Shown in pieces: positions 1 through 64,000 of a DNA stretch of 64,000 nucleotides (the first letter of the stretch is position 1; the number at the start of each line of letters is the position of its first letter). A program made the translations under genes and the position numbers. The notes beneath the pieces were generated by a model, which was given only the letters and a program-made list of their open reading frames with translations, searched no databases and was not told where the DNA came from. The DNA comes from Candidatus Omnitrophota bacterium (GTDB taxonomy: Bacteria; Hinthialibacterota; Hinthialibacteria; Hinthialibacterales; Hinthialibacteraceae): positions 23,861 through 87,860 of the forward strand of contig QZKN01000097.1 in the NCBI GenBank assembly GCA_003598175.1. Reading direction: 5' to 3'.

Positions 1-373
1 TGTTTCCGCGTTTTCCCGCCGGTGAATTGATCTCCGCCCAGAAATCGCAGCCGGAGATATCCGGCCAGCCGACGCAGAGAGCGCGATGATGAAGATGGTC
101 GGCGGGAGCGTCGTAAGTAACGCAATGCCGGTCGGGCGTCCGGAGCGGATGGATGTAGGATTTATCCAAGGCCGCGCCGGCGTGAAAAATCGCCGTTTCA
201 CGACCGGCATGGAGAATTTTGATTTGCTCTCGTGTTTGCCGAATCCATGGATCGCTCGCGATACTCATCAAAGGAACGGCAAAACAACCGACAATCATGA
301 AAAAAGTACGGATGAAGCGAATGAGGGGGTGAATTAAATTTTTACCTTTTGCGGATGCACAGACAGTTGTCAT
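1..373 (-). CDS. PmoA-family (DUF6807-like) secreted protein, N-terminal part. The gene continues beyond the window start.
   Basis: Minus-strand translation from the ATG at 373 gives MTTVCASAKGKNLIHPLIRFIRTFFMIVGCFAVPLMSIASDPW...HAGRETAIFHAGAALDKSYIHPLRTPD...YDAPADHLHHRALCVGW...DFW. A hydrophobic N-terminus precedes a conserved DHxHHR/GW/DFW pattern typical of this family. The plus-strand ORF 86..337 in the track has no comparable similarity. Confidence 0.5.
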   Translation of the reverse strand, partial: MTTVCASAKGKNLIHPLIRFIRTFFMIVGCFAVPLMSIASDPWIRQTREQIKILHAGRETAIFHAGAALDKSYIHPLRTPDRHCVTYDAPADHLHHRALCVGWPDISGCDFWAEINSPAGKRGN

Positions 374-849
374 CGTTTTCCCTTTTCTTTATTTCAAGAA
401 TATTGTTTGCCTTTTAAAAACCATTCTTTTACCACGTCATTGTTCAATATTGTTATTATATTGCAAAAATAGGAAGATTGATAGACGTCACTACTCTCCC
501 ACATGGCAATAGATCTCCGTGAGCGGCATCCTCATGATTTGAATCGGCAACTCGCTATGTTGTCAATCGGCAACACTTTTTTGAATATAAAAGTGAAATC
601 AAGGTAACTATGATGGTTACTGCATTCCTTTCTTTGTATATTCATTAGCTACAAATCTAACCATCTCCATACCCATTCGTCTCCACCATAAAAGGAAACG
701 ATTGCATACACTGCTATAACGGATTGATTTTACGAATGTTACACAATTTTATCGATTTTTCAATTGTCCAAATTATCGTATAGGGAAATTGGCATGATCT
801 TTTCTATAATATAGGGTGATATTTAATTCTTAATAAAGATGAGTACAGC

Positions 850-1983
850 ATGACGATCTATCTCAACAACGCCGCCAGCGGTTGGCCCCGAGCGGAAGGG
901 GTATGTGAGGCGATGACGCTTACCCTGCAAACGCCGCCCTTTCATCCCGGACGAGTCGCAGGCGGTTGCGCGGACGTGTTGACGATTTGCAGGAGGGGAA
1001 TTGCGGAGTTGGTGGACGCGCCGGATCCCACTCGAATCGTATTGACCACGAACGCCACCCACGCCCTGAATCTGGCGTTTTGGGGTGTAAAGCTGAATGA
1101 CCATGCGCATGTAATCACAACAGTTACAGAACATAATTCCGTTCTCCGTCCCCTTCATCACGTGCGGGAACGCTTTCCCGGCCTGCGATTGACGATTCTC
1201 CCCACGAATGCAACCGGCGCTTTGGACGAAGAACAATTCGATCAGGCGCTGGAGAGAGAACCCACCCTCGTCGTGATCAACCACGCGTCCAACGTCACCG
1301 GCAGAGTGAACGAAGTCGAGCAATTATTCCAGAAAGCCAAAAAAGCCGGGGCGATGACGTTGTTGGATGCCTCCCAGTCGTTGGGTTCCATTCCGATTTC
1401 CGTCAAAAAAATCCAGGCCGATCTGATCGCTTTTACCGGGCACAAAGGATTGCACGGTCCGGCGGGAACCGGCGCGTTGTACGTGAATCCATCGTTGGAG
1501 TTGGAACAGGTTTTTGTGGGAGGAACCGGCGTGCGCAGCGATTTGATGCTGCATCCGGCCAATATGCCCATGCGTCTGGAAGCGGGAACGCCGAACATGC
1601 CGAGTTTTGCCGGATTGGCGGCGGCGTTGCGATGGTATCAAAAAGAAGGCGCAGCTCACGCCCAAAAAGCAACCGAATTGGCGAATCGGTTCCGTGAAGC
1701 ATTGATGAACATTCCCAAAGTGAAGGTATTCGACGGGACGGCCAAGGTTTGTCGCACGCCGGTGATCTCGATTCAAATCGCGGGATGGGCGGTGGAGGAA
1801 ATCGGGTACGTGTTGGCGGAGAGTTTCGGAATCATATGCCGCACCGGATTGCATTGTGCGCCCTTGATTCATCAGGCTATCGGGAGCGCGCCGGAAGGGA
1901 CGGTGCGATTCAGTTTTTCCGGATTCAACACGGAACTGGAGATGGAAACCGCTCTTGACGCGGTGCGGAGATTGGCGGCATGA
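850..1983 (+). CDS. Class V aminotransferase, in the cysteine desulfurase / selenocysteine lyase-like PLP-dependent family
   Basis: 377 aa. It carries the PLP-lysine region FTGHKGLHGPAGTGALYV and a C-terminal RTGLHCAP motif typical of the SufS/CsdA-like fold. Confidence 0.75.
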   Translation: MTIYLNNAASGWPRAEGVCEAMTLTLQTPPFHPGRVAGGCADVLTICRRGIAELVDAPDPTRIVLTTNATHALNLAFWGVKLNDHAHVITTVTEHNSVLRPLHHVRERFPGLRLTILPTNATGALDEEQFDQALEREPTLVVINHASNVTGRVNEVEQLFQKAKKAGAMTLLDASQSLGSIPISVKKIQADLIAFTGHKGLHGPAGTGALYVNPSLELEQVFVGGTGVRSDLMLHPANMPMRLEAGTPNMPSFAGLAAALRWYQKEGAAHAQKATELANRFREALMNIPKVKVFDGTAKVCRTPVISIQIAGWAVEEIGYVLAESFGIICRTGLHCAPLIHQAIGSAPEGTVRFSFSGFNTELEMETALDAVRRLAA

Positions 1984-2264
1984 AAATCACGGAAATCAAA
2001 AAGATCGAGGATTGCTTCGACGGGAGCACAGTCTATGGGTATACCTTTGACGCGGTTTGGACGCAGGACCGGATCCAGCAATTTCGAACTTTGGGAAATC
2101 TGGATTATTTCCCGGATTTCCCCCGCCCCTTTTTTCGCGTGTGTCAAAAAAACGGCGTACAAATCAAAGGGATTCAAGGCGATAACAATTGTCGCGTGAT
2201 TTACCCCCAAAAACAGAAGGAGGTGAGAAAAAAAGAATTTGAAGAGGCGTTTATGGAATCATGA
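1980..2264 (+). CDS. Small hypothetical protein (94 aa)
   Basis: Its start overlaps the upstream stop in an ATGA arrangement, which suggests translational coupling. No recognisable domain. Confidence 0.35.
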   Translation: MKITEIKKIEDCFDGSTVYGYTFDAVWTQDRIQQFRTLGNLDYFPDFPRPFFRVCQKNGVQIKGIQGDNNCRVIYPQKQKEVRKKEFEEAFMES

Positions 2265-2307
2265 TTTCATTGGTATTGTATTTTTATCAAAACCGGAGGT
2301 AGCGCAG

Positions 2308-3219
2308 ATGGATCATTTGTATTCAAGTACAAGAGTAGTCATACTCACCTGTTTTGTTTTATTCGCCGGAGTGTGTGGAGCCGGGGCTCAGGATTCCCCC
2401 CCTCCTCTCCCCCCCATTGGGATCGAAGGATACGGCGGCGTGTTTTCGACCTATTCCGCCTACCTGGTCAATCCGGCCAGGGAAGGCGCAATATTCGGAT
2501 ACCCCAGCGTCGCGTACACGTATGTGTTTCTCGGGCATGGAAGGCATCTCAACACCTTCGCGATCACGGAAACCTTGTGGGATCGGGTGGAACTGGGATT
2601 TGCCTACAATCTGCTGGATATCGGGGATCTGCCTCAGGCCGTCGGCGTTCCTATCGATGATTCCGTCGATTTGTACAATTTCAACGCGCGCCTGGCTTTG
2701 CTGAAGGAAGGCGATTTCGAGATGCCTTGGCTGCCCGCGTTGACATTCGGCGTTCACTACAAATACAACGACACGATCAATGATATCGATCGGGATTTAG
2801 GCGGCGCCTTGCGCAATATCGGCATCGCCGACAATGACGGCGTCGATTTCACCCTCTACGCCACGAAATTGTTTACGCAATTGCCGCGACCGGTTCTGGT
2901 GGATTTCGGTCTTCGCGCCACCGAAGCCGCCCACCTCGGCTTGCTGGGATTCACGAAGGGGTACGAAATCATGGCGGAAGGCAATGTGATGGTTTTCGTG
3001 ACGGACAAATGGCTCGTCGGCGCGGAATATCGCATGAAACCGAACGAATATCGACGGATCCCAGGTCTGGTGGAAGGAGAAAATGATTGGTGGACGATCT
3101 GCATGGGGTATTGCGTCAACGATCATATGTCTGTTTCCGCCGGATACGGACATTTCGGCGACGTTCTTAATCACGAAGCCAACGGCAGTTGGGGCATTCG
3201 CATCAAGTGGGAATTTTGA
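2308..3219 (+). CDS. Putative outer-membrane beta-barrel protein with a signal peptide
   Basis: A GGAGGT RBS lies 8 nt before the ATG at 2308. The N-terminus MDHLYSSTRVVILTCFVLFAGVCGAGAQD looks like a signal peptide, a Pro-rich linker follows, and the C-terminus ends ...WGIRIKWEF with a terminal aromatic residue typical of OM beta-barrels. The longer start at 2239 in the track was rejected. Confidence 0.45.
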   Translation: MDHLYSSTRVVILTCFVLFAGVCGAGAQDSPPPLPPIGIEGYGGVFSTYSAYLVNPAREGAIFGYPSVAYTYVFLGHGRHLNTFAITETLWDRVELGFAYNLLDIGDLPQAVGVPIDDSVDLYNFNARLALLKEGDFEMPWLPALTFGVHYKYNDTINDIDRDLGGALRNIGIADNDGVDFTLYATKLFTQLPRPVLVDFGLRATEAAHLGLLGFTKGYEIMAEGNVMVFVTDKWLVGAEYRMKPNEYRRIPGLVEGENDWWTICMGYCVNDHMSVSAGYGHFGDVLNHEANGSWGIRIKWEF

Positions 3220-3260
3220 CAAGCACAGGAAACTACCAAATCGTTTGGAGGTACATTCTT

Positions 3261-3452
3261 ATGGCAGAAAAACTAAAAAAACTGTATGAATTCGCGGAGC
3301 AGGCGGGCGGCATCGAAGCCAAAATGCGCCTGGCCGTGATGTCGGGCATTTCGTCGGTCAAAGCGGCGACGGAGCCGGATTCACCGGAAAACATCGCCAA
3401 ACTCAAAAAAGCAATCAAAGAAGTAACCGGAAAAGATGCGCCCATAAGTTGA
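3261..3452 (+). CDS. Small helical protein (63 aa), first gene of the V4R/MCP operon
   Basis: GGAGGT RBS. Sequence MAEKLKKLYEFAEQAGGIEAKMRLAVMSGISSVKAATEPDSPENIAKLKKAIKEVTGKDAPIS is predicted all-helical. The next gene follows tightly. Confidence 0.45.
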   Translation: MAEKLKKLYEFAEQAGGIEAKMRLAVMSGISSVKAATEPDSPENIAKLKKAIKEVTGKDAPIS

Positions 3453-3472
3453 TTCAAAAAAGGAGAAATTTC

Positions 3473-4009
3473 ATGGCTCAATTTAAAACCACAGAGATCG
3501 TTCTCGATCACAAATTCGATCCGAAAACCTGCCGTCATTCGCTCAACGACATGGTCCACGTGCTTCATTGCCATCATTACGCCACATTGTATTCCCGTCT
3601 GGCCGATGATTGTGGCATGTTGGACGGCAAGAAACTCCTGGCGGAAGTGTCGGAAGATACGTTTTCTGCATTTTTGATACGTTATTATGAGAGAAATACC
3701 GTCCAAACAATTGCGGAAAAAATCGCCATTGCCGAGCAATACTACGCGGCAACCGGTTTGGGGCAGATGCAGGTAACCTGCGCGGGGATGGAATCAGGAG
3801 AAGTGAATTTGATCCATTCCCATGTCGATGAAGGGTGGATCAAAAAATGGGGCAAACGTGATCAACCCGTCAATTTTATCACGGCCGGCTATATCGCGGG
3901 AATGTTTAACGCCCTCTTCGGATGCGCTCCACGCACTTATCACGTTGTGGAAAGCGAATGTATCGTGAGCGGCGCGGAGCGGTCGAAGTTCGAAGTGGTG
4001 AGGAAATAA
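3473..4009 (+). CDS. V4R-domain (4-vinyl reductase-like) small-molecule-binding protein
   Basis: RBS AAAGGAG. The C-terminus FITAGYIAGMFNALFGC...VVESECIVSGAERSKFEV matches the V4R G..G....E.xC...G...C.F pattern. There is an N-terminal His/Cys cluster HVLHCHHYATLYSRLADDCG. Confidence 0.65.
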   Translation: MAQFKTTEIVLDHKFDPKTCRHSLNDMVHVLHCHHYATLYSRLADDCGMLDGKKLLAEVSEDTFSAFLIRYYERNTVQTIAEKIAIAEQYYAATGLGQMQVTCAGMESGEVNLIHSHVDEGWIKKWGKRDQPVNFITAGYIAGMFNALFGCAPRTYHVVESECIVSGAERSKFEVVRK

Positions 4010-4026
4010 CCAAGGAGGCATTCATT

Positions 4027-4635
4027 ATGGCAATCGATCGAAAACAAGTCATCAGCAATATGTCTAAAATCAAAGTGGTCGGGAATGAAGAAGGACTGAT
4101 TCCCGCATTCAATGTCTATATTACGCAATTGCCCGCCGCTTTCTGGAACGGTTTCGCCGAGCGTCTGACCCGGCAGGTCGGCGCGGAATTGCTGGAATCC
4201 GCGGAGTGGCTGCTCGTGAATGCGGCGCACGAATGCGGATATCATACCGGCTACGGAATCATTACGTCGGAGGAATGGAAAGCCGTCGTGCAACCGATGG
4301 TGGAAAAGGTCCCGGAAGACATTCTTCATGGCGCTTTTGCCGTGTTCACCGCGTGGGGATGGGCGAAGAGCGAAATTACCGAGCTGATTCCCAATGAAAA
4401 GATGGTGGTCCGCGCTTACGACTATTACGAATCCGACGTTGTCACGTACGGCGCTTCCAACAAAATGAGCGCCTACATGATCCGCGGCGTTTGCGCGGCG
4501 TTCATGGATTTGGCGTACGGCGGAGAATACGATCCGACAGGAAAAACCGGATTGCGCACCTTCCAGTGCCAACAAGTCAAGGGCATCGAATGCGGCGATG
4601 AGTATGGTGAATTTGTCGTGACCCATGCGAACTGA
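4027..4635 (+). CDS. V4R-domain protein, paralogue of the preceding gene
   Basis: An AAGGAGG RBS sits before the ATG at 4027. The C-terminus MIRGVCAAFMDLAYGG...FQCQQVKGIECGDEYGEFVV is V4R-like. The extension to 3922 in the track was rejected. Confidence 0.65.
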   Translation: MAIDRKQVISNMSKIKVVGNEEGLIPAFNVYITQLPAAFWNGFAERLTRQVGAELLESAEWLLVNAAHECGYHTGYGIITSEEWKAVVQPMVEKVPEDILHGAFAVFTAWGWAKSEITELIPNEKMVVRAYDYYESDVVTYGASNKMSAYMIRGVCAAFMDLAYGGEYDPTGKTGLRTFQCQQVKGIECGDEYGEFVVTHAN

Positions 4636-4734
4636 ATAACAAAATCGGAGGGAAGGCCGAAAGGAATGGATTTCGGCCTTCCCTCCGAATACAAGACGTG
4701 CGGGGATAAAAATACGAGAAAAAAGGATCCGATC

Positions 4735-6351
4735 ATGAAATGGGATAATGTGAAACTTCGTAATAAATATGCAATTGCTTTTGGCGTTCAAATCATCCTG
4801 CTCTGTTTTATTGCCGCACTGGCGATCTCGACTGTCAGTCGCATGGCAGTAAACGGAAATCAATTGATACAAAGCCATGATATCGTAAATGAGCTCTCTT
4901 TGAGAGAAATCGAACATTTGGAATGGGCATCTCATGTGCTCGAATTTTTCACCGACGAAAAAGCGTCCTCCGTCGACGTGCAAACCAATCCGGACCAATG
5001 CGTCTTTGGTAAATGGTTGGCCGGTGTGGAGAGAAAACAAGCGGAGCAAACGATTCCGGCGCTTGCCGTTCCTCTTGCCGCCATAGAAAAGGCGCATCGC
5101 GAACTCCACACGTCGGCGGCGGAGATCAATCAATTGGCGCAAAAGGGAGAGAAAACCTCTGCATTGGCGGTTTTTCATGACCGCACAAAACCGGCGTTGC
5201 TCCAAATCCGGGATTTGTTGCGAGCAGCGAGAAACACGGCCGCGCAGGCGTCGGACAAGTCGGAAATGCTTCTGCAGGATCATGCAAGAACCACCAAAAG
5301 CTCTACGTTATACCTGTGCCTGTTGTCGCTCCTGATCGGGATTTCTCTCGCCTATTTTATTTCCAGCGGATTTATTCGAACGATCCATCGCTTGGTCCTT
5401 TTTTCACGGAGTCTCGCCGCCGGAGATCTTTCGCAGTCCATGCCGTGCAATCGTATCGATGAACTGGGGATTCTGGCCAATGCGTTGAACTCGATTCGGG
5501 ACAAATTGCACGACATGATGGATAACATTCAACAGGCCGCCGACCAGATTGCCGCCAGCGCGGAGGAAATGTCTTCCTCGGCCCAAAATCTTGCCGCCGG
5601 CACATCGGAGCAGGCTTCCAGCCTGGAGGAAACTTCCGCCTCCATCCATCAACTGACCGGTTCCATCCAGCAAAACGCCGCTCATGCGCAAAAGACGAGC
5701 GAAGCGACCATGATAGCCGCGTTGGAAGTGGAGGAAGGCGGCGGCTCCGTTCTGGAAATCGTAAAATCGATGAAAAGCATCGCGCAGCAGATTTCCATTA
5801 TCAATGATATTGCCGATCAGACCAACCTGCTTGCTTTAAACGCAGCCATCGAGGCCGCGCGCGCCGGCGAATTGGGAAAAGGATTCGCCGTCGTGGCCGT
5901 GGAAGTGCGCAAATTGGCGGAACGCAGTCAACACGCCGCAAAGGAAATCGGCCAATTGTCGGATAAGAGCGTCAAACAGGCGGAAGCTATCGCAAACTAT
6001 TTAATTGAAAAGGTGGTTCCCGGCGTGCAAAATGCCTCGCAGTTGGTGCAGGAGATCACCTCCACCTGCAACGAACAGTCCAACAGCGCCGAACAAGTGC
6101 AAAGCGCGATCACCCAATTGGATGAAATCACGCAACGCAACTCCGCGACGAGTGAAGAGTCAGCATCGGCCAGCGAAGAATTGGCGGCGCAGGCAAAATC
6201 ACTGCAGGATATCATTCACGGATTTAAGATGAATTCCTCCGGCAACGCGCTGGACGTTCAGGAAGAGCGATCGTGGATGCATGAGAACATGCAGGAGGAT
6301 ATCCCGTTGATGGTTTCGGATTTCACGGAACGTCATTTCCGCAAGCCATGA
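4735..6351 (+). CDS. Methyl-accepting chemotaxis protein with a CZB-like (chemoreceptor zinc-binding) motif in its periplasmic sensor region
   Basis: Domain order is TM1, a roughly 160 aa sensor, TM2, HAMP and the MCP signalling domain ([16 protein letters not shown]...). The sensor contains HLEW, then 28 residues, then CVFGKW, then 32 residues, then HRELH. That is the complete 3His/1Cys CZB signature. Confidence 0.85.
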
Positions 6352-6560
6352 CGGCGCGTGCGCCGACCGTTGCAACAGGCAATGGAGCGTGAGAATTACA
6401 ATTGGCCTGTCAATAAAATCTCTGCTTTCTTCTCCCGCTCTCCCAGCGGTATCAATCCAATCCGCATGTGCAAGGCGGCAGCGATTTTTTGCAGGAGGGG
6501 AAATGGATTCCCTTCATAATCGGTTTCTTCCGGTTGAACGATGATTTCTTCCGGATTCCA

Positions 6561-6977
6561 TTATGGCACGACTTCCAGCGTCGTACCATCACGAAGGCGA
6601 TAGATGCGAAAATCGTTATCCAATGAGAATATATGATGGAACTTGCGACTTTCAGCAACCACCACAAGTGAAGCGTCGGCCAAGTCCATTGGTGTGTCCT
6701 GGTACTGCGCCATCAACTTGTCCATACGATCGATTTCAGCGTACGTATGATCGTGTAGGATTAACCGCCCGTTTGTTCGAAGTCTCCATAGTTCAGTTTG
6801 ATATTGATATCCACCCACCGATCCCAGCAAATACATCGCTTCCGTGAAGCACGGCCATGTTGTCAACATGGGGCCATATGATAGTTGTTTTACCGCGGTG
6901 ACACAAACAGTATGATAAGCATCATCTTTATCCAAAAGCGCAACTACAGGTCCGGTGTCAGTGAGAATCATACTCAT
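6561..6977 (-). CDS. vapC: PIN-domain toxin (VapC family)
   Basis: 138 aa. The N-terminus MILTDTGPVVALLDKDDAYH is PIN-like. It overlaps the upstream small gene by 4 nt. Confidence 0.75.
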   Translation of the reverse strand: MSMILTDTGPVVALLDKDDAYHTVCVTAVKQLSYGPMLTTWPCFTEAMYLLGSVGGYQYQTELWRLRTNGRLILHDHTYAEIDRMDKLMAQYQDTPMDLADASLVVVAESRKFHHIFSLDNDFRIYRLRDGTTLEVVP

Positions 6978-7282
6978 CCTTGTCGCCGTTTTTGGACCAA
7001 CGCAGCAGTGAATTTTTGACCACAGTTTTCAGAAAGGCGCGCACCGCCATGAATATGGTTGCCACTGGAGAGGACGCCAATATGCCCAACAAGAAAATCG
7101 GCAAGTGTTTTCTGCTCCGTTTCCGAAGGATCATCCCCTTTTTTTGTAACAAACCGATTTTGGAGGCAGTCGAGTGCGAGCATCTCCGGTGTTGTCTTTT
7201 GTCTGTTTGCCTCCTCGCACAATGCACTTTCAATAGCGGGAGTTAGCGTGATTTTCATTGGTATTTCCCTTAGTTTATTCAA
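6974..7282 (-). CDS. Putative ribbon-helix-helix antitoxin partner of VapC (VapB-like)
   Basis: Small ORF overlapping the toxin start (ATGA). The core MKITLTPAIESALCEEANRQKTTPEMLALDCLQNRF has beta-strand then helix character. The exact start is uncertain (7258 or 7282). Confidence 0.5.
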   Translation of the reverse strand: MNKLREIPMKITLTPAIESALCEEANRQKTTPEMLALDCLQNRFVTKKGDDPSETEQKTLADFLVGHIGVLSSGNHIHGGARLSENCGQKFTAALVQKRRQG

Positions 7283-7970
7283 TTTCCTTGATTTTAATAT
7301 TCCGGAAAAAAATCGGCGCGCCGGCGTGTTTTCCCTGCAGACCGATTCGTCCGAACGTTTTCAATTCGGCTTTCGGCTTGCTCAACCAGGACGGGATTTC
7401 GCTGCCGTCGGGATTGGTTTTGGCGCTGGTCCATAATTTCATGTCCATGACGGTGACCGTCTCCCCGTTCAGCATCACGTAAATCATGTTGTCCTTGCAG
7501 GTGATGGTGAAACGGTTCCACTCGCCCGGCTTCTTCACCATGCTTTTCTTTGCGGCCAGATGCCCGAAGATGGCGGCGCATTGCCAGGTTTTCGGTTGGC
7601 TCGACCATTTTTCGGAAAAATCGTCGGCGATTTGAATCTCGACCGAATTGGGAATCCAATTTTTCATGTCGCTGCAGTAGACGATGACGCCGCTATTGGT
7701 TCCGTCGGCGGTTTTGAATTCCAGATCCAATACGAAATTGTCATAATCCTTATTACTCCAAATCGCTTCGTCCTTACTGGCCGTGAGAACGCCGTCTTCG
7801 ACCGTCCATACTCCCTTCGGAAACTCCGCATTGGAGAGATCCGCGTTGAACAACGCCTGCCACTCGCCGCTGTCGGGATGCGCTTTCGGCGGAATTTCCA
7901 TCTCGCCGGCTGATGACAATACGGGCAATACAACTCCAATCACTGCGACCAATACAACTAATTTTTTCAT
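7275..7970 (-). CDS. DUF1080 (3-keto-disaccharide hydrolase-like) secreted protein
   Basis: The start at 7970 gives MKKLVVLVAVIGVVLPVLSSAGE, a signal peptide. The body has GVWTVEDGVLT...RIGLQGKHAGAPIFFRNIKIKEI, which is characteristic of DUF1080. Confidence 0.75.
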   Translation of the reverse strand: MKKLVVLVAVIGVVLPVLSSAGEMEIPPKAHPDSGEWQALFNADLSNAEFPKGVWTVEDGVLTASKDEAIWSNKDYDNFVLDLEFKTADGTNSGVIVYCSDMKNWIPNSVEIQIADDFSEKWSSQPKTWQCAAIFGHLAAKKSMVKKPGEWNRFTITCKDNMIYVMLNGETVTVMDMKLWTSAKTNPDGSEIPSWLSKPKAELKTFGRIGLQGKHAGAPIFFRNIKIKEIE

Positions 7971-8151
7971 GGGTAACTCCTCTCTGTTTTTACGTTCAAT
8001 CACACCAAGCGGATTGAATCGATGGTTTTCATAGAAACCGTCATGATCGGTAGATCACAATGCGGACGGGACGTCCGCGCTCCGGCATTTTCATTTTAAT
8101 AATTATGCTTCGTTCTTTCTGTTTGTGGAAGCCGCTGAAATTCCTTCCCAA

Positions 8152-8215
8152 AAATATTTACACAGTTAAATATTTAGGGTTGACAATATTTACACGATGC
8201 GATATCCTATTCAGG
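8152..8215 (+). promoter_or_regulatory. Putative blaI promoter with palindromic operator sites
   Basis: aaatattta-cacagt-taaatattt is a 9 bp perfect inverted repeat (8152-8175). TTGACA at 8180-8185 is followed by a second copy of atatttacac (8186-8195). Both lie about 80 bp upstream of blaI. Confidence 0.5.
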
Positions 8216-8295
8216 AATGAGGGATCACCGCCGTCTCGGCGGTTCTATCCTGCCGTCGAAAATATGGAAAGACGGTAACCGAAAGAAGGTGAATC

Positions 8296-8700
8296 ATGAA
8301 AAGGAAAAATTACAGCGTTTCCGAAGCGGAAATGGAGATTCTGCGTGTGTTGTGGGAACGTGGGCCGTCCACGGCAAAGCAGGTGCGCGAACACCTGCCC
8401 CGCCGCGACGATCCGGCCTACTCCACCGTGATCACGCTGCTGCAGCGCATGGAAGCCAAGGGCAGCGTCGGCCACGAAAAGAGCGGGCAAGGGAAAGCGT
8501 TCGTCTTTCATACTCTTTTGAAGCCCGAACAGGTACGCAAACAAGCGGTCCGTTCGTTAGTAAAGAGATACTTTGAAAACGATCCGATTCCGGTTTTTGC
8601 CGCGCTGGTGGAATCGAAAAAATTAAGCGGCGACGAAATCCGACAGTTGCAGGACATGCTGGACGATATCACCCGCCAACAATCGGAAAAACCAAACTGA
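8296..8700 (+). CDS. BlaI/MecI/CopY-family winged-helix transcriptional repressor
   Basis: 134 aa. MKRKNYSVSEAEMEILRVLWERGPSTAKQVREHLP...YSTVITLLQRMEAKG is canonical for the family. Confidence 0.8.
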   Translation: MKRKNYSVSEAEMEILRVLWERGPSTAKQVREHLPRRDDPAYSTVITLLQRMEAKGSVGHEKSGQGKAFVFHTLLKPEQVRKQAVRSLVKRYFENDPIPVFAALVESKKLSGDEIRQLQDMLDDITRQQSEKPN

Positions 8701-8708
8701 CGTTACAG

Positions 8709-8966
8709 ATGCTAAATCCGACGGTTCGGGAACTGCTGGATACGGTTCTCCCGGTTCATGGACTGGATTATCAAGTCAAAAACGGAACGATCGTGATTGC
8801 CAAACGGACGGAAGAAACCTTCAAATTATATACTGTCCAGCGTGGGGATACCCTGGCGGCGATTGCACAAAAGTATTCCGTTTCCGTGGATGACCTGAAA
8901 ATCCACAATCCGGAGTTGACCGATCCGAGTGGTTTATCCGTTGGGCAAAAATTGAGGATCCCTTAA
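8709..8966 (+). CDS. Small STN-like plus LysM domain protein, possibly a remnant of a BlaR1-like sensor
   Basis: LLDTVLPVHGLDYQVKNGTIVIAKR matches the end of a secretin/TonB N-terminal (STN) domain. YTVQRGDTLAAIAQKYSVSVDDLKIHNPEL...GQKLRIP is a LysM motif. Confidence 0.5.
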   Translation: MLNPTVRELLDTVLPVHGLDYQVKNGTIVIAKRTEETFKLYTVQRGDTLAAIAQKYSVSVDDLKIHNPELTDPSGLSVGQKLRIP

Positions 8967-10123
8967 CCGGCGTTCCCCTTTTTCACAAGCGGCTCTTTTT
9001 GCGGAACGATGAATTCCGACAGATCGACTGTATATGCGCCCGTGCGGTCGAATTCAAACGTGTAGGCGTATTTGGTGGAATAATCATACACGACCTGATC
9101 GTACAAACCCGCCTGGGGAGCATAATCCTGAATTTTATAATAGCGAAGGTTCCGTGCATACGGCCATGAATCCCCCTTTACCTGCCCGGGAATCTCGCCG
9201 ACGCCGATTTCGATGTCCACCCGCACCTTGCGTTTATACGACGCCTGCAATCCATAGCTCTTGTAATGCTGGTCCGCGCCCTTTTGATCGTCGCGATAAT
9301 TGGTTTTAAACACTTCGACCAGATACACAATGCTGTCCGGCGCTCGCTTTTGCCCCTGTTCATCAAATTGTTCGCGCTGAATCCGGACGCGTTGAATCAG
9401 ATATTGTTTGTCGCTGCCGATGGCTTTGGTGTCGGTGTAATACAGCAGAAACATCGACTCGCCGTTGCAACCGCAGATGAATTCCTTGTCCAGTTCCCGC
9501 GACAGGTCCACGCCGGCCTTCGCCGCCAATTTGGCTATTTCTCTATATTCATCTTTTTTTAAAAGATCGGCGGCGCTTTTCTGATATCTGGGTTTGGCGG
9601 CCTCCATCGCGGCGCGCAAGGTCACCGGCACATTGGCGACCGTGCGCTGCTGCAGCGGAATATCTTTTGTCAAGGTGGTTTGCGTCCAAACCGATTTCAC
9701 TTCCTCCTCGATCATTTTTCGTGGAAACGACAATCGCGTTCCCGTTTTGTTGTTTCCGAAATAGAATTTTGTTTCCCCGCTTCCCACGTTGACATCGAAC
9801 GTCTCCGGCGCGGATGGTTTCATCAGAAACCATTGATTGCGATACACGAACAATTCGTATTCCGCCCCGTCCTTTGTCTCGTCGGTTTCGAAATAGACGT
9901 GCAAACCCAGCAACGCCGTATGCGGCTGTCCTTCCACATACTGATCCAAAGAATCCGGCGAAAGCAGGGGGATCGTCAGCGAATAATCGGAGAGGGTCCA
10001 GGATAATAATCCCGAATACGGTCCGCTGATTTTCAAAGAAGCGGATCGGCAGGATAACGGAGGAATGAACAATACAACCAGAAACGCCAACAGAAAAACA
10101 CGAATTCTTCTCAAGAAAAACAT
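8963..10123 (-). CDS. Hypothetical secreted protein
   Basis: 386 aa. The signal peptide is MFFLRRIRVFLLAFLVVLFIPPLS. No recognisable domain. Confidence 0.55.
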   Translation of the reverse strand: MFFLRRIRVFLLAFLVVLFIPPLSCRSASLKISGPYSGLLSWTLSDYSLTIPLLSPDSLDQYVEGQPHTALLGLHVYFETDETKDGAEYELFVYRNQWFLMKPSAPETFDVNVGSGETKFYFGNNKTGTRLSFPRKMIEEEVKSVWTQTTLTKDIPLQQRTVANVPVTLRAAMEAAKPRYQKSAADLLKKDEYREIAKLAAKAGVDLSRELDKEFICGCNGESMFLLYYTDTKAIGSDKQYLIQRVRIQREQFDEQGQKRAPDSIVYLVEVFKTNYRDDQKGADQHYKSYGLQASYKRKVRVDIEIGVGEIPGQVKGDSWPYARNLRYYKIQDYAPQAGLYDQVVYDYSTKYAYTFEFDRTGAYTVDLSEFIVPQKEPLVKKGNAG

Positions 10124-10157
10124 CGTTATTGTAATCCTCGCAATTCAATATCGGATT

Positions 10158-13100
10158 TTAATTTTGAGTGGATCGGTAGTAATCGGCCAAAACGTTTTTA
10201 GCGCGCAAATGATCGGGGCTGGCCTGCAAGGTCAGTTTCAATTCCTCTTCCGCCTTCTCATTTTGCCCCAGGCCGAGATAGCCCAGCGCGGCGGTGAAGT
10301 GCGCTTCGGCCAATCCTGCCCGTTGGAACTGCTGGTCGGCAAACTTTGCGAAGATATCAATTCCCGCATCGGTTCGTTTCATCGCTTCGGTTCCCGCATC
10401 CACCAGGCTTTGGAACATTTCCCGGCTCTTCTCTTCTTCTCCCAGTTTTCGCAGAGCAAGCGCCTGGTAATACCGTTCAACGTCGCGCCCCGGCATAAAA
10501 AATCCACCGCGCCGGCGGCCTCGCGGCCTTTCGCCGGGCGAGCCTTTTTCCCAGCATTGCTTTGCCTTTTCGCTATCGCCCAATTTTTCATAAGCGACGC
10601 CGGTCCAATACGAGACTTCCGCATTCGTTTCTCCACCCCCACGCCGTTCCGACCGCAAATTTTCCGGGAAAGCGAGGGCGGCTTGATAATCGTCCAACGC
10701 TTGTTGGTATCCTCCGGCGGCAAGATGTTCGTGACCGCGAAGCAGGTGGGCATCCGTCCAACAATCCGATACGTTGAACCGCGCGCCTCCTTCCCAGATG
10801 TTGAATCGCCGTCCCTGCATCAGTGCGATCGCATCATCGTATTTTCCCATAAACACTTTCAGCGTAATTTCCCGCGCCAATGCGTCGTCGCGTTGGCGAA
10901 CGTATTCATGATTTGCCTCGAGGAGGGCCAGCCGTTTTTCCGGCGGCGTACCCGCCGCTTCATAGAGTTGATCGAGTTCGAAAAAGTGAATGGAATATTT
11001 ATCTCTTTGCGCAACGGCTTTTTCCAAACAGGCAATCGCCTGTTGTAGCGCGTTCCCCTCTTCTTTCCGCGAATACGCCGCCGCCAGGTTGCGCAGCGCA
11101 ATGGAAAGCGACTCATCCATTGCCACGGATTTTTCCCACAACCGAATCGCTTCATCGGGCTGCCAATCGAAAAGCAGGTTGCCAAGCAGGTAGGGCGCTC
11201 GCCCCCCCTCGGGATTCACTTCCATCGCCTGGCGAAGCGCATCAATCGCCTCATATTGAAACGGAAATACATAATCGATCGGCCTTTTTTCGGCCAATGT
11301 ATAGTATTCGGCGGATTGACTGCTTTCTCCCAATTTTTCCGTAACAAAGCCCAAATAATAATAGACCATCGGAGATACGTTGGAAGGATCGGCGACTGCA
11401 GCGATCATTTGATTCAGCAGGAAGGCAGCGTCTTGCCATAAACCGGCGTTCATATATTCCACCGCCGTTTCGAAACCGGTCTCGGGGTGATGGTTAAGCG
11501 TGGCCAGCAAGTATTCATGATCGCCGGAATTTTTGCCGATCAGCCAGGTTTCAAAAAGTGTGCGCACATCGAGAGGATCGGCCCGGCGGAATGCGGTCGC
11601 CAATACGTCCGACGCTTCTTGTTCTTGTCCCAAATGCCGCAGCAAGGCCGCTTTCAAATTCAGCGCTCTGACGTTCAACGCATTCGAATCGAGGGAATGC
11701 TCCACCAAATCGAGAGCGCTGGACGCATCGCCTTTCAGCGACGCGATTTCCGCCAGAGAATAGTAACCGGCGGCCTTCCAGGCTTCACTCCAGATCGCCT
11801 TATAAAACGCATCGAACGCCTCGTCGAGTCTTCCCTGCGCTTTCAAGGCGACCCCCAGATAATAGAAGGCTTCCCCGTCTTTGGGGGAGGTGTATCGGAA
11901 CGTCAACCGTTCCAGCGCCTTGCGGAACAACGCCTCGGCCTCCGCGAATCGCGCCCGTTTGAGATAATTGGTTCCCAGCGCAATGTTGACCCGCGCGTCG
12001 CCGGGATCGCGGCGAAGCGCTTCTTCCCAATAGGGATCGGGATCCAACGCCGGATTGTGAAACTGCTCGATCCACAATCCCGTTAAATATAATTCTTCGT
12101 TCGTCTCGATCTTTTCCGGCGTTTCCGGCGCGCGCACCGGCTCCGGCATGGGAATAGACTCGAGGCGAATCGGCGTATAGGAAACCAGCTCCTTCCCCTC
12201 GGCGGCAAGGGAAGCGCAAAGGTCGTGCGGATCCGTTCCCGTGGGCGCGACCGCCTGCTTCAGATACGGCTTATCCGGCGCGATCTCGATCTGTTCCTGC
12301 AACAAGATGTTATTTCCGGCTTTCAACGTAACCGTCGCCGCGGAATAAGCGGATGTCGTATAAAAACCGAGTTTGGCGGTCCCGTCTTCCTTCACGTCAA
12401 GATTCACTGCGGCGTCCAGATTGGCGTTTTTGACGCCTTCGATTCCGCGGAACGGATACCAATATTGCTTGAATGATTTGACTTCATACGGTTGCAGCCA
12501 GCTGTAATCAGGTTGGTTGTCGGAAAACGCGCCGACCATCAATTCGAGGTAAGGGCCATCTTCGTCCGTGAGAATGGTATCCCATAACCGGCCTTCCGGA
12601 CCGTTTCCCCACGTCCACAATTTCTTGCCCGGCGTGATGTGATGATTGGCGACGCTCATCGTTCCCGCCTGTTTTCCATGATCGTAGCCGGCCAGAAAAT
12701 CGTCTTCGTAATTCCAGGCGAACATGGAATTGGAAGAAATATGATTCTTAAACCAGCTCACATCCACGCCGCCGTCAAAGTTCGCTCCCCCATACCGTGA
12801 ATTCGAAATGGGCCAGGTGGTGAACTCACGTTTGGAATGATGCGTGACATACTGTGTGCTTGGTGGAAAAATTACTTGATAATCCTCGTTTACATGAACC
12901 GCGACGTTTGCGAAGCAAAGGAGTGAATTGACGACCGGCGTTCGATTGAGAATACGCAGCGATGTTTCCAAATACGACTTTCCCGGCTGCAGGGTATAGC
13001 CGACTGCCCACCGCATGCGATGGCGCAACTCCAGTTCTCCCACCCAAACCGTCCTGCTCCCATCCGCATTCTCTTCCAAACGATATTGGACGGGAATAAA

Positions 13101-13568
13101 GGTGCTGGCGCGGTGGTGGTGCGGAATGTTCCACTCGACTCCGCCGGAAATCCAAGCGCCGATCAGGCCGATCAGTGCGGGTTTGATGACGTGCTGCCGA
13201 TAGAAGAAATCGTAGCCGTTCGTTTTGTCGACGCCTTCGAAAATGCGCCCGCCGATTTCAGGAAGCACGCCGATGCGGATATACTCGTTTTCCAGATAGA
13301 CCATGTTGTAGGTCTTATCCACTTTTTTGTTCGTCAAATTATCATAAAGAGGATACGGATAGATTCTTCCTTCCGCCCCCTGAGACGCCCGCCCGAAAAA
13401 AAACATCGGATTCGGATCAGCCGGACCGGCCAGATAGGTGGGAATCACCAGCTCTTCCTCCCACATGCGGACCGACGAATCCTCGGCGACCGCCAGTAAT
13501 GAACAAGAAAGAAACAAAAACGATCCCAAAGAAAGAAGCGCCAATAGACAATTTCGTTTGCTGAACAC
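10158..13568 (-). CDS. DUF5107 domain protein with a C-terminal TPR repeat array (1136 aa)
   Basis: Signal peptide, then the DUF5107 hallmark GGRIFEGVDKTNGYDFFYRQHVIKPALIGLIGAWISGGVEWNIPHHHR, then a long TPR-like region. Confidence 0.8.
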   Translation of the reverse strand: MFSKRNCLLALLSLGSFLFLSCSLLAVAEDSSVRMWEEELVIPTYLAGPADPNPMFFFGRASQGAEGRIYPYPLYDNLTNKKVDKTYNMVYLENEYIRIGVLPEIGGRIFEGVDKTNGYDFFYRQHVIKPALIGLIGAWISGGVEWNIPHHHRASTFIPVQYRLEENADGSRTVWVGELELRHRMRWAVGYTLQPGKSYLETSLRILNRTPVVNSLLCFANVAVHVNEDYQVIFPPSTQYVTHHSKREFTTWPISNSRYGGANFDGGVDVSWFKNHISSNSMFAWNYEDDFLAGYDHGKQAGTMSVANHHITPGKKLWTWGNGPEGRLWDTILTDEDGPYLELMVGAFSDNQPDYSWLQPYEVKSFKQYWYPFRGIEGVKNANLDAAVNLDVKEDGTAKLGFYTTSAYSAATVTLKAGNNILLQEQIEIAPDKPYLKQAVAPTGTDPHDLCASLAAEGKELVSYTPIRLESIPMPEPVRAPETPEKIETNEELYLTGLWIEQFHNPALDPDPYWEEALRRDPGDARVNIALGTNYLKRARFAEAEALFRKALERLTFRYTSPKDGEAFYYLGVALKAQGRLDEAFDAFYKAIWSEAWKAAGYYSLAEIASLKGDASSALDLVEHSLDSNALNVRALNLKAALLRHLGQEQEASDVLATAFRRADPLDVRTLFETWLIGKNSGDHEYLLATLNHHPETGFETAVEYMNAGLWQDAAFLLNQMIAAVADPSNVSPMVYYYLGFVTEKLGESSQSAEYYTLAEKRPIDYVFPFQYEAIDALRQAMEVNPEGGRAPYLLGNLLFDWQPDEAIRLWEKSVAMDESLSIALRNLAAAYSRKEEGNALQQAIACLEKAVAQRDKYSIHFFELDQLYEAAGTPPEKRLALLEANHEYVRQRDDALAREITLKVFMGKYDDAIALMQGRRFNIWEGGARFNVSDCWTDAHLLRGHEHLAAGGYQQALDDYQAALAFPENLRSERRGGGETNAEVSYWTGVAYEKLGDSEKAKQCWEKGSPGERPRGRRRGGFFMPGRDVERYYQALALRKLGEEEKSREMFQSLVDAGTEAMKRTDAGIDIFAKFADQQFQRAGLAEAHFTAALGYLGLGQNEKAEEELKLTLQASPDHLRAKNVLADYYRSTQN

Positions 13569-14006
13569 GAGGGTTTCCTTTTTTAAAATAGAATAGGATG
13601 ATGTGGATTTTCTTCAGACACATACAAACCATGAGAACACACCTCACCATCTTTTATCTCGTTCGTCCACGGACACGGGACACATTTCGTGGACGACAAA
13701 AACCGCAATCCATGCGATACTATATCATACGCATCGCAAGGCTCCATTGAAGGTTCGCGTCGATTGCTCGAATTGGGCAGCCGGGCAAGCCGTGAGAAGC
13801 AACCAAAAAAAATCAAAAAAGTGTTTGCAATGGAAATTAGATATGGTATAATATAGTCAGGTTTACCATAACTTTTTAACGCGAATCGCAAGTCTCATTT
13901 TCCTGAAGGGTCGAAAGGGTGAAGGGAGAATGAGCTCTGAGAGTCATCGGGAGGCGCAATACCTCGATTACCACTCTCAGATGGTGAGGGCTCGTTAGAA
14001 TTTTGG

Positions 14007-14037
14007 AAAAAGGGCGCACAGATCCTGCGCCCTTTTT
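14007..14037. terminator. Bidirectional intrinsic terminator
   Basis: AAAAA-GGGCGCA-cagatcc-TGCGCCC-TTTTT. A perfect 7 bp GC stem is flanked by A and T runs. It lies downstream of the minus-strand LOG gene. Confidence 0.6.
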
Positions 14038-14097
14038 CGTTGTTTGCTTCTTTCCCTTATAACTCACCTTTCGCAGGGATTTCCCCCTCCCCGTCAA

Positions 14098-14183
14098 CTG
14101 GGCGGGAGTTCTTCGTTAACAAGGCGGGAGTTCTTCATCAACAGGGCAGGAGTTCCTTGTTAACGGAGCGGGAGTATTGATCC
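14098..14183. repeat. Tandem direct repeats of about 22 bp, 3.5 copies
   Basis: GGCGGGAGTTCTTCGTTAACAA / GGCGGGAGTTCTTCATCAACAG / GGCAGGAGTTCCTTGTTAACGG / AGCGGGAGTATTGATCC. The array is flanked by CCCCGTCAAC (14088) and the hairpin ATCCCCCG-TTGA-CGGGGGAT (14179-14198). Confidence 0.6.
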
Positions 14184-14227
14184 CCCGTTGACGGGGGATT
14201 ACAAGGGGGAGGCATATAGGGATTAAT

Positions 14228-14944
14228 TCAGGAACGGATCAAATCCGAGTTTTTGATCCATTCAATGGTTTCGTCGATGGAGTCGGTTATATGGAAAAGG
14301 TTCAAATCTTCCGGCGAAATATTTTTTTCTTCGATTAAGCGGCTTTTGATCCATTCAATCAATTCTTTCCAATATTCCGTGTCGAACAAAATGACCGGAA
14401 AGGATTTTATGCGGCGCGTCTGGATGAGCGTGAGAGACTCGAATAGTTCGTCCAACGTACCGAAACCGCCGGGAAAAATCACGAAGGCAATGGAGTATTT
14501 GACCAGCATGACCTTGCGAATGAAGAAATAGCGGAAGTTCAGGCCGGTAGTGATGTAGGGATTCGGCGTTTGTTCAAGCGGGAGTTCGATGTTAAGGCCG
14601 ACGGAAACGCCCTTTGCCTCGAACGCGCCGCGATTGGCCGCTTCCATGATTCCCGGTCCGCCGCCGGTTACCGTCGCCAATCCTTCGCGGGCGATTCTCT
14701 GGCCGAGTTCGCGGGCTTTTTGATAACGGGGATGGCTTGCGGGCGTACGGGCGGAGCCGAACACCGAAACCGCTTGCGGCATTTTGGCCAATTCCTCGAA
14801 CGATTCGGTGAATTCCGACATGATACGGAACACCCGCCAGATGTCGTCAATACCCATGTAATCGATGAGATATTGGCGTCTGTCCCAATCGCTTATATCC
14901 TCGGGAGGTGAAAGGGGGGTCCAGAGATGAGCGTTATTTTTCAT
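14228..14944 (-). CDS. LOG-family protein (TIGR00730, cytokinin riboside 5'-monophosphate phosphoribohydrolase-like)
   Basis: VFGSARTP...TGGGPGIMEAANRGA...PGGFGTLDELFE is the canonical LOG motif set. Confidence 0.85.
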   Translation of the reverse strand: MKNNAHLWTPLSPPEDISDWDRRQYLIDYMGIDDIWRVFRIMSEFTESFEELAKMPQAVSVFGSARTPASHPRYQKARELGQRIAREGLATVTGGGPGIMEAANRGAFEAKGVSVGLNIELPLEQTPNPYITTGLNFRYFFIRKVMLVKYSIAFVIFPGGFGTLDELFESLTLIQTRRIKSFPVILFDTEYWKELIEWIKSRLIEEKNISPEDLNLFHITDSIDETIEWIKNSDLIRS

Positions 14945-15067
14945 GAATGTGTCCTTATTTGTTGTGAAGAAAGCTTTTATTCTATCGTTTTGAAAATGAA
15001 TTGGCAGTGGGATGGTGGATGGCGCATGGCAAAGACCAGTGAGAGGGGAAGAATAGTTATTCTATTT

Positions 15068-16489
15068 TTACCGGTACATCCGCCAATCATGAAGGGTACT
15101 TGTCTCCGTCGATGAATCCAACATAAGGACTTCGATGCTGTTTATGGGAAAACGGTTGGAGATAGCCAAAGCCGAATCGACGGATTCGATGGTTGTCTCT
15201 TCCAACAACGACAGATTGTGAAGTGCAGAAACAGCGTACCGTTTCAATGTGAAAGAGCCTTCCGGCGCTATCCAACCGTCGATTGTGAGTTGGTATGTAT
15301 CAATCGTATCAGACGAATCGTCTGTCATATAATGCGTCAGCAGAATGATTATTGCTTGACCGTCTTCATCAAGAGCGGCGATACCGTCGACTGCATCGGA
15401 TTCTTCATTCAGAGTGATCCGATTTGGATACCGACTAACCCAGGACCACGATTTGAAAGCATAAGCCATTTTCTTGTAAGTTCCATCCGCAAATAATAGA
15501 CCATACCATTCTTTATAATCGATTGAGGAATCCTGCCCGCGAAAAAAGAGAGACTGATCCACAAAGCTGTTTTGCAAGCTGATCCATGCGCCGGTCATCA
15601 AAGCCGCCCCTTCCGCATTGTAACGGCGCGGACCTTCTTCCACGTTCCATTCCGAGATATGGCTTTCAGCGTCTGTATATCCAAATCGATCCAATATCTC
15701 ACGGTAAAACAATCCCGCGCCGAGATAATCAGCGGGATTGTCACCGTAAATATGCCACGACAGGAAATCGAGGGGGACATTTTGCTCGCTACAGTATTGC
15801 AAAAGTGACGTCGCAGTATTGTTGCTTTCCTGCGCAAGATAACTGGAAGGAAGAAAACCCGGCCCCCCGATTTTCATGTGTGGAAATTCGGCTTTCAAAG
15901 ATTTCACCATTCGTTCAAAAAACTGAAAAAATTCGATCCGCGTTCCGGTCCAGAATTGGCGGTTGTCAGGTTCGTTCCACACTTCGACATAGCGAATAGG
16001 GAAATGGAAACCGTCCCACAAACCTTGCGTGTAATGGCGGATCACATTTTTTGCCGCTTCCACGTAATTTGTAATATTTTTAGGCGTTTCACTGCTGTTG
16101 TTCCAGCTGTTTCCCAATCGCAAATAGATTTCATGGCCGTTTTCATGAATTGCGACCATCCGTTTGTCGCTTTCAACGAAATTATAACTGGAGAAGAGAG
16201 AAGGATCGGCGCTTTCGTCGGAATACATCACCGACATATCGACAGGACCGTAAAAATCGTGAGTCCGAACCATCCGGATTCCCATGTCGCGATACTGCTC
16301 ATTGACGTGTGGATTGATGTCCTCTCCCAATTTATACGGGCCGGCATTCACACCCATCAGTGGTTTCACGTTACCGATCATTTCTCCGGCATCGACATGA
16401 ATCGTGACCGATTCCGCGAACGATTGGCAAGGGATAATTATCACCGTAATAACAATCCACCCTATTTGCCTTATTTGTTTTTCACGCAT
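15068..16489 (-). CDS. Secreted glycoside hydrolase (clan GH-A TIM barrel, GH39/GH5-like)
   Basis: Signal peptide. VEVWNEPD is a candidate acid/base motif of GH-A families. Confidence 0.7.
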   Translation of the reverse strand: MREKQIRQIGWIVITVIIIPCQSFAESVTIHVDAGEMIGNVKPLMGVNAGPYKLGEDINPHVNEQYRDMGIRMVRTHDFYGPVDMSVMYSDESADPSLFSSYNFVESDKRMVAIHENGHEIYLRLGNSWNNSSETPKNITNYVEAAKNVIRHYTQGLWDGFHFPIRYVEVWNEPDNRQFWTGTRIEFFQFFERMVKSLKAEFPHMKIGGPGFLPSSYLAQESNNTATSLLQYCSEQNVPLDFLSWHIYGDNPADYLGAGLFYREILDRFGYTDAESHISEWNVEEGPRRYNAEGAALMTGAWISLQNSFVDQSLFFRGQDSSIDYKEWYGLLFADGTYKKMAYAFKSWSWVSRYPNRITLNEESDAVDGIAALDEDGQAIIILLTHYMTDDSSDTIDTYQLTIDGWIAPEGSFTLKRYAVSALHNLSLLEETTIESVDSALAISNRFPINSIEVLMLDSSTETSTLHDWRMYR

Positions 16490-16788
16490 TGTCCGTATGA
16501 TCCTTTCTTTCCAAATTCATCGATACGACCATGTGACCTCAATGAATGGATATAAAAGTGCGTGTTGGTCAATGAGGGCAGGAAACCGGCGCTCCGTCAT
16601 TTTTAAATCCATTCATTCTATTCAATTATAACGTCGGTTTGCATTATTTATTGGAAGGTATATGAAAAATTTCATTTTCATGTGTTAGAACGGGCATTGG
16701 AGTGATATTGAAAAAAGAATATTGGAAAATGATTTTGAATGAAAACAACCGTTAGGGAAAAACAGCGAATCCCTTTTCGTGCCACGCT

Positions 16789-18813
16789 TCAATATAATGA
16801 CCATCCACTAACAGCCACCGGCGCCGGACCGATGGCGCGGGTGATGAATTCCAACACAATCGGCGTGCGCACTTCGATAAAATCACGGGATAACTGCGCC
16901 GCTCGGTCCCAATCCGCCGGCGTTTTTCCACGTCCCCATTTTTCGGCTTCTGCCGGGATGGCCGCTCGCACAGCATCCAGCTGTTCGTTCAAGCGCATCG
17001 TCACGTGGTCCTCGCGGAGAGGACCGGCGAGATACTCCTGCAATCGCAGCCAAAAAAATGTCCGGTAATCCTGATTTTGCAGCAATCTGGCAAAGAGCAA
17101 TCCGATCAGTCCGCTGCCCGCGTTTGTCGCGTTTGTCAAGGTGTTTTGGTTGACGAGATAGCCTTGAATTCCGGAGCCGAAGCTATATTCCACATCCCAC
17201 AAAAAAAACTTCCATTTCCCAGTCAGAAATCGTTCGCGGGCGGCGTACCAATTATGATGCGGCCAGTCGTAATTCTGCATCCATACGTTGATGATGATGT
17301 AGGCGGTAAAATTCTCCAGATCGAGTATTTCCTGTAACGATTCATAATTTTGCGGATTCGTCAAATCGTTGCGGGACACCCAATTGCTGAATGTTGTCCA
17401 TTCCTGCATATCACCGTCGCTCACTTCGTTGTCGACAATGACATCCCACAAATCCGGGCCGTAATGCTCTTCGAGAAAATCCTCGTGGATACGCTCGCAG
17501 GGATTGTAAAGCCCCCAATACTCGCCGTTCAGATACAATTCGGCGAATATGCCGTGGCTGGACAGCTGGTTCATATCCAAAAACACGTTGCGAACCGCCT
17601 GATCGCTGACGTAAATGGCGGTTTCCCGCTGCATTTCGCGATCGTATCCCCACGAGTCGTTGAATCCCGCTCGCAAAACCAGCTGATCGAAACGGTGAAC
17701 GTCGGTCGTTGGGAAGAGGGGATAATCCAGCTTGGCCGCCCCGTAATCGGAGCGAAAATACAGGCGGAAAGAGCGTTTGGGAGAACGGGTGCGGGACGCG
17801 CCGCCGTGAATCCGCAGCCCGGCGTTTTCGACGAATTCGCGGTCGCCGTTCCGGTTAAAAAACTCGACGCTTACCGGCCGTTCCCATTCGCGTCCGTGAC
17901 GATCCGAATTTTGATAAATACCTGTGGTTCGATCCCACAAATTCGGCGGATCCGTCGCCAGAGACAGAATCGGCAGCACGATGTCCGGCCGGAGGATATA
18001 CGTATGCGTACCTACATCGCTGGGATAATACTCCTCACGAAACGCCCGCGCGCGGAGCGGGGTGGACCGGGTAATTTGCAGGGGATTTTGTACTATGGTA
18101 TCGGAGGCGGTGGGTATGGAGCCGTCGGTCGTATAACGGATCACGGCGTCCGATTCGTGTGAGGATAGATCAACCGTAAGCGGTTGTTTAAAAACGCCGG
18201 CTTGCGCCGAAAACAAGGGAGCGGAGGCAAATCCCTTCGCGCCCGGTTTACTATTCGATTGGCCCGGCGTCGATTCCAGGAAATAAACCCATTCACCGCC
18301 GCCGTCGGGCTGTCGCCCATAAGAGACATCCCGCCGCTGCGCCGGAAAGGTGAGACTGTCGGCCGCCGTCCCATCTTGTCGGTATAAAGCCAGATATTCT
18401 CCTTCCCGCCGCAATCGGAAGTTCGTGTGGTACGAATTCGGATCGAGAAGATCATAACCGGTCGCCCGGATTAATACAAAACCATTCGTAGGCAGAGTAA
18501 TGGATGGCAAACGCCATTTGCCGGGAGCAAGAGGATCGTCGGTCAATGCATAACCACTTAAATCCATCGCACTGGAACCGGAATTATACAATTCAATCCA
18601 TTCCAGCGAAGTATCGGATTCATCAACAGCCGATGAGGAAGCGAGAAATTCATTGATGACAACTTCCGCGTTGCCACGGAATGAAAAAAAGGAAAGAAAA
18701 AGGATGGAAAGAAAAAATGACATCCTCTGCCCAACAAAAGTCGTCAGGTTCACCACCGCCCTCCACCGGAAAGAATTCAAAAAGAGATCCGTTTTCGAAG
18801 CGAGAGGAGTCAT
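16789..18813 (-). CDS. Lamin-tail-domain plus CotH kinase-family secreted protein
   Basis: LTD motif VINEFLASSS...LEWIELYNSGSSAMDLSGYALTDD is followed by a CotH-like region (RIHGGASR...SFRLYFRSDYG). Confidence 0.75.
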   Translation of the reverse strand: MTPLASKTDLFLNSFRWRAVVNLTTFVGQRMSFFLSILFLSFFSFRGNAEVVINEFLASSSAVDESDTSLEWIELYNSGSSAMDLSGYALTDDPLAPGKWRLPSITLPTNGFVLIRATGYDLLDPNSYHTNFRLRREGEYLALYRQDGTAADSLTFPAQRRDVSYGRQPDGGGEWVYFLESTPGQSNSKPGAKGFASAPLFSAQAGVFKQPLTVDLSSHESDAVIRYTTDGSIPTASDTIVQNPLQITRSTPLRARAFREEYYPSDVGTHTYILRPDIVLPILSLATDPPNLWDRTTGIYQNSDRHGREWERPVSVEFFNRNGDREFVENAGLRIHGGASRTRSPKRSFRLYFRSDYGAAKLDYPLFPTTDVHRFDQLVLRAGFNDSWGYDREMQRETAIYVSDQAVRNVFLDMNQLSSHGIFAELYLNGEYWGLYNPCERIHEDFLEEHYGPDLWDVIVDNEVSDGDMQEWTTFSNWVSRNDLTNPQNYESLQEILDLENFTAYIIINVWMQNYDWPHHNWYAARERFLTGKWKFFLWDVEYSFGSGIQGYLVNQNTLTNATNAGSGLIGLLFARLLQNQDYRTFFWLRLQEYLAGPLREDHVTMRLNEQLDAVRAAIPAEAEKWGRGKTPADWDRAAQLSRDFIEVRTPIVLEFITRAIGPAPVAVSGWSLY

Positions 18814-18887
18814 CTATCGATCACTCCCCTCGCTTCCGTTTATAGGGAAAAAAGTAGGATCTTTATATAACGATAACACAAGACGGA

Positions 18888-20432
18888 TCAGACGGCATAT
18901 GTTTTTTCACGTTCGGTTCCGGCAATCAGGCGGTTGACGGCATTGAGAAACGCTTTCACGCTGGCGCGCAGGACGTCGGTGTCCGTCCCGCGTCCGATGA
19001 CTTCTCGATCCCCTTTGCGCAGGATGATATTCGCCGATCCCAACGCGTCGGTTCCGGTCGTGACCGCGCCGACGTGATAATCGACCAGTACGGCATCCTC
19101 CATACCCGTCAGTTGCTTGATCACGGAAAAAGCCGCATCCAGTGCGCCCGCGCCCGCCCCGGTCGCCTCCACGATATCGCCATTGGAGCGCAGCCGTACA
19201 TGGGCATTGGGCTTTTGTTGCTTCTCGATGTTGATGCTCAGATCCTCCAGCGAATATTTTCCATAATCAGCAGCGCGGGATTGCTCATCCACGATCGCGA
19301 TGATGTCTTCGTCGAAGACGTTTTTCTTCAAATCCGCCAATTCCTTGAATGAATCGAAGGCTTTTTCCAACGATTCGCCTTCCAGATGGAATCCCAGCTC
19401 TTCCAGGCGTTTGGTAAACGCATGGCGGCCGGAATGCTTGCCCAGCACCATCGAATGGCCGGTCCAGCCGACGGATTGAGGCGACATGATCTCATACGTC
19501 GTCCGCTCCTTCAACATCCCGTCCTGATGAATGCCCGCTTCGTGGGCGAAGGCGTTTGCGCCGACGATGGCCTTGTTCGGCTGCACGCCGATGCCGGTAA
19601 AGCGCGTCAACAGGCGGCTGGTGGGGTAAATCTGTTCGGTGTGAATGTTCGTGTGCACGTCGAAGAAATTCTTTCGCGTTTCGATATTCATCACGATTTC
19701 TTCGAGCGAGGCGTTGCCGGCGCGTTCGCCGATGCCATTGATGGTGCACTCCACCTGCCGCGCGCCGCTGCGAACCGCCGCCAGCGAGTTGGAAACGGCC
19801 AATCCCAAATCGTTGTGGCAATGCACGCTGATGACGGCCTGATGCACATTCTTCACTTTTTCGAAAATGTAAGCGATCAAATCGCCGAATTCCCACGGAT
19901 TTGAATACCCGACCGTGTCGGGTACGTTGATCGTGGCGGCGCCGGCGTCAATCGTCGCTTCGATGACTTCGCAAATGTAATCCCGATCGGTGCGGGCGGC
20001 GTCCTCGGTGGAAAACTCCACGTTTTCGGTGTACCCGCGCGCCCGCTTGACCGCCTTGACGGCGATGTCGCGCACTTCCTTGTTGGTTTTCTTCAATTTC
20101 TTCTCGACGTGAATGTTGCTGGTCGCGATAAAGGTGTGAATGCGCGGCCGGCTGGAATATTGTACTGCTTCCCAGCAGCGGTCGATGTCTTTTTCCATCG
20201 CGCGCGCCAGCCCGCAGATTTGCGGACCCTCAACCTGCTGCGCCACAGCTTTGACCGCCTCGAAATCGCCGGGCGACGAAATGGGAAAGCCCGCTTCGAT
20301 GACGTCCACGCCCAACCGTTTCAATTGAAACGCAAATTCCAGCTTCTCCTGCAGATTCATACTGAATCCGGGGGATTGCTCGCCGTCTCTCAAGGTGGTA
20401 TCGAAAATAATGATTTTTTTATCGTCGTTCAT
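18888..20432 (-). CDS. leuA: 2-isopropylmalate synthase
   Basis: [22 protein letters not shown]... with an HxH metal site, 514 aa including the C-terminal regulatory domain. A citramalate synthase paralogue cannot be excluded. Confidence 0.85.
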
Positions 20433-20575
20433 GATCGTTGTTTCCTTTTCATTTCAGGGGTGATGATGAGCGTCAAGCCACTCATGTTTGTTTTCTCTCG
20501 TTCCTGCCGTTTGCATATAAGATCGCTAAGATCGCTTTCGTCGCCGAGTTCATTGCCAAGGCCTAACACGATCAT
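20429..20575 (-). CDS. Upstream ORF (48 codons) translationally coupled to leuA
   Basis: The GAAAGGAGG RBS is followed by an ATG (or an in-frame GTG with better spacing). The [51 protein letters not shown] ends TCATGA, overlapping the leuA ATG. It lies between the T-box terminator and leuA. Confidence 0.3.
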   Translation of the reverse strand: MIVLGLGNELGDESDLSDLICKRQEREKTNMSGLTLIITPEMKRKQRS

Positions 20576-20649
20576 CACCTCCTTTCAACTGCGAAACTGT
20601 ATTCACGCTGCCATTTGTGGACAGGATGTCCGCGCTCCGGCGGTTTGAG

Positions 20650-20927
20650 ACCAATAAAAAACCTCGCCCCATGGTTCAGGGGCGAGGTCGGTTTTTCGAT
20701 CCCGCGGTACCACCCTGCTTCAGCGTTCGTTTCCAGGAACGCCCTTGTTTGCGCATGATCACGGTTGCGAACCGGCTTCAACTAGTGATTCGATGTGAAC
20801 GTTCGCGGAAGCGACTCCAAGGCGAGTTCGGCGCTTCGAAATACCGGTTCGCACCACCCACCGGCTCTCTCCGATTTCGAGATGACGCCTACTGCTCCTC
20901 TTCACGGTCTTTGGTGATAAAATTTTA
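20650..20927 (-). ncRNA. T-box riboswitch leader controlling leuA, probably Leu-specific
   Basis: The minus strand shows the canonical T-box sequence AGGGTGGTACCGCGG (20716-20702). Next comes the terminator hairpin GACCTCGCCCC-tgaaccat-GGGGCGAGGT plus TTTTTT (20689-20650). A candidate specifier reads GAA-CUC-G (Leu). The leader is about 270 nt from the predicted transcription start. Confidence 0.6.
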
Positions 20928-20934
20928 GTTAATA

Positions 20935-20962
20935 ATTATAACCGAAACGATTCGGTTGTCAA
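20935..20962 (-). promoter_or_regulatory. Sigma-70-type promoter for the T-box leader
   Basis: On the minus strand, TTGACA (20962-20957), a 16 nt spacer, then TATAAT (20940-20935). Confidence 0.5.
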
Positions 20963-21379
20963 TGCATGATTTACTCTTTGTGAAAACACGAACATGTATC
21001 CGGCGACTATGTCTCCTTCCCCAACCTATTGATTTACCGGAAAATGCCTTTTAGTCGCTTAGATTGTTACAAGTGAACTACTCCGACTACATCTTGGGTT
21101 TTAGCCTCCGGAGGTCGCTTCTTTGACACATGGACGCTGGGAGTGAGATTTGTAGGGGGGAATATTACGCGTGGAAAAAAGGAGATGCCGCCGATAGTTG
21201 TGGTTCAATATGATGGGTCGGAGGAGATGGAGTTTTGGATGGAAGAATGAAGTCTGAATCGGGAGGGCAGGATGATAAGGATATTCAAGATAAGGTAACG
21301 CCGTGGTCTCGACTTCAGGATGCCGGTAAGAAGCCGGAGGGAAAGTACGAAGCATCACGAAAGAAAGGAGACGGTGAAC

Positions 21380-21673
21380 ATGAAGTACACCGTGATTCTC
21401 ACGGAAGAACAGGGCCGTTTTCAAGCAACGGTTGCCGGATTACCGGATTGTCACGTGAAGGCGAATACACGACTGGATGCGCTCAACACCATTCGTGACG
21501 CAATCAACCGATTGATCGGCCGTAGTGAGATTGTCCAACTCGAGGTGCCAACGAACCCGAAATTCTCGAACCTTCATTCCGATGTTCCCTGGGAATGGTT
21601 TGGGGCTTTTAAAGAAGATCCGACTTGGGAAACATTGTTCGATGACATCGAGCGCCAGCGAAGTACCGATTAA
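21380..21673 (+). CDS. HicB-like (UPF0150 fold) antitoxin with a C-terminal extension
   Basis: MKYTVILTEEQGRFQATVAGLPDCHVKANTRLDALNTIRDAI. It is immediately followed by a PIN toxin gene. Confidence 0.55.
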   Translation: MKYTVILTEEQGRFQATVAGLPDCHVKANTRLDALNTIRDAINRLIGRSEIVQLEVPTNPKFSNLHSDVPWEWFGAFKEDPTWETLFDDIERQRSTD

Positions 21674-21688
21674 ATTGAAAGATCGCAT

Positions 21689-22117
21689 ATGTATCTATGG
21701 GATTCCAACATTTTGAGGCATTATGGGGAGGGACGCCCCCATATTCGACTCTATCTGGAGCATGTGAGTTGGTCTGAAATTGCGATTCCATCCGTTGTGG
21801 TTGCAGAAGTGTTGCGAGGGCGATGTGATTTTGCTCTAAAAGCCACCCCGGCGTTAGCAGTATACGCTCATGAGATGTTGATGAAAACAAAAAAGTTTTT
21901 GGAACAATTTACGATTTGTGTTTTTGATGAAGATTGTTCAAAAGCATTACACGAACGGAAACAACGTCACAAGGCTCATAAGCGTTATGCCGACATGCTT
22001 ATTGCTGCCATGGTGCAAGCGGGAAACCATGTCATTGTTACGCGAAACGTAGAAGATTTTGCCGTGCTATTACCCAAGAATCGAATTATCAATTGGATTG
22101 ATGAAAAACCGAAATGA
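21689..22117 (+). CDS. vapC: PIN-domain toxin (VapC family)
   Basis: MYLWDSNILRHY...VVAEV...IVTRNVEDF. 142 aa. Confidence 0.75.
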   Translation: MYLWDSNILRHYGEGRPHIRLYLEHVSWSEIAIPSVVVAEVLRGRCDFALKATPALAVYAHEMLMKTKKFLEQFTICVFDEDCSKALHERKQRHKAHKRYADMLIAAMVQAGNHVIVTRNVEDFAVLLPKNRIINWIDEKPK

Positions 22118-22231
22118 GTTTTGGAAGCTGAATTAGTTTTGTAGGGTGGGCTCGATTCAGCCTACCATTCGGATTTGGGATACTATGGGTGGGTTACGCT
22201 TCGCTTTGAGCCCATCCTATGCAGCTATAAA

Positions 22232-22429
22232 TTAATCAATCCAACGCCATGTAATATCCCTTATATCATAAATAATAATTCCCATAATAATCAAAGTCAA
22301 AATAAATCCGACCGAATTCACCTCGGAAACAGAAGCATCAGGCTTTTTAAAGCCTAAAACAATCGCAAAAAAAGATAAAACACAAACCAAACGAAAAATC
22401 CGTGGCCGTCTCGACACATATTTATCCAA
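22232..22429 (-). CDS. Small putative membrane protein in an AT-rich segment
   Basis: Hydrophobic segments (LVCVLSFFAIVLG, FILTLIIMGIIIY). The start is non-ATG. The surrounding GC is far below the rest of the window. Confidence 0.25.
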   Translation of the reverse strand: MDKYVSRRPRIFRLVCVLSFFAIVLGFKKPDASVSEVNSVGFILTLIIMGIIIYDIRDITWRWID

Positions 22430-22488
22430 ACGTGCAACTCTATAAATTAATAATCCGATGAATGTAAAAAATAAAGCGCCCGAATTAC

Positions 22489-22665
22489 CTGCTAAACTAA
22501 AAAAAATGAAATAAGAATAAATAATGCAGATATGAAACTTAAGATGTAACGTAATTTGGGGAATTTTGGTTCCGGTTCCAATCCACTATAAAGGTGACGT
22601 CTTTCATATTCCTCTGGTGATTCTTTATGACTATAATAGTTCCCATTTTTTGCTAAATAAGACAT
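22489..22665 (-). CDS. Small ORF (58 aa) with a hydrophobic C-terminus in the AT-rich segment
   Basis: GGAGGTAATC then ATG. Sequence MSYLAKNGNYYSHKESPEEYERRHLYSGLEPEPKFPKLRYILSFISALFILISFFLV. Not in the ORF track because it is under 60 aa. Confidence 0.25.
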
Positions 22666-23067
22666 GATTACCTCCTTTGGGTTCTACTTCCACTGGAAAC
22701 GCTTTACATTTTAAAAAAGCTCGTCCTATGAATGTAGAGTAGATAGAAGTAAAATTCCTTCGTATGAAATAATAACTCTTTGCCGATTTTAGGGAATAAA
22801 CCCAGTGACTAGTATGTACATCAAGATCGTATCTGGCGTCATCCTTTTTTCCTTGCATCTCGCAATGAACGTTCCTCTACTTTAGTGGTCAAGACGTATG
22901 CCGTCAATACGCATGCCGTCAATACGTAGTTATACCCAACGTATAATCGTTGATCAACAATCATACGACATGGAAAAACCCGTTCGGATTCATGCCGAAC
23001 AATTGAAACCCCATTATCACGGAAAAACCCAAAAACCATTCGGTTTTCTCTCGAATGGTAACATGGT

Positions 23068-23172
23068 TGTAGCATGGATTTTTTGATGTTTCCGGAATGA
23101 AGCGTAAGTCTAATGAAATCAAAGTCGGGGTGAGAGGATTTGAACCTCCGGCCCACTGCTCCCAAAGCAGTT
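23068..23172 (-). repeat. att-like repeat: a 48 bp 3' fragment of tRNA-Pro (23125-23172) plus a conserved 55 bp flank, called module A here
   Basis: Positions 23125-23172 are identical to 31526-31573, which is the tRNA from its 3' end through the anticodon stem. Positions 23068-23122 nearly match 31057-31112, and the 3' part recurs at 31504-31525. Confidence 0.8.
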
Positions 23173-23353
23173 TACCCCCCCTACATATGGTATCACGGAT
23201 TAACACGGTTAAACGTAAATCCCTCATTTTATTCATTCTTTACTTGCATGGTCTACTTTACAAGCATCATGATATACCATATACTGTGTTGACTTGGTGT
23301 TGACTTGAGAGGGTATGGCGACAAATATCTCAAGTTTCATAGGAGGCGACGGC

Positions 23354-24571
23354 ATGAGTAAAGCGGCACGAAAACGTTTGCGGTTGACGAAGTCGATTAT
23401 CGACAAATTGGAGTATCCGGCGTTGCAATCGGGAAATCCGGATGTTCCGATTTACCCGTCATGCATTTATTGGGATACGGAAATCCGTTCCTTCGCCGTC
23501 CGTGTTTTCCCATCCGGCAAAAAATCCTACATTCTCGATTATCGCTGCAGAGGGCGGCATCGGCGGATGACGATAGGTTCATGTTCGGTTTTGACTCTCC
23601 ACCAAGCTCGAGAACGGGTAAGAAAACTGATGATTCAAATTTTAGACGGGGTTGATCCCTTGGAAGTCCGGGAATCACAGCGGAAGGTTTTGACCGTTAC
23701 GGAATTTTCGAATTTATTCATCGAACGGTACGCAAAGAAGTTTCGAAAATCATGGAAGGAAGACGCGCGGAGGCTCCATAAACACGTTATTCCGGCGTTC
23801 GGCTCGATCAGGCTTGATGCTCTGCAACGCGGCGACATATCGGCGTTTCATGCGGAAATCGGTGAATCATCCCCGGTTGAAGCGAATCGGGTAACGGAAC
23901 TTTTCCGGCGCATGTTTCACGTCGCGATGGAATGGGGATATTTGCCGTCCACGTTCGAGAATCCGGCGAAGGGCGTCAAAAAGTTTCCGGAAAAATCGCG
24001 GGAACGTGTGTTGACGGAAGAGGAAATCATCGCAATCGGGCAGGCGTTGATCGAAGAACAGAATGTTTATGCGCGAACGGCGATCACGCTTGCACTGCAC
24101 TTGGGTAACCGTATCGGAGAAATCCTCAAAGCGAAGTGGCGGGATGTGAATCTGAAAAATCGAACCTGGCTGTTTCCGGATACGAAAAGCGGCAAACAGC
24201 ACACTTTGCCGTTGACGGAGGAAACCGTGGGGCTACTCGAAAGCATACCCCGTGATTCATCAACAAAGGAAATTTTTCCGATCAAGAGCGTTCGCAAGGC
24301 ATGGGAGAGAATACGAAAAAAAACCGGATTGGAGAATATTCGCATTCACGATTTAAGGCGTTCGGCGGCAAGCATGATGGTGGACGATGGAATCTCGCTG
24401 CACATCGTGTCCAAGGTTCTGAACCATTCGAGTTTATCGATAACCAGCGGGGTTTATGCGCATGTCGGGATGGATCCGGTTGAAGACGCCTTACAAAAAC
24501 ATTCGAAGAAAATCGTTTCTTTGTTTCAACCGGCAACCGATGAAACAGGCGGTAAGGAAAACGTTTCTTGA
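23354..24571 (+). CDS. int: Tyrosine-type site-specific integrase
   Basis: An AGGAGG RBS sits before the ATG at 23354. The catalytic region has ...RIHDLRRSAASMM...H...Y in the C-terminal part. It is adjacent to the partial tRNA copy. Confidence 0.85.
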   Translation: MSKAARKRLRLTKSIIDKLEYPALQSGNPDVPIYPSCIYWDTEIRSFAVRVFPSGKKSYILDYRCRGRHRRMTIGSCSVLTLHQARERVRKLMIQILDGVDPLEVRESQRKVLTVTEFSNLFIERYAKKFRKSWKEDARRLHKHVIPAFGSIRLDALQRGDISAFHAEIGESSPVEANRVTELFRRMFHVAMEWGYLPSTFENPAKGVKKFPEKSRERVLTEEEIIAIGQALIEEQNVYARTAITLALHLGNRIGEILKAKWRDVNLKNRTWLFPDTKSGKQHTLPLTEETVGLLESIPRDSSTKEIFPIKSVRKAWERIRKKTGLENIRIHDLRRSAASMMVDDGISLHIVSKVLNHSSLSITSGVYAHVGMDPVEDALQKHSKKIVSLFQPATDETGGKENVS

Positions 24572-24612
24572 TGAAATGACCAGGAAAAAAGAAAGGAAGG
24601 AAGGAAGGAATC

Positions 24613-24963
24613 ATGGAAAAAACAATGTCACAAGCGGAAATCGAACGGCTGTTTGCCGATGAACCGGCGGGCGCAACGGCGGTGATGGATGACTTTCCGG
24701 ATGGAATCCGGGCGGCGGTCACGGGCGCGAAGGAATCGGCGACGGTCACGGCGGCGGCGGCAATCCCAGAAATCCTGAAAATCTTGTCGACCGTTGACGG
24801 GAAATTTCATCCGTCAATTTTCGCGGCGGTCACGGCGATTCAACGCACAGCGGCAGGCGATAGCGTCACGGCAATCGGCGATCAATTGAATGAACTTGCT
24901 TCCCGGCGATCACGGGAAACAAGGGCGAACGGCAAGCAAAGGCGGCGATGGTGGGGAAGGTGA
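24613..24963 (+). CDS. Hypothetical protein (116 aa) in the int-alpA interval
   Basis: An Ala/Thr-rich protein ending in a basic tail RRSRETRANGKQRRRWWGR. Polypurine RBS. No known domain. Confidence 0.45.
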   Translation: MEKTMSQAEIERLFADEPAGATAVMDDFPDGIRAAVTGAKESATVTAAAAIPEILKILSTVDGKFHPSIFAAVTAIQRTAAGDSVTAIGDQLNELASRRSRETRANGKQRRRWWGR

Positions 24964-24994
24964 AAAATCCCCTCAACGCCAAAAGGATGAAACC

Positions 24995-25867
24995 ATGTCC
25001 CGAAAAAAAAAGGTAACCGACTTGCCAACTTGCCGATGCGAAGAAAAAATCATTTGGGATGACGGCAAAGGAAACCAGAGGTTTGAATGCAGTTATTCAA
25101 CCGATATAAGATTCTCTCAAAAGGTCAAAAACCAATTGATCCTACATGCCGGAATGGGCGCATATGAGGCGGAAAAGTTTTTAAACGATTATCCGAAACG
25201 AAGCAAAAACATGTTAAAATGCGTCAAAGGAAATCTTGATGATTATCACCTGCATTGGGCAAAAATTCGGGATGAACAAATTGAGGCAAGAGACAAATTG
25301 CAGAAAGCGGATGTGGAATTTTCATCAGCGAACAGGCCGTTTTTGTGTAACCAATATTCACTATGTTATGATCCTTCGGATGACGGCGATTTCATGAAAC
25401 AGTTTGCCGAAAAGCGAAACGCGATTGTAGCCTGTCACGGGGAAGTGGCCAAATTATTCACTGAACCTTTTTTAGATTTGGGAAAAATCGGATTATCATT
25501 GATCGATTCAATTCAAGCAGAACAGGATTTTTTGCAATACTTCAACAATCGGCGCGTGCAGCAACTGACCAAAGACTTACAAGGCCGACCTTCCAAAGGC
25601 GACGTAAACATCACACTAAAAAACCTGGCGCAAACATTCATACAATTCCACCAATGGAAAAAAAATAGAAAATGCAAGAAAGCGATTCGTGAGCATTGCG
25701 TTCGATTCGTTGCCGTTGCACTTGCAGCGGCAATGATCGAAGTTCCCGAATCAGGAAATATTGCGGAAAGTCACGCACTGCCAAATGCTCACGATAACCG
25801 TCTTGTTAAACGAATTTCATCCGCATACGACTTCATTCAACGAACCCCCAAACCCCTCTCAAAGTAA
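24995..25867 (+). CDS. Hypothetical protein (290 aa) in the int-alpA interval
   Basis: AAGGA RBS. The N-terminal Cys cluster is CRCEEK...FEC. No recognisable domain. The longer ORF 24890.. in the track was rejected as the start. Confidence 0.5.
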   Translation: MSRKKKVTDLPTCRCEEKIIWDDGKGNQRFECSYSTDIRFSQKVKNQLILHAGMGAYEAEKFLNDYPKRSKNMLKCVKGNLDDYHLHWAKIRDEQIEARDKLQKADVEFSSANRPFLCNQYSLCYDPSDDGDFMKQFAEKRNAIVACHGEVAKLFTEPFLDLGKIGLSLIDSIQAEQDFLQYFNNRRVQQLTKDLQGRPSKGDVNITLKNLAQTFIQFHQWKKNRKCKKAIREHCVRFVAVALAAAMIEVPESGNIAESHALPNAHDNRLVKRISSAYDFIQRTPKPLSK

Positions 25868-26011
25868 AAAAAATCATCTTTTTTACCCGTTGTAACTCCT
25901 TGATTTCATTGGAGAACGCAAAAAGTCACGTCAAAAAAGAGGCGACTTTTTGCGCAGGCGGGAAAAAGGTTCTGTGACAATCCATCTTAAAAAAGAAAGC
26001 GAGCTTCAACA

Positions 26012-26269
26012 ATGGATTATCACGAAATGATTAACGTTCCGCTCCACTTGGATCCCGATGCTTTGCTCAGCGAAAGGCAAGCGGCGGAGTTTCTTGGTTT
26101 CACAATTCGAGCGCTTCAATCCTGGAGGCAAAAAGGCAACGGTCCGAAATTCGTCAAAATTTCGGCAAGGGCGATTAAATATAGGCGGCGGGATTTGGTT
26201 GAATGGTGCGAGGGAAAAATTCGAAAATCCACATCCGATAGCGGCGGCGCGGGGGGGGATGAATCATGA
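26012..26269 (+). CDS. alpA: AlpA/Xis-like HTH (HTH_17) excisionase or regulator
   Basis: LLSERQAAEFLGFTIRALQSWRQKGNGPKFVKISARAIKYRRRDLVEW. Its stop overlaps the next gene (ATGA). Confidence 0.7.
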   Translation: MDYHEMINVPLHLDPDALLSERQAAEFLGFTIRALQSWRQKGNGPKFVKISARAIKYRRRDLVEWCEGKIRKSTSDSGGAGGDES

Positions 26270-27975
26270 GCACGGCGCTTGCGGTGAAGTTTAATCCAGA
26301 CTTCGAGCGGCAAATTCTTTCTTCAATCCTTTATGATCCGTCAAACGTCGAACGCTGTGGCGCTTTGTGCGGAGCGGATTTTTGCAATAAGACATTGGGA
26401 AAAATTTACCAGGCGGCTTGCGATATTTATCGAGACGGCGGCATCGTAGATGATAGTCTTATCATTGATAGATGTGGGGACGTGCACATAAATAAAGCTT
26501 CATTGTATGCGCTTCGCGACGAATATGTAACCGATTCCAATCTCGATTTTTGGGTTTCGCAAGTACAGGATTACGGCAGGCGGCTGGCGATAGGTAAATT
26601 ATTTGAGTCGGCGGCGAAGCGCATTGAACAAGCGGAAAATCTATCTGATTTCACGACAGATGTTATCGGAAAATTGCAGGCAATCAGCGGCGTAAATCCA
26701 ACAGATTCGACGGAAAAAACCGCCTGGCCGGAACCGTTGCCGCCAGAGGCTTACATTGGATTACTTGGTGAAATAACCAAATTCATAGAACCGGAAACCG
26801 AAGCGGATCCGGCGGGGATTTTGGCTCAACTGTTGGTAGTGTTTGGTAACGCAATTGGAAGGAATCCGTATTTTTTCGTGGAATCGGATTTCCATTACGC
26901 AAACGAATTTTTATGCTTAGTCGGTGAGACGTCAACGGCGGGGAAAGGCACTTCTTGGGGGTATATTCGGCGATTGTTTAAGGACGCGCTGCCCGACTAT
27001 TTTAAAAACAGAGTTGAGCCTGGTCTGAGCAGCGGTGAGGGGCTAATTCACAAGGTTCGAGATGCAACCGAAGTAGCGGGCGAAATCACGGATCCGGGAA
27101 TGGCTGACAAACGGTTGCTTGTGACAGAGGGGGAATTTGCATCACTCTTGCAGGCGATGAACCGGCCCGGAAATCGAGTTTCCACGATTATAAGAGAAGC
27201 CTGGGATTACGGGGATTTGGGGACGATGACTCGAAACAATCCTCAAAGGGCGACGGGCGCGCACATAAGCATTATCACGCATATCACATTTGAGGAGTTA
27301 AGAAAAACTTTTAAGGAGACGGACTGTCTTAACGGTTTCGGTAACCGTTTTTTGTGGGTTTGTGTAAAAAGGCAGAGATGCCTTCCGGAAGGCGGCAACG
27401 TTGATTTTTCGCGGCGTCAACAATACATTGAAAAGTTGCAACGTGCGGTAGAATTTGCGCAAGGACATTCGGCTGAGGTGCCTTTTGACATTCATGCGCG
27501 TGAACTTTGGCATGCAATCTATCCAAAACTTACGCAGGCGCGAGCGGGACTATCGGGCGCGATGTTGGCGCGATCTGCCCCCCACGTTCGCCGCCTGGCG
27601 CTGATTTATGCCTTGAGTGATTTCTCTTCCGTTGTTGAGGAAAAGCATTTGCAAGCATCACTAGAATTTTGGGAATATGTCGAACAATCGGTTGAATATA
27701 TTTTTGGCGATCATTACGGCAACCGAACCGCGGAAAAAATCATCAACGCACTTCGAGATAGTCCCGAAGGCCTAAGCGAAACGGCAATTTCGCGAGACGT
27801 CTTCGGCGGGAATAAAAATTACACAGAAATCAATCATGCGATAGAATCATTAAAAGCGGCTGGTAAAATTCGAACAGAAAAAAGAAGAACAAGCGAACGT
27901 GGGCGGGCGGCAACTATCGTTTTACGCTCGGATAGGTGTACGAAAGAAACGAAAGAAACGAAAGAAATGAAATAA
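26266..27975 (+). CDS. Replication protein: DnaB-helicase N-terminal-like domain fused to a DUF3987 primase-associated domain
   Basis: An N-terminal DnaB-N-like region (ILSSILYDP...LGKIYQAACDIY) and a central DUF3987-like region (YFFVESDFHYANEFLCLVGETSTAGKGTSWGY). The C-terminal TKETKETKEMK comes from a 9 bp tandem repeat at 27940-27972. Confidence 0.7.
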   Translation: MSTALAVKFNPDFERQILSSILYDPSNVERCGALCGADFCNKTLGKIYQAACDIYRDGGIVDDSLIIDRCGDVHINKASLYALRDEYVTDSNLDFWVSQVQDYGRRLAIGKLFESAAKRIEQAENLSDFTTDVIGKLQAISGVNPTDSTEKTAWPEPLPPEAYIGLLGEITKFIEPETEADPAGILAQLLVVFGNAIGRNPYFFVESDFHYANEFLCLVGETSTAGKGTSWGYIRRLFKDALPDYFKNRVEPGLSSGEGLIHKVRDATEVAGEITDPGMADKRLLVTEGEFASLLQAMNRPGNRVSTIIREAWDYGDLGTMTRNNPQRATGAHISIITHITFEELRKTFKETDCLNGFGNRFLWVCVKRQRCLPEGGNVDFSRRQQYIEKLQRAVEFAQGHSAEVPFDIHARELWHAIYPKLTQARAGLSGAMLARSAPHVRRLALIYALSDFSSVVEEKHLQASLEFWEYVEQSVEYIFGDHYGNRTAEKIINALRDSPEGLSETAISRDVFGGNKNYTEINHAIESLKAAGKIRTEKRRTSERGRAATIVLRSDRCTKETKETKEMK

Positions 27976-27987
27976 GGGTGTTGTTTT

Positions 27988-28398
27988 TTGAACAGATGGG
28001 GAATTAATTCGTTTCTTTCGTTTAATTCGTACCATGCGGAGGGAAAAATGAGCGGGAAATATTTTGCTTTGGCAAAGGAAACGCTTGAAAGAATAAGAGC
28101 GAATGAATCGAAACTTATTCATTCGAATGATTCGGTTATTCAACTGCAACCGGCGACGCGGGTTTATCCGAAACCTGAACCGTTCATCCCGCCATTCTAT
28201 GGCCGTGTGCGAGACCGTAGGGCGAAGGAATTGATCGATTCCGGCATTGAACCGGCGGCGGCGAAGGAACAGGCGCAAACGGAAATCATCGACTTTTATG
28301 AAAAGATTCAACGCGGGGAAACAATTAAATCGATTCATTGGTACCCGGCAAATGAGGCCGGGCTTGTTCTTTGCATTCCGGAAAGGGCGAAGAAATGA
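27988..28398 (+). CDS. Hypothetical protein (element cargo)
   Basis: ORF downstream of the primase gene. The likely true start is the internal MSGKYFALAKE. No domain recognised. Confidence 0.4.
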   Translation: MNRWGINSFLSFNSYHAEGKMSGKYFALAKETLERIRANESKLIHSNDSVIQLQPATRVYPKPEPFIPPFYGRVRDRRAKELIDSGIEPAAAKEQAQTEIIDFYEKIQRGETIKSIHWYPANEAGLVLCIPERAKK

Positions 28399-28427
28399 CG
28401 GAAAATGTAACGTTTTGGGACACTTAA

Positions 28428-28670
28428 ATGCAAAACAGTGAAGGACTTAAACAACAGGATACCCCGGTAGGCCGGTTAAACTCGATTTCAGCCGTTCGCA
28501 AAGAGATGGTTCGCGTTTATCGCGGCACAGTTTCCGGAAAAATCGAAGCGGAACGGGCGACAAAATTGATATGGATTCTCTGTCAGGTTCGCGATTCCAT
28601 TGAACTTGAGGCTGTTGAACCGGCAATCGAACGGCTGGAAAAACTGTTGACTGAAGGCCGATCAAGATAA
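28428..28670 (+). CDS. Hypothetical small protein (80 aa, element cargo)
   Basis: Tightly spaced in a three-gene series. No domain recognised. Confidence 0.4.
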   Translation: MQNSEGLKQQDTPVGRLNSISAVRKEMVRVYRGTVSGKIEAERATKLIWILCQVRDSIELEAVEPAIERLEKLLTEGRSR

Positions 28671-28681
28671 AGGCGGGAATC

Positions 28682-29050
28682 ATGCGAGCAATTTTACGGC
28701 GGATCTTAAAAATCGAATCATGTTTAGCGAAGCGAACGCAACCGAAGGATGATGGCGCAGCGAAGAAAAAACTTCTTGAAGTGGCGCAGCAAAAAATCGA
28801 GATACTTTGCAAGTTGCATGAGGATGGTGTTGCGATTAACCCCCGGCGGGAATCCTTCGCAACCCTCATGCTTCACTTCCTTGCGTTCACAGTGGAATCC
28901 ATCCCGGAAACCATCAAGGATGAAGTCAATCGGCGATTACAGAACCGTGGCGCGGAGCCGATCAATTTCAAAACCATCGACAATGAAACGGCGTTTTTGT
29001 CGATGGTTAGAAAATGGATTGCAACGCAATCTATGGCGGCGGTTAAATAA
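28682..29050 (+). CDS. Hypothetical small protein (122 aa, element cargo)
   Basis: Begins 12 nt after the previous gene. No domain recognised. Confidence 0.4.
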   Translation: MRAILRRILKIESCLAKRTQPKDDGAAKKKLLEVAQQKIEILCKLHEDGVAINPRRESFATLMLHFLAFTVESIPETIKDEVNRRLQNRGAEPINFKTIDNETAFLSMVRKWIATQSMAAVK

Positions 29051-29091
29051 TGCTCACCACGGGCTTATATGGGTGTTTTAATTGAAATAAA

Positions 29092-30597
29092 TCATTCATG
29101 AAATCGCCATTGGTTTACAGCGGTATCGTCTGGATCGAATTCACGAATAAGTCGAAAGCCAATCCCTTGCCTGATTTGATCTGAATCGGAATGTTCCCAA
29201 AAATATCCAAAATCTATATTATGCAATGGTGATGTTGCGCTTTCTCCACAAATCGTGTATGGACGATCAGAAAAATATGGCCAGTAGTTGGAATCATTAT
29301 CAGTATTGAAACACCATTCTGAAACGTTCCCCCATGTATCAAATAAGTTCCAAGGATTTGGTAACTTGGTTCCAACTTCATGCAAATAGAAATCTGAATG
29401 AAGCCAAGCATACGCTTCAATTGGTAAATTGTTGATATTAAAAGAATCATCGAAAAAAAATTTGGTTGTTAGAGTGTTTTGAACAGGCACACCTCCACGA
29501 AAAGCATACTCCCATTCCTCTATTGTTGGTAAACGAAATTTACCCAATCCTAAAACATTCAAACGAGTTATAAATTCAAAACACATTTTTCTGCTTACAT
29601 TATAAACAGGATAATTATCTTTTATACCATAAATTGCTACTAAATTCTCTGGTATAAAATCAATTTCTTGTTTATTAAATATTGTTTTCCATTGAGCAAA
29701 AGTAACTTCATATTTGCCTATGTAATAGTCATTTGGTATAGATATCAATATTTCATTCAAATTTGACCTACTTCCTGTCATTCGAGTAAAAGTTCCAGCA
29801 TGAATCAATACCATCTCAAGCGGCGATACTCCATACGGAAGGCCGGGAAGAGCAATCGTTATTTCTTTATGTGGACGTAGGGCGATATTTAATTCCTCAG
29901 TGGTTGGATTTGTCAAGATTTTATTTTTTTGAAAGTAGCCATCTTTATAAATAGACAAAATGTGATCACCATGTAATATTCTCAATGAGAACGATCCTGA
30001 AGAATCAGTCATGGTCGAAATTCCCGTTCGCAGTATTTCGACTTTTGCATTTTTAATCGGTTCATAAGTTTTGTAATTATAAACGATTCCATATACAAAG
30101 CCGGGAGTCGGAGTTATTGTGGGAGTATGGCTTGGGGTATAGGTCATCGTCGGTGTGAATGTATTTGTCGGAGTTCGAGTCGGAGTAGGTGCTCTCGTAT
30201 TGGACGGCGTTATCGTTAGTGTTGGAGTTCGTGTCGGAGTTGCAGTATTCGTTGAAGTTGGTATTATTTCTGGAATTTGTAATGGAATCATACGAATATT
30301 CAATTCAATATTCTCATTTATTTCTTTGGTTGACTCAAACGTTCGATATCCATCAGCTTCAACCTTTATCACATACGTTCCAGGCAACGGCAATCCAATT
30401 TCATAAAATCCATCTGTCGCGCTTTGAATGGTAATGTCTCCAACTGTTATCAGAGCACCATAGACGGGAATGTCATTGAATAAGGAAAGGACTCTTCCAG
30501 AAATAACGATGTCAGCGGAAGTTTGATTGATAATCACGGTAAATAGTAGTGGGAAGAACGCTGTATTTTTCATCAATTGGTTACTTTCCTTTATCAA
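29092..30597 (-). CDS. Secreted protein with two carboxypeptidase-regulatory-like domains, a Pro/Thr-rich linker and a C-terminal FGE/SUMF1 (sulfatase-modifying-factor) domain
   Basis: Signal peptide. GRVLSLFNDIPVYGALITVGD and GIVYNYKTYEPIKNAKVEIL look like CarbopepD_reg domains. The linker is TPTRTPTLTITPSNTRAPTPTRTPTNTFTPT. The FGE-like region has RLPTIEEWEYAFRGG. Confidence 0.65.
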   Translation of the reverse strand: MIKESNQLMKNTAFFPLLFTVIINQTSADIVISGRVLSLFNDIPVYGALITVGDITIQSATDGFYEIGLPLPGTYVIKVEADGYRTFESTKEINENIELNIRMIPLQIPEIIPTSTNTATPTRTPTLTITPSNTRAPTPTRTPTNTFTPTMTYTPSHTPTITPTPGFVYGIVYNYKTYEPIKNAKVEILRTGISTMTDSSGSFSLRILHGDHILSIYKDGYFQKNKILTNPTTEELNIALRPHKEITIALPGLPYGVSPLEMVLIHAGTFTRMTGSRSNLNEILISIPNDYYIGKYEVTFAQWKTIFNKQEIDFIPENLVAIYGIKDNYPVYNVSRKMCFEFITRLNVLGLGKFRLPTIEEWEYAFRGGVPVQNTLTTKFFFDDSFNINNLPIEAYAWLHSDFYLHEVGTKLPNPWNLFDTWGNVSEWCFNTDNDSNYWPYFSDRPYTICGESATSPLHNIDFGYFWEHSDSDQIRQGIGFRLIREFDPDDTAVNQWRFHE

Positions 30598-31056
30598 TAA
30601 TATTACTCAATCGCTTCCTGTCATGAATAACAAAAAAACGAATATCTGATGGTAAATTAAAATGATTCGCCATATAGGGGAGAGTTCTAAAAGGCCGTGG
30701 GGAAAGAAAATCCGAATCAATTCAAGAGGTCGAATTTCATGTTACGGGGAAGAGTTGCCGACGGTGGACGTACCGTTTGTCAGGCGTTCCTTTACGTTCG
30801 GCGGTTCGTATCGGATACCCGGTGGTGAGACTTTTCCAAGTCAAGCAATATAAAGCACGTCTCCCCGCAAAGGGCAGGCGTGAAAACCTGTTCCCTCGAC
30901 GTGTGGCCATGGGAAAAAAAACATGCCTTAGAATCGATTTGCGATTTAATTTTCTCGTAATAAAATGAGTGATTGAAGATTGCGTTCGGCGGGCCGAACT
31001 TCGCGGCGGCGATTGGTCCGAAAACCTGCCTTTTTTCTCTCTGTTGGTAGCACTGT

Positions 31057-31135
31057 GGTAGCATGGATTTTTTTGATGTTTTCGGAATGAAGCGTAAGTC
31101 TAATGAAATCAATGTGTGTTGAGATGGACTCGAAC
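31057..31135 (-). repeat. Internal att-like module: a second copy of flank module A plus a 24 bp tRNA-3'-end-like fragment
   Basis: Positions 31057-31112 nearly match 23068-23122. The next 24 bp read on the minus strand as GGTTCGAGTCCATCTCAACACACA (a T-loop and acceptor-like end), but no full cloverleaf can be drawn. Confidence 0.5.
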
Positions 31136-31525
31136 CAATGACCCTCTGATAGATTATCAGAGGGCATACGTTTTGACGACCGACGACGCGGCGACCGGGT
31201 TGACAAGATGGGGCGGCGTTTCATCCTTCCATCGACCGGCGGCAGGAAAAAACATCAAACAGCAGGAAACAGCCTTCGTTTTTGTTCCCCGTGCATACTC
31301 AACGCATACTTGAGAAAACCCCGGCGTTCGTAAGTCTAAATATTCGAGGATGTTAAAAAATAAGGCGATTTGATAGGCAATCAGACGACATGAAAAAACC
31401 CGTTCGGATTCGTGGATATTAGATCAATAATCCGAAAATCGGCTCTTTTTTTTGGTGTTGACTTGGTGTTGACTTGAGAAAATCCGTTAAAAATCGAAGG
31501 AAACGTAAGTCTAATGAAATCAAAG

Positions 31526-31599
31526 TCGGGGTGAGAGGATTTGAACCTCCGGCCCACTGCTCCCAAAGCAGTTGCGCTACCAGGCTGCGCTACACCCCG
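31526..31599 (-). tRNA. tRNA-Pro (anticodon TGG)
   Basis: The minus-strand sense reads CGGGGTG-TA-GCGC-AGCCTGGTA-GCGC-A-ACTGC-TTTGGGA-GCAGT-GGGCC-GGAGG-TTCAAAT-CCTCT-CACCCCG-A. All four stems pair, the anticodon loop is TT-TGG-GA, and the length is 74 nt without an encoded CCA. Confidence 0.85.
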
Positions 31600-31787
31600 C
31601 CGTTTCTTCTTCTTACGATTCAGCAGAAATATTATAACGCATGATCCCTTCCGTACAATCCATCCGGTAAACGAAATCGTGTCCTCACGCTGCGCATTCC
31701 GGCGTTTCATGGAATCCGGTTGTTATAATTCTCACTAACGATTTACCTTGAACATCTACCACACCGATTTTGAGAGAGGAACGTCCC

Positions 31788-33854
31788 ATGTCCGAACCGA
31801 AGCACACGAACCGGCTGATTCATGCCGCCAGCCCGTATCTGCAGCAACACGCCCACAATCCCGTGGATTGGTATGCGTGGGGGGAGGAAGCGCTGCAAAG
31901 GGCGAAAACGGAGAACAAGCCGATTTTTTTGAGTATCGGCTATTCCGCCTGCCATTGGTGCCACGTGATGGAACACGAATCGTTCGAGAACGAAGAAACG
32001 GCGCGCATCATGAACGAACATTTTATCAATATCAAAGTGGATCGCGAGGAACGCCCGGATCTCGACGAGATTTACATGAGCGCGGTGCAGCTGATGACCG
32101 GTTCGGGCGGATGGCCCATGTCCGTCTTTTTAACGCCGGAGTTGAAGCCGTTCTATGGCAGCACATATTTTCCGCCGCGGGATAGGTATGGCCGACCGGG
32201 TTTTGTAACCGTACTGATGAATCTGACCCACGCCTATGAAAACCGGCGGGAGGAGATCGACGAGGCGGCGGACCGGTTGACGGACCAGATTCGAACGATG
32301 GCGAGTCTTTCCGCCGGAACGGGCGAGTTGTCGTATCTACCGATCGAAGACGCCGTGCGGGAGATGAAACGCCGTTTCGATTCGCGTTTCGGCGGCTTCG
32401 GCGGCGCGCCCAAGTTTCCGCATAGCATGGATTTGTCGCTATTACTGCGGCATTACCACAATACCGCTGACGCCGATGCGCTGAAAATTGCCGAATTCAC
32501 ACTGGAAAAGATGGCGCGCGGGGGCATGTACGACCAGATCGGCGGCGGCTTTCATCGCTATTCGACCGACGATCGCTGGCTGATCCCGCATTTCGAAAAA
32601 ATGCTGTACGACAACGCCTTGTTGGCGAAGACGTATCTCGAAGCGTATCAATTGGCGAAAAAACCGTTTTATCGAGAAATAACGAACAGCATTTTGGATT
32701 ATGTTTTACGTGAAATGACGTCTCCTGACGGCGGTTTTTTTTCGACCCAAGACGCGGATTCCGCGGAAGGGGAGGGAATCTTTTTTGCCTGGACGCCGAA
32801 ACAGATCGCCGAGGTGATCGGCAATGAAAAAGCGGAGATCGTTTGCCGGTTTTATGGCGTGGAGGAAAGGGGAAATTTCGAGCATGGCCTGTCGGCGCTG
32901 CATATCGACGAGGAAATGGAGTCCATTGCAGCGGAATTCAATATTTCGACGAACGAATTAAAACAAATCGTTCGCGAAGCCAACGAGAAACTGTTTGCCG
33001 CGCGGGAAACGCGGATCAAACCGGGGCGCGACGAGAAGATCCTGACGGACTGGAACGGTCTGATGATTTCCGCGATGGCGTGTGCGGGGAATGCGCTCGA
33101 TCAAAAGGAATATATCCATGCCGCCGAACGCGCCTGTGATTTTCTGATCCGACATCTTTGCCCAAACAATCGGTTGCTGCATACGTACAAAGATGGCCGG
33201 GCGCACACGAATGGTTTTTTGAGTGATTATGCATTTTTGATCGGCGGATTGCTCGATGCATATGAAGCTGCGCATACCGCGCGCTGGCTGCAAGAAGCGA
33301 TTCGGTTGACAGAGGTGATGATCGAGCAGTTTTGGGATGAGGAAAACGGAGCGTTCTTCTTCACCGGAGCGGATCACGAAAAACTGATCGCGCGAACAAA
33401 AGATCCGATGGATAACGCCACGCCGTCCGGCAATTCCATCGCGATTCTGGATTTGCTGCGATTGGCGGAAATGACGGGGAATTTGGAGTATCGCGCGCGA
33501 GCGGAACAGAGTTTTCGGGCGTTTATTTCTTCCATTCAGCGATTTCCCGGCGCGTTTGCGCAGATGCTATCCGCGCTGGATTTCTTGTTGGCCAAACCGA
33601 AGGAAATCGTGCTGGCGGGGAAGGATGCGGAGAGTCTACGGCCGTTCCAGCAGGCGATTTTTCGCGAGTTTGATCCGCATAAAGTGGTTCTCTATGTATA
33701 TGATGAAGAGATGGCGTCGTTGTCCGCCATGGCGCCGATTGTGGAGGGGAAGAAACCGTTGGATGGTTCTCCGGCATGTTACATTTGCCGGGATTTTCGT
33801 TGCCGACAGCCGGTTACGACCGTGGAGGCGATGATGGCGCAATTGAGGGAGTGA
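31788..33854 (+). CDS. Thioredoxin-domain protein of the DUF255/YyaL family (thioredoxin fold plus GlcNAc-2-epimerase-like toroid)
   Basis: [13 protein letters not shown]...[24 protein letters not shown] is the canonical DUF255 N-terminus. The start is taken at [10 protein letters not shown]. Confidence 0.8.
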
Positions 33855-33857
33855 GGA

Positions 33858-35237
33858 TCATTCCGGATCGATTTCGTAGCCTTGTTTCGCATAGTGTTGC
33901 AGCTTGTAGGTCAGCGCGCGGCGGCTGATGCCGAGAGAGCGGGCGGTTTCCGTGCGATTATACCGATTTTCTCGCAACGCATGCAAAATAGCTTCGCGCT
34001 CGATGTCTTCCATGCGCCTGGCCGGCGAGGATTCCACCGATTCGTTTTCAAGCGCGGTGAACGATTTTAGTATGCGGCGGGGGAGGTGTTCGGGGATGAT
34101 CAATTCACCGCGCGCCATCAGGGTCGCCCGTTCCATCGCGTTGCGAAGTTCGCGGACGTTGCCGGGCCAGTGATATTCTTCAAAGCAGTGCGTCACCGCC
34201 GCGGACAGGCGGGGGCTGCCTTGTTTGAACGTTTGCGCGAAATGAATGGCCAAGGGAATAATATCGGCTTTTCTGTCTCGCAAAGGCGGGATGTAGATTT
34301 CCATCACGTTCAACCGAAAAAACAAATCCTCGCGAAAATTCCCCTTTTCCACTTCCTGTTCCAGATTGCGGTTCGTCGAGGCCAGAATGCGGGTGTTGGT
34401 TTTATATTCCTGGTTGGAGCCAACGCGTTGATAGGTTCCTTCCTGCGTAATGCGCAGCAGTTTCGCCTGCAGGGCGGGAGACATTTCGACGATTTCATCG
34501 AGCAGAATCGTTCCCCCGTTCGCTTCCTCGAACCGGCCGATGCGTTGATGCGTCGCGCCCGTGAAGGAGCCTTTTTCATGGCCGAACAATTCGCTCTCCA
34601 GCAGATTTTCCGGGATGGCGGCGCAATTCACTTTGATCAAGGGTTTGGAAGCGCGAGGGCTCCAGGCGTGAATCACATCCGCCACCACTTCCTTGCCGAC
34701 GCCGCTTTCGCCGGTAATGAGAATACGGCTGTCGGAGGAGGCCACCAACGCCGCTTCCCGAAAAACCTCGATCATGAGCGGGCTGTGAACGACGACGGTG
34801 TCCGGCAATTGCAATCCGTCGGGAATCTGCAATCGGGATCGTTCCCGGATGCCGGCCGCTTTTTGCACGGAGGAGAGGAGTTCATCCAGATCGATGGGTT
34901 TTTCCAGATAATTCACGGCGCCGTCGCGCATGGCGTTCACCGCGTCGCGAATATCGGCGTAAGCCGTAACCAGCAGCACCGGCAAGGTGGGATATTTTTC
35001 TCTCGTTTTCCGCAGCGTTTCCAAACCCGAAATGCCCGGCATCCGAACGTCGGAAATCATGATATTGATTTCTTTCGTATCAAGCAAAGCCAGGGCCTGC
35101 TCGCCGGAGGTTGCCGTGAGGATCTGGAATCCCTGGCCGGACAGAAAGGATTGCAGAAGGCTTCGCTGGCTGGGATCGTCATCGACGATCAAAACGCGGA
35201 TGTGGGAGACCGCTTCTTTCGTATTGGAAACAGCCAT
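33858..35237 (-). CDS. Sigma-54-dependent response regulator (NtrC family)
   Basis: REC domain (VLIVDDD), AAA+ motifs GESGVGKE and GAFTGA-like, and a C-terminal Fis-type HTH. Confidence 0.85.
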   Translation of the reverse strand: MAVSNTKEAVSHIRVLIVDDDPSQRSLLQSFLSGQGFQILTATSGEQALALLDTKEINIMISDVRMPGISGLETLRKTREKYPTLPVLLVTAYADIRDAVNAMRDGAVNYLEKPIDLDELLSSVQKAAGIRERSRLQIPDGLQLPDTVVVHSPLMIEVFREAALVASSDSRILITGESGVGKEVVADVIHAWSPRASKPLIKVNCAAIPENLLESELFGHEKGSFTGATHQRIGRFEEANGGTILLDEIVEMSPALQAKLLRITQEGTYQRVGSNQEYKTNTRILASTNRNLEQEVEKGNFREDLFFRLNVMEIYIPPLRDRKADIIPLAIHFAQTFKQGSPRLSAAVTHCFEEYHWPGNVRELRNAMERATLMARGELIIPEHLPRRILKSFTALENESVESSPARRMEDIEREAILHALRENRYNRTETARSLGISRRALTYKLQHYAKQGYEIDPE

Positions 35238-35238
35238 C

Positions 35239-36852
35239 TTAGAGTTCTTTCGACGCGAGTCTCAATCCGCGAATGCGAAAGCGAGCGCCTTGATTCTCGC
35301 CGGGAACATACGCGATTTCCCAACCATGCGCGAGCACGATTTGATGAACGACGGCAAGCCCCAATCCCGTGCCTTTCTCCCGCGTGGTAAAATACGGACG
35401 AAAAATCTTGTCCTGATTTTCCGGCGCAATCCCCGGCCCGTCGTCGCGAATTTCGAACGTGACTTCATTGGATTTATTTTTGTCCAGGATAATCTCGATG
35501 CACCCCTTTTCCTCCACGGATTGGATGGCGTTGAGAAATAGATTGAAAATCACCTGCCGAAATAATAACTCATCCGCTTCGACGGTCAATTCGGGTCCCT
35601 GCAATTGGAAATAAATCATTTTGTCTTCGATATCGCTCTTCAATGCGCGATGAACATCGTTGATCAAGGAATTGAGGAGCACCGCCGACGGTTTCAATTC
35701 ACGCGGTTTCGAATATTCGATAAATTCGTTTAGCTGGACGGTTATGCGATCCACTTCATCTGTGATTTTCAGCGAGCGATTGCGGATTTCCTCGGACGTA
35801 TCGGCTTGTTTGGCGATGATTTGCGCCAGTCCGCGGACAATATTCAGCGGATTTCTCGTTTCATGCGCCAGACCGGCGGCGGCGATATTCATTTCGCGCA
35901 AATGCGTATTCATTTCACTGGCGCGGATCAAACGGAGCTGTAAGGAGGACGATTGAACCAGGTTGCGCCATGCAAATCCCAAGCCGATAATGGCCGCAAA
36001 GGCAAATCCGCAAATCGTAATCCGCAGCCATTGATCCCGTTGGCAATCCTGGAGAAATTGTTGTGTGGAGAGTTCAATCACAAATCCGTGCAGTCCCTGC
36101 TTTTGAATCAAAGCCTGATACCGTTCTTCGGATATCCAGGGCGGCCGTCCAAATCCGAATCCGGGACGTCCCCCTCGCTGCCGGAATCGCTCCATGCGGC
36201 TGATGAATTCCGAGGCCATACGCGTGACATCCGGTATCATCGCCGTCGCCGAGGGAATCTCGTTCGCTCCCCATTCCGGCGGTCCGTTGCGATGATTGTT
36301 CCGGCGGTCCTCTTGAAATTCCCCCGGCGGTCCTTCCGGCGGCTCTTCCGGTGAACCCTCGGGAGAGGGAAACCGGGGCCGCCCCCGTCTTGAATCCGGT
36401 CGGAAACGATTGTCGTCAATGATGATCGTCGGCGATTCTTCCTGATTCTCATCCAGTACATTCGCGCCGAAATCCACGAGGTTCATGTAGGCGACTGATT
36501 TTTTCCCCCATTGTTCCACTTGTTGCGGAAGATTGTTGATATCGATTTCGGTATCGCCGGCGGAGGCGGAAAGAACGACTTCTCCGGCGGAATTCAGGAG
36601 GGTAATGGAGTGCAATTCCTCCGATTCCGCTAATTTTTGTAGCGCCGTTTCCAGCCGGCTTTGACTGATGAAACCATCCGGACGGCGCTGGGATTGGAGA
36701 ACGATCGCCACCGTGTCCGAGATATCCACCGCGCGATTTAGCAATCCCTTGCGGGCGGATTCCTTGAAACGGTTATGTTCGACAACCTGCCAAAGGATAA
36801 TCACGATCCCGACGAGTACGAAAACGATGAAAATGGTTTTGGATCGATTCAT
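35239..36852 (-). CDS. Sensor histidine kinase, partner of the NtrC-like regulator
   Basis: N-terminal TM, periplasmic region, HisKA (LAHETRNPL) and HATPase (GTGLGLAVV). Its stop abuts the regulator start. Confidence 0.8.
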   Translation of the reverse strand: MNRSKTIFIVFVLVGIVIILWQVVEHNRFKESARKGLLNRAVDISDTVAIVLQSQRRPDGFISQSRLETALQKLAESEELHSITLLNSAGEVVLSASAGDTEIDINNLPQQVEQWGKKSVAYMNLVDFGANVLDENQEESPTIIIDDNRFRPDSRRGRPRFPSPEGSPEEPPEGPPGEFQEDRRNNHRNGPPEWGANEIPSATAMIPDVTRMASEFISRMERFRQRGGRPGFGFGRPPWISEERYQALIQKQGLHGFVIELSTQQFLQDCQRDQWLRITICGFAFAAIIGLGFAWRNLVQSSSLQLRLIRASEMNTHLREMNIAAAGLAHETRNPLNIVRGLAQIIAKQADTSEEIRNRSLKITDEVDRITVQLNEFIEYSKPRELKPSAVLLNSLINDVHRALKSDIEDKMIYFQLQGPELTVEADELLFRQVIFNLFLNAIQSVEEKGCIEIILDKNKSNEVTFEIRDDGPGIAPENQDKIFRPYFTTREKGTGLGLAVVHQIVLAHGWEIAYVPGENQGARFRIRGLRLASKEL

Positions 36853-36858
36853 GGTTTA

Positions 36859-38061
36859 TTATTGTATCCGTAAGGGTTTCCAGGATTTACTTTTTCGATT
36901 GACCGCCTTCGTTTCCGTGTCCGGAACCTGCTCTTGATTTAGCGGTTGAATCGCGTCCGGCGCACCGGTTTCCTTTTCAGGAACGTTGTCGAAAAACTTA
37001 TCCATCTGATCCTGAGTAAATGCCTTTGGCGCCAATTGGGTATGGCTTTTTTCCCGCGCGGCCAGATCCACGAGTTTGTCCGGATTCTCCACCACATAGG
37101 GCGTCAGAAAAATCAGCAATTCCGTCTTCGAGTTATTCTTTACTTTACGTTGAAATGCCAATCCCAGCAACGGGATATCCCCCAGAATCGGCACCTTTCG
37201 ATTGGTTTCGGTGCTATTGTCCTCCATCATGCCGCCGATGACGACCGTTTGCCCGTTCGGAGTATTGACCACGGTATCGGCGGAGCGAATAGCGAAAACC
37301 GGGGATTCAATCGTATCCGAAATAGGGACAGTTTCATCGGTGAGGGTCGAGATTTCGGGAGAAAGGATCATCTCTACCAATCCATCCTGCGTGATGAACG
37401 GCGTGACGCGCAGAATGATGCCGATGTCCTGATAGGTAACGGTATTGATCGTTTGCCCGTCCGAAGTGACGCGGCTGTCCGTGACGAACGGAAAACGTTG
37501 CCCCACCGTGATGACGGCTTCCTGATTGTTGCGGGTAAGAATCGAGGGGCGCGAGAGGACTTCGAGTTTTCCCACTTCGGACAATGCCCGTAACGTCAAC
37601 TGTACATCATTTTCAAGCAGCCGGTAAAAGCCGCCGCGCGATTCCGCCGCCAGCCCGAACATGGTTTCGAAGATGCTGCCGTTGGCGCCTCGTTTTTTCA
37701 CATCCAGGGTACCTTCCAGGCCGAAATCCAGATCATCGCGATAGGTCACTTCGAGAAAGACCACCTTGATCAAAACCTGCTGAACCGGACGGTCCAGATT
37801 TTCAACGATCTGCTTGATGTGCTCATTGGTTTCCTCGTCGGTGATGACGATGATGGAGCGGCTGTCGTAATCCACCTGGATCATTGCTTCACCGATCATG
37901 CCCTTGGTCAGATATTCTCTCATGCCGGCGGCGCCGGAATAGGAAGAGCGACCGGTGGTGGTTCCGCCGAAGGTCCGCATTTGAGCGGACAGGTCGCTCG
38001 CAATGAGCAACAGAAACGAGCAGTTGAAAACGATGATTAATAAATTTCTACGAAAATTCAT
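36859..38061 (-). CDS. Secretin C-terminal half (GspD-like secretin domain) with its own signal peptide
   Basis: MNFRRNLLIIVFNCSFLLLIASDLSAQ is a signal peptide. The body has VPILGDIPLLGLAFQ...ELLIFLTPYV, the secretin signature. A GAGGT RBS lies 6 nt before the ATG. Confidence 0.75.
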   Translation of the reverse strand: MNFRRNLLIIVFNCSFLLLIASDLSAQMRTFGGTTTGRSSYSGAAGMREYLTKGMIGEAMIQVDYDSRSIIVITDEETNEHIKQIVENLDRPVQQVLIKVVFLEVTYRDDLDFGLEGTLDVKKRGANGSIFETMFGLAAESRGGFYRLLENDVQLTLRALSEVGKLEVLSRPSILTRNNQEAVITVGQRFPFVTDSRVTSDGQTINTVTYQDIGIILRVTPFITQDGLVEMILSPEISTLTDETVPISDTIESPVFAIRSADTVVNTPNGQTVVIGGMMEDNSTETNRKVPILGDIPLLGLAFQRKVKNNSKTELLIFLTPYVVENPDKLVDLAAREKSHTQLAPKAFTQDQMDKFFDNVPEKETGAPDAIQPLNQEQVPDTETKAVNRKSKSWKPLRIQ

Positions 38062-38082
38062 GGTTCGTTACCTCGAATTGGA

Positions 38083-39540
38083 TTATTGGCCTGGCCGGAA
38101 AGATTGCGTCTGCGTTGACGTGTTCGTCATGGTGCGATTCCCAAGGGTGGAGGTATTTTGATTGGTGGTGGTTCTTGCCGTGCTTGCGGATGTTTGATTT
38201 TCGAAAATGCCGCGCAGAATCTGTTCTACATTTTGCACGTCGGCGTATTCCAGCTTATAGACATACACTTTTTGCTTTTTTGCCGGATTGGCGTCGAGCA
38301 TTTGAATCATAGCTGCGATCTGCGACATGGTCTCGCTGGCGGCGAAGACGACGAGTGAATCGGTTCTCGGATCGGCGATGGCGCGAACGGTGGTTTGTTG
38401 CAATTTCCAATCGCTGGTTTGTTGTTGGGTGTTGGCGCGAGTCGTTCCACCCATTCCTCCCGGTCCTCCCATAAATCCACCTCTGCCTCCGAATTGGGGA
38501 GCGAACTGGTTGCTTGTTGCCGTGGATTGGTCGGGAAACAATTCGGTGATCAATTCCGCCATTTCCGTGGCGTCGGCATATTGCAGATGGAAAACGCGGA
38601 TTTCGGTGACGTCTTCCACGCTGATATCCACTTCCTTCACCAGTATTTCTATGGTTGGCATCAATTCTTCGGACGCGGTGACGATGAGAGAATTGGTTTG
38701 TTCGTCGGCGACGGCGACTACGCGCGAGGCGGCTTTCAGCGCGTCGCTTTCCTCTTCCTGGTTACCGCCGGGACGTTGTTGTCCCCCTCTGTCGCCGAAT
38801 CCCGGAAAACGACCGGCAAATCCGCCGCGTTGATTTCTGGCATTGCTGTTACTGTCGGTTTGAAACAATTGGGTGATCACTTGCGCCAATTCGCTCGCAT
38901 CGGAGTATTGCAACCGAAACACGCGGATGGAGGCGATGCTGGAAATGGAGGTGTCCAGCGCGCGAATGATTTCGGTCATGCGGCGGATATTTTTTTGTGT
39001 GTCCACGAGCACGATGGCGTTGCTGCTTTCATTGGCGGACATGGTCGCGTATGTCGGAAGCAACGGCTGCAGATTGTTGATCAGTTGCACCGCGTTCGTA
39101 TAGCGGACGGGAATGATCTGCGTAACCATTTCATCCGTTTTGGGAATCCTATTCGGATCGTTGCCCGTTTTCACGGGGAGATCCCGCAGGCGGGCGTCGT
39201 CCCGCCGCACGATGGTCAACGTGCGCTCATTGCGAATGGCGGCATAGCCTTTTTCATGCAGGATGGTGTTGAGTAGATTGACCGCCTCTTCCTTGCTCAA
39301 CGGTTGATGGCTCCATACATCCACGCGGCCATCCACGTTGGTATCCATCACAATGATGAATCCCGCCGCTTCACTTAAATAATCGAGAACGGTTTGCAGC
39401 GGCACGCCGCGAAAATTCAACCGAATCGTTTGCCCATTGTCGTTCCCTGGATTTTGCGCATGCAATGCCGGAGAAGAGAAGCAGCACAACGCCGCGATTA
39501 CGATACAGCCTACTGATTTGAGAAACATTTGGATTTTCAT
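38083..39540 (-). CDS. Secretin N-terminal half (N0 plus three secretin_N domains) with a signal peptide
   Basis: Signal peptide. N0 is NFRGVPLQTVLDYLSEAAGFIIVMD. Three secretin_N repeats (IRVFRLQYSDASELAQVITQLF and similar). It ends in a Thr/Asn-rich tail. It is in the same frame as 36859..38061 but separated from it by two TAA stops. Confidence 0.75.
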   Translation of the reverse strand: MKIQMFLKSVGCIVIAALCCFSSPALHAQNPGNDNGQTIRLNFRGVPLQTVLDYLSEAAGFIIVMDTNVDGRVDVWSHQPLSKEEAVNLLNTILHEKGYAAIRNERTLTIVRRDDARLRDLPVKTGNDPNRIPKTDEMVTQIIPVRYTNAVQLINNLQPLLPTYATMSANESSNAIVLVDTQKNIRRMTEIIRALDTSISSIASIRVFRLQYSDASELAQVITQLFQTDSNSNARNQRGGFAGRFPGFGDRGGQQRPGGNQEEESDALKAASRVVAVADEQTNSLIVTASEELMPTIEILVKEVDISVEDVTEIRVFHLQYADATEMAELITELFPDQSTATSNQFAPQFGGRGGFMGGPGGMGGTTRANTQQQTSDWKLQQTTVRAIADPRTDSLVVFAASETMSQIAAMIQMLDANPAKKQKVYVYKLEYADVQNVEQILRGIFENQTSASTARTTTNQNTSTLGNRTMTNTSTQTQSFRPGQ

Positions 39541-40142
39541 TTTTGCATCTCCTGTCTGCGTCTTTCCATCATCTTTTTGAGAAGATCACTGCTCGATTCG
39601 CCGGGCGCATCGGTTTTTTCCGTTTCGGTGGTCGAAACGGGACTCAATCGATCACCGCCGGACGTTCGACGTTCCCGTGTTTCTCTTCTCGAAGCGCCCG
39701 ATGCGGACGCGAGTTGCCATTCTCCCTGATCCTGCCGGCGCAATGCCATCCCCACCGATAGCGTCAACGGTTGCCCGTTCACCTGCAACTTGATATTGCT
39801 CGTACCGATTTCGACGATCTCGTGATCGGCGATGGTTTCGCCCAATTTGCAAACGGCGTCATATCCGGAATGAGTGCCTTCGAAAAAGGCATAAACCGTC
39901 GCATCCGCAATCATCGTTCCGATTAAACTGAATTCCTCGATAACCGGCGTTGGTTCGACGCGGGGTTGGACGGTTATTTTTTTTCGCCGGTCGGGATTGA
40001 AAATATTGCGTTCGACAAGAATCCGGAATTGCTCGTAACTCCATTTGCCGCTGGAATCCTGATTCTCCGCGGCCACATAAGCAGGCTGGAGGAGGCAAAT
40101 AAGTACGGCCGCGATAAAAGCATTGTATACGTTCGTGTTCAT
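39537..40142 (-). CDS. Putative T2SS GspC/PilP-like periplasmic protein
   Basis: Signal/TM segment, and position between the secretin and the GspM/L genes. Weak sequence evidence. Confidence 0.35.
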   Translation of the reverse strand: MNTNVYNAFIAAVLICLLQPAYVAAENQDSSGKWSYEQFRILVERNIFNPDRRKKITVQPRVEPTPVIEEFSLIGTMIADATVYAFFEGTHSGYDAVCKLGETIADHEIVEIGTSNIKLQVNGQPLTLSVGMALRRQDQGEWQLASASGASRRETRERRTSGGDRLSPVSTTETEKTDAPGESSSDLLKKMMERRRQEMQK

Positions 40143-40170
40143 GATGCAATCTTCACTTTGCTATGGTTTC

Positions 40171-40701
40171 CTAGTTCGTGTCCGCCAGGATGAGTCCGCT
40201 GAAGCGGACGCCAAGCGACAAGCTCTCCCCTTTATCATCGCGCGCTGAGATTTCGATGTTTTCCACTTTCAGCGCCAACGAATCCCGTTCGATTTCATAG
40301 AGAAAACGGGAAAGAGCGGAGATGTCGCCTTGAGCGATAACCTGGCATTCCAACGTTGAATAATTCGGATCGTTTTGTTTCCAATCCGGTTTGAATGAAC
40401 TTCGTTGAATACGGCTTTCCTGAACCCAACGCTCCACCGCCGTCAGGATTTGATTTTCCGCGACGGGCCGATCGGCCGGCAATGCCTCTGCTTTCATTTG
40501 TTGCCAGCGCTGCCGCAAATTCGCCTCCCGTTCGAGAAGCAATTCGCCTTTGTTGACATTATTTTCCAATTCCTCGATTTTTTGCGCCCGCTCCCGCCAC
40601 AGATTCGTGAGAGGAGTCAAAACCAGTTTGTCTCCGGCAAGAGCACAAATACAAATGATGGCGGCAAGAGTTAAATATCGTTCACGATGTTTCTTATCCA
40701 T
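40171..40701 (-). CDS. Putative GspM/PilO-like bitopic membrane protein
   Basis: N-terminal TM then a coiled-coil region. Context supports the call. Confidence 0.4.
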   Translation of the reverse strand: MDKKHRERYLTLAAIICICALAGDKLVLTPLTNLWRERAQKIEELENNVNKGELLLEREANLRQRWQQMKAEALPADRPVAENQILTAVERWVQESRIQRSSFKPDWKQNDPNYSTLECQVIAQGDISALSRFLYEIERDSLALKVENIEISARDDKGESLSLGVRFSGLILADTN

Positions 40702-41233
40702 TTTCGTCTTCCTTCACCTCCGAATTGACGGACGCGAACTGTGAAGTATTCATGTCTCGCAACAGGTGAACCACCAATTTCTCTTTTATTTTTGATAATT
40801 TCACGATTTTCAATAACGGCAGCCATTCCTGAAAACCATTCATGGATTTGACCGGCTCCTGAAATTCCGTCGGCGCGTTCCAGGCAAACGGTTCATGCGA
40901 ACACGATTCGGAGCCGATATGCGTAATGATGACTTTCCGCAGGGGATCGTCATGCCAGATATTCATTCGTCGAATGTTGATTCGCAGGAATTCCAATTCG
41001 TTTACTTTCGGTTCCATATGATCCCAGTGGGACTGAAGAATCGACAATTGTCGGGATTGATACAGGAACATGCCTCCGCCGATCAGAATGAGCAAGCTGA
41101 TGAGGCCGAAAACCATCGCCGTTCCTTGCTCCGTCAACCGGTCGATCCATTTCTCCACTCTCTCCTCAATCAAAATCGAGAGGCAGAAAAGAGAGACCAA
41201 CATCATAAAACAATCATCCTGCCTGACTTTCAT
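40694..41233 (-). CDS. Membrane protein of the T2SS cluster (GspN/PilN-like?)
   Basis: Two hydrophobic helices. Context only. Confidence 0.3.
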   Translation of the reverse strand: MKVRQDDCFMMLVSLFCLSILIEERVEKWIDRLTEQGTAMVFGLISLLILIGGGMFLYQSRQLSILQSHWDHMEPKVNELEFLRINIRRMNIWHDDPLRKVIITHIGSESCSHEPFAWNAPTEFQEPVKSMNGFQEWLPLLKIVKLSKIKEKLVVHLLRDMNTSQFASVNSEVKEDENG

Positions 41234-42716
41234 CGAACGCTCCCTCTTTCCACATGAAATTCAAGGAAAACTGCATCGGCGTTTCTCCCTGCGTTTGCTG
41301 CACCCGCAAATCGAATACCTGCGGATCTTCCTGCAGCAAATTGAACATGGTCAGCCAATCCCGATTGTTGCGCGCAAAGCCGGAGCAGGAAACTCGAGAC
41401 AAATCTCGAATTTCCACCATTTTCACCCAAACCGTTCCTTCTTCCGGAAACGTCTGCGTCAGAGTACGTAAAATGGACAAACCGGGAACGGATTCGTCAA
41501 ACCAGGGACGAAAATTTTTGACTTTTTGCTGAATCGTTTCAATTTCCGCAACTTTTATTTCCATCTGACTCCAACGCGTTTCGAGTCGAGTGAGTTTGAC
41601 ATGCTGATAGATGAACATGGCGATGATGAAGCACGCAGCCAAAACGGCCGACGCGCCGATCCACAGGTTGCCGCGAGAAGACATTCGCATAACCAGCTGC
41701 TTCAACGGATTGACCTGGGGCGGGAGAAATTCCAAAACAGAGGCATTGTCCGTCAGAAATCGTGCCAGAGCCGCTTGAAACGGCAGGGATTCATCTTGAA
41801 TTCCGTTCCAGGAAATGGACGGGATTCTCAACGTATCGCTTCCGGCAGAGAGAGACAATCCCATCCGTTCGATGGCCGGACGCAATCCATCGCAGATCTC
41901 CCGTTTCCAATCATTCGGCGCCAAAACATGTAAGTCGTGAATGGTATTCCGAAGATCGCTATTCAGTTGGCCCAGCGTGATTCTCACTTCGCGAATAACC
42001 GAGTCCACGTCGAAGTTGTTTTCGTATAACTCGCCGCGGATCCCGCTTTGCAATCGCCTTATTGCAACGATGCCTCCTCCGGCCATGACACAAAGGTCGG
42101 TTCCGCTTTCGCACACCTGCAGCACGACTTTTCCGTCGGATCGCCCGTCCTGCAAAGCGGTAATCCCGACGGTTATGCTGATCGGACGAAGTTTCGCCGC
42201 TTTCAACGCATTGGTAAGATGCCGCAATTGATGCGTGGGAATTGCGGCCAGCGTGGCGTTCTGCCTTCCATTCGGAATTTGAAAACATGACATCGACAGA
42301 GAAAGATCGTCGGGGGAAAAGGGAAAGCCGCGTTCCGCTTGTAGTTGAATATAATTTTTCCGATCTTCATCGGAAAGTTGCGGCAACTCGATTTGTTGCG
42401 TCAAAACCCATTTCAACGGAACACAAACAACGCAGCGGTTTTCTCGAATGCCGGCTTCCTCCAACAGATTTAGGATTTCCCGCCCCACCAATTCGGATTC
42501 GTGAGTCAATGGATCGAGCGCCAGTTTCTTCCGGATCGATTTCTCGACGCGCGCACCGCTGTCGTTCCGGCGCATGAGAATGGCGTAGATTAACCCGTCG
42601 TCCAAACCGATTCCCAGAATGGACTTGTATTTTTTTTTCTTTGTCGGACTCACTTTCCTTGCTCCCTTACTAACGCCAATTGGTTGCGTATCTCTCTTCC
42701 AAGCGCCCATCCCCAT
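41214..42716 (-). CDS. GspL/PilM-like actin-fold assembly protein (cytoplasmic domain, TM, periplasmic domain)
   Basis: ILGIGLDDGLIYAIL looks like a PilM/GspL N-terminus. One TM lies about residue 330. The start is probably downstream of 42716 because it overlaps gspK. Confidence 0.5.
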   Translation of the reverse strand: MGMGAWKRDTQPIGVSKGARKVSPTKKKKYKSILGIGLDDGLIYAILMRRNDSGARVEKSIRKKLALDPLTHESELVGREILNLLEEAGIRENRCVVCVPLKWVLTQQIELPQLSDEDRKNYIQLQAERGFPFSPDDLSLSMSCFQIPNGRQNATLAAIPTHQLRHLTNALKAAKLRPISITVGITALQDGRSDGKVVLQVCESGTDLCVMAGGGIVAIRRLQSGIRGELYENNFDVDSVIREVRITLGQLNSDLRNTIHDLHVLAPNDWKREICDGLRPAIERMGLSLSAGSDTLRIPSISWNGIQDESLPFQAALARFLTDNASVLEFLPPQVNPLKQLVMRMSSRGNLWIGASAVLAACFIIAMFIYQHVKLTRLETRWSQMEIKVAEIETIQQKVKNFRPWFDESVPGLSILRTLTQTFPEEGTVWVKMVEIRDLSRVSCSGFARNNRDWLTMFNLLQEDPQVFDLRVQQTQGETPMQFSLNFMWKEGAFDESQAG

Positions 42717-43981
42717 CCACTCAAATCCCTGCGATAGCGTATTTCCGGCGACTCGCCGCTCACGTCAATCAGAAATTGAGTGCGGCGGTATCCTTTATCG
42801 TTCCGTCCGACGGCAATAATGTCGGCGGTGAGTCGGTAGGTGTTCGCGGTAATGTAGGGTCCGGCTTCGATCGCGCCGTCTTCATCCAATACTTCGGACA
42901 ACCATGCCACGCTGTCCAGGTCATCAGAATGCGATTGGCGATAGGAAACCACCTGCGAAGCCTTATTGCTTCCGATTCCCGGCAGACAGGCAAGAACCTC
43001 TACGCCGGCGGTATTGATATTAACCAAACCTTCGATGGAACTCTCTTCCGAAACCGTGAGCTGGTCATCGATTTGAGCAAATTCCTCAAGGGTCATCCCG
43101 CTGCGAATGAAATATTCCAAAAGGCTGCCGTACTCGCTGGTTCCGGAGGTGTTTTGTTCGATCTGACTTGCCCGATCCTCTTCGAACGTATCCTGCAACA
43201 GCTGCGTCAATTCCTCGCTGTCCTCGCTGTTGATATTGATTTTGTCCGCGGTGGATTCCCGACTGTAAACCGTTACGTATTCGAGAATTCCCGGCTCCAA
43301 TCGCCCGTTTTGATTGTCCGCCGGAGGAGAAACGTTACCATCGTTTTCATTCGGATCTAAAACACCGTTGAGATTGGCGTCTTCGCCATACAGGACATCC
43401 CAGTCCGCGCCGAAAAGCAAATGCAGTTCGGCGATGGATTCAAACGGGGCGTTTTTGCATTCGTAGCCGGGATTGCGCGCCATATAGGCTTGCGATTCGG
43501 CGCCGTTCGATGAGACCTCGTCATCTTCATCCCGCCAATCGATGATGGCCGCGGCCAATTCGGAAGTCATTCCCGGCGCCATTTCCAGCATTTCGAGAGT
43601 GGCTGTGTTCAAATTCAATTTCGACGCTTCATCGATCAGGCCGAACACCGGCCGCTCGTCGGCAACATCCAAATCCCCACGGCCGATCAGCCAGAAGAGC
43701 GCATCGCCGACGATCACGGCTTCGGATTCGTAGGAATCACTGGCGGGCATGACTCCCGGCTCTTCCGCATTGGCGAGAATATACATGACATAGCGGACAG
43801 CCCCCTCCATCGCCTGTTCCGCCTGTGTTTGCGCGACCATATTCTCGGCGGCGCGATACTCAAGCATCATGGATCGACCAAATAATAATGCCACACTCAC
43901 CAATCCCGCCGAAATCCATAACACGATGATCAGGATGGATCCACGCAACGAATCGCATAGAGAAATGTGCTTTTTCATCAT
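42650..43981 (-). CDS. gspK: T2SS minor pseudopilin GspK
   Basis: ILIIVLWISAGLVSVALLFGRSMMLEYRAAEN is a typical GspK N-terminus. Confidence 0.7.
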   Translation of the reverse strand: MMKKHISLCDSLRGSILIIVLWISAGLVSVALLFGRSMMLEYRAAENMVAQTQAEQAMEGAVRYVMYILANAEEPGVMPASDSYESEAVIVGDALFWLIGRGDLDVADERPVFGLIDEASKLNLNTATLEMLEMAPGMTSELAAAIIDWRDEDDEVSSNGAESQAYMARNPGYECKNAPFESIAELHLLFGADWDVLYGEDANLNGVLDPNENDGNVSPPADNQNGRLEPGILEYVTVYSRESTADKININSEDSEELTQLLQDTFEEDRASQIEQNTSGTSEYGSLLEYFIRSGMTLEEFAQIDDQLTVSEESSIEGLVNINTAGVEVLACLPGIGSNKASQVVSYRQSHSDDLDSVAWLSEVLDEDGAIEAGPYITANTYRLTADIIAVGRNDKGYRRTQFLIDVSGESPEIRYRRDLSGWGWALGREIRNQLALVREQGK

Positions 43982-44826
43982 GGCGCTCTGCCTCCTCCGC
44001 CGGTATCGGTTCTCTGTTGATTCGATTGCGTTTGATTGCCTCCCGTTTGTGATTGATTTCCGCCCGGTTGTGATTCGTTTGATTCATCCGTTTCCGTGGT
44101 TTCTTCGGTTTCCGAATCCGCGGTTTCTTCCTCTTCCGCTGCCGCAACGGCGACAATCGGAGCCATCATCTCCATGGAAAAAATGTTCCCTTCGATTTCC
44201 CCGCCGGTTGTATTGTCCTGTGTATAGGGAAGGAAACGAATCAACGCATGAATCGCCAGCGGCATGGGTGGATCCTGGCTGGTGGAATCCCACGAATCCA
44301 ACCAGTTTTGGCCGTCGTAATACGTGAATTCCAGCGATTGCACATCATCCAGCAAGACTTGCTCTTCCTCCACCTCTTCCACGGTGGACAACAAATTACG
44401 GATGAGGCTTCGGATCAGGAAATAACCGCCGCGACGGTCCCGGGAATTGGATTCGTATAATGCATATTCCACCTTTTGAATATCGCCGAAGGGGGAATCC
44501 TCACGCAGAACGCCGGTCGAGGTGTACAATTCCAATCGATCCCGACGTTGATTGATTCCGCCTTCGTTTTCCCCGATCAGGGGACCGGCCAGAATCTCGC
44601 CCGTCGGAACGGCGTTGCGGAAATCCCGTTTCATGATCGACAGAGCATATAATTTCGGATTTCTCCGTTCGATATGACGTTCATTGTTTTCGCGGAGTCG
44701 CAGTGATCCATATAACACAGAGTTGATCGCCGCGAGGATCACGGAAAACATGGCGATGGATACCAATAATTCCAACAGTGTGAAAGCGCCGCGCCGTTCA
44801 TATGAATCATACCGACGAACGTTCAT
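43978..44826 (-). CDS. gspJ: T2SS minor pseudopilin GspJ-like
   Basis: Prepilin-type N-terminus GAFTLLELLVSIAMFSVILAAI. Confidence 0.6.
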   Translation of the reverse strand: MNVRRYDSYERRGAFTLLELLVSIAMFSVILAAINSVLYGSLRLRENNERHIERRNPKLYALSIMKRDFRNAVPTGEILAGPLIGENEGGINQRRDRLELYTSTGVLREDSPFGDIQKVEYALYESNSRDRRGGYFLIRSLIRNLLSTVEEVEEEQVLLDDVQSLEFTYYDGQNWLDSWDSTSQDPPMPLAIHALIRFLPYTQDNTTGGEIEGNIFSMEMMAPIVAVAAAEEEETADSETEETTETDESNESQPGGNQSQTGGNQTQSNQQRTDTGGGGRAP

Positions 44827-45254
44827 GAGGTTTCAGACTCCTCGACCAGCGTACTCAAGAGGACATGATACTCATGCTCTTGCACCTTGAACCAAACCAC
44901 GACGGTCAACATCTGCATATCGTCGTAGGGCCAGGTTTCCTCGATAAATTCCCAGCGATATTCCGGCCATTCCTCGCCGAAATCTCCACGGGTACTGCAC
45001 GAACTCCAACTCTCGTTGAGAATCATTTCGTCGAGAAAGCGTTCCGCCAACTGCACCGCCACGATTTTACGGTCGGCAATGACGCCCGCGCGATTCGCGA
45101 TGGCGATGCCGTGCAAGGCGACCGGTATCACGAGCGCCACAAACAACATGGCCGCCAGCGTTTCCGCGAACGTGAAGCCGCTTTCCCGATTCGGCTTACC
45201 GCCCGGAGAGACGCCGATTGCGTAAAAATGAGGAATTGATTTCTCGCTGCTCAT
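44823..45254 (-). CDS. gspI: T2SS minor pseudopilin GspI-like
   Basis: GFTFAETLAAMLFVALVIPV prepilin N-terminus. Confidence 0.6.
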   Translation of the reverse strand: MSSEKSIPHFYAIGVSPGGKPNRESGFTFAETLAAMLFVALVIPVALHGIAIANRAGVIADRKIVAVQLAERFLDEMILNESWSSCSTRGDFGEEWPEYRWEFIEETWPYDDMQMLTVVVWFKVQEHEYHVLLSTLVEESETS

Positions 45255-45804
45255 ATTCCTTTTCCGTCAGAATTTCATAACCGACGAGGAATTCTTTCTG
45301 CGTTACGAAGAGAGAATCCTCCTCATCGTCCTCTTTGTTTCTTCCCATGCGCACAGTGATCAGGCTGGTTTCGTCCTGTGAACCATCCGGCCAATAGCGA
45401 ATATAACCAATACCGTTTTTAAACAGAGAGGATTCCTGTTGAAGCATTTCGATTTTCAAATCCTCATCGATTTCAAACACGAGAATCGGTTCACTTTCGA
45501 TTTCGTAACCGGTCATCGGCCCAAGTTCGTAGAATGTATTCTTGAAGTCGATCCGTAATTCCATCGGAACCGCCAACGAAACCGCCTGGCTTTGCGTATA
45601 GCGAATGCTGTTCAGCATTCTACGCGCTTCTTCCTGCAACGAACGCCCATGAATGAATCGGGATAATGACGGAGCGGTAATCGCGAGAACGGCGGACAGC
45701 AGGGCCATGACCACGATCAGCTCGATCAGCGTGAATCCGCGACTCGAGAACGTCCCTTTTCCATTATTTCCTGCTTCTATCCGTACTCCAATTGGTAATA
45801 TCAT
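45196..45804 (-). CDS. gspH: T2SS minor pseudopilin GspH-like
   Basis: GFTLIELIVVMALLSAVLAI prepilin N-terminus. The real start is probably internal to the listed ORF. Confidence 0.6.
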   Translation of the reverse strand: MILPIGVRIEAGNNGKGTFSSRGFTLIELIVVMALLSAVLAITAPSLSRFIHGRSLQEEARRMLNSIRYTQSQAVSLAVPMELRIDFKNTFYELGPMTGYEIESEPILVFEIDEDLKIEMLQQESSLFKNGIGYIRYWPDGSQDETSLITVRMGRNKEDDEEDSLFVTQKEFLVGYEILTEKEYEQREINSSFLRNRRLSGR

Positions 45805-46240
45805 CGTCGCCGCCTACTCGGCCGTCCGGCCCCATCGACATCAGGTCGTACCCTTTTTGATTGTGTTTGCCGGGATACTCATAAATGTACTCGTTGCCCC
45901 ACGGATCGAGCGGAATATCCTGCTTCAAATAGGGGCCGCGCCAATCCTTGGCGTAGCTGGGCTCCTGCACCAAATCCTCCAGACCGTTGCTGCCTTTGGG
46001 ATAAAAGCCGTTATCCACTTCGAACGCGTCCAGCACAATCTCGAAATTGGCGATTTGCGCCTGGGCGGCGGTGACTCTCGCCTGTTCCGAGCGCCCTGCG
46101 AATTTCGGGACGACAATGGCCGCCAGAGTAGCCAGAATAACGAGCACCAGCAGCATTTCGACCAACGTGAATCCGCTTTGGTTGGCGGAGCGAGATATCG
46201 TTGTTTCCGATCGTTTTAATGGCATGATTCGACCTCCCAT
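45764..46240 (-). CDS. gspG: T2SS major pseudopilin GspG
   Basis: GFTLVEMLLVLVILATLAAIVVP...GPDGRVGGDDDITNW is canonical GspG. Confidence 0.85.
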   Translation of the reverse strand: MGGRIMPLKRSETTISRSANQSGFTLVEMLLVLVILATLAAIVVPKFAGRSEQARVTAAQAQIANFEIVLDAFEVDNGFYPKGSNGLEDLVQEPSYAKDWRGPYLKQDIPLDPWGNEYIYEYPGKHNQKGYDLMSMGPDGRVGGDDDITNWSTDRSRK

Positions 46241-46243
46241 TTT

Positions 46244-47470
46244 TTATTTGATGTAATCCTGTATCGTGAAAATCGGAATTACCATTCCTATGAAAATTGT
46301 ACCAATGAGTCCGGCGATGAGAAACAGCATCAACGGTTCGGCCAAAGCCACCGCGGTTTTCAGTTGCCGATCCAGATCCTCTTCCGTCACGTTCGCAATG
46401 CGCACCAATTCCTGATCCAGCCGTCCGGTCTCCTCCGCCACGGAAATCATTTCCAGCACCGAACTCGCAAACAGTTGCCGGCAATCGGACAGACTGCTTC
46501 CCAATTGATCGCCTTTTTTGACTCGTTCGATCGATTCCGAGACGGCGTCGACCAGAATCTGGTTGTTGATCGATCGACGGGCAACGTTCAATCCTTGGAT
46601 CAAGGGAACGCCCGCGCCGAGCAGCGTCCCCAACATGCGGCAAAAACGCGCCATGGCAAAGCGAGCGGTGAGAGGACCGATAACCGGCACTTGTAACATG
46701 GCGTTCTCCCATTTTCGTTTGCCCTGCTCGGTTTTCAACCAATTCTGCGCCATATAACCGATCACCGCGAATCCGATTGCCGCGAACACGCCGTAATCCC
46801 GAACGATTTCGCTGGCGCCGACGATCAATCGCGTGATCAACGGAAGCGCCGCGCCGAATCCCGCAAAGATAAGTTGGAAGCGCGGAATGAAAAAAACCAG
46901 CAAAAAAATGAGAACGGAAATGGCCAGTACCAACAAGACGGTCGGATAAATCAGAGCCGCGAAAACTTTCGAGCGCAAATCCTTTTCACGTACCTGGAAA
47001 TCGGCGATTTGTCCGAGCACCAAATCCAAAAAACCGCCGGTTTCTCCCGCCTGCACCATCGCCACATAGACGCGCGGAAACGTTTCCGGAAACTGCGCCA
47101 TGGCGTCGGCCAATGGCATCCCGTCGATGACCAAATCATGGACTTCCTTCCATTTTTCGGCAGACGTCGGATTGGACGCCTCGCGATGGAGAATGACTAA
47201 CGCGCGGCTAAGAGGGACTCCCGCGGCCAGAAGATTTGCCAACAGGCGGGTGAAGTTTTCAAGATCGCGAAACGAAACCTTTTTGGATTTCCACCGGAAA
47301 TCAAATCCGCTCTTGGTCTCACTTTTTTCGTTACTCTGCTCCGCAATGTTGACCGGCGTCCATCCGCGAGCCTGCAGCCGGCTGTAGGCGTCCTGGCGGC
47401 CTTGCGCTTCGATGCTGCCTTCGGCCGTCGAGCCGTCGGCTTGAATTACGCGATATCGATACAGGGACAT
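46244..47470 (-). CDS. gspF: T2SS inner-membrane platform protein GspF
   Basis: 408 aa with two repeats of the GspF domain and three TM helices. Confidence 0.85.
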   Translation of the reverse strand: MSLYRYRVIQADGSTAEGSIEAQGRQDAYSRLQARGWTPVNIAEQSNEKSETKSGFDFRWKSKKVSFRDLENFTRLLANLLAAGVPLSRALVILHREASNPTSAEKWKEVHDLVIDGMPLADAMAQFPETFPRVYVAMVQAGETGGFLDLVLGQIADFQVREKDLRSKVFAALIYPTVLLVLAISVLIFLLVFFIPRFQLIFAGFGAALPLITRLIVGASEIVRDYGVFAAIGFAVIGYMAQNWLKTEQGKRKWENAMLQVPVIGPLTARFAMARFCRMLGTLLGAGVPLIQGLNVARRSINNQILVDAVSESIERVKKGDQLGSSLSDCRQLFASSVLEMISVAEETGRLDQELVRIANVTEEDLDRQLKTAVALAEPLMLFLIAGLIGTIFIGMVIPIFTIQDYIK

Positions 47471-47485
47471 TATTCATTCTCGTCT

Positions 47486-49198
47486 TTACTTGGCTGTTTC
47501 GCCGTTGAACACATCGACAGAGCCTGTTTTTGTTACCCGCATCACCTCATCCGGCGTTGTGATGCCTTCACTGACCAGACGCCATCCGTCTTCATTCAAC
47601 GAGCGCATCCCGTTGCGAAAAGCGGCTTCGCGAATTTGGCCGGACGAACAATCCTTTAAAATCATTTCGCGAATCTCGTGATTCATGGCCATCATTTCGA
47701 ACACGGCCCGGCGGCCATGAAAACCGGTGTGACGGCATTCGCGGCAGCCGACCGCGCGGTATATGGGTTGATCGGGAGACAAGCCGATCTTTTCGATCAA
47801 GGTTTGTGTCTGCGGCGAATCGTCGATCCGTTTGCATACGGGACAAAGCACACGAACCAATCGTTGCGCGAGAACCGATTCGAGAGAAGACGCAACCAAA
47901 TACGGCTCCACCCCCATATCGATCAAACGGGTCAACGCGCCCGGCGCATCGTTGGTGTGCAAAGTGGAAAAGACCAAATGGCCGGTCAACGACGCCTGAA
48001 CGGCAATTTGGGCGGTTTCTGCATCCCGGATTTCTCCGATCAGAATCACGTCCGGGTCGTGGCGAAGAATGGAGCGCAATCCGCGGGCAAAGGTCAGGCC
48101 GGATTTTTCCGAAACCTGAATTTGGTTGACTCCTTTTAATTGGTATTCGATCGGGTCTTCAATCGTGATGATTTTTCGCACGGAATCGTTGATTTCACTT
48201 AATGCGGTATAAAGAGTGGTTGTTTTTCCGCTGCCGGTCGGACCGGTGACCAATACGATTCCGTGAGGCATATCCAACACATTGCGGAACAGATGCAATT
48301 CCCGCTCGCTCATGCGCAGTTCCGTCAGACTTACTAACGTCGAATCCTGCCGTAGAAGCCTCATGACGACAGCTTCGCCGTGCAGCATGGGAATGACGGA
48401 GACGCGCACGTCCACCTCGCCGTTGCCCACGCGGAGTTTAATCCGTCCGTCTTGCGGCAGGCGTTTTTCCGCGATGTTGAGATGGCTGAGGATTTTGACG
48501 CGGGAAACGATAGCCGGTTGAAATTTCTTGATCTGCGAAGGAACCGGCACATCCTGCAAGACGCCGTCGATGCGATAACGGATCCGCAATTCATCTTCAA
48601 ACGGTTCCAAATGAATATCCGTCGCCCGCAATTCGATGGCGTCGCTCAACACTTGATTCACGAAGCGGATGATCGAGGCGTCTTCCGCCGCATGATCCAA
48701 ATCGGTATCTTCTTCCGCGTTTTCGTCCACCACTTGAAACGACGAATCCTCATCGAGGGAATTGATCGTATCCGCCCCGACGCCCAACCGCTTTTTCAAT
48801 TCGCGCAGGATGGCTTCCCGCGGCGCCAGAACCGGATTGATTTTCAACCCGGTCAGGATTTGCAGGGTATCCATTCCATGCGTTGCGAACAGGCGGCTGG
48901 TTGCGACTTCGATCGATCCGTTCACACGTTGAAGCGGTAGAATTTCCTCTTTCAACAGAATGCGCGCGGGAAATTGAGAAAGAAGCTGGCGATCGAGTTC
49001 GATTTCATCTAAATTCGAAATGGGGAGGGAGTATTCGACCGCCAGCCATTGCAAAACCTCTTCTTCGGTTTGAATATGTAACGTTTCATCATGGGCGAGT
49101 TGCCGTTGTAACGCTTCCGCATCCATGAGCGATAATTGCTTCGCTTCGATCATTTTTGTGAGTAACTCGTTCATGAGATCTACTCCCGTTTCATCCAT
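47486..49198 (-). CDS. gspE: T2SS ATPase GspE
   Basis: Walker A GPTGSGKTTT, a tetracysteine motif, and N1/N2 domains. Confidence 0.9.
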   Translation of the reverse strand: MDETGVDLMNELLTKMIEAKQLSLMDAEALQRQLAHDETLHIQTEEEVLQWLAVEYSLPISNLDEIELDRQLLSQFPARILLKEEILPLQRVNGSIEVATSRLFATHGMDTLQILTGLKINPVLAPREAILRELKKRLGVGADTINSLDEDSSFQVVDENAEEDTDLDHAAEDASIIRFVNQVLSDAIELRATDIHLEPFEDELRIRYRIDGVLQDVPVPSQIKKFQPAIVSRVKILSHLNIAEKRLPQDGRIKLRVGNGEVDVRVSVIPMLHGEAVVMRLLRQDSTLVSLTELRMSERELHLFRNVLDMPHGIVLVTGPTGSGKTTTLYTALSEINDSVRKIITIEDPIEYQLKGVNQIQVSEKSGLTFARGLRSILRHDPDVILIGEIRDAETAQIAVQASLTGHLVFSTLHTNDAPGALTRLIDMGVEPYLVASSLESVLAQRLVRVLCPVCKRIDDSPQTQTLIEKIGLSPDQPIYRAVGCRECRHTGFHGRRAVFEMMAMNHEIREMILKDCSSGQIREAAFRNGMRSLNEDGWRLVSEGITTPDEVMRVTKTGSVDVFNGETAK

Positions 49199-49340
49199 CG
49201 GTATTGATCATTCCATTTGAGAGAAGTCGGAAGTCAGCCGAAACAAAAATCTCATCTGACTTCCGACTCCCCCCCGCAAAGCAGGGGGAGAGTCTTGTGG
49301 GAGGGTATGTATGCACAGACGAGAATCGTTGGAACGAACC

Positions 49341-49937
49341 TTATTCCAACATTCCCATCAAGACCAATTGCGCTTCCTGCCGGATGGTCAATACGTTACG
49401 CAATTCATCCTGCGCTTTTTTCAGCTCCGCTTCTTTTTTCTTGCGGGAATCACGGACGGCGGATAATTTCGACTTAATCTCGTCGGCCGATGTGCTTTGA
49501 GAGTCCAGCGCTGACTGCAAGGCATCGATCAACGGATCGGATTCGGGAGCAAAACCGCCTCGTGCGCCGCGACGCTCCGCGTTATCCTGCCTGTCCGCTC
49601 GGCCCTGGGCGCCGGCTCGGCCTTGCGCGCCCGGACGATCCTGTCCACCCGGTCCGCCGAATCCGCCTCGACCGAACATTCCCATGCCACGCCCGGAACG
49701 AGCGTCTCGCTGCTTCTCCATCACGTTCTCGATCAGGGGCTGAATCACTTTCCATTCCTCATCCGTCGCGCCCAATGATTCCTGATAACGCGACATCATC
49801 ATTGCGCGCATCTGTTCGGGATCAAAATTTCCTCGGCCGGCCCGGCCGCCTTGATCCTGCGCAATGGCAATCATGCTCCCCAAAACGACAGTGAGTGCGA
49901 GACCTGCCAAAACCGCTGACTTGAGACTCCTTCTCAT
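49341..49937 (-). CDS. Periplasmic Gly/Arg/Gln-rich protein (Spy/CpxP-like?)
   Basis: GGAGGT RBS. MRRSLKSAVLAGLALTVVLGSMIAIAQD is a signal peptide. The body is low-complexity and helical. Confidence 0.45.
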   Translation of the reverse strand: MRRSLKSAVLAGLALTVVLGSMIAIAQDQGGRAGRGNFDPEQMRAMMMSRYQESLGATDEEWKVIQPLIENVMEKQRDARSGRGMGMFGRGGFGGPGGQDRPGAQGRAGAQGRADRQDNAERRGARGGFAPESDPLIDALQSALDSQSTSADEIKSKLSAVRDSRKKKEAELKKAQDELRNVLTIRQEAQLVLMGMLE

Positions 49938-50108
49938 GTTCTTTACCTCCGAAATTCGCTGAATTTTCGAGAATCGGCTGATTCTCACTTTCTTCTGCCT
50001 GCTGTAGAGCACGGTTTATGCCAACTTGATCGCGGGTCCAAATCCTTGATTTTTTCGATTCCGCTCACAATCGCGCCATGAAAATGCGCAAATTTTTCTC
50101 AACCAATC

Positions 50109-50354
50109 GTGTTGATCAGCGCAATATTTGCGCAAATAAATCCAGCTCGTTTCACGGTTGTCGTTGCGGACAAAGAAGGGTACATCGATTATCTCAACAA
50201 ACTCTTGCCGTGGGTTCGTCCCGGCGGGCTTGTCGTTGCTCACAACATTTCGCCGCGGCAAGCCGATCCGCGATATATGGAAGCGATTACCACAAATCCG
50301 GAGCTCGAAACCGTCGTGCGCTCGGGAATCGGAATCACCCTCAAAAAACAATAA
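50109..50354 (+). pseudogene. C-terminal fragment of a class I SAM-dependent O-methyltransferase
   Basis: FTVVVADKEGYIDYLNKLLPWVRPGGLVVAHNI...ETVVRSGIGITLKK matches the last roughly 80 aa of caffeoyl-CoA-OMT-like enzymes. The N-terminal roughly 140 aa are absent. Confidence 0.5.
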
Positions 50355-50503
50355 TATTCGATACTACACTTCCCGCGCCAAAGGAGAGCAAATCCGCAAA
50401 AACGGGTGAACTGCACGGCGTCCTGTTGCGCTTCGTGTTCATCCGATTTCTCTGTACAATCGCAAGAGGCAAAACGATTAACATAAATATAAAGGTGATT
50501 CGT

Positions 50504-51823
50504 ATGGCAGCGATGGACAATGCATCTCCCAAAAAAGAACTGACCCTGTTTGATTCGACGTGTCTTATTGTCGGGATTATTATCGGCGCGGGAATCTATC
50601 AAACCGCTCCCGATATTGCCAAAGGCGTTTCCCATGCCTGGGGGGTAATGGCGATCTGGATCGCCGGCGGCGTCCTCTCCCTCTGCGGCGCGCTCGGGTA
50701 TGCGGAACTGGCAAGCGCCTATCCCCGCGAAGGGGGCGATTACGTTTACTTAAGCCGCGCCTACGGCCGTTGGGCCGGATTTTTGTTCGGCTGGATTCAA
50801 CTCGTCATCGTTCGGCCGGGCGATATCGCCATCATGGCGTTTGCGTTTGCGACATACGCAAGAACGCTGTTCGATCCTTTTTCGTCCTCGGAAATATCCT
50901 ATACACAAATCCTATACGCTTCTTTGGCGGCAATCGTGTTCACGGGAATCAACATGATCGGCGTCAAGGAAGGGAAGTGGACGCAGAATCTTCTGACCAG
51001 CGCCAAGGCGTTGGGATTGCTGGCCATTGTCGGCGTGGCCATCCTGTCTCCCCGTGCGGTTCCATTGGAAAACGCATCTTTCGACTTTCCACTCAGCGTT
51101 TCCCTGATCCTGGTGCTGTTCACGTACGGCGGATGGAACGAGATGGCGTACGTCGCGGCGGAAGTGAAAAATCCGCAGAAGAACATCGTACGGGCGCTGG
51201 TTTTGGGAACGGTAAGCGTAACCGCGCTTTATTTATTGGCGAACGGCGCCTTTCTTTACACGCTGGGCTACAGCGGCATGGTCAATTCCGAGGCGGTGGC
51301 GACGGACACAGTCGCGACCGTTTTTCCCCACTGGGGAAGCAGAATCATCAGCGTGTTGATCTGCATATCCGCATTAGGCGCGGTCAATGGTCTGGTGTTT
51401 ACCGGAGCGCGCATCACCTATGCGGTTGGAAGCGAACACCGCGCGCTCAGTTTGTTGGGGAAATGGAACGAAAAAACCGGCACGCCATTGCGGGCGTTAT
51501 TCGTGCAAGGCCTGATCGCCGTTACGTTGATCATCCTGCTGGGCTCCTTCATGCGCACGATTCTGTATTACGCCGCCAGCGTCTATTTGTTTTACCTGGC
51601 AACCACGATATCCGTCATGGTGCTGCGCTGGAAAGAACCTCACATTCCACGCCCTTATAAAGTGACCGGATATCCATTTACGACGCTTTTGTTTGCCGGA
51701 ACCTGCATTTTTTTGATCTATAAAGCGTTGCTGTACGATGTTCAGGGAGCGATCACCTCGATGGGCATTGTATTGTTAGGTCTCCCGGTTTATTGGATTA
51801 CGAGTAAAACTCCGCTAAAATGA
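50504..51823 (+). CDS. APC-family amino-acid permease
   Basis: AAAGGTGA RBS before the ATG at 50504. 12 TM helices, and MAAMDNASPKKELTLFDSTCLIVGIIIGAGIY is a typical APC N-terminus. The longer start in the track was rejected. Confidence 0.85.
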   Translation: MAAMDNASPKKELTLFDSTCLIVGIIIGAGIYQTAPDIAKGVSHAWGVMAIWIAGGVLSLCGALGYAELASAYPREGGDYVYLSRAYGRWAGFLFGWIQLVIVRPGDIAIMAFAFATYARTLFDPFSSSEISYTQILYASLAAIVFTGINMIGVKEGKWTQNLLTSAKALGLLAIVGVAILSPRAVPLENASFDFPLSVSLILVLFTYGGWNEMAYVAAEVKNPQKNIVRALVLGTVSVTALYLLANGAFLYTLGYSGMVNSEAVATDTVATVFPHWGSRIISVLICISALGAVNGLVFTGARITYAVGSEHRALSLLGKWNEKTGTPLRALFVQGLIAVTLIILLGSFMRTILYYAASVYLFYLATTISVMVLRWKEPHIPRPYKVTGYPFTTLLFAGTCIFLIYKALLYDVQGAITSMGIVLLGLPVYWITSKTPLK

Positions 51824-51938
51824 CATAGTTATTGACAGAATGAGATTTTGATGTTCAACGCATCAAGAAAATGAGTAAAAGTACAAAACGATGGATTGAA
51901 ACGATATTACCCATCAATTCCGAGGTTACTCCAGGATT

Positions 51939-52247
51939 GTGGTGAATTCGAAAGACGCAATTTTCCAACGTATTTTACAGGCGCGTGAGCAACTCGCATT
52001 GTTGGGTGTTGAGAATATTGGATTGTTCGGTTCATTTGCTCGCGGCGAGCAAACACCCTTGAGTGACATCGATTTGCTCATTGAGTTTATTCCTGAAAAG
52101 CACACATTCGACAATTTCATGGACGTTTCATTTTTTCTGGAAGAACTCCTACAGCGAAAAGTGGAAGTGGTTACTCCCGAGGCTCTCAGTCCCCACATCG
52201 GACCTTATATTCTTGGAGAGGTGGAACGTGTTCGTATCGCCGCGTGA
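51939..52247 (+). CDS. Nucleotidyltransferase-domain protein (MNT antitoxin-like)
   Basis: GLFGSFARGEQTPLSDIDLLIEF is the MNT GS...DxD motif. Confidence 0.75.
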   Translation: MVNSKDAIFQRILQAREQLALLGVENIGLFGSFARGEQTPLSDIDLLIEFIPEKHTFDNFMDVSFFLEELLQRKVEVVTPEALSPHIGPYILGEVERVRIAA

Positions 52248-52412
52248 GTATATCTGTCATATGCTGGACGAGATCGACTACTGTATCAGCAGGCCAGCAT
52301 TTTAAAAAATAACCGGATTGTCATGAAATCTAAAATTGAGAGTGTATGTCGTCAACAAGGCTTTGAGCCGCCTATAATCTGTACACCTCAAGATCTAATG
52401 GAGGGCTGACTG

Positions 52413-52592
52413 ATGTGGAAAGATCCGATTGTGGAAGAGACAAGAAAAATTCGCGAGCAGTATGCGAGTCGCTTCAATCACGACATGGATGCCATTTATG
52501 AGGATATTCAACGGCGTCAAGCGCAATCGAAAAAAAAATTGGTGTCACTTCCGGCTCGCAAACCGCCCTTACAATCAATTTCGTTGTGGTAG
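52413..52592 (+). CDS. Small conserved hypothetical protein (59 aa)
   Basis: Strong GGAGGG RBS. MWKDPIVEETRKIREQYASRFNHDMDAIYEDIQRRQAQSKKKLVSLPARKPP. Under 60 aa, so not in the ORF track. Confidence 0.45.
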   Translation: MWKDPIVEETRKIREQYASRFNHDMDAIYEDIQRRQAQSKKKLVSLPARKPPLQSISLW

Positions 52593-53882
52593 GCTTTCCG
52601 TGATCGGGATTTCCTGATTCAACAATCGTCTTCCCATCCCCACCAACCACAGATAATAATCGCTGGGCAAACCATGATAGGTAAGGAAAGGGCTTTCGCC
52701 GACCGGCGGATTGTTCGTGCATTTGAAAATCGCCGTTCCTTCATCCATTTCGTCAAACATGGCTTGATAAATCATGGCCGCGCCGGCTTTTTTGGCTTCA
52801 ACATATTGTTTCCATAAAAACTTACCTTCCTGTCGGGGAATCTGATCCAGCGGCGACTCCGGTTTCATGTTATGCCAACTGAATCCGGGAAATACCACAG
52901 GCAAGTACTCTTTTTCGTGGATCAGGAGCCAATCCAAATCCGGTTTCAACGTTTCTTGCGCATACCGCTCGATTTCCCGAAGATTTCCATATCGCCCGAC
53001 GGTCCAGGGGCTGATAATGTCAGCGCTCAGAATGATCTCATGCAAAAACGGATCCGATAACGCATCCCGGGTCAGTGTCCGCCAGTACGTTGGAACCCCC
53101 ACCATGACCGCGCATCCGCCATATTGCGAATCCGAGGTCAGAAAATCGACGAACTTCTTGCAATCCTGCAAGGAATATCTTCGATTGTCATTGAATCCGA
53201 TTCCCCATACCGCCACAACCGGCTTTCCATGGTGATGGAGATAGGATGAGTCATTGGCGTCTTTGGCGATCTTCTTTTCTTCGACCAATCGTTTCCAATC
53301 GTCGATCACCGCATCGATCTGTCCGCCGCGCATTCCGGATAAATCGTACATGACCGCATACAACCGGCCGTATTGTTTGGCGCCCGCGCGGCAATGGTCT
53401 AAGACGGTGTTGCAGTGATTGAGTCCCGCGGGACGAAACGTTTCGACGGCGAATCGCTGAACAAACACGCCGTCGATGCCGTAATCCCTCATCCATTGGA
53501 AATGACGCGATACGGTTTTTTGATTCATCGAACTGAACACAAAAGCGGTTTGGCCGTCCGCATGCCGGAACGCGGTCGCATATTTTTCATCCGGCGCCAA
53601 TTCACTCACATCGGGCCATAAATCAATCGTACACGATCCGGGTCCGAACGTTCCTCCTTTTCCGTAATGAAACCATCCTCTTCCGGCGCCATCGCCTTCG
53701 CAGGTAAACCACCCTTGATATCCGCACATCACTTTTCCGGTTAACGTGGAATTGTCAACGGGGACGAGGGAAAGAAAGGACGCGGTGAGGGGTGCATTTG
53801 CGGCGTCAAGCGATTCGTCGCAGATTCCGGCGGGAGGGAATAGTACAATCAACAGGATTCCGGGAATTTGTCTCCATCTCAT
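52575..53882 (-). CDS. Secreted glycoside-hydrolase-like TIM-barrel protein, family uncertain
   Basis: Signal peptide then KVMCGYQGWF...GWFHYG...VWGIGFND. This resembles carbohydrate-active enzymes, but I cannot assign the family from sequence alone. Confidence 0.55.
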   Translation of the reverse strand: MRWRQIPGILLIVLFPPAGICDESLDAANAPLTASFLSLVPVDNSTLTGKVMCGYQGWFTCEGDGAGRGWFHYGKGGTFGPGSCTIDLWPDVSELAPDEKYATAFRHADGQTAFVFSSMNQKTVSRHFQWMRDYGIDGVFVQRFAVETFRPAGLNHCNTVLDHCRAGAKQYGRLYAVMYDLSGMRGGQIDAVIDDWKRLVEEKKIAKDANDSSYLHHHGKPVVAVWGIGFNDNRRYSLQDCKKFVDFLTSDSQYGGCAVMVGVPTYWRTLTRDALSDPFLHEIILSADIISPWTVGRYGNLREIERYAQETLKPDLDWLLIHEKEYLPVVFPGFSWHNMKPESPLDQIPRQEGKFLWKQYVEAKKAGAAMIYQAMFDEMDEGTAIFKCTNNPPVGESPFLTYHGLPSDYYLWLVGMGRRLLNQEIPITESLPQRN

Positions 53883-54171
53883 GATGTACCGATCTCCTTC
53901 TTCTTGCGAATAGATTGATTCCAAATGAACAATGGAATCATAAGTGAACGTCGAAAAAAAATCAAAAATGAATCATCGATCGGATATCCCTAAAATACTC
54001 TCTTTTCTGTCGCGTAACAAGAAAATGATGATCCCGCCATGAAAAATCTTCACGGAAAAAAAGTGCGCAAAATCGCTTTTTTCTTGTAGATCACTTGAAA
54101 AGAGTCTACAATAGATAACTGAAGCAATATATTTTATCTAAGCGTAGATATCTAAAGAATCGGAGGTTATC

Positions 54172-55530
54172 ATGATGAGAAAAAAACAGAATCTTGTATG
54201 GGCTGTGCTTTTGTTCATCAGCGTATCCCTCAAGACAACGTACGGCGACACGCTGGATCCCGTGATGGATCGGCATCTGGTAAAACAGGCGGAGTTGATT
54301 TTCGAAGGACAGGTTTTGGAAATCAACTTTAAATCTTCGACGCCGCGCGAAGAAGAAGAGGTTGCCATTCCACACTCGTTCGTCACGTTTCAAATCAACA
54401 ACATCCTCAAGGGAAAAGCCGAATCGGATAAAATTATCCTGCGATTTCAAGGCGGCCGCGTAGGATTGGATACGCCGCGCACTCTTCGGGTGTCGGGTAT
54501 TCCTCTTTTCGACATCGGTGATTATGGCATCTTTTTCGTTCGCAGCAATGAAGTGCACATTTGCCCGCTCGTGGGGTGGCGGCAGGGATTCATTCGGATT
54601 CTCGATAATGCCGTCTACAGCGATTACGGCCATGAATTACGTCTATTCGAGGAGCCGCTCTTTGCTGCGGCCATTCATCCTCACGACATTCTCGATTATG
54701 AAGCCTTTAGCAAACAACTTCTCGAACCAACCCGCGAGATCGATCAGATTATCAACCGAAATCTTGCCGACGAAACCAAACTCCTCATGCGCAATCCCGA
54801 CGCGGTCAAGGAAATCGATCCGCAATTGCTGGGCATACGTTCCGTCCTGTTACGCGAAGAGCGCGCCGGCTTGTTTCAACAGCTCATGCCTCCCGATGCG
54901 CTCCAGATCTGCCAGGATTTTCGTCAATTCCTGCTGATTCGCGATTTCAACGTGATGCTTACACAGCGTAACCTTTTTTCACTCGACAGTATAATGAATC
55001 AGGCGGAATTATCTCCGCAAACCATTGAACTTCTACAGAATGATCAGCAAAAACTCAACATCGAACAAATCGCGTTGCTGAATCGGCGCGTCCTCGAAGA
55101 CCTCTACCCAAGTTTTCTGCTGAAAAGTTTGGATCAAACCATCGGCTATGGCCCTTACAACGAGATCGCGGAATTTCGGACGCAACATATCTCGCAAACC
55201 TACCGCCATCTCGTTTCGAGCGAAGATCAGAAGAATGAAGGGCCGGCAACCGAACCCGATCCGTTGCCGACAGGAAGTGTACTGGATCTCAAGTCCTGCA
55301 TTTCTCAGTTGAATGATTTGATTCTTTATGTCCACACACGGGAAGAATTGGAGCGGTTGTCTCCGGTGCAAAGCGCGGATATCGAAAAAGAATTTTACAG
55401 CACGATTCCGCCCCCCATGCAGGTATCCTTCGATTTATCGATGCCGCAGTCCACGCAGGCAACCGAAGAGGAAATGCTGGAACTACGATTGTTGGAAGAA
55501 TCCGGCGGGAATCCGGTTTTGAAACGCTGA
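54172..55530 (+). CDS. Hypothetical secreted protein
   Basis: Signal peptide MMRKKQNLVWAVLLFISVSLKTTYG. 452 aa, no recognisable domain. Confidence 0.6.
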   Translation: MMRKKQNLVWAVLLFISVSLKTTYGDTLDPVMDRHLVKQAELIFEGQVLEINFKSSTPREEEEVAIPHSFVTFQINNILKGKAESDKIILRFQGGRVGLDTPRTLRVSGIPLFDIGDYGIFFVRSNEVHICPLVGWRQGFIRILDNAVYSDYGHELRLFEEPLFAAAIHPHDILDYEAFSKQLLEPTREIDQIINRNLADETKLLMRNPDAVKEIDPQLLGIRSVLLREERAGLFQQLMPPDALQICQDFRQFLLIRDFNVMLTQRNLFSLDSIMNQAELSPQTIELLQNDQQKLNIEQIALLNRRVLEDLYPSFLLKSLDQTIGYGPYNEIAEFRTQHISQTYRHLVSSEDQKNEGPATEPDPLPTGSVLDLKSCISQLNDLILYVHTREELERLSPVQSADIEKEFYSTIPPPMQVSFDLSMPQSTQATEEEMLELRLLEESGGNPVLKR

Positions 55531-55602
55531 TCATATATGATCGATAGGTTGAACAACGGAACCTATCCAATCGATTTCTCATGAAAAGAAAGGAAAACAA
55601 TC

Positions 55603-57810
55603 ATGAAACAAAACATGGTTTTAAAACTCATGATGGTCTTTTTGTTATTGACGGCATGGATAGTTCCCCCCTCTCATGCCTTTACCTATTGGGAATGTCT
55701 GAATCAAAAATTAAAATGGGATTCGAATACCGTCCGCATGCGCGCCAGCAGCGTGTCCTTTCCCATCGGCCAAACGCAAACCAACGCATTGGCTTCCGTG
55801 ATCGCCAACCTGAATTTGAATCCGAGCAAATTCGACTTTAATTTAACGTATAACGATGACCATCTTCGCCGCGGCAATGGAGAAAATGAAACGTGGTTTT
55901 CGAGCGATCCCAGCGCGTTGAACGGCGCGCCGGCCATCACGTGGTATTGGTACGATTGCGTGGATTATTGGATTTTCGGAACCGACGTCGAAATGAATGA
56001 AGCGGATGTCGTGTTCGACGTCAACCGCACCTGGACCTTCGGTACGAATAAATACGCCATGTGGAATTACGGCGGCGGCGCGCGGCCCTTCCGCACCACC
56101 GCCATACACGAATTGGGCCACGCCCTCGCCCTGGCCCATACCGCCACCAGCTACAATATCATGGGGGAGGATTGGACCCATATTCACGCGAACGGCGACT
56201 CCGGCAACGCCTATTTCGGTGAAGACGCGTCCAACGGCGCGGTGTTTCTGTATGGCGCCGATTCCACCGCGCGGGAAGATCTGAGCGTCACCCATTGGCG
56301 CTGGACCGGCCACAGCGGCGAATACAGCACGCACAGCCGCACCCGCATTTTCAACAACACCGGATCGGAACTCGCGAAAGTCGCCGGAGAGACGGAACCA
56401 CGGTATTACGTCGACAACGGCCAGACGATCCAGGTCGAATTTACCTACGAAAATAATGGAACGAACTCGCATACCGTCAACATCCAGTTTTATCTATCCA
56501 CAAACGATTATATTTCAACGATGGATCGCCTGCTGCAAACACAAGGCGTGACTCTCGGACGGAATGACGTGTGGACCACCACCCATACGGTTACCTTACC
56601 CAACGATCTTACGCCGAATCAAGATTACTACATCGGCGTGATTGTCGATTCCAGCGACTCTGTCAGCGAAGTCTTCGAATACAACAATGCCACCTACATT
56701 GGTCTTCGCACACGAAATTGGCCTACGCCGACCCCAACCCGAACGGCGACGCCGACGCCGACCAATACACCCTTTATCTTTATTCCCATGACGCCGTTCC
56801 CATACTTTACATTCGTGCCGATTCTTACACCTACGCCGACGCTCGGGATCATCTTTCCGATCGAAACTCTGATTCCGTTTATCACTCCTATTTTCCCGGT
56901 CAGTACGCCAACCCTCAGTGTTCCTCTCACGCCCACGCCCACACCCACACCGCGGCAGACACTGCTGCCTGCCTCTCCGACGCCGACGTCGCGCATCCCG
57001 TCGTTGAGTCGCCGTCTCTTTATTTACGACAATCCCGACGATCAAAGCGGGGATTTAACCGGCCAAACCGATTTCGACAGCGTCGACAATCGGAATTTGA
57101 CGATTGCGTGGGACGCGGAACCGGGAGATGCGACGGATTGGCATATTTACGTGCAGTCAGGTTTCGGCGGCATGCTCTTTCTGGGACGAACCGGCAGTGG
57201 CAATGTGACGCGATTTGATTGGAACAAAAATACCAAAACGGTCGCTCCTGATTTCTCCAACGGACCGGACTTCAATTCCGTCTATAAATTCCGCGTGATT
57301 CGCATCGACGGAAGTCGCGGCGCCAATGATGTCCTCGAGATGCAGACGCCGGTTGGTTTCAATGTGGAAGGCGGAAAACCCGTTCCACTCATCCGCCCCG
57401 CCATGCCCGATTTGTATCCGCGGCAAGTTCTGGTATGCGACGATATTTTCGGCGTCAAAAACATCGCGCCGCCCGTTCGATTGGGCGAAGGCTACGATGT
57501 GGACGACCCGAGTTGGAATGCATTGCAGATCGTCTGGAATTTCGATGTGGATCCTCGCACGGTATTGGATTATCACGTTTTTGTCAGCGTCGACGGAGGA
57601 AATTTTGTTTTTCTGGGGCAAACCCAGAGCGGATTCATCAATTATTTCTGGTGGACCCCCCTGCAACTCTTCAAAACCGATCGCGCCTTTACCGCCGGCC
57701 CGCAAGACGGACACACCTACCAATTCTTAGTGATCCTGTTGCCGCTGAGCGGCAATCGCATGACCTTGAAAACAGGATATGTCGCATATTCCATCGCAGC
57801 GGAAGAATAA
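55603..57810 (+). CDS. Secreted zinc metalloprotease (metzincin-like), with a Pro/Thr linker and C-terminal beta-sandwich domains
   Basis: Signal peptide. HELGHALALAH (56107-56139) follows the HExxHxxxxxH pattern with Ala in place of the usual Gly. The linker is PTPTPTRTATPTPTNTPF.... Confidence 0.65.
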   Translation: MKQNMVLKLMMVFLLLTAWIVPPSHAFTYWECLNQKLKWDSNTVRMRASSVSFPIGQTQTNALASVIANLNLNPSKFDFNLTYNDDHLRRGNGENETWFSSDPSALNGAPAITWYWYDCVDYWIFGTDVEMNEADVVFDVNRTWTFGTNKYAMWNYGGGARPFRTTAIHELGHALALAHTATSYNIMGEDWTHIHANGDSGNAYFGEDASNGAVFLYGADSTAREDLSVTHWRWTGHSGEYSTHSRTRIFNNTGSELAKVAGETEPRYYVDNGQTIQVEFTYENNGTNSHTVNIQFYLSTNDYISTMDRLLQTQGVTLGRNDVWTTTHTVTLPNDLTPNQDYYIGVIVDSSDSVSEVFEYNNATYIGLRTRNWPTPTPTRTATPTPTNTPFIFIPMTPFPYFTFVPILTPTPTLGIIFPIETLIPFITPIFPVSTPTLSVPLTPTPTPTPRQTLLPASPTPTSRIPSLSRRLFIYDNPDDQSGDLTGQTDFDSVDNRNLTIAWDAEPGDATDWHIYVQSGFGGMLFLGRTGSGNVTRFDWNKNTKTVAPDFSNGPDFNSVYKFRVIRIDGSRGANDVLEMQTPVGFNVEGGKPVPLIRPAMPDLYPRQVLVCDDIFGVKNIAPPVRLGEGYDVDDPSWNALQIVWNFDVDPRTVLDYHVFVSVDGGNFVFLGQTQSGFINYFWWTPLQLFKTDRAFTAGPQDGHTYQFLVILLPLSGNRMTLKTGYVAYSIAAEE

Positions 57811-57940
57811 TTCCGATGATGGAAATCGCATGAGATTAACCAAAGCCGGCCGGAATACGATTCGTCGTGAATCGGTTCCGGCCGGCTGGTTTGACATCGG
57901 ATTCATGGGTCCGATACGACCGGGAATCCGGACCGCATTC

Positions 57941-60355
57941 TCAGTTGCCCGTTTCCTTCTCTTTCAGATGCATCAACGGCTGATCATAAACCGACCGATA
58001 CCCGCCGCCCATGTTGCGGGCCAGCCACAAACGATAATTCAGGTTTTCCGTCGGCGCAATGTAACGTTCCGGCCGTGAATACGTTGCGGTTACGACCGAA
58101 ACCGATTTTTTGCCATCATCATTCGTCGTCAGCACAATGAATTCGTCGCGAAAGTCGCCATATAAATCTGCAACCATGAGAACCTGACTGTGATCGGGAA
58201 AATCAGGCTGGCCGGCGGCGGCGATTTCAATTTCTTTTCCGTTGAAATTACCGATTTGCGGCTTCCCTGGGCTGATCAATTCACGTGTTTCGTCTCCGTC
58301 CCATTCCACCGGCATGTATCCGAACGGAAATGGCTCCAGCAATGTGCGCCCATCCGCGGAGAAGAGGATTAAATTGCGATCGTTGTGACCGGCGCGATTG
58401 GAGACGCATTCGATTCCCGGCGAACCGTCCCAAATATCGGCGGTCCAGCCGGTGTGCCCATGCGTCCAGCGCGGGTCGTCCTCGCGGTTGACTTTCCAGA
58501 TGATTTCCCCGGAATCGGCGTCGACCATGTACACCCCGGCATGAACGCTCGTTTCAACAATATAAAACACTTCCAGGCCGGGGCGTTCCGGCAAATAATC
58601 GTGAACGGAAACAATATCCGGATGTTGTTTGTAAATCGACCAGCGCATGGTTCCATCGTGATTCAGGCAGGTGGTTCCGTTGAACACTTCCTGTTTGCCG
58701 TCGCCGTCCACGTCAACCACTTCGATTTTATGGCCGCCGCTGCCGTTGGTCTCGGCGAAACTGTCGAATCGCCACAATTCGTTCAATTGCGCATCATACG
58801 CGACAAACACCTCGTTTTCATAAAGGCCGGTCTGTGTGATCACCGCCGGATGCTCTCCATCCAAATAGCCGACGGAAAGATGAATGCGGGTCGAGGATTT
58901 GGAAAAATCGGTGACCATATCCGGCCAGGGGGTTTTGTGCAGCAATTCGCCGGTATATCCGTTCAAGACGGCCACGAAAACATCTTCGCCGATTTGCAGG
59001 CGCGTGATGATTTCCGCTTTTCCATCCTGATCCATATCCCACACGTTGAAGGGCACATTGTTGGCGCTGCCGAAACAGTGATTGTGGTTGCAAATGTCCT
59101 TGCGCCAGAGCGAGCGGCCATAGGAAGTGAAGGCTTCGAGCTGAACCGGCAAATCCGGATCCTGCGACATTTCGCTGTTGCCGTTGTCCAGGCGAATCAC
59201 GCAATCCAGCGTTCCGTCGCCATCCAAATCGCCGAAAATAGGAACCAAATTCCCCTGCCGGAATAATGGTTGAAACGAATTTACGACAGATGTCTTTTCA
59301 ACGGACGTGGTAACGCCCACCCATTCCGAACGTCGGCTTTCGTTTCCAGATCCATCCACGGGGCGGACGTAATATTGATAGTGTCGGTCTACCGTCAGAC
59401 CGGTATCGACAAACGTGCTCGATGCGAGCGCATCTTTCGTCACTAAAAAACCGGCATGATTTCGCTCCGTCGCTCGATAAACATGAAATCGCGTCGATTG
59501 GCTGTCATTTCGTAAACAGGCCCAGCTTAAAAATACGTTCCCCTCGCCGATCGCAAGCGCACACAATTTTCGGCTCTGTATCCGCCAGTCGCTGTGGATC
59601 GGTTCCCACACCGGACGAAATCCCAGATCCGGGTGGCGAATGCCGGGCGAGGTGGAAAGGCGATACCCGCATTTCAAATATTCCTCCCCGCGCGCCCACG
59701 ATCCGCCCATAACGCCTCGTTCCACATCAATGGGATTTTCAATGCGATATTTGTACTGTTCCATGGCGGGATCGGGAGAATCCGCCGTCATTTGCCAGAC
59801 ATTTCCCGCCATGCCATAAAGACCGTACCCATTTTTCTCGCCCCACCGCGCCGGCTGTAGATAATCCTGCCAGCGATCGAATCCGCGTGATTGTTTTTCA
59901 TCGTAATTCGCATGTCTCGCCGGCGCTTCGTTTCCCCAGCTATACGATTGATTGACCAGACCGCCGCGCGCCGCGTATTCGAATTCGGCGGACGTGGGAA
60001 GGCGGTAAATTCGACCTTCCTTGCGGCTGAGCCAATCCAAATAGGTTTCCGCGTCATAACGATTCACAAAGATCAACGGATGATCTTCTTTTCCCGCCGG
60101 AATCGTTCTTTCCTGCCAATGCAACGGCGCGGGAAAGTTGGTTTCATCGACAAAGATTTTATATTCGCGATTGGTCAGGGGATGATCGAGGATTTCGAAA
60201 TCCTCCAAACGCATGAGTGTTCCCTTCTGACTTTCGCCGATACCACGCCGAAATTCACCTCCGTTTATCAACACAAAACCATCGGGAAACGATTCGGAAT
60301 AAGAAGGTTGGATAACGTAAATCATGAAAACAATAAACAAGGGCATTAGTCGCAT
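57941..60355 (-). CDS. FGE/SUMF1-domain protein fused to FG-GAP/VCBS-like repeats
   Basis: RLPTSAEFEYAARGG is the FGE-sulfatase signature. Repeats GDLDGDGTLDCV, DMDQDGKAEII and VVDVDGDGKQEV follow. Confidence 0.75.
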   Translation of the reverse strand: MRLMPLFIVFMIYVIQPSYSESFPDGFVLINGGEFRRGIGESQKGTLMRLEDFEILDHPLTNREYKIFVDETNFPAPLHWQERTIPAGKEDHPLIFVNRYDAETYLDWLSRKEGRIYRLPTSAEFEYAARGGLVNQSYSWGNEAPARHANYDEKQSRGFDRWQDYLQPARWGEKNGYGLYGMAGNVWQMTADSPDPAMEQYKYRIENPIDVERGVMGGSWARGEEYLKCGYRLSTSPGIRHPDLGFRPVWEPIHSDWRIQSRKLCALAIGEGNVFLSWACLRNDSQSTRFHVYRATERNHAGFLVTKDALASSTFVDTGLTVDRHYQYYVRPVDGSGNESRRSEWVGVTTSVEKTSVVNSFQPLFRQGNLVPIFGDLDGDGTLDCVIRLDNGNSEMSQDPDLPVQLEAFTSYGRSLWRKDICNHNHCFGSANNVPFNVWDMDQDGKAEIITRLQIGEDVFVAVLNGYTGELLHKTPWPDMVTDFSKSSTRIHLSVGYLDGEHPAVITQTGLYENEVFVAYDAQLNELWRFDSFAETNGSGGHKIEVVDVDGDGKQEVFNGTTCLNHDGTMRWSIYKQHPDIVSVHDYLPERPGLEVFYIVETSVHAGVYMVDADSGEIIWKVNREDDPRWTHGHTGWTADIWDGSPGIECVSNRAGHNDRNLILFSADGRTLLEPFPFGYMPVEWDGDETRELISPGKPQIGNFNGKEIEIAAAGQPDFPDHSQVLMVADLYGDFRDEFIVLTTNDDGKKSVSVVTATYSRPERYIAPTENLNYRLWLARNMGGGYRSVYDQPLMHLKEKETGN

Positions 60356-60392
60356 GGGTAATATCCTTTCTTGGTCTTATATATGAAAATGG

Positions 60393-60437
60393 TACTCGTA
60401 GGTGCGGTTCGCGAACCGCCCCTACGAGTACTTTTTA
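60393..60437 (+). promoter_or_regulatory. 39 bp nested palindrome followed by a T-run, in a divergent intergenic region
   Basis: GTACTCGTAGG-TGCGGTTCGCGAACCGCC-CCTACGAGTAC then TTTTT. It lies between the divergent starts of 57941..60355 and 60784..62097. Confidence 0.4.
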
Positions 60438-60783
60438 TCTTTCGTTGTGACCAATCAGTCATGTCGGTTTTGATGAAAATGCACCCGAGTGGCAAAGACA
60501 GTGTTATTTCTGACCTCGGTTGGTATCTTTTCATTCTCCTCAATTTTCTTTGTAATTTCACCACAGAATCATCATACTGACAATACAATCGGAAGTAAAT
60601 TAAGCAATCTCGGAGAATAAGCCTTTCCCCTTATTGTCTCAAATCACTTCCTCTTGCATTTCATCCTCGTTTTTCGCCATTCATCTCATCCACTCGCAAT
60701 CAATCACAAATTGCACAGCATTCACTCTTCTTTCACGTATTATTCCCAAACGAATAAGGAAAATTCAAAAGGAGAGGATTCCG

Positions 60784-62097
60784 ATGAAAAAATATATTTT
60801 CCTTGCCCTTGTTTTTTTGATCGTTGCCGTCGGATTTGGATATGGAAGATTCTCAACACAGGATCAAAATCCCGATTTGCCTCAAATAAAAACGGCAGAA
60901 GTCAAACAAGGTCCAATCACTCTTTCCATTTCCACGACCGGATGCGCGGATTCCAATCTCGATGTGGACATCAAATGCAAGGCCAGCGGCGAAATTATTG
61001 CGCTGCCGTTCGACGTCAGCGACCAGGTCAAGAAAGGCGATTTGCTGCTCGAAATCGATCCCATCGATGAGGAACGCAATGTCAATCAGGCCAAAGCGAC
61101 TCTGGCTTCCTCTCGCGCGCAACTGGCGCAAGCAACCCTCAGCTTGCAAATTGAAGAACGCAATCTAAGGACGGAGCGAAAGCGCCTGAATGCCAACTTG
61201 AAATCCGTGGAAGTCAAGGCAAAAGACGAGGCGTCGAAAACGGAACGCATGAAAGAATTGCTCGCGAAAAAGTTGATCAGCCAGGAAGAATATGACGCCT
61301 CCATCACCGCGAGTGTGCAAGCGGATGTGAATCTTGAAACCGTCAAAATCCAACTCGAGGAATTGGACATCAAGGAAATCCAGCTGGACGTCAAACGGGA
61401 AGAAATCAAATTGCGGGAAGCGCAAATCGAACGGGATAAAATCTCGTTGGCAATCAATCAACGCCGTTATGATGAAACGAAAGTCGTTTCCCCGATCGAT
61501 GGGACGGTTGCTTTTCGCAAGGTGCAGGTGGGGCAAATCATTTCGTCCGGCATCACCAACATCGGCGGAGGCGACACGGTTTTAACCATCTCCGATCTTT
61601 CACGGATTTATGTATTGGCGGATGTGGATGAGAGTGAAATCGGCGAAGTGCGGGTCGGACAGGCGGTCAAAATCACCGTCGATGCGTTTCCGAATCAACT
61701 GTTTGAAGGAAAAGTGGTTCGGATTGCCACAGCAGGTGAGAATGTTTCCAACGTCGTGACATTTGAAGTCAAAATCGAGGTCATCAGCGAAAATAAACAA
61801 TTATTGAAGCCGGGAATGACGGCTGATGTCGAAATTCTTGCCGCCGAACGCAAGCAGGCGTTGTTGATTCCGACCGATGCCGTTACCAACAAACACAATC
61901 AGTATTACGTCTCCGTTGTGAATGCAACCGGTGAATCGGAAGAACGGGAAATTGAGATCGGCATCACGGATTATGAAAATTACGAAGTCGTGAAAGGGCT
62001 GCAACTCGGCGAACGTGTAGTAATCAACGAGGACGACGCGATCGATAGCCGCTGGAACCAAAATCGAGGTTTCATGCCTCCGCCCCCGCCGATGTAA
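60784..62097 (+). CDS. HlyD/MacA-family periplasmic adaptor subunit
   Basis: AAAGGAGAGG RBS. An N-terminal TM, a coiled-coil, and a beta-barrel region (VKITVDAFPNQLFEGKVVRI). Confidence 0.8.
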   Translation: MKKYIFLALVFLIVAVGFGYGRFSTQDQNPDLPQIKTAEVKQGPITLSISTTGCADSNLDVDIKCKASGEIIALPFDVSDQVKKGDLLLEIDPIDEERNVNQAKATLASSRAQLAQATLSLQIEERNLRTERKRLNANLKSVEVKAKDEASKTERMKELLAKKLISQEEYDASITASVQADVNLETVKIQLEELDIKEIQLDVKREEIKLREAQIERDKISLAINQRRYDETKVVSPIDGTVAFRKVQVGQIISSGITNIGGGDTVLTISDLSRIYVLADVDESEIGEVRVGQAVKITVDAFPNQLFEGKVVRIATAGENVSNVVTFEVKIEVISENKQLLKPGMTADVEILAAERKQALLIPTDAVTNKHNQYYVSVVNATGESEEREIEIGITDYENYEVVKGLQLGERVVINEDDAIDSRWNQNRGFMPPPPPM

Positions 62098-62131
62098 TTG
62101 AAAGCGTCTCTGCAGAAAGGACCAAACATTC

Positions 62132-62803
62132 ATGATCATCGCCGAATCCCTGACCAAGACATATCGCATTGGCGAAGAAACCATTCACGCATTAAATCAC
62201 GTCAGTTTCACCATCGAAAAAGGCGAAATGGTCGCCGTCACCGGCGCGTCCGGCAGCGGCAAATCAACCTTGTTGCATATTTTGGGCTGTTTGGACCGCC
62301 CTGATTCGGGCGACTATTTTCTTGATAAACAAAATGTGTCCAAACTCGATGGGAATACATTGGCGAGGATTCGCGGCGCTCGCATCGGTTTCATTTTTCA
62401 AACATTCAATCTGCTCCCGCGAACTTCGGCATTGGAAAATGTGGAGTTGCCGTTGCTGTACGCGGGGAAAACCAGCGCCAAAGAACTTGCGCGCGCCGCA
62501 TTGCAAACCGTCGGCCTGGCGGATCGCATGAAACACGAACCCAATCAGCTTTCCGGCGGGCAACGGCAACGCGTCGCCATCGCCCGAGCCATCGTCACCA
62601 ATCCCGCCATCATCCTGGCGGATGAACCGACGGGCAATCTCGATACCACGACCAGCGAAGAAATCATGGCATTGCTGCAACGTTTAAACGTGGAGGGACG
62701 CACGATTCTGATCGTGACTCACGAACCGGAAATTGCGTCTCATTGTCGGCGCGAAATTCAGATGCGAGACGGGCAAATCGTTACTATTCGCCATCACGGA
62801 TGA
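62132..62803 (+). CDS. ABC transporter ATP-binding protein (MacB/LolD-like)
   Basis: Walker [10 protein letters not shown], signature LSGGQRQR, Walker [12 protein letters not shown]. Confidence 0.85.
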
Positions 62804-62813
62804 GGAAAAAACG

Positions 62814-64000
62814 ATGTTAATTTGGATCATTCTTAAAATTTCCTTAAAGAGTTTATTCGTCAACAAACTGCGTACCTTCCTGGCTACTTTGGGTATCGTT
62901 ATCGGCGTTTCCGCCGTCATCACGATGATGGGCATCGGGACAGGCGCCCGCAATCAAATCATGAGTCAAATCAATTCGATGGGCACGAATTTGCTGGTCG
63001 TCCGACCGGCGCGAAGCCGCGGACAGGGGGTGATGAGCGGCAGCCGGCAGACGTTGACCGTCGACGACGCGGAAAAAATATTAAAACGGATTGCGAATGT
63101 CGAAAAAATTGCGCCGGTCATCAATACGCGCGCACAGGTGAAATATCTGAACAATAATGCGGATACCACCGTCACCGGCGCTTGCAGAACCTATTTCTCC
63201 ATTCGTAATTTTCAAATCGATAAAGGACGTTCGTTCACCGACGGAGAATCGGAGCGCAATGCGCGGGTGGCGATTCTCGGCCCCCAGACGGTCGAAAATC
63301 TGTTTGACGATGCGGATGCGGATTGTCTGGGAGAAACGATTAAAGTCAAAGGCATCAATTTCCGTATCATCGGCGTGTTGAAATCGAAAGGGGATCAAGG
63401 GTGGTTCAATCCCGACGATCAGATCATTGTTCCCTACACCACCGCCATGAATCGAATTGCGGGCGTCGATTATTTGAGCGAAATCGATATTCAAGTCATC
63501 GATGAAAACCAAATCGACGCCACCGAATTGGCGACGGAAAAACTTCTGCGAAAACTTCACCGCCTGCAGGAGGATAAAGAAAACGATTTCAACATTCAAA
63601 ACCAGGCCGAAATGCTGGAAACCGCCTCCACCATCCTCGGCACATTCACATTATTGCTCAGCGGAATTGCCGGCATCTCACTTCTTGTCGGTGGGATCGG
63701 CATCATGAATATCATGCTCGTCACCGTTACCGAACGGATACGGGAAATCGGCATCCGCAAATCGATCGGCGCCAAAAACCGCGATATTTTGCAGCAATTT
63801 TTAATTGAGGCGATTTTGATGAGTGGACTGGGCGGATTGATCGGTATTTTTTTGGGAATTAATTTTTTAGAAATGATAGATCGTTTCACGGAACTCTCCA
63901 CCGCGATCGAAACGTATTCCATTGTTCTTTCTTTCGCGATCTCCGCGACGGTGGGGATATTTTTCGGGTATTATCCCGCCCGCCGGGCGGCCAAAATGGA
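62814..64000 (+). CDS. ABC transporter permease (FtsX/MacB family), partial. It runs off the window end.
   Basis: MLIWIILKISLKSLFVNKLRTFLATLGIVIGVSAVITMMGIG...TERIREIGIRKSIGAKNRDILQQFLIEA. There is no stop before position 64000. Confidence 0.75.
   Translation, partial: MLIWIILKISLKSLFVNKLRTFLATLGIVIGVSAVITMMGIGTGARNQIMSQINSMGTNLLVVRPARSRGQGVMSGSRQTLTVDDAEKILKRIANVEKIAPVINTRAQVKYLNNNADTTVTGACRTYFSIRNFQIDKGRSFTDGESERNARVAILGPQTVENLFDDADADCLGETIKVKGINFRIIGVLKSKGDQGWFNPDDQIIVPYTTAMNRIAGVDYLSEIDIQVIDENQIDATELATEKLLRKLHRLQEDKENDFNIQNQAEMLETASTILGTFTLLLSGIAGISLLVGGIGIMNIMLVTVTERIREIGIRKSIGAKNRDILQQFLIEAILMSGLGGLIGIFLGINFLEMIDRFTELSTAIETYSIVLSFAISATVGIFFGYYPARRAAKM

Follow-up and report, generated by a model that had tools for sequence, protein, structure and literature searches.

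The window, that is, the whole 64-kb stretch of DNA that was analysed, comes from a metagenome-assembled genome (MAG) and encodes, on its minus strand, a secretin in two adjacent open reading frames (ORFs); it contains no further secretin-like ORF. The upstream gene, ORF A or gspD-N (38083..39540, minus strand), codes for a 485 aa protein that consists of a signal peptide, domains N0, N1, N2 and N3, the first half of the last N domain and a low-complexity tail, and the downstream gene, ORF B or gspD-C (36859..38061, minus strand), codes for a 400 aa protein with a signal peptide, a linker, the second half of the last N domain and the secretin pore domain. The two genes are in the identical reading frame and are separated by a 21 nt spacer (38062..38082, minus strand) that reads, 5' to 3' on the minus strand, TCC AAT TCG AGG TAA CGA ACC. 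ORF A ends with a TAA codon (38085-38083), and the spacer holds a second in-frame TAA (38070-38068) as well as a Shine-Dalgarno-like GAGGT (38074-38070) located 8 nt upstream of the ORF B ATG (38061-38059; all on the minus strand). The first-pass annotation had read the secretin as two genes, each with its own signal peptide, the second preceded by a GAGGT ribosome-binding site and a new ATG, and all of this is borne out by the ORFs and their signal-peptide-like starts; of the two stop codons that it listed, the one at 38083-38085 was correct and the other, given as 38066-38068, was two bases off.

Directly upstream, Pfam scans delineate a T2SS operon (39537..49198) that includes genes for GspE (T2SSE, 47486-49198), GspF (T2SSF, 46244-47470), GspG (T2SSG, 45764-46240), a minor pseudopilin with a weak GspH match (45196-45804), GspJ (T2SSJ, 43978-44826), GspK (T2SSK, 42650-43981), a PilM/GspL-like protein (41214-42716), a 179-aa ORF (40694-41233), a GspM/PilO-like protein (40171-40701) and a 201-aa ORF (39537-40142) sharing 4 nt with the start of ORF A, all on the minus strand; the gsp gene order is identical in two of the related loci (L001 and L004). 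Judged from its sequence, the split protein is the T2SS secretin GspD: N0 is followed by Secretin_N domains, the fourth of which is rebuilt across ORF A and ORF B, the C-terminal pore domain (PF00263) is matched at full profile length, the gsp operon with GspE, F, G, J and K lies directly upstream on the same strand, and the best structural matches are the T2SS secretins PulD and GspD. The departure from the class is that a T2SS secretin is a single polypeptide, whereas here there are two ORFs with two stops between them, and two genes in the relatives. No T3SS components were found among the scanned flanking ORFs, and ORF B has no Pfam match to a BON domain. The Akkermansia secretin Amuc_1098 was rejected as a member of the family, being an unsplit 907-aa PilQ (PMC4960237).

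ORF A matches the N0 domain (PF21305, 48.3 bits) and, in three stretches, Secretin_N (PF03958, 143.8 bits), and over aa 9-485 it aligns colinearly with the unsplit secretin P0256 (residues 23-503; 38% identity, E 8e-98). Its N-terminus is signal-peptide-like (39457..39540, minus strand; aa 1-28, MKIQMFLKSVGCIVIAALCCFSSPALHA, then Q), with a putative cleavage site; a hydrophobic core with Lys/Arg ahead is present in 106 of 120 ORF A homologues. N0 and three Secretin_N domains had been recognised from the outset, but strand 1 and helix 1 of a fourth N domain (38197..38274, minus strand; aa 423-448, KQKVYVYKLEYADVQNVEQILRGIFE) had been overlooked. They are followed by a low-complexity Thr/Asn/Ser/Gln tail (38086..38196, minus strand; aa 449-485), which contains the family motif N-x-L-x-N-R, corresponds in the alignment with unsplit relatives to their Gly/Ser-rich loop and has a conservation (the mean frequency of the commonest residue) of 0.35; by this alignment, the tail is what remains, on the upstream side, of the loop that leads from helix 1 to strand 2.

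ORF B starts with MNFRRNLLIIVFNCSFLLLIASDLSAQ, in which two Arg precede a 16-residue hydrophobic core. This signal peptide (37984..38061, minus strand; aa 1-26), probably cleaved near A26/Q27, is the only part of ORF B that has no counterpart in unsplit secretins: the alignment with P0256, in which ORF B aa 27-360 match residues 484-805 (47% identity, E 4e-93), starts at Q27. Among 50 ORF B homologues, Q27 is invariant and A26 is at least 90% conserved; a signal-peptide-like start is seen in 112 of the 118 homologues with a complete N-terminus, and in 78 of these 118 the hydrophobic region ends, by a strict pattern, in small-x-small followed by Q. The residue at position -3 of ORF B is Leu (L-S-A, then Q), which is not ideal for signal peptidase I. 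The signal peptide is followed in turn by a Gly/Ser/Thr linker, by the second half of the last N domain, made up of strands 2-3 and helix 2 (37786..37887, minus strand; aa 59-92, AMIQVDYDSRSIIVITDEETNEHIKQIVENLDRP), and by the pore-forming Secretin domain (PF00263; 37087..37587, minus strand; aa 159-325, 166.5 bits, profile positions 1-169 of 169), with a sub-threshold Secretin_N match at aa 41-95; the signal peptide and the secretin domain were thus correctly identified in the first pass, but they are not directly fused. The best solved relative of ORF B is the T2SS secretin XcpQ (5wln), the second half of whose N3 aligns with aa 59-92; the best PDB sequence matches are T2SS secretins, and the structure-database matches include pIV (7ofh) and RcpA (8odn), short secretins with few N domains. 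The C-terminal 60 residues are poorly conserved (0.28). The S-domain that binds a pilotin is a C-terminal feature of the Klebsiella and Vibrio types only; neither an S-domain nor a pilotin was identified for the split secretin.

Together, ORF A and mature ORF B cover the unsplit relatives, which are 46-49% identical to ORF B, from end to end, and the two matching pieces of P0256 (23-503 and 484-805) abut within a loop. In an alignment with 53 unsplit relatives, the junction columns coincide with the loop of their last N domain and the ORF A half with its strand 1 and helix 1. These alignments place the cut in the Gly/Ser-rich loop between helix 1 and strand 2 of the last, pore-proximal N domain, with strand 1 and helix 1 closing ORF A and strands 2-3 and helix 2 opening ORF B; the cut had been taken to fall between domains, and both Pfam and the alignments with unsplit relatives put it inside one. 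Measured against the Pfam Secretin_N cut-off of 28.2 bits, the ORF A half-domain alone (profile positions 2-26, 16.8 bits) and the ORF B half-domain alone (positions 8-69, 22.4 bits) stay below the threshold, and the two joined exceed it (39.3 bits, positions 2-69 of 69). Both half-domains have a conservation of 0.71 (120 homologues for the ORF A half), the halves of the intact N2 and N3 domains 0.66-0.79 and the loops 0.35-0.40; for the half formed by strand 1 and helix 1, the value is 0.71 in the last N domain versus 0.66-0.68 in intact N2 and N3. By this measure, the orphan half-domains are shown to be under the same purifying selection as the halves of intact N domains.

An AF2 model of the joined mature chains, built with an alignment of unsplit relatives, gave block pLDDT means of 79-94 for the five elements of the rebuilt domain and values below 50 for the loop that bears the junction; being a model of a covalent construct made with unsplit homologues, it speaks to compatibility of the fold, not to interaction. 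When the ORF A tail was modelled with mature ORF B using B-family rows only, the tail, which had no alignment cover, reached pLDDT values of 45-64 and formed no strand 1. Two MAFFT alignments of joined A and B with both half-families, in which the A rows were pulled onto B through N-domain homology, were excluded.

The split is a clade-wide trait seen in 78 species-level genomes, not a peculiarity of this strain. The best 120 homologues of each half are half-proteins without exception: those of ORF B (120/120) are 334-481 aa long and have the Secretin domain only, 4 of them with a partial Secretin_N match, and those of ORF A (120/120) are 443-601 aa long and have N0 and Secretin_N without the Secretin domain. 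GTDB species genomes contain at least 573 matching stretches, and the genome comparison shows that hundreds of species have kept the two-gene arrangement. In all 78 analysable loci (GTDB species representatives with usable upstream DNA), the B-type gene is immediately preceded by an A-type gene that forms an ORF of its own, the carriers being Hinthialibacterota-like bacteria, Verrucomicrobiota, Sumerlaeota and Victivallales. Across these loci, the relative frames of the two genes are distributed 33/21/24 and the gap between them has a median of about 40 nt, with gaps from -4 to 335 nt; the A-gene stop codons in 83 pairs (the 78 loci and L001-L005) are TAA in 37, TGA in 30 and TAG in 16, and a Shine-Dalgarno-like motif precedes the B start in about half of the relatives. 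The 21-nt in-frame spacing recurs in five Hinthialibacter-like relatives (L004/L005, L007, L009, L010, L012) and in three Verrucomicrobiota loci (L029, L071, L078), and the same split is found in closed chromosomes (CP170459.1, OZ245740.1 and others). Given its conservation across hundreds of species, we regard the split as an old working arrangement and not as a broken gene. The first-pass annotation, too, had favoured a functional gene fission over a recent nonsense mutation, its argument being that the second half has a ribosome-binding site and a signal peptide to itself, and had suggested a comparison with secretin loci of related genomes; the half-protein homologues, the identical split in 78 of 78 loci, the frames and the stop codons all agree with it.

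In eight loci or lineages, the A gene itself is divided once more, in the N2 loop and at a position equivalent to that of the loop cut in the last N domain, and a new ribosome-binding site and signal peptide accompany every such split; in one of these loci (L067), the three secretin genes encode 310, 255 and 392 aa. The NJ tree suggests that the three-gene state arose two or three times.

Several other readings of the locus have to be weighed. That the true gene is a single gspD, interrupted by a recent nonsense mutation, decayed into a pseudogene or broken by a sequencing or assembly error, might seem natural for two ORFs that lie in one frame, just 21 nt apart, in a MAG. However, two stop codons, not one, separate the ORFs, all 78 analysable loci share the two-gene layout, as do closed chromosomes, every relative frame and every stop codon occurs among the relatives, and the ORF B signal peptide is conserved without a counterpart in unsplit secretins; on the frame, stop-codon and conservation data, we reject this reading as a general explanation and consider its probability negligible. 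The same data lead us to reject programmed stop readthrough or recoding, which would yield one full-length polypeptide with the hydrophobic segment inside it: the mild, non-significant excess of in-frame pairs (33/78, binomial p = 0.09) points that way, but there are two consecutive in-frame TAA codons here, 58% of the relatives do not keep the two genes in one frame, the gaps vary between -4 and 335 nt, the stop codon may be any of the three, and a Shine-Dalgarno sequence and an ATG stand ahead of a canonical signal peptide, with a similar motif in about half of the relatives, so that readthrough, too, is improbable in the extreme. It is also very unlikely that the pore subunit is tethered by the hydrophobic N-terminus of ORF B, acting as a lipoprotein signal or as a signal anchor that is not cleaved off. 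The suboptimal Leu at -3 and a Cys at residue 14, within the hydrophobic region, would be compatible with such a role, but there is no lipobox, the Cys is not conserved, small-x-small and Q end the hydrophobic region in 78/118 homologues, Q27 is invariant and, by our own structural reasoning, the approximately 30 residues up to the folded module seem unlikely to span the periplasm with the pore domain placed in the outer membrane.

An alternative that deserves serious attention, even if we do not expect it to be correct, is a real fission without a shared domain, whereby ORF B would be a self-sufficient short secretin and ORF A, as a periplasmic adaptor or vestibule distinct from it, would either contact the pore through ring stacking only or bind mainly the inner-membrane platform, the half-domains being kept for other reasons. 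Compatible with this are the normal assembly of PulD lacking N0-N2 (PMC4604470), the existence of short secretins with few N domains, such as pIV (7ofh) and RcpA (8odn), the proposal that RhcC1 is a linker to a foreign secretin (PMC3459982), and the first AF2 chimera, which left the tail, lacking alignment cover, undocked. Against it, neither strand 1 with helix 1 nor strands 2-3 with helix 2 can make up a Secretin_N fold unaided, both fragments are as conserved as the halves of intact domains and are kept in all homologues examined, the half-domain geometry is repeated at the independent N2 fission, and the A and B genes are always adjacent.

The T2SS secretin is a multimeric, roughly 15-fold gated outer-membrane channel that secretes folded proteins, and to our knowledge every characterised T2SS secretin has all its domains on one polypeptide. 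Canonical single-chain GspD (PulD, XcpQ, EpsD; 6hcg, 5wln, 5wq7, 5zdh) and the split secretin have identical domains in the same order, namely N0, Secretin_N and pore, and the operon context of GspE, F, G, J and K in common; the split secretin differs in that it comes from two genes, three in some relatives, its downstream piece has its own signal peptide, and there is one N domain beyond the classical N0-N3 set. A bipartite secretin is unusual, as had been remarked in the first pass, but precedent exists, by a different route, in the Rhc-type (rhizobial) T3SS, where an N-terminal-domain protein, RhcC1 (NolW), and a Secretin-domain protein, RhcC2, share the secretin function (PMC3574062, PMC3459982). 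Abby and Rocha infer a Tad system as the source of RhcC2, which has a BON domain and, in their view, took the place of the C-terminal portion of the original secretin (PMC3459982). RhcC1/RhcC2 is accordingly a case of partial gene replacement and split GspD one of fission of a single gene within a domain: the different origin of the two parts does not hold for ORF A and ORF B, both of which are colinear with the same unsplit T2SS secretin, and RhcC1 and RhcC2 are encoded in a T3SS cluster with other genes between them, whereas here the genes are adjacent in a T2SS operon. We know of no report of a shared split domain in RhcC1/RhcC2. TadB/TadC of Tad and Epd pili, where an ancient fission of the platform gene into tandem genes is clade-wide (PMC6668835), likewise represents a component of the type IV filament superfamily split into two tandem genes, but this is an inner-membrane protein divided between two repeated domains without a new signal peptide, whereas GspD is cut inside a domain. 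Engineered PulD(28-42/259-660), in which the pore module and the adjacent N domain assemble without N0-N2 (PMC4604470), has a natural counterpart in the pore module of ORF B, although the laboratory construct has a complete N3 and ORF B half of the equivalent domain. No account of a split T2SS secretin turned up in the literature that could be searched, the coverage of which is incomplete, such that a prior description may exist, and the Hinthialibacter genome paper does not mention secretins or T2SS (PMC9324843).

In our assessment, the locus probably reflects an ancient fission of gspD within the last N domain, in the long disordered loop that connects helix 1 to strand 2, with the chains exported separately and the domain rebuilt non-covalently; separate export of both chains, followed by rebuilding of the domain in the periplasm, appears to be the most likely course of events. 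ORF A and ORF B, 21 nt apart and the latter with its own Shine-Dalgarno sequence, would be co-transcribed, and each product would cross the inner membrane by means of its own Sec signal peptide. ORF B would assemble into the outer-membrane pore; in vivo assembly of PulD is reported to be unaffected by the loss of N0-N2 (PMC4604470), which makes the pore module a unit that assembles autonomously. Strand 1 and helix 1 of ORF A would dock onto the incomplete strand 2-strand 3-helix 2 module of ORF B and thus restore the N domain non-covalently, making the secretin protomer a two-chain unit in which N0-N3 of ORF A may form the periplasmic vestibule that touches the inner-membrane platform. We are doubtful of the stronger proposition that the pore-proximal ring domain is built in the periplasm by obligate split-domain complementation between two exported chains, or three in certain lineages, an arrangement that evolved repeatedly, at equivalent N-domain loops, and is adaptive, not neutral; if this is true, the outer-membrane pore could be inserted independently of the attachment of the long periplasmic vestibule, which would allow staged or regulated assembly of the T2SS across the cell wall.

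For annotation, the split implies that tools expecting one gspD will call such systems incomplete or label the halves as "hypothetical" or "secretin N-terminal domain-containing protein", the labels that appear in the source names of the homologues. Secretins are the textbook case of single-chain, homo-multimeric outer-membrane channels; a large and environmentally widespread set of lineages encodes the secretin as two or three chains that would each be exported, with the cut running through a folded domain. If reassembly of the halves takes place, this would be a natural split-protein system at work in the periplasm, and it would bear on the part that the N3-type ring plays in secretin multimerisation and gating, on the order in which pore and vestibule are assembled and on the sites where secretins tolerate engineering.

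The secretin of this locus is encoded by two genes on the minus strand. ORF A (gspD-N, 38083..39540; 485 aa), in which Pfam detects N0 and three Secretin_N stretches, ends in TAA at 38085-38083, and ORF B (gspD-C, 36859..38061; 400 aa) starts with ATG in the same frame and carries the Secretin pore domain; there is no further secretin-like ORF in the 64-kb window. The 21 nt between the ORF A stop and the ORF B ATG read, in frame, TCC AAT TCG AGG TAA CGA ACC. Both in-frame TAA codons described in the first-pass annotation are present, but the second, which it placed at 38066-38068, lies two bases away, at 38070-38068; the GAGGT ribosome-binding site that it reported is indeed found, 8 nt upstream of the ORF B ATG. 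The N-termini of the two ORFs are alike, with a basic stretch followed by a hydrophobic stretch that has A-Q at its end.

Upstream, on the same strand, are genes for GspE, GspF, GspG, a minor pseudopilin, GspJ, GspK, a PilM/GspL-like protein and a GspM/PilO-like protein as well as two small ORFs; the gene cluster is a type II secretion (T2SS) operon, with the secretin genes in its last position. Directly downstream, a histidine kinase (35239-36852, minus strand), which begins 6 nt past the ORF B stop, is accompanied by a sigma-54 response regulator (33858-35237, minus strand). A homologous kinase is located downstream of the secretin genes in the related locus L067 (5196-6860), and a hybrid kinase occupies this place in L004 (7561-11460). 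Because kinases adjoin the secretin genes in all three loci, the two-component system appears to be linked to the T2SS operon of the window.

Among the best 120 database homologues of ORF B, lengths span 334-481 aa and every protein contains the Secretin domain, with a partial Secretin_N match in four; the best 120 of ORF A span 443-601 aa, with N0 and Secretin_N present and the Secretin domain absent (some are labelled "secretin N-terminal domain-containing protein" by NCBI). A scan of GTDB, with one genome per species, yielded at least 573 matching stretches, and the 80 top-ranking ones belong to Hinthialibacter-like MAGs (frequently under the label Omnitrophota), to Verrucomicrobiota of many orders, to Sumerlaeota/BRC1 and to Victivallales. 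The comparison of secretin loci in relatives that the first-pass annotation had proposed reveals the same split throughout: in 78 of the 78 analysable loci, the A-type gene is a separate ORF directly upstream of the B-type gene, with gaps of -4 to 335 nt (median about 40) and relative frames distributed 33/21/24, a departure from evenness that is not significant (p = 0.09). The A-type genes end in TAA (37), TGA (30) or TAG (16) among 83 pairs (these 78 loci and L001-L005), and the two-gene layout is also present in closed chromosomes (CP170459.1 and several OZ-prefixed records). Given these homologue lengths, adjacency, frames, gaps, stop codons and closed chromosomes, the two-gene layout cannot be put down to misassembly, to a nonsense mutation of recent date or to programmed readthrough. 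The split is thus real and old, and the earlier preference for a functional fission over a recent nonsense mutation holds across species.

In two loci, L018 (2208-3794) and L028 (1978-3820, a sequence with runs of N), the A-type gene is interrupted without a new signal peptide; such interruptions resemble assembly errors or decay more than additional fissions. Among the carriers of the split T2SS secretin are three lake MAGs under the title 'Akkermansia muciniphila' (L023, L029 and L054); the described secretin of this species, Amuc_1098, is an unsplit 907-aa PilQ unrelated to the split secretin (PMC4960237), and the record titles may be mislabelled.

To locate the cut, we used unsplit relatives found by searching 1.84 billion cluster representatives; those matching ORF B (666-1181 aa, 41-49% identity) rank just under the short family. 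Residues 9-485 of ORF A are colinear with residues 23-503 of one such secretin, P0256 (846 aa; E 8e-98), and residues 27-360 of ORF B align to its residues 484-805 (E 4e-93), the two pieces meeting in a low-complexity stretch; only the first 26 residues of ORF B have no counterpart in P0256. Alignment with 53 unsplit relatives places the junction within the last, pore-proximal N domain, in the long loop, rich in Gly, Ser and Thr, that connects helix 1 to strand 2. The end of ORF A comprises strand 1 and helix 1 (KQKVYVYKLEYADVQNVEQILRGIFE) plus a remnant of the loop; in ORF B, the signal peptide is followed by another loop remnant and by strands 2-3 and helix 2 (AMIQVDYDSRSIIVITDEETNEHIKQIVENLDRP), which match the second half of XcpQ N3. 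Against the Pfam Secretin_N cut-off of 28.2 bits, the A half alone scores 16.8 bits (profile positions 2-26) and the B half 22.4 bits (positions 8-69), both below it, whereas the joined halves reach 39.3 bits (positions 2-69 of 69).

In the unsplit relatives, the Gly/Ser loop of the last N domain often comprises at least 100 residues and is an unusually long disordered insertion exactly at the fission site. The extra middle N domain (N3 in the window) is present in only about 38% of these relatives (P0253-P0384). Relatives of ORF B also include predicted giants of about 1,650-5,530 aa with the secretin domain at the extreme C-terminus (P0321, P0327, P0331, P0334, P0341, P0349, P0353, P0363, P0367, P0372, P0374, P0376, P0381 and P0385-P0387; for example, P0331, 5532 aa, with 16 matched stretches), which may represent gene-calling fusions or else secretins whose repeat arrays are very long.

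Conservation was measured as the mean frequency of the commonest residue per segment in 120 homologues of each ORF. Both halves of the split domain score 0.71, the matching halves of the intact N2 and N3 0.66-0.79, and loops and tails 0.35-0.40; both half-domains are kept in all sequences inspected and, judging from these values, are under purifying selection. The signal peptide previously proposed for the C-terminal half is borne out by the family: 112 of the 118 B homologues with a complete N-terminus start with Lys/Arg followed by a hydrophobic core, Q27 is invariant and A26 is at least 90% conserved. The ORF A tail (38086-38196) contains a family-conserved loop motif, N-x-L-x-N-R, with no clear equivalent in the first 29 unsplit relatives inspected, and residues 48-59 of ORF B (37885-37920), just ahead of strand 2, contain a conserved R-x-Y-x3-G-M-x-G-E-A where these relatives have only L-x-G-Q-V. 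The two motifs may be peculiar to the split form and serve in docking.

These data show an ancient, conserved fission inside a single N domain, accompanied by the gain of a signal peptide in the downstream gene. Both products would be exported through the inner membrane by Sec, shedding their signal peptides, and ORF B would form the outer-membrane pore; normal assembly has been reported for PulD lacking N0-N2 (PMC4604470). Strand 1 and helix 1 at the ORF A C-terminus would then complete the half-domain of ORF B, resulting in a two-chain protomer whose N0-N3 part would extend to the inner-membrane platform. When the mature chains were joined and modelled with the alignment of unsplit relatives, the five secondary structure elements of the split domain (strands 1, 2 and 3 and helices 1 and 2) reached block pLDDT means of 79-94 and the junction loop remained below 50; the closest solved structures are the T2SS secretins PulD, GspD and ExeD. 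The predicted structure shows halves compatible with one fold and does not independently support binding of separate chains. The main rival, namely that the two proteins cooperate without rebuilding the domain, seems unlikely to us, and we consider the full chain of reasoning, from fission to a rebuilt two-chain domain, to be probable.

The same kind of cut recurs. In 8 of the 80 species loci (L041, L045, L052, L067, L068, L073, L075 and L082), the A-type gene is split again in the equivalent loop of N2, which is Gly-rich, and the downstream piece opens with a good ribosome-binding site and a signal peptide that terminates in A-Q; L067 (2162-5134) is a clean three-gene case (310, 255 and 392 aa). 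N2 is intact in the window, so both states exist among close relatives. The upstream pieces of L052, L067, L068, L075 and L082 share the loop motif R-E-F-F-x-R-M-R-G-G-G, and those of all eight loci have Gly/Arg at the end, mostly G-R-G-R. The three-gene loci fall into three separate groups in a neighbor-joining tree of the B proteins, which, having no support values, gives only a hint of independent second fissions.

Apart from its division into two polypeptides, the window secretin agrees with T2SS GspD on each feature tested. In the literature searched, the sole published case of a split secretin is RhcC1/RhcC2 of rhizobial-type T3SSs (PMC3574062), which Abby and Rocha explain by a Tad-type secretin having replaced the C-terminal part; its genes are apart and of different origins (PMC3459982), and thus both the route and the system differ from those of the split described here. 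In the type IV filament superfamily, TadB/TadC is the only case of gene fission that Denise et al. describe (PMC6668835), and the literature searched, with most subscription journals outside its coverage, contained no split, bipartite or two-gene T2SS secretin. The observation of a split secretin is confirmed, and its initial interpretation is supported and sharpened. For specialists the finding is a moderate surprise; annotation can profit from it, and it offers a natural experiment in how secretins assemble.
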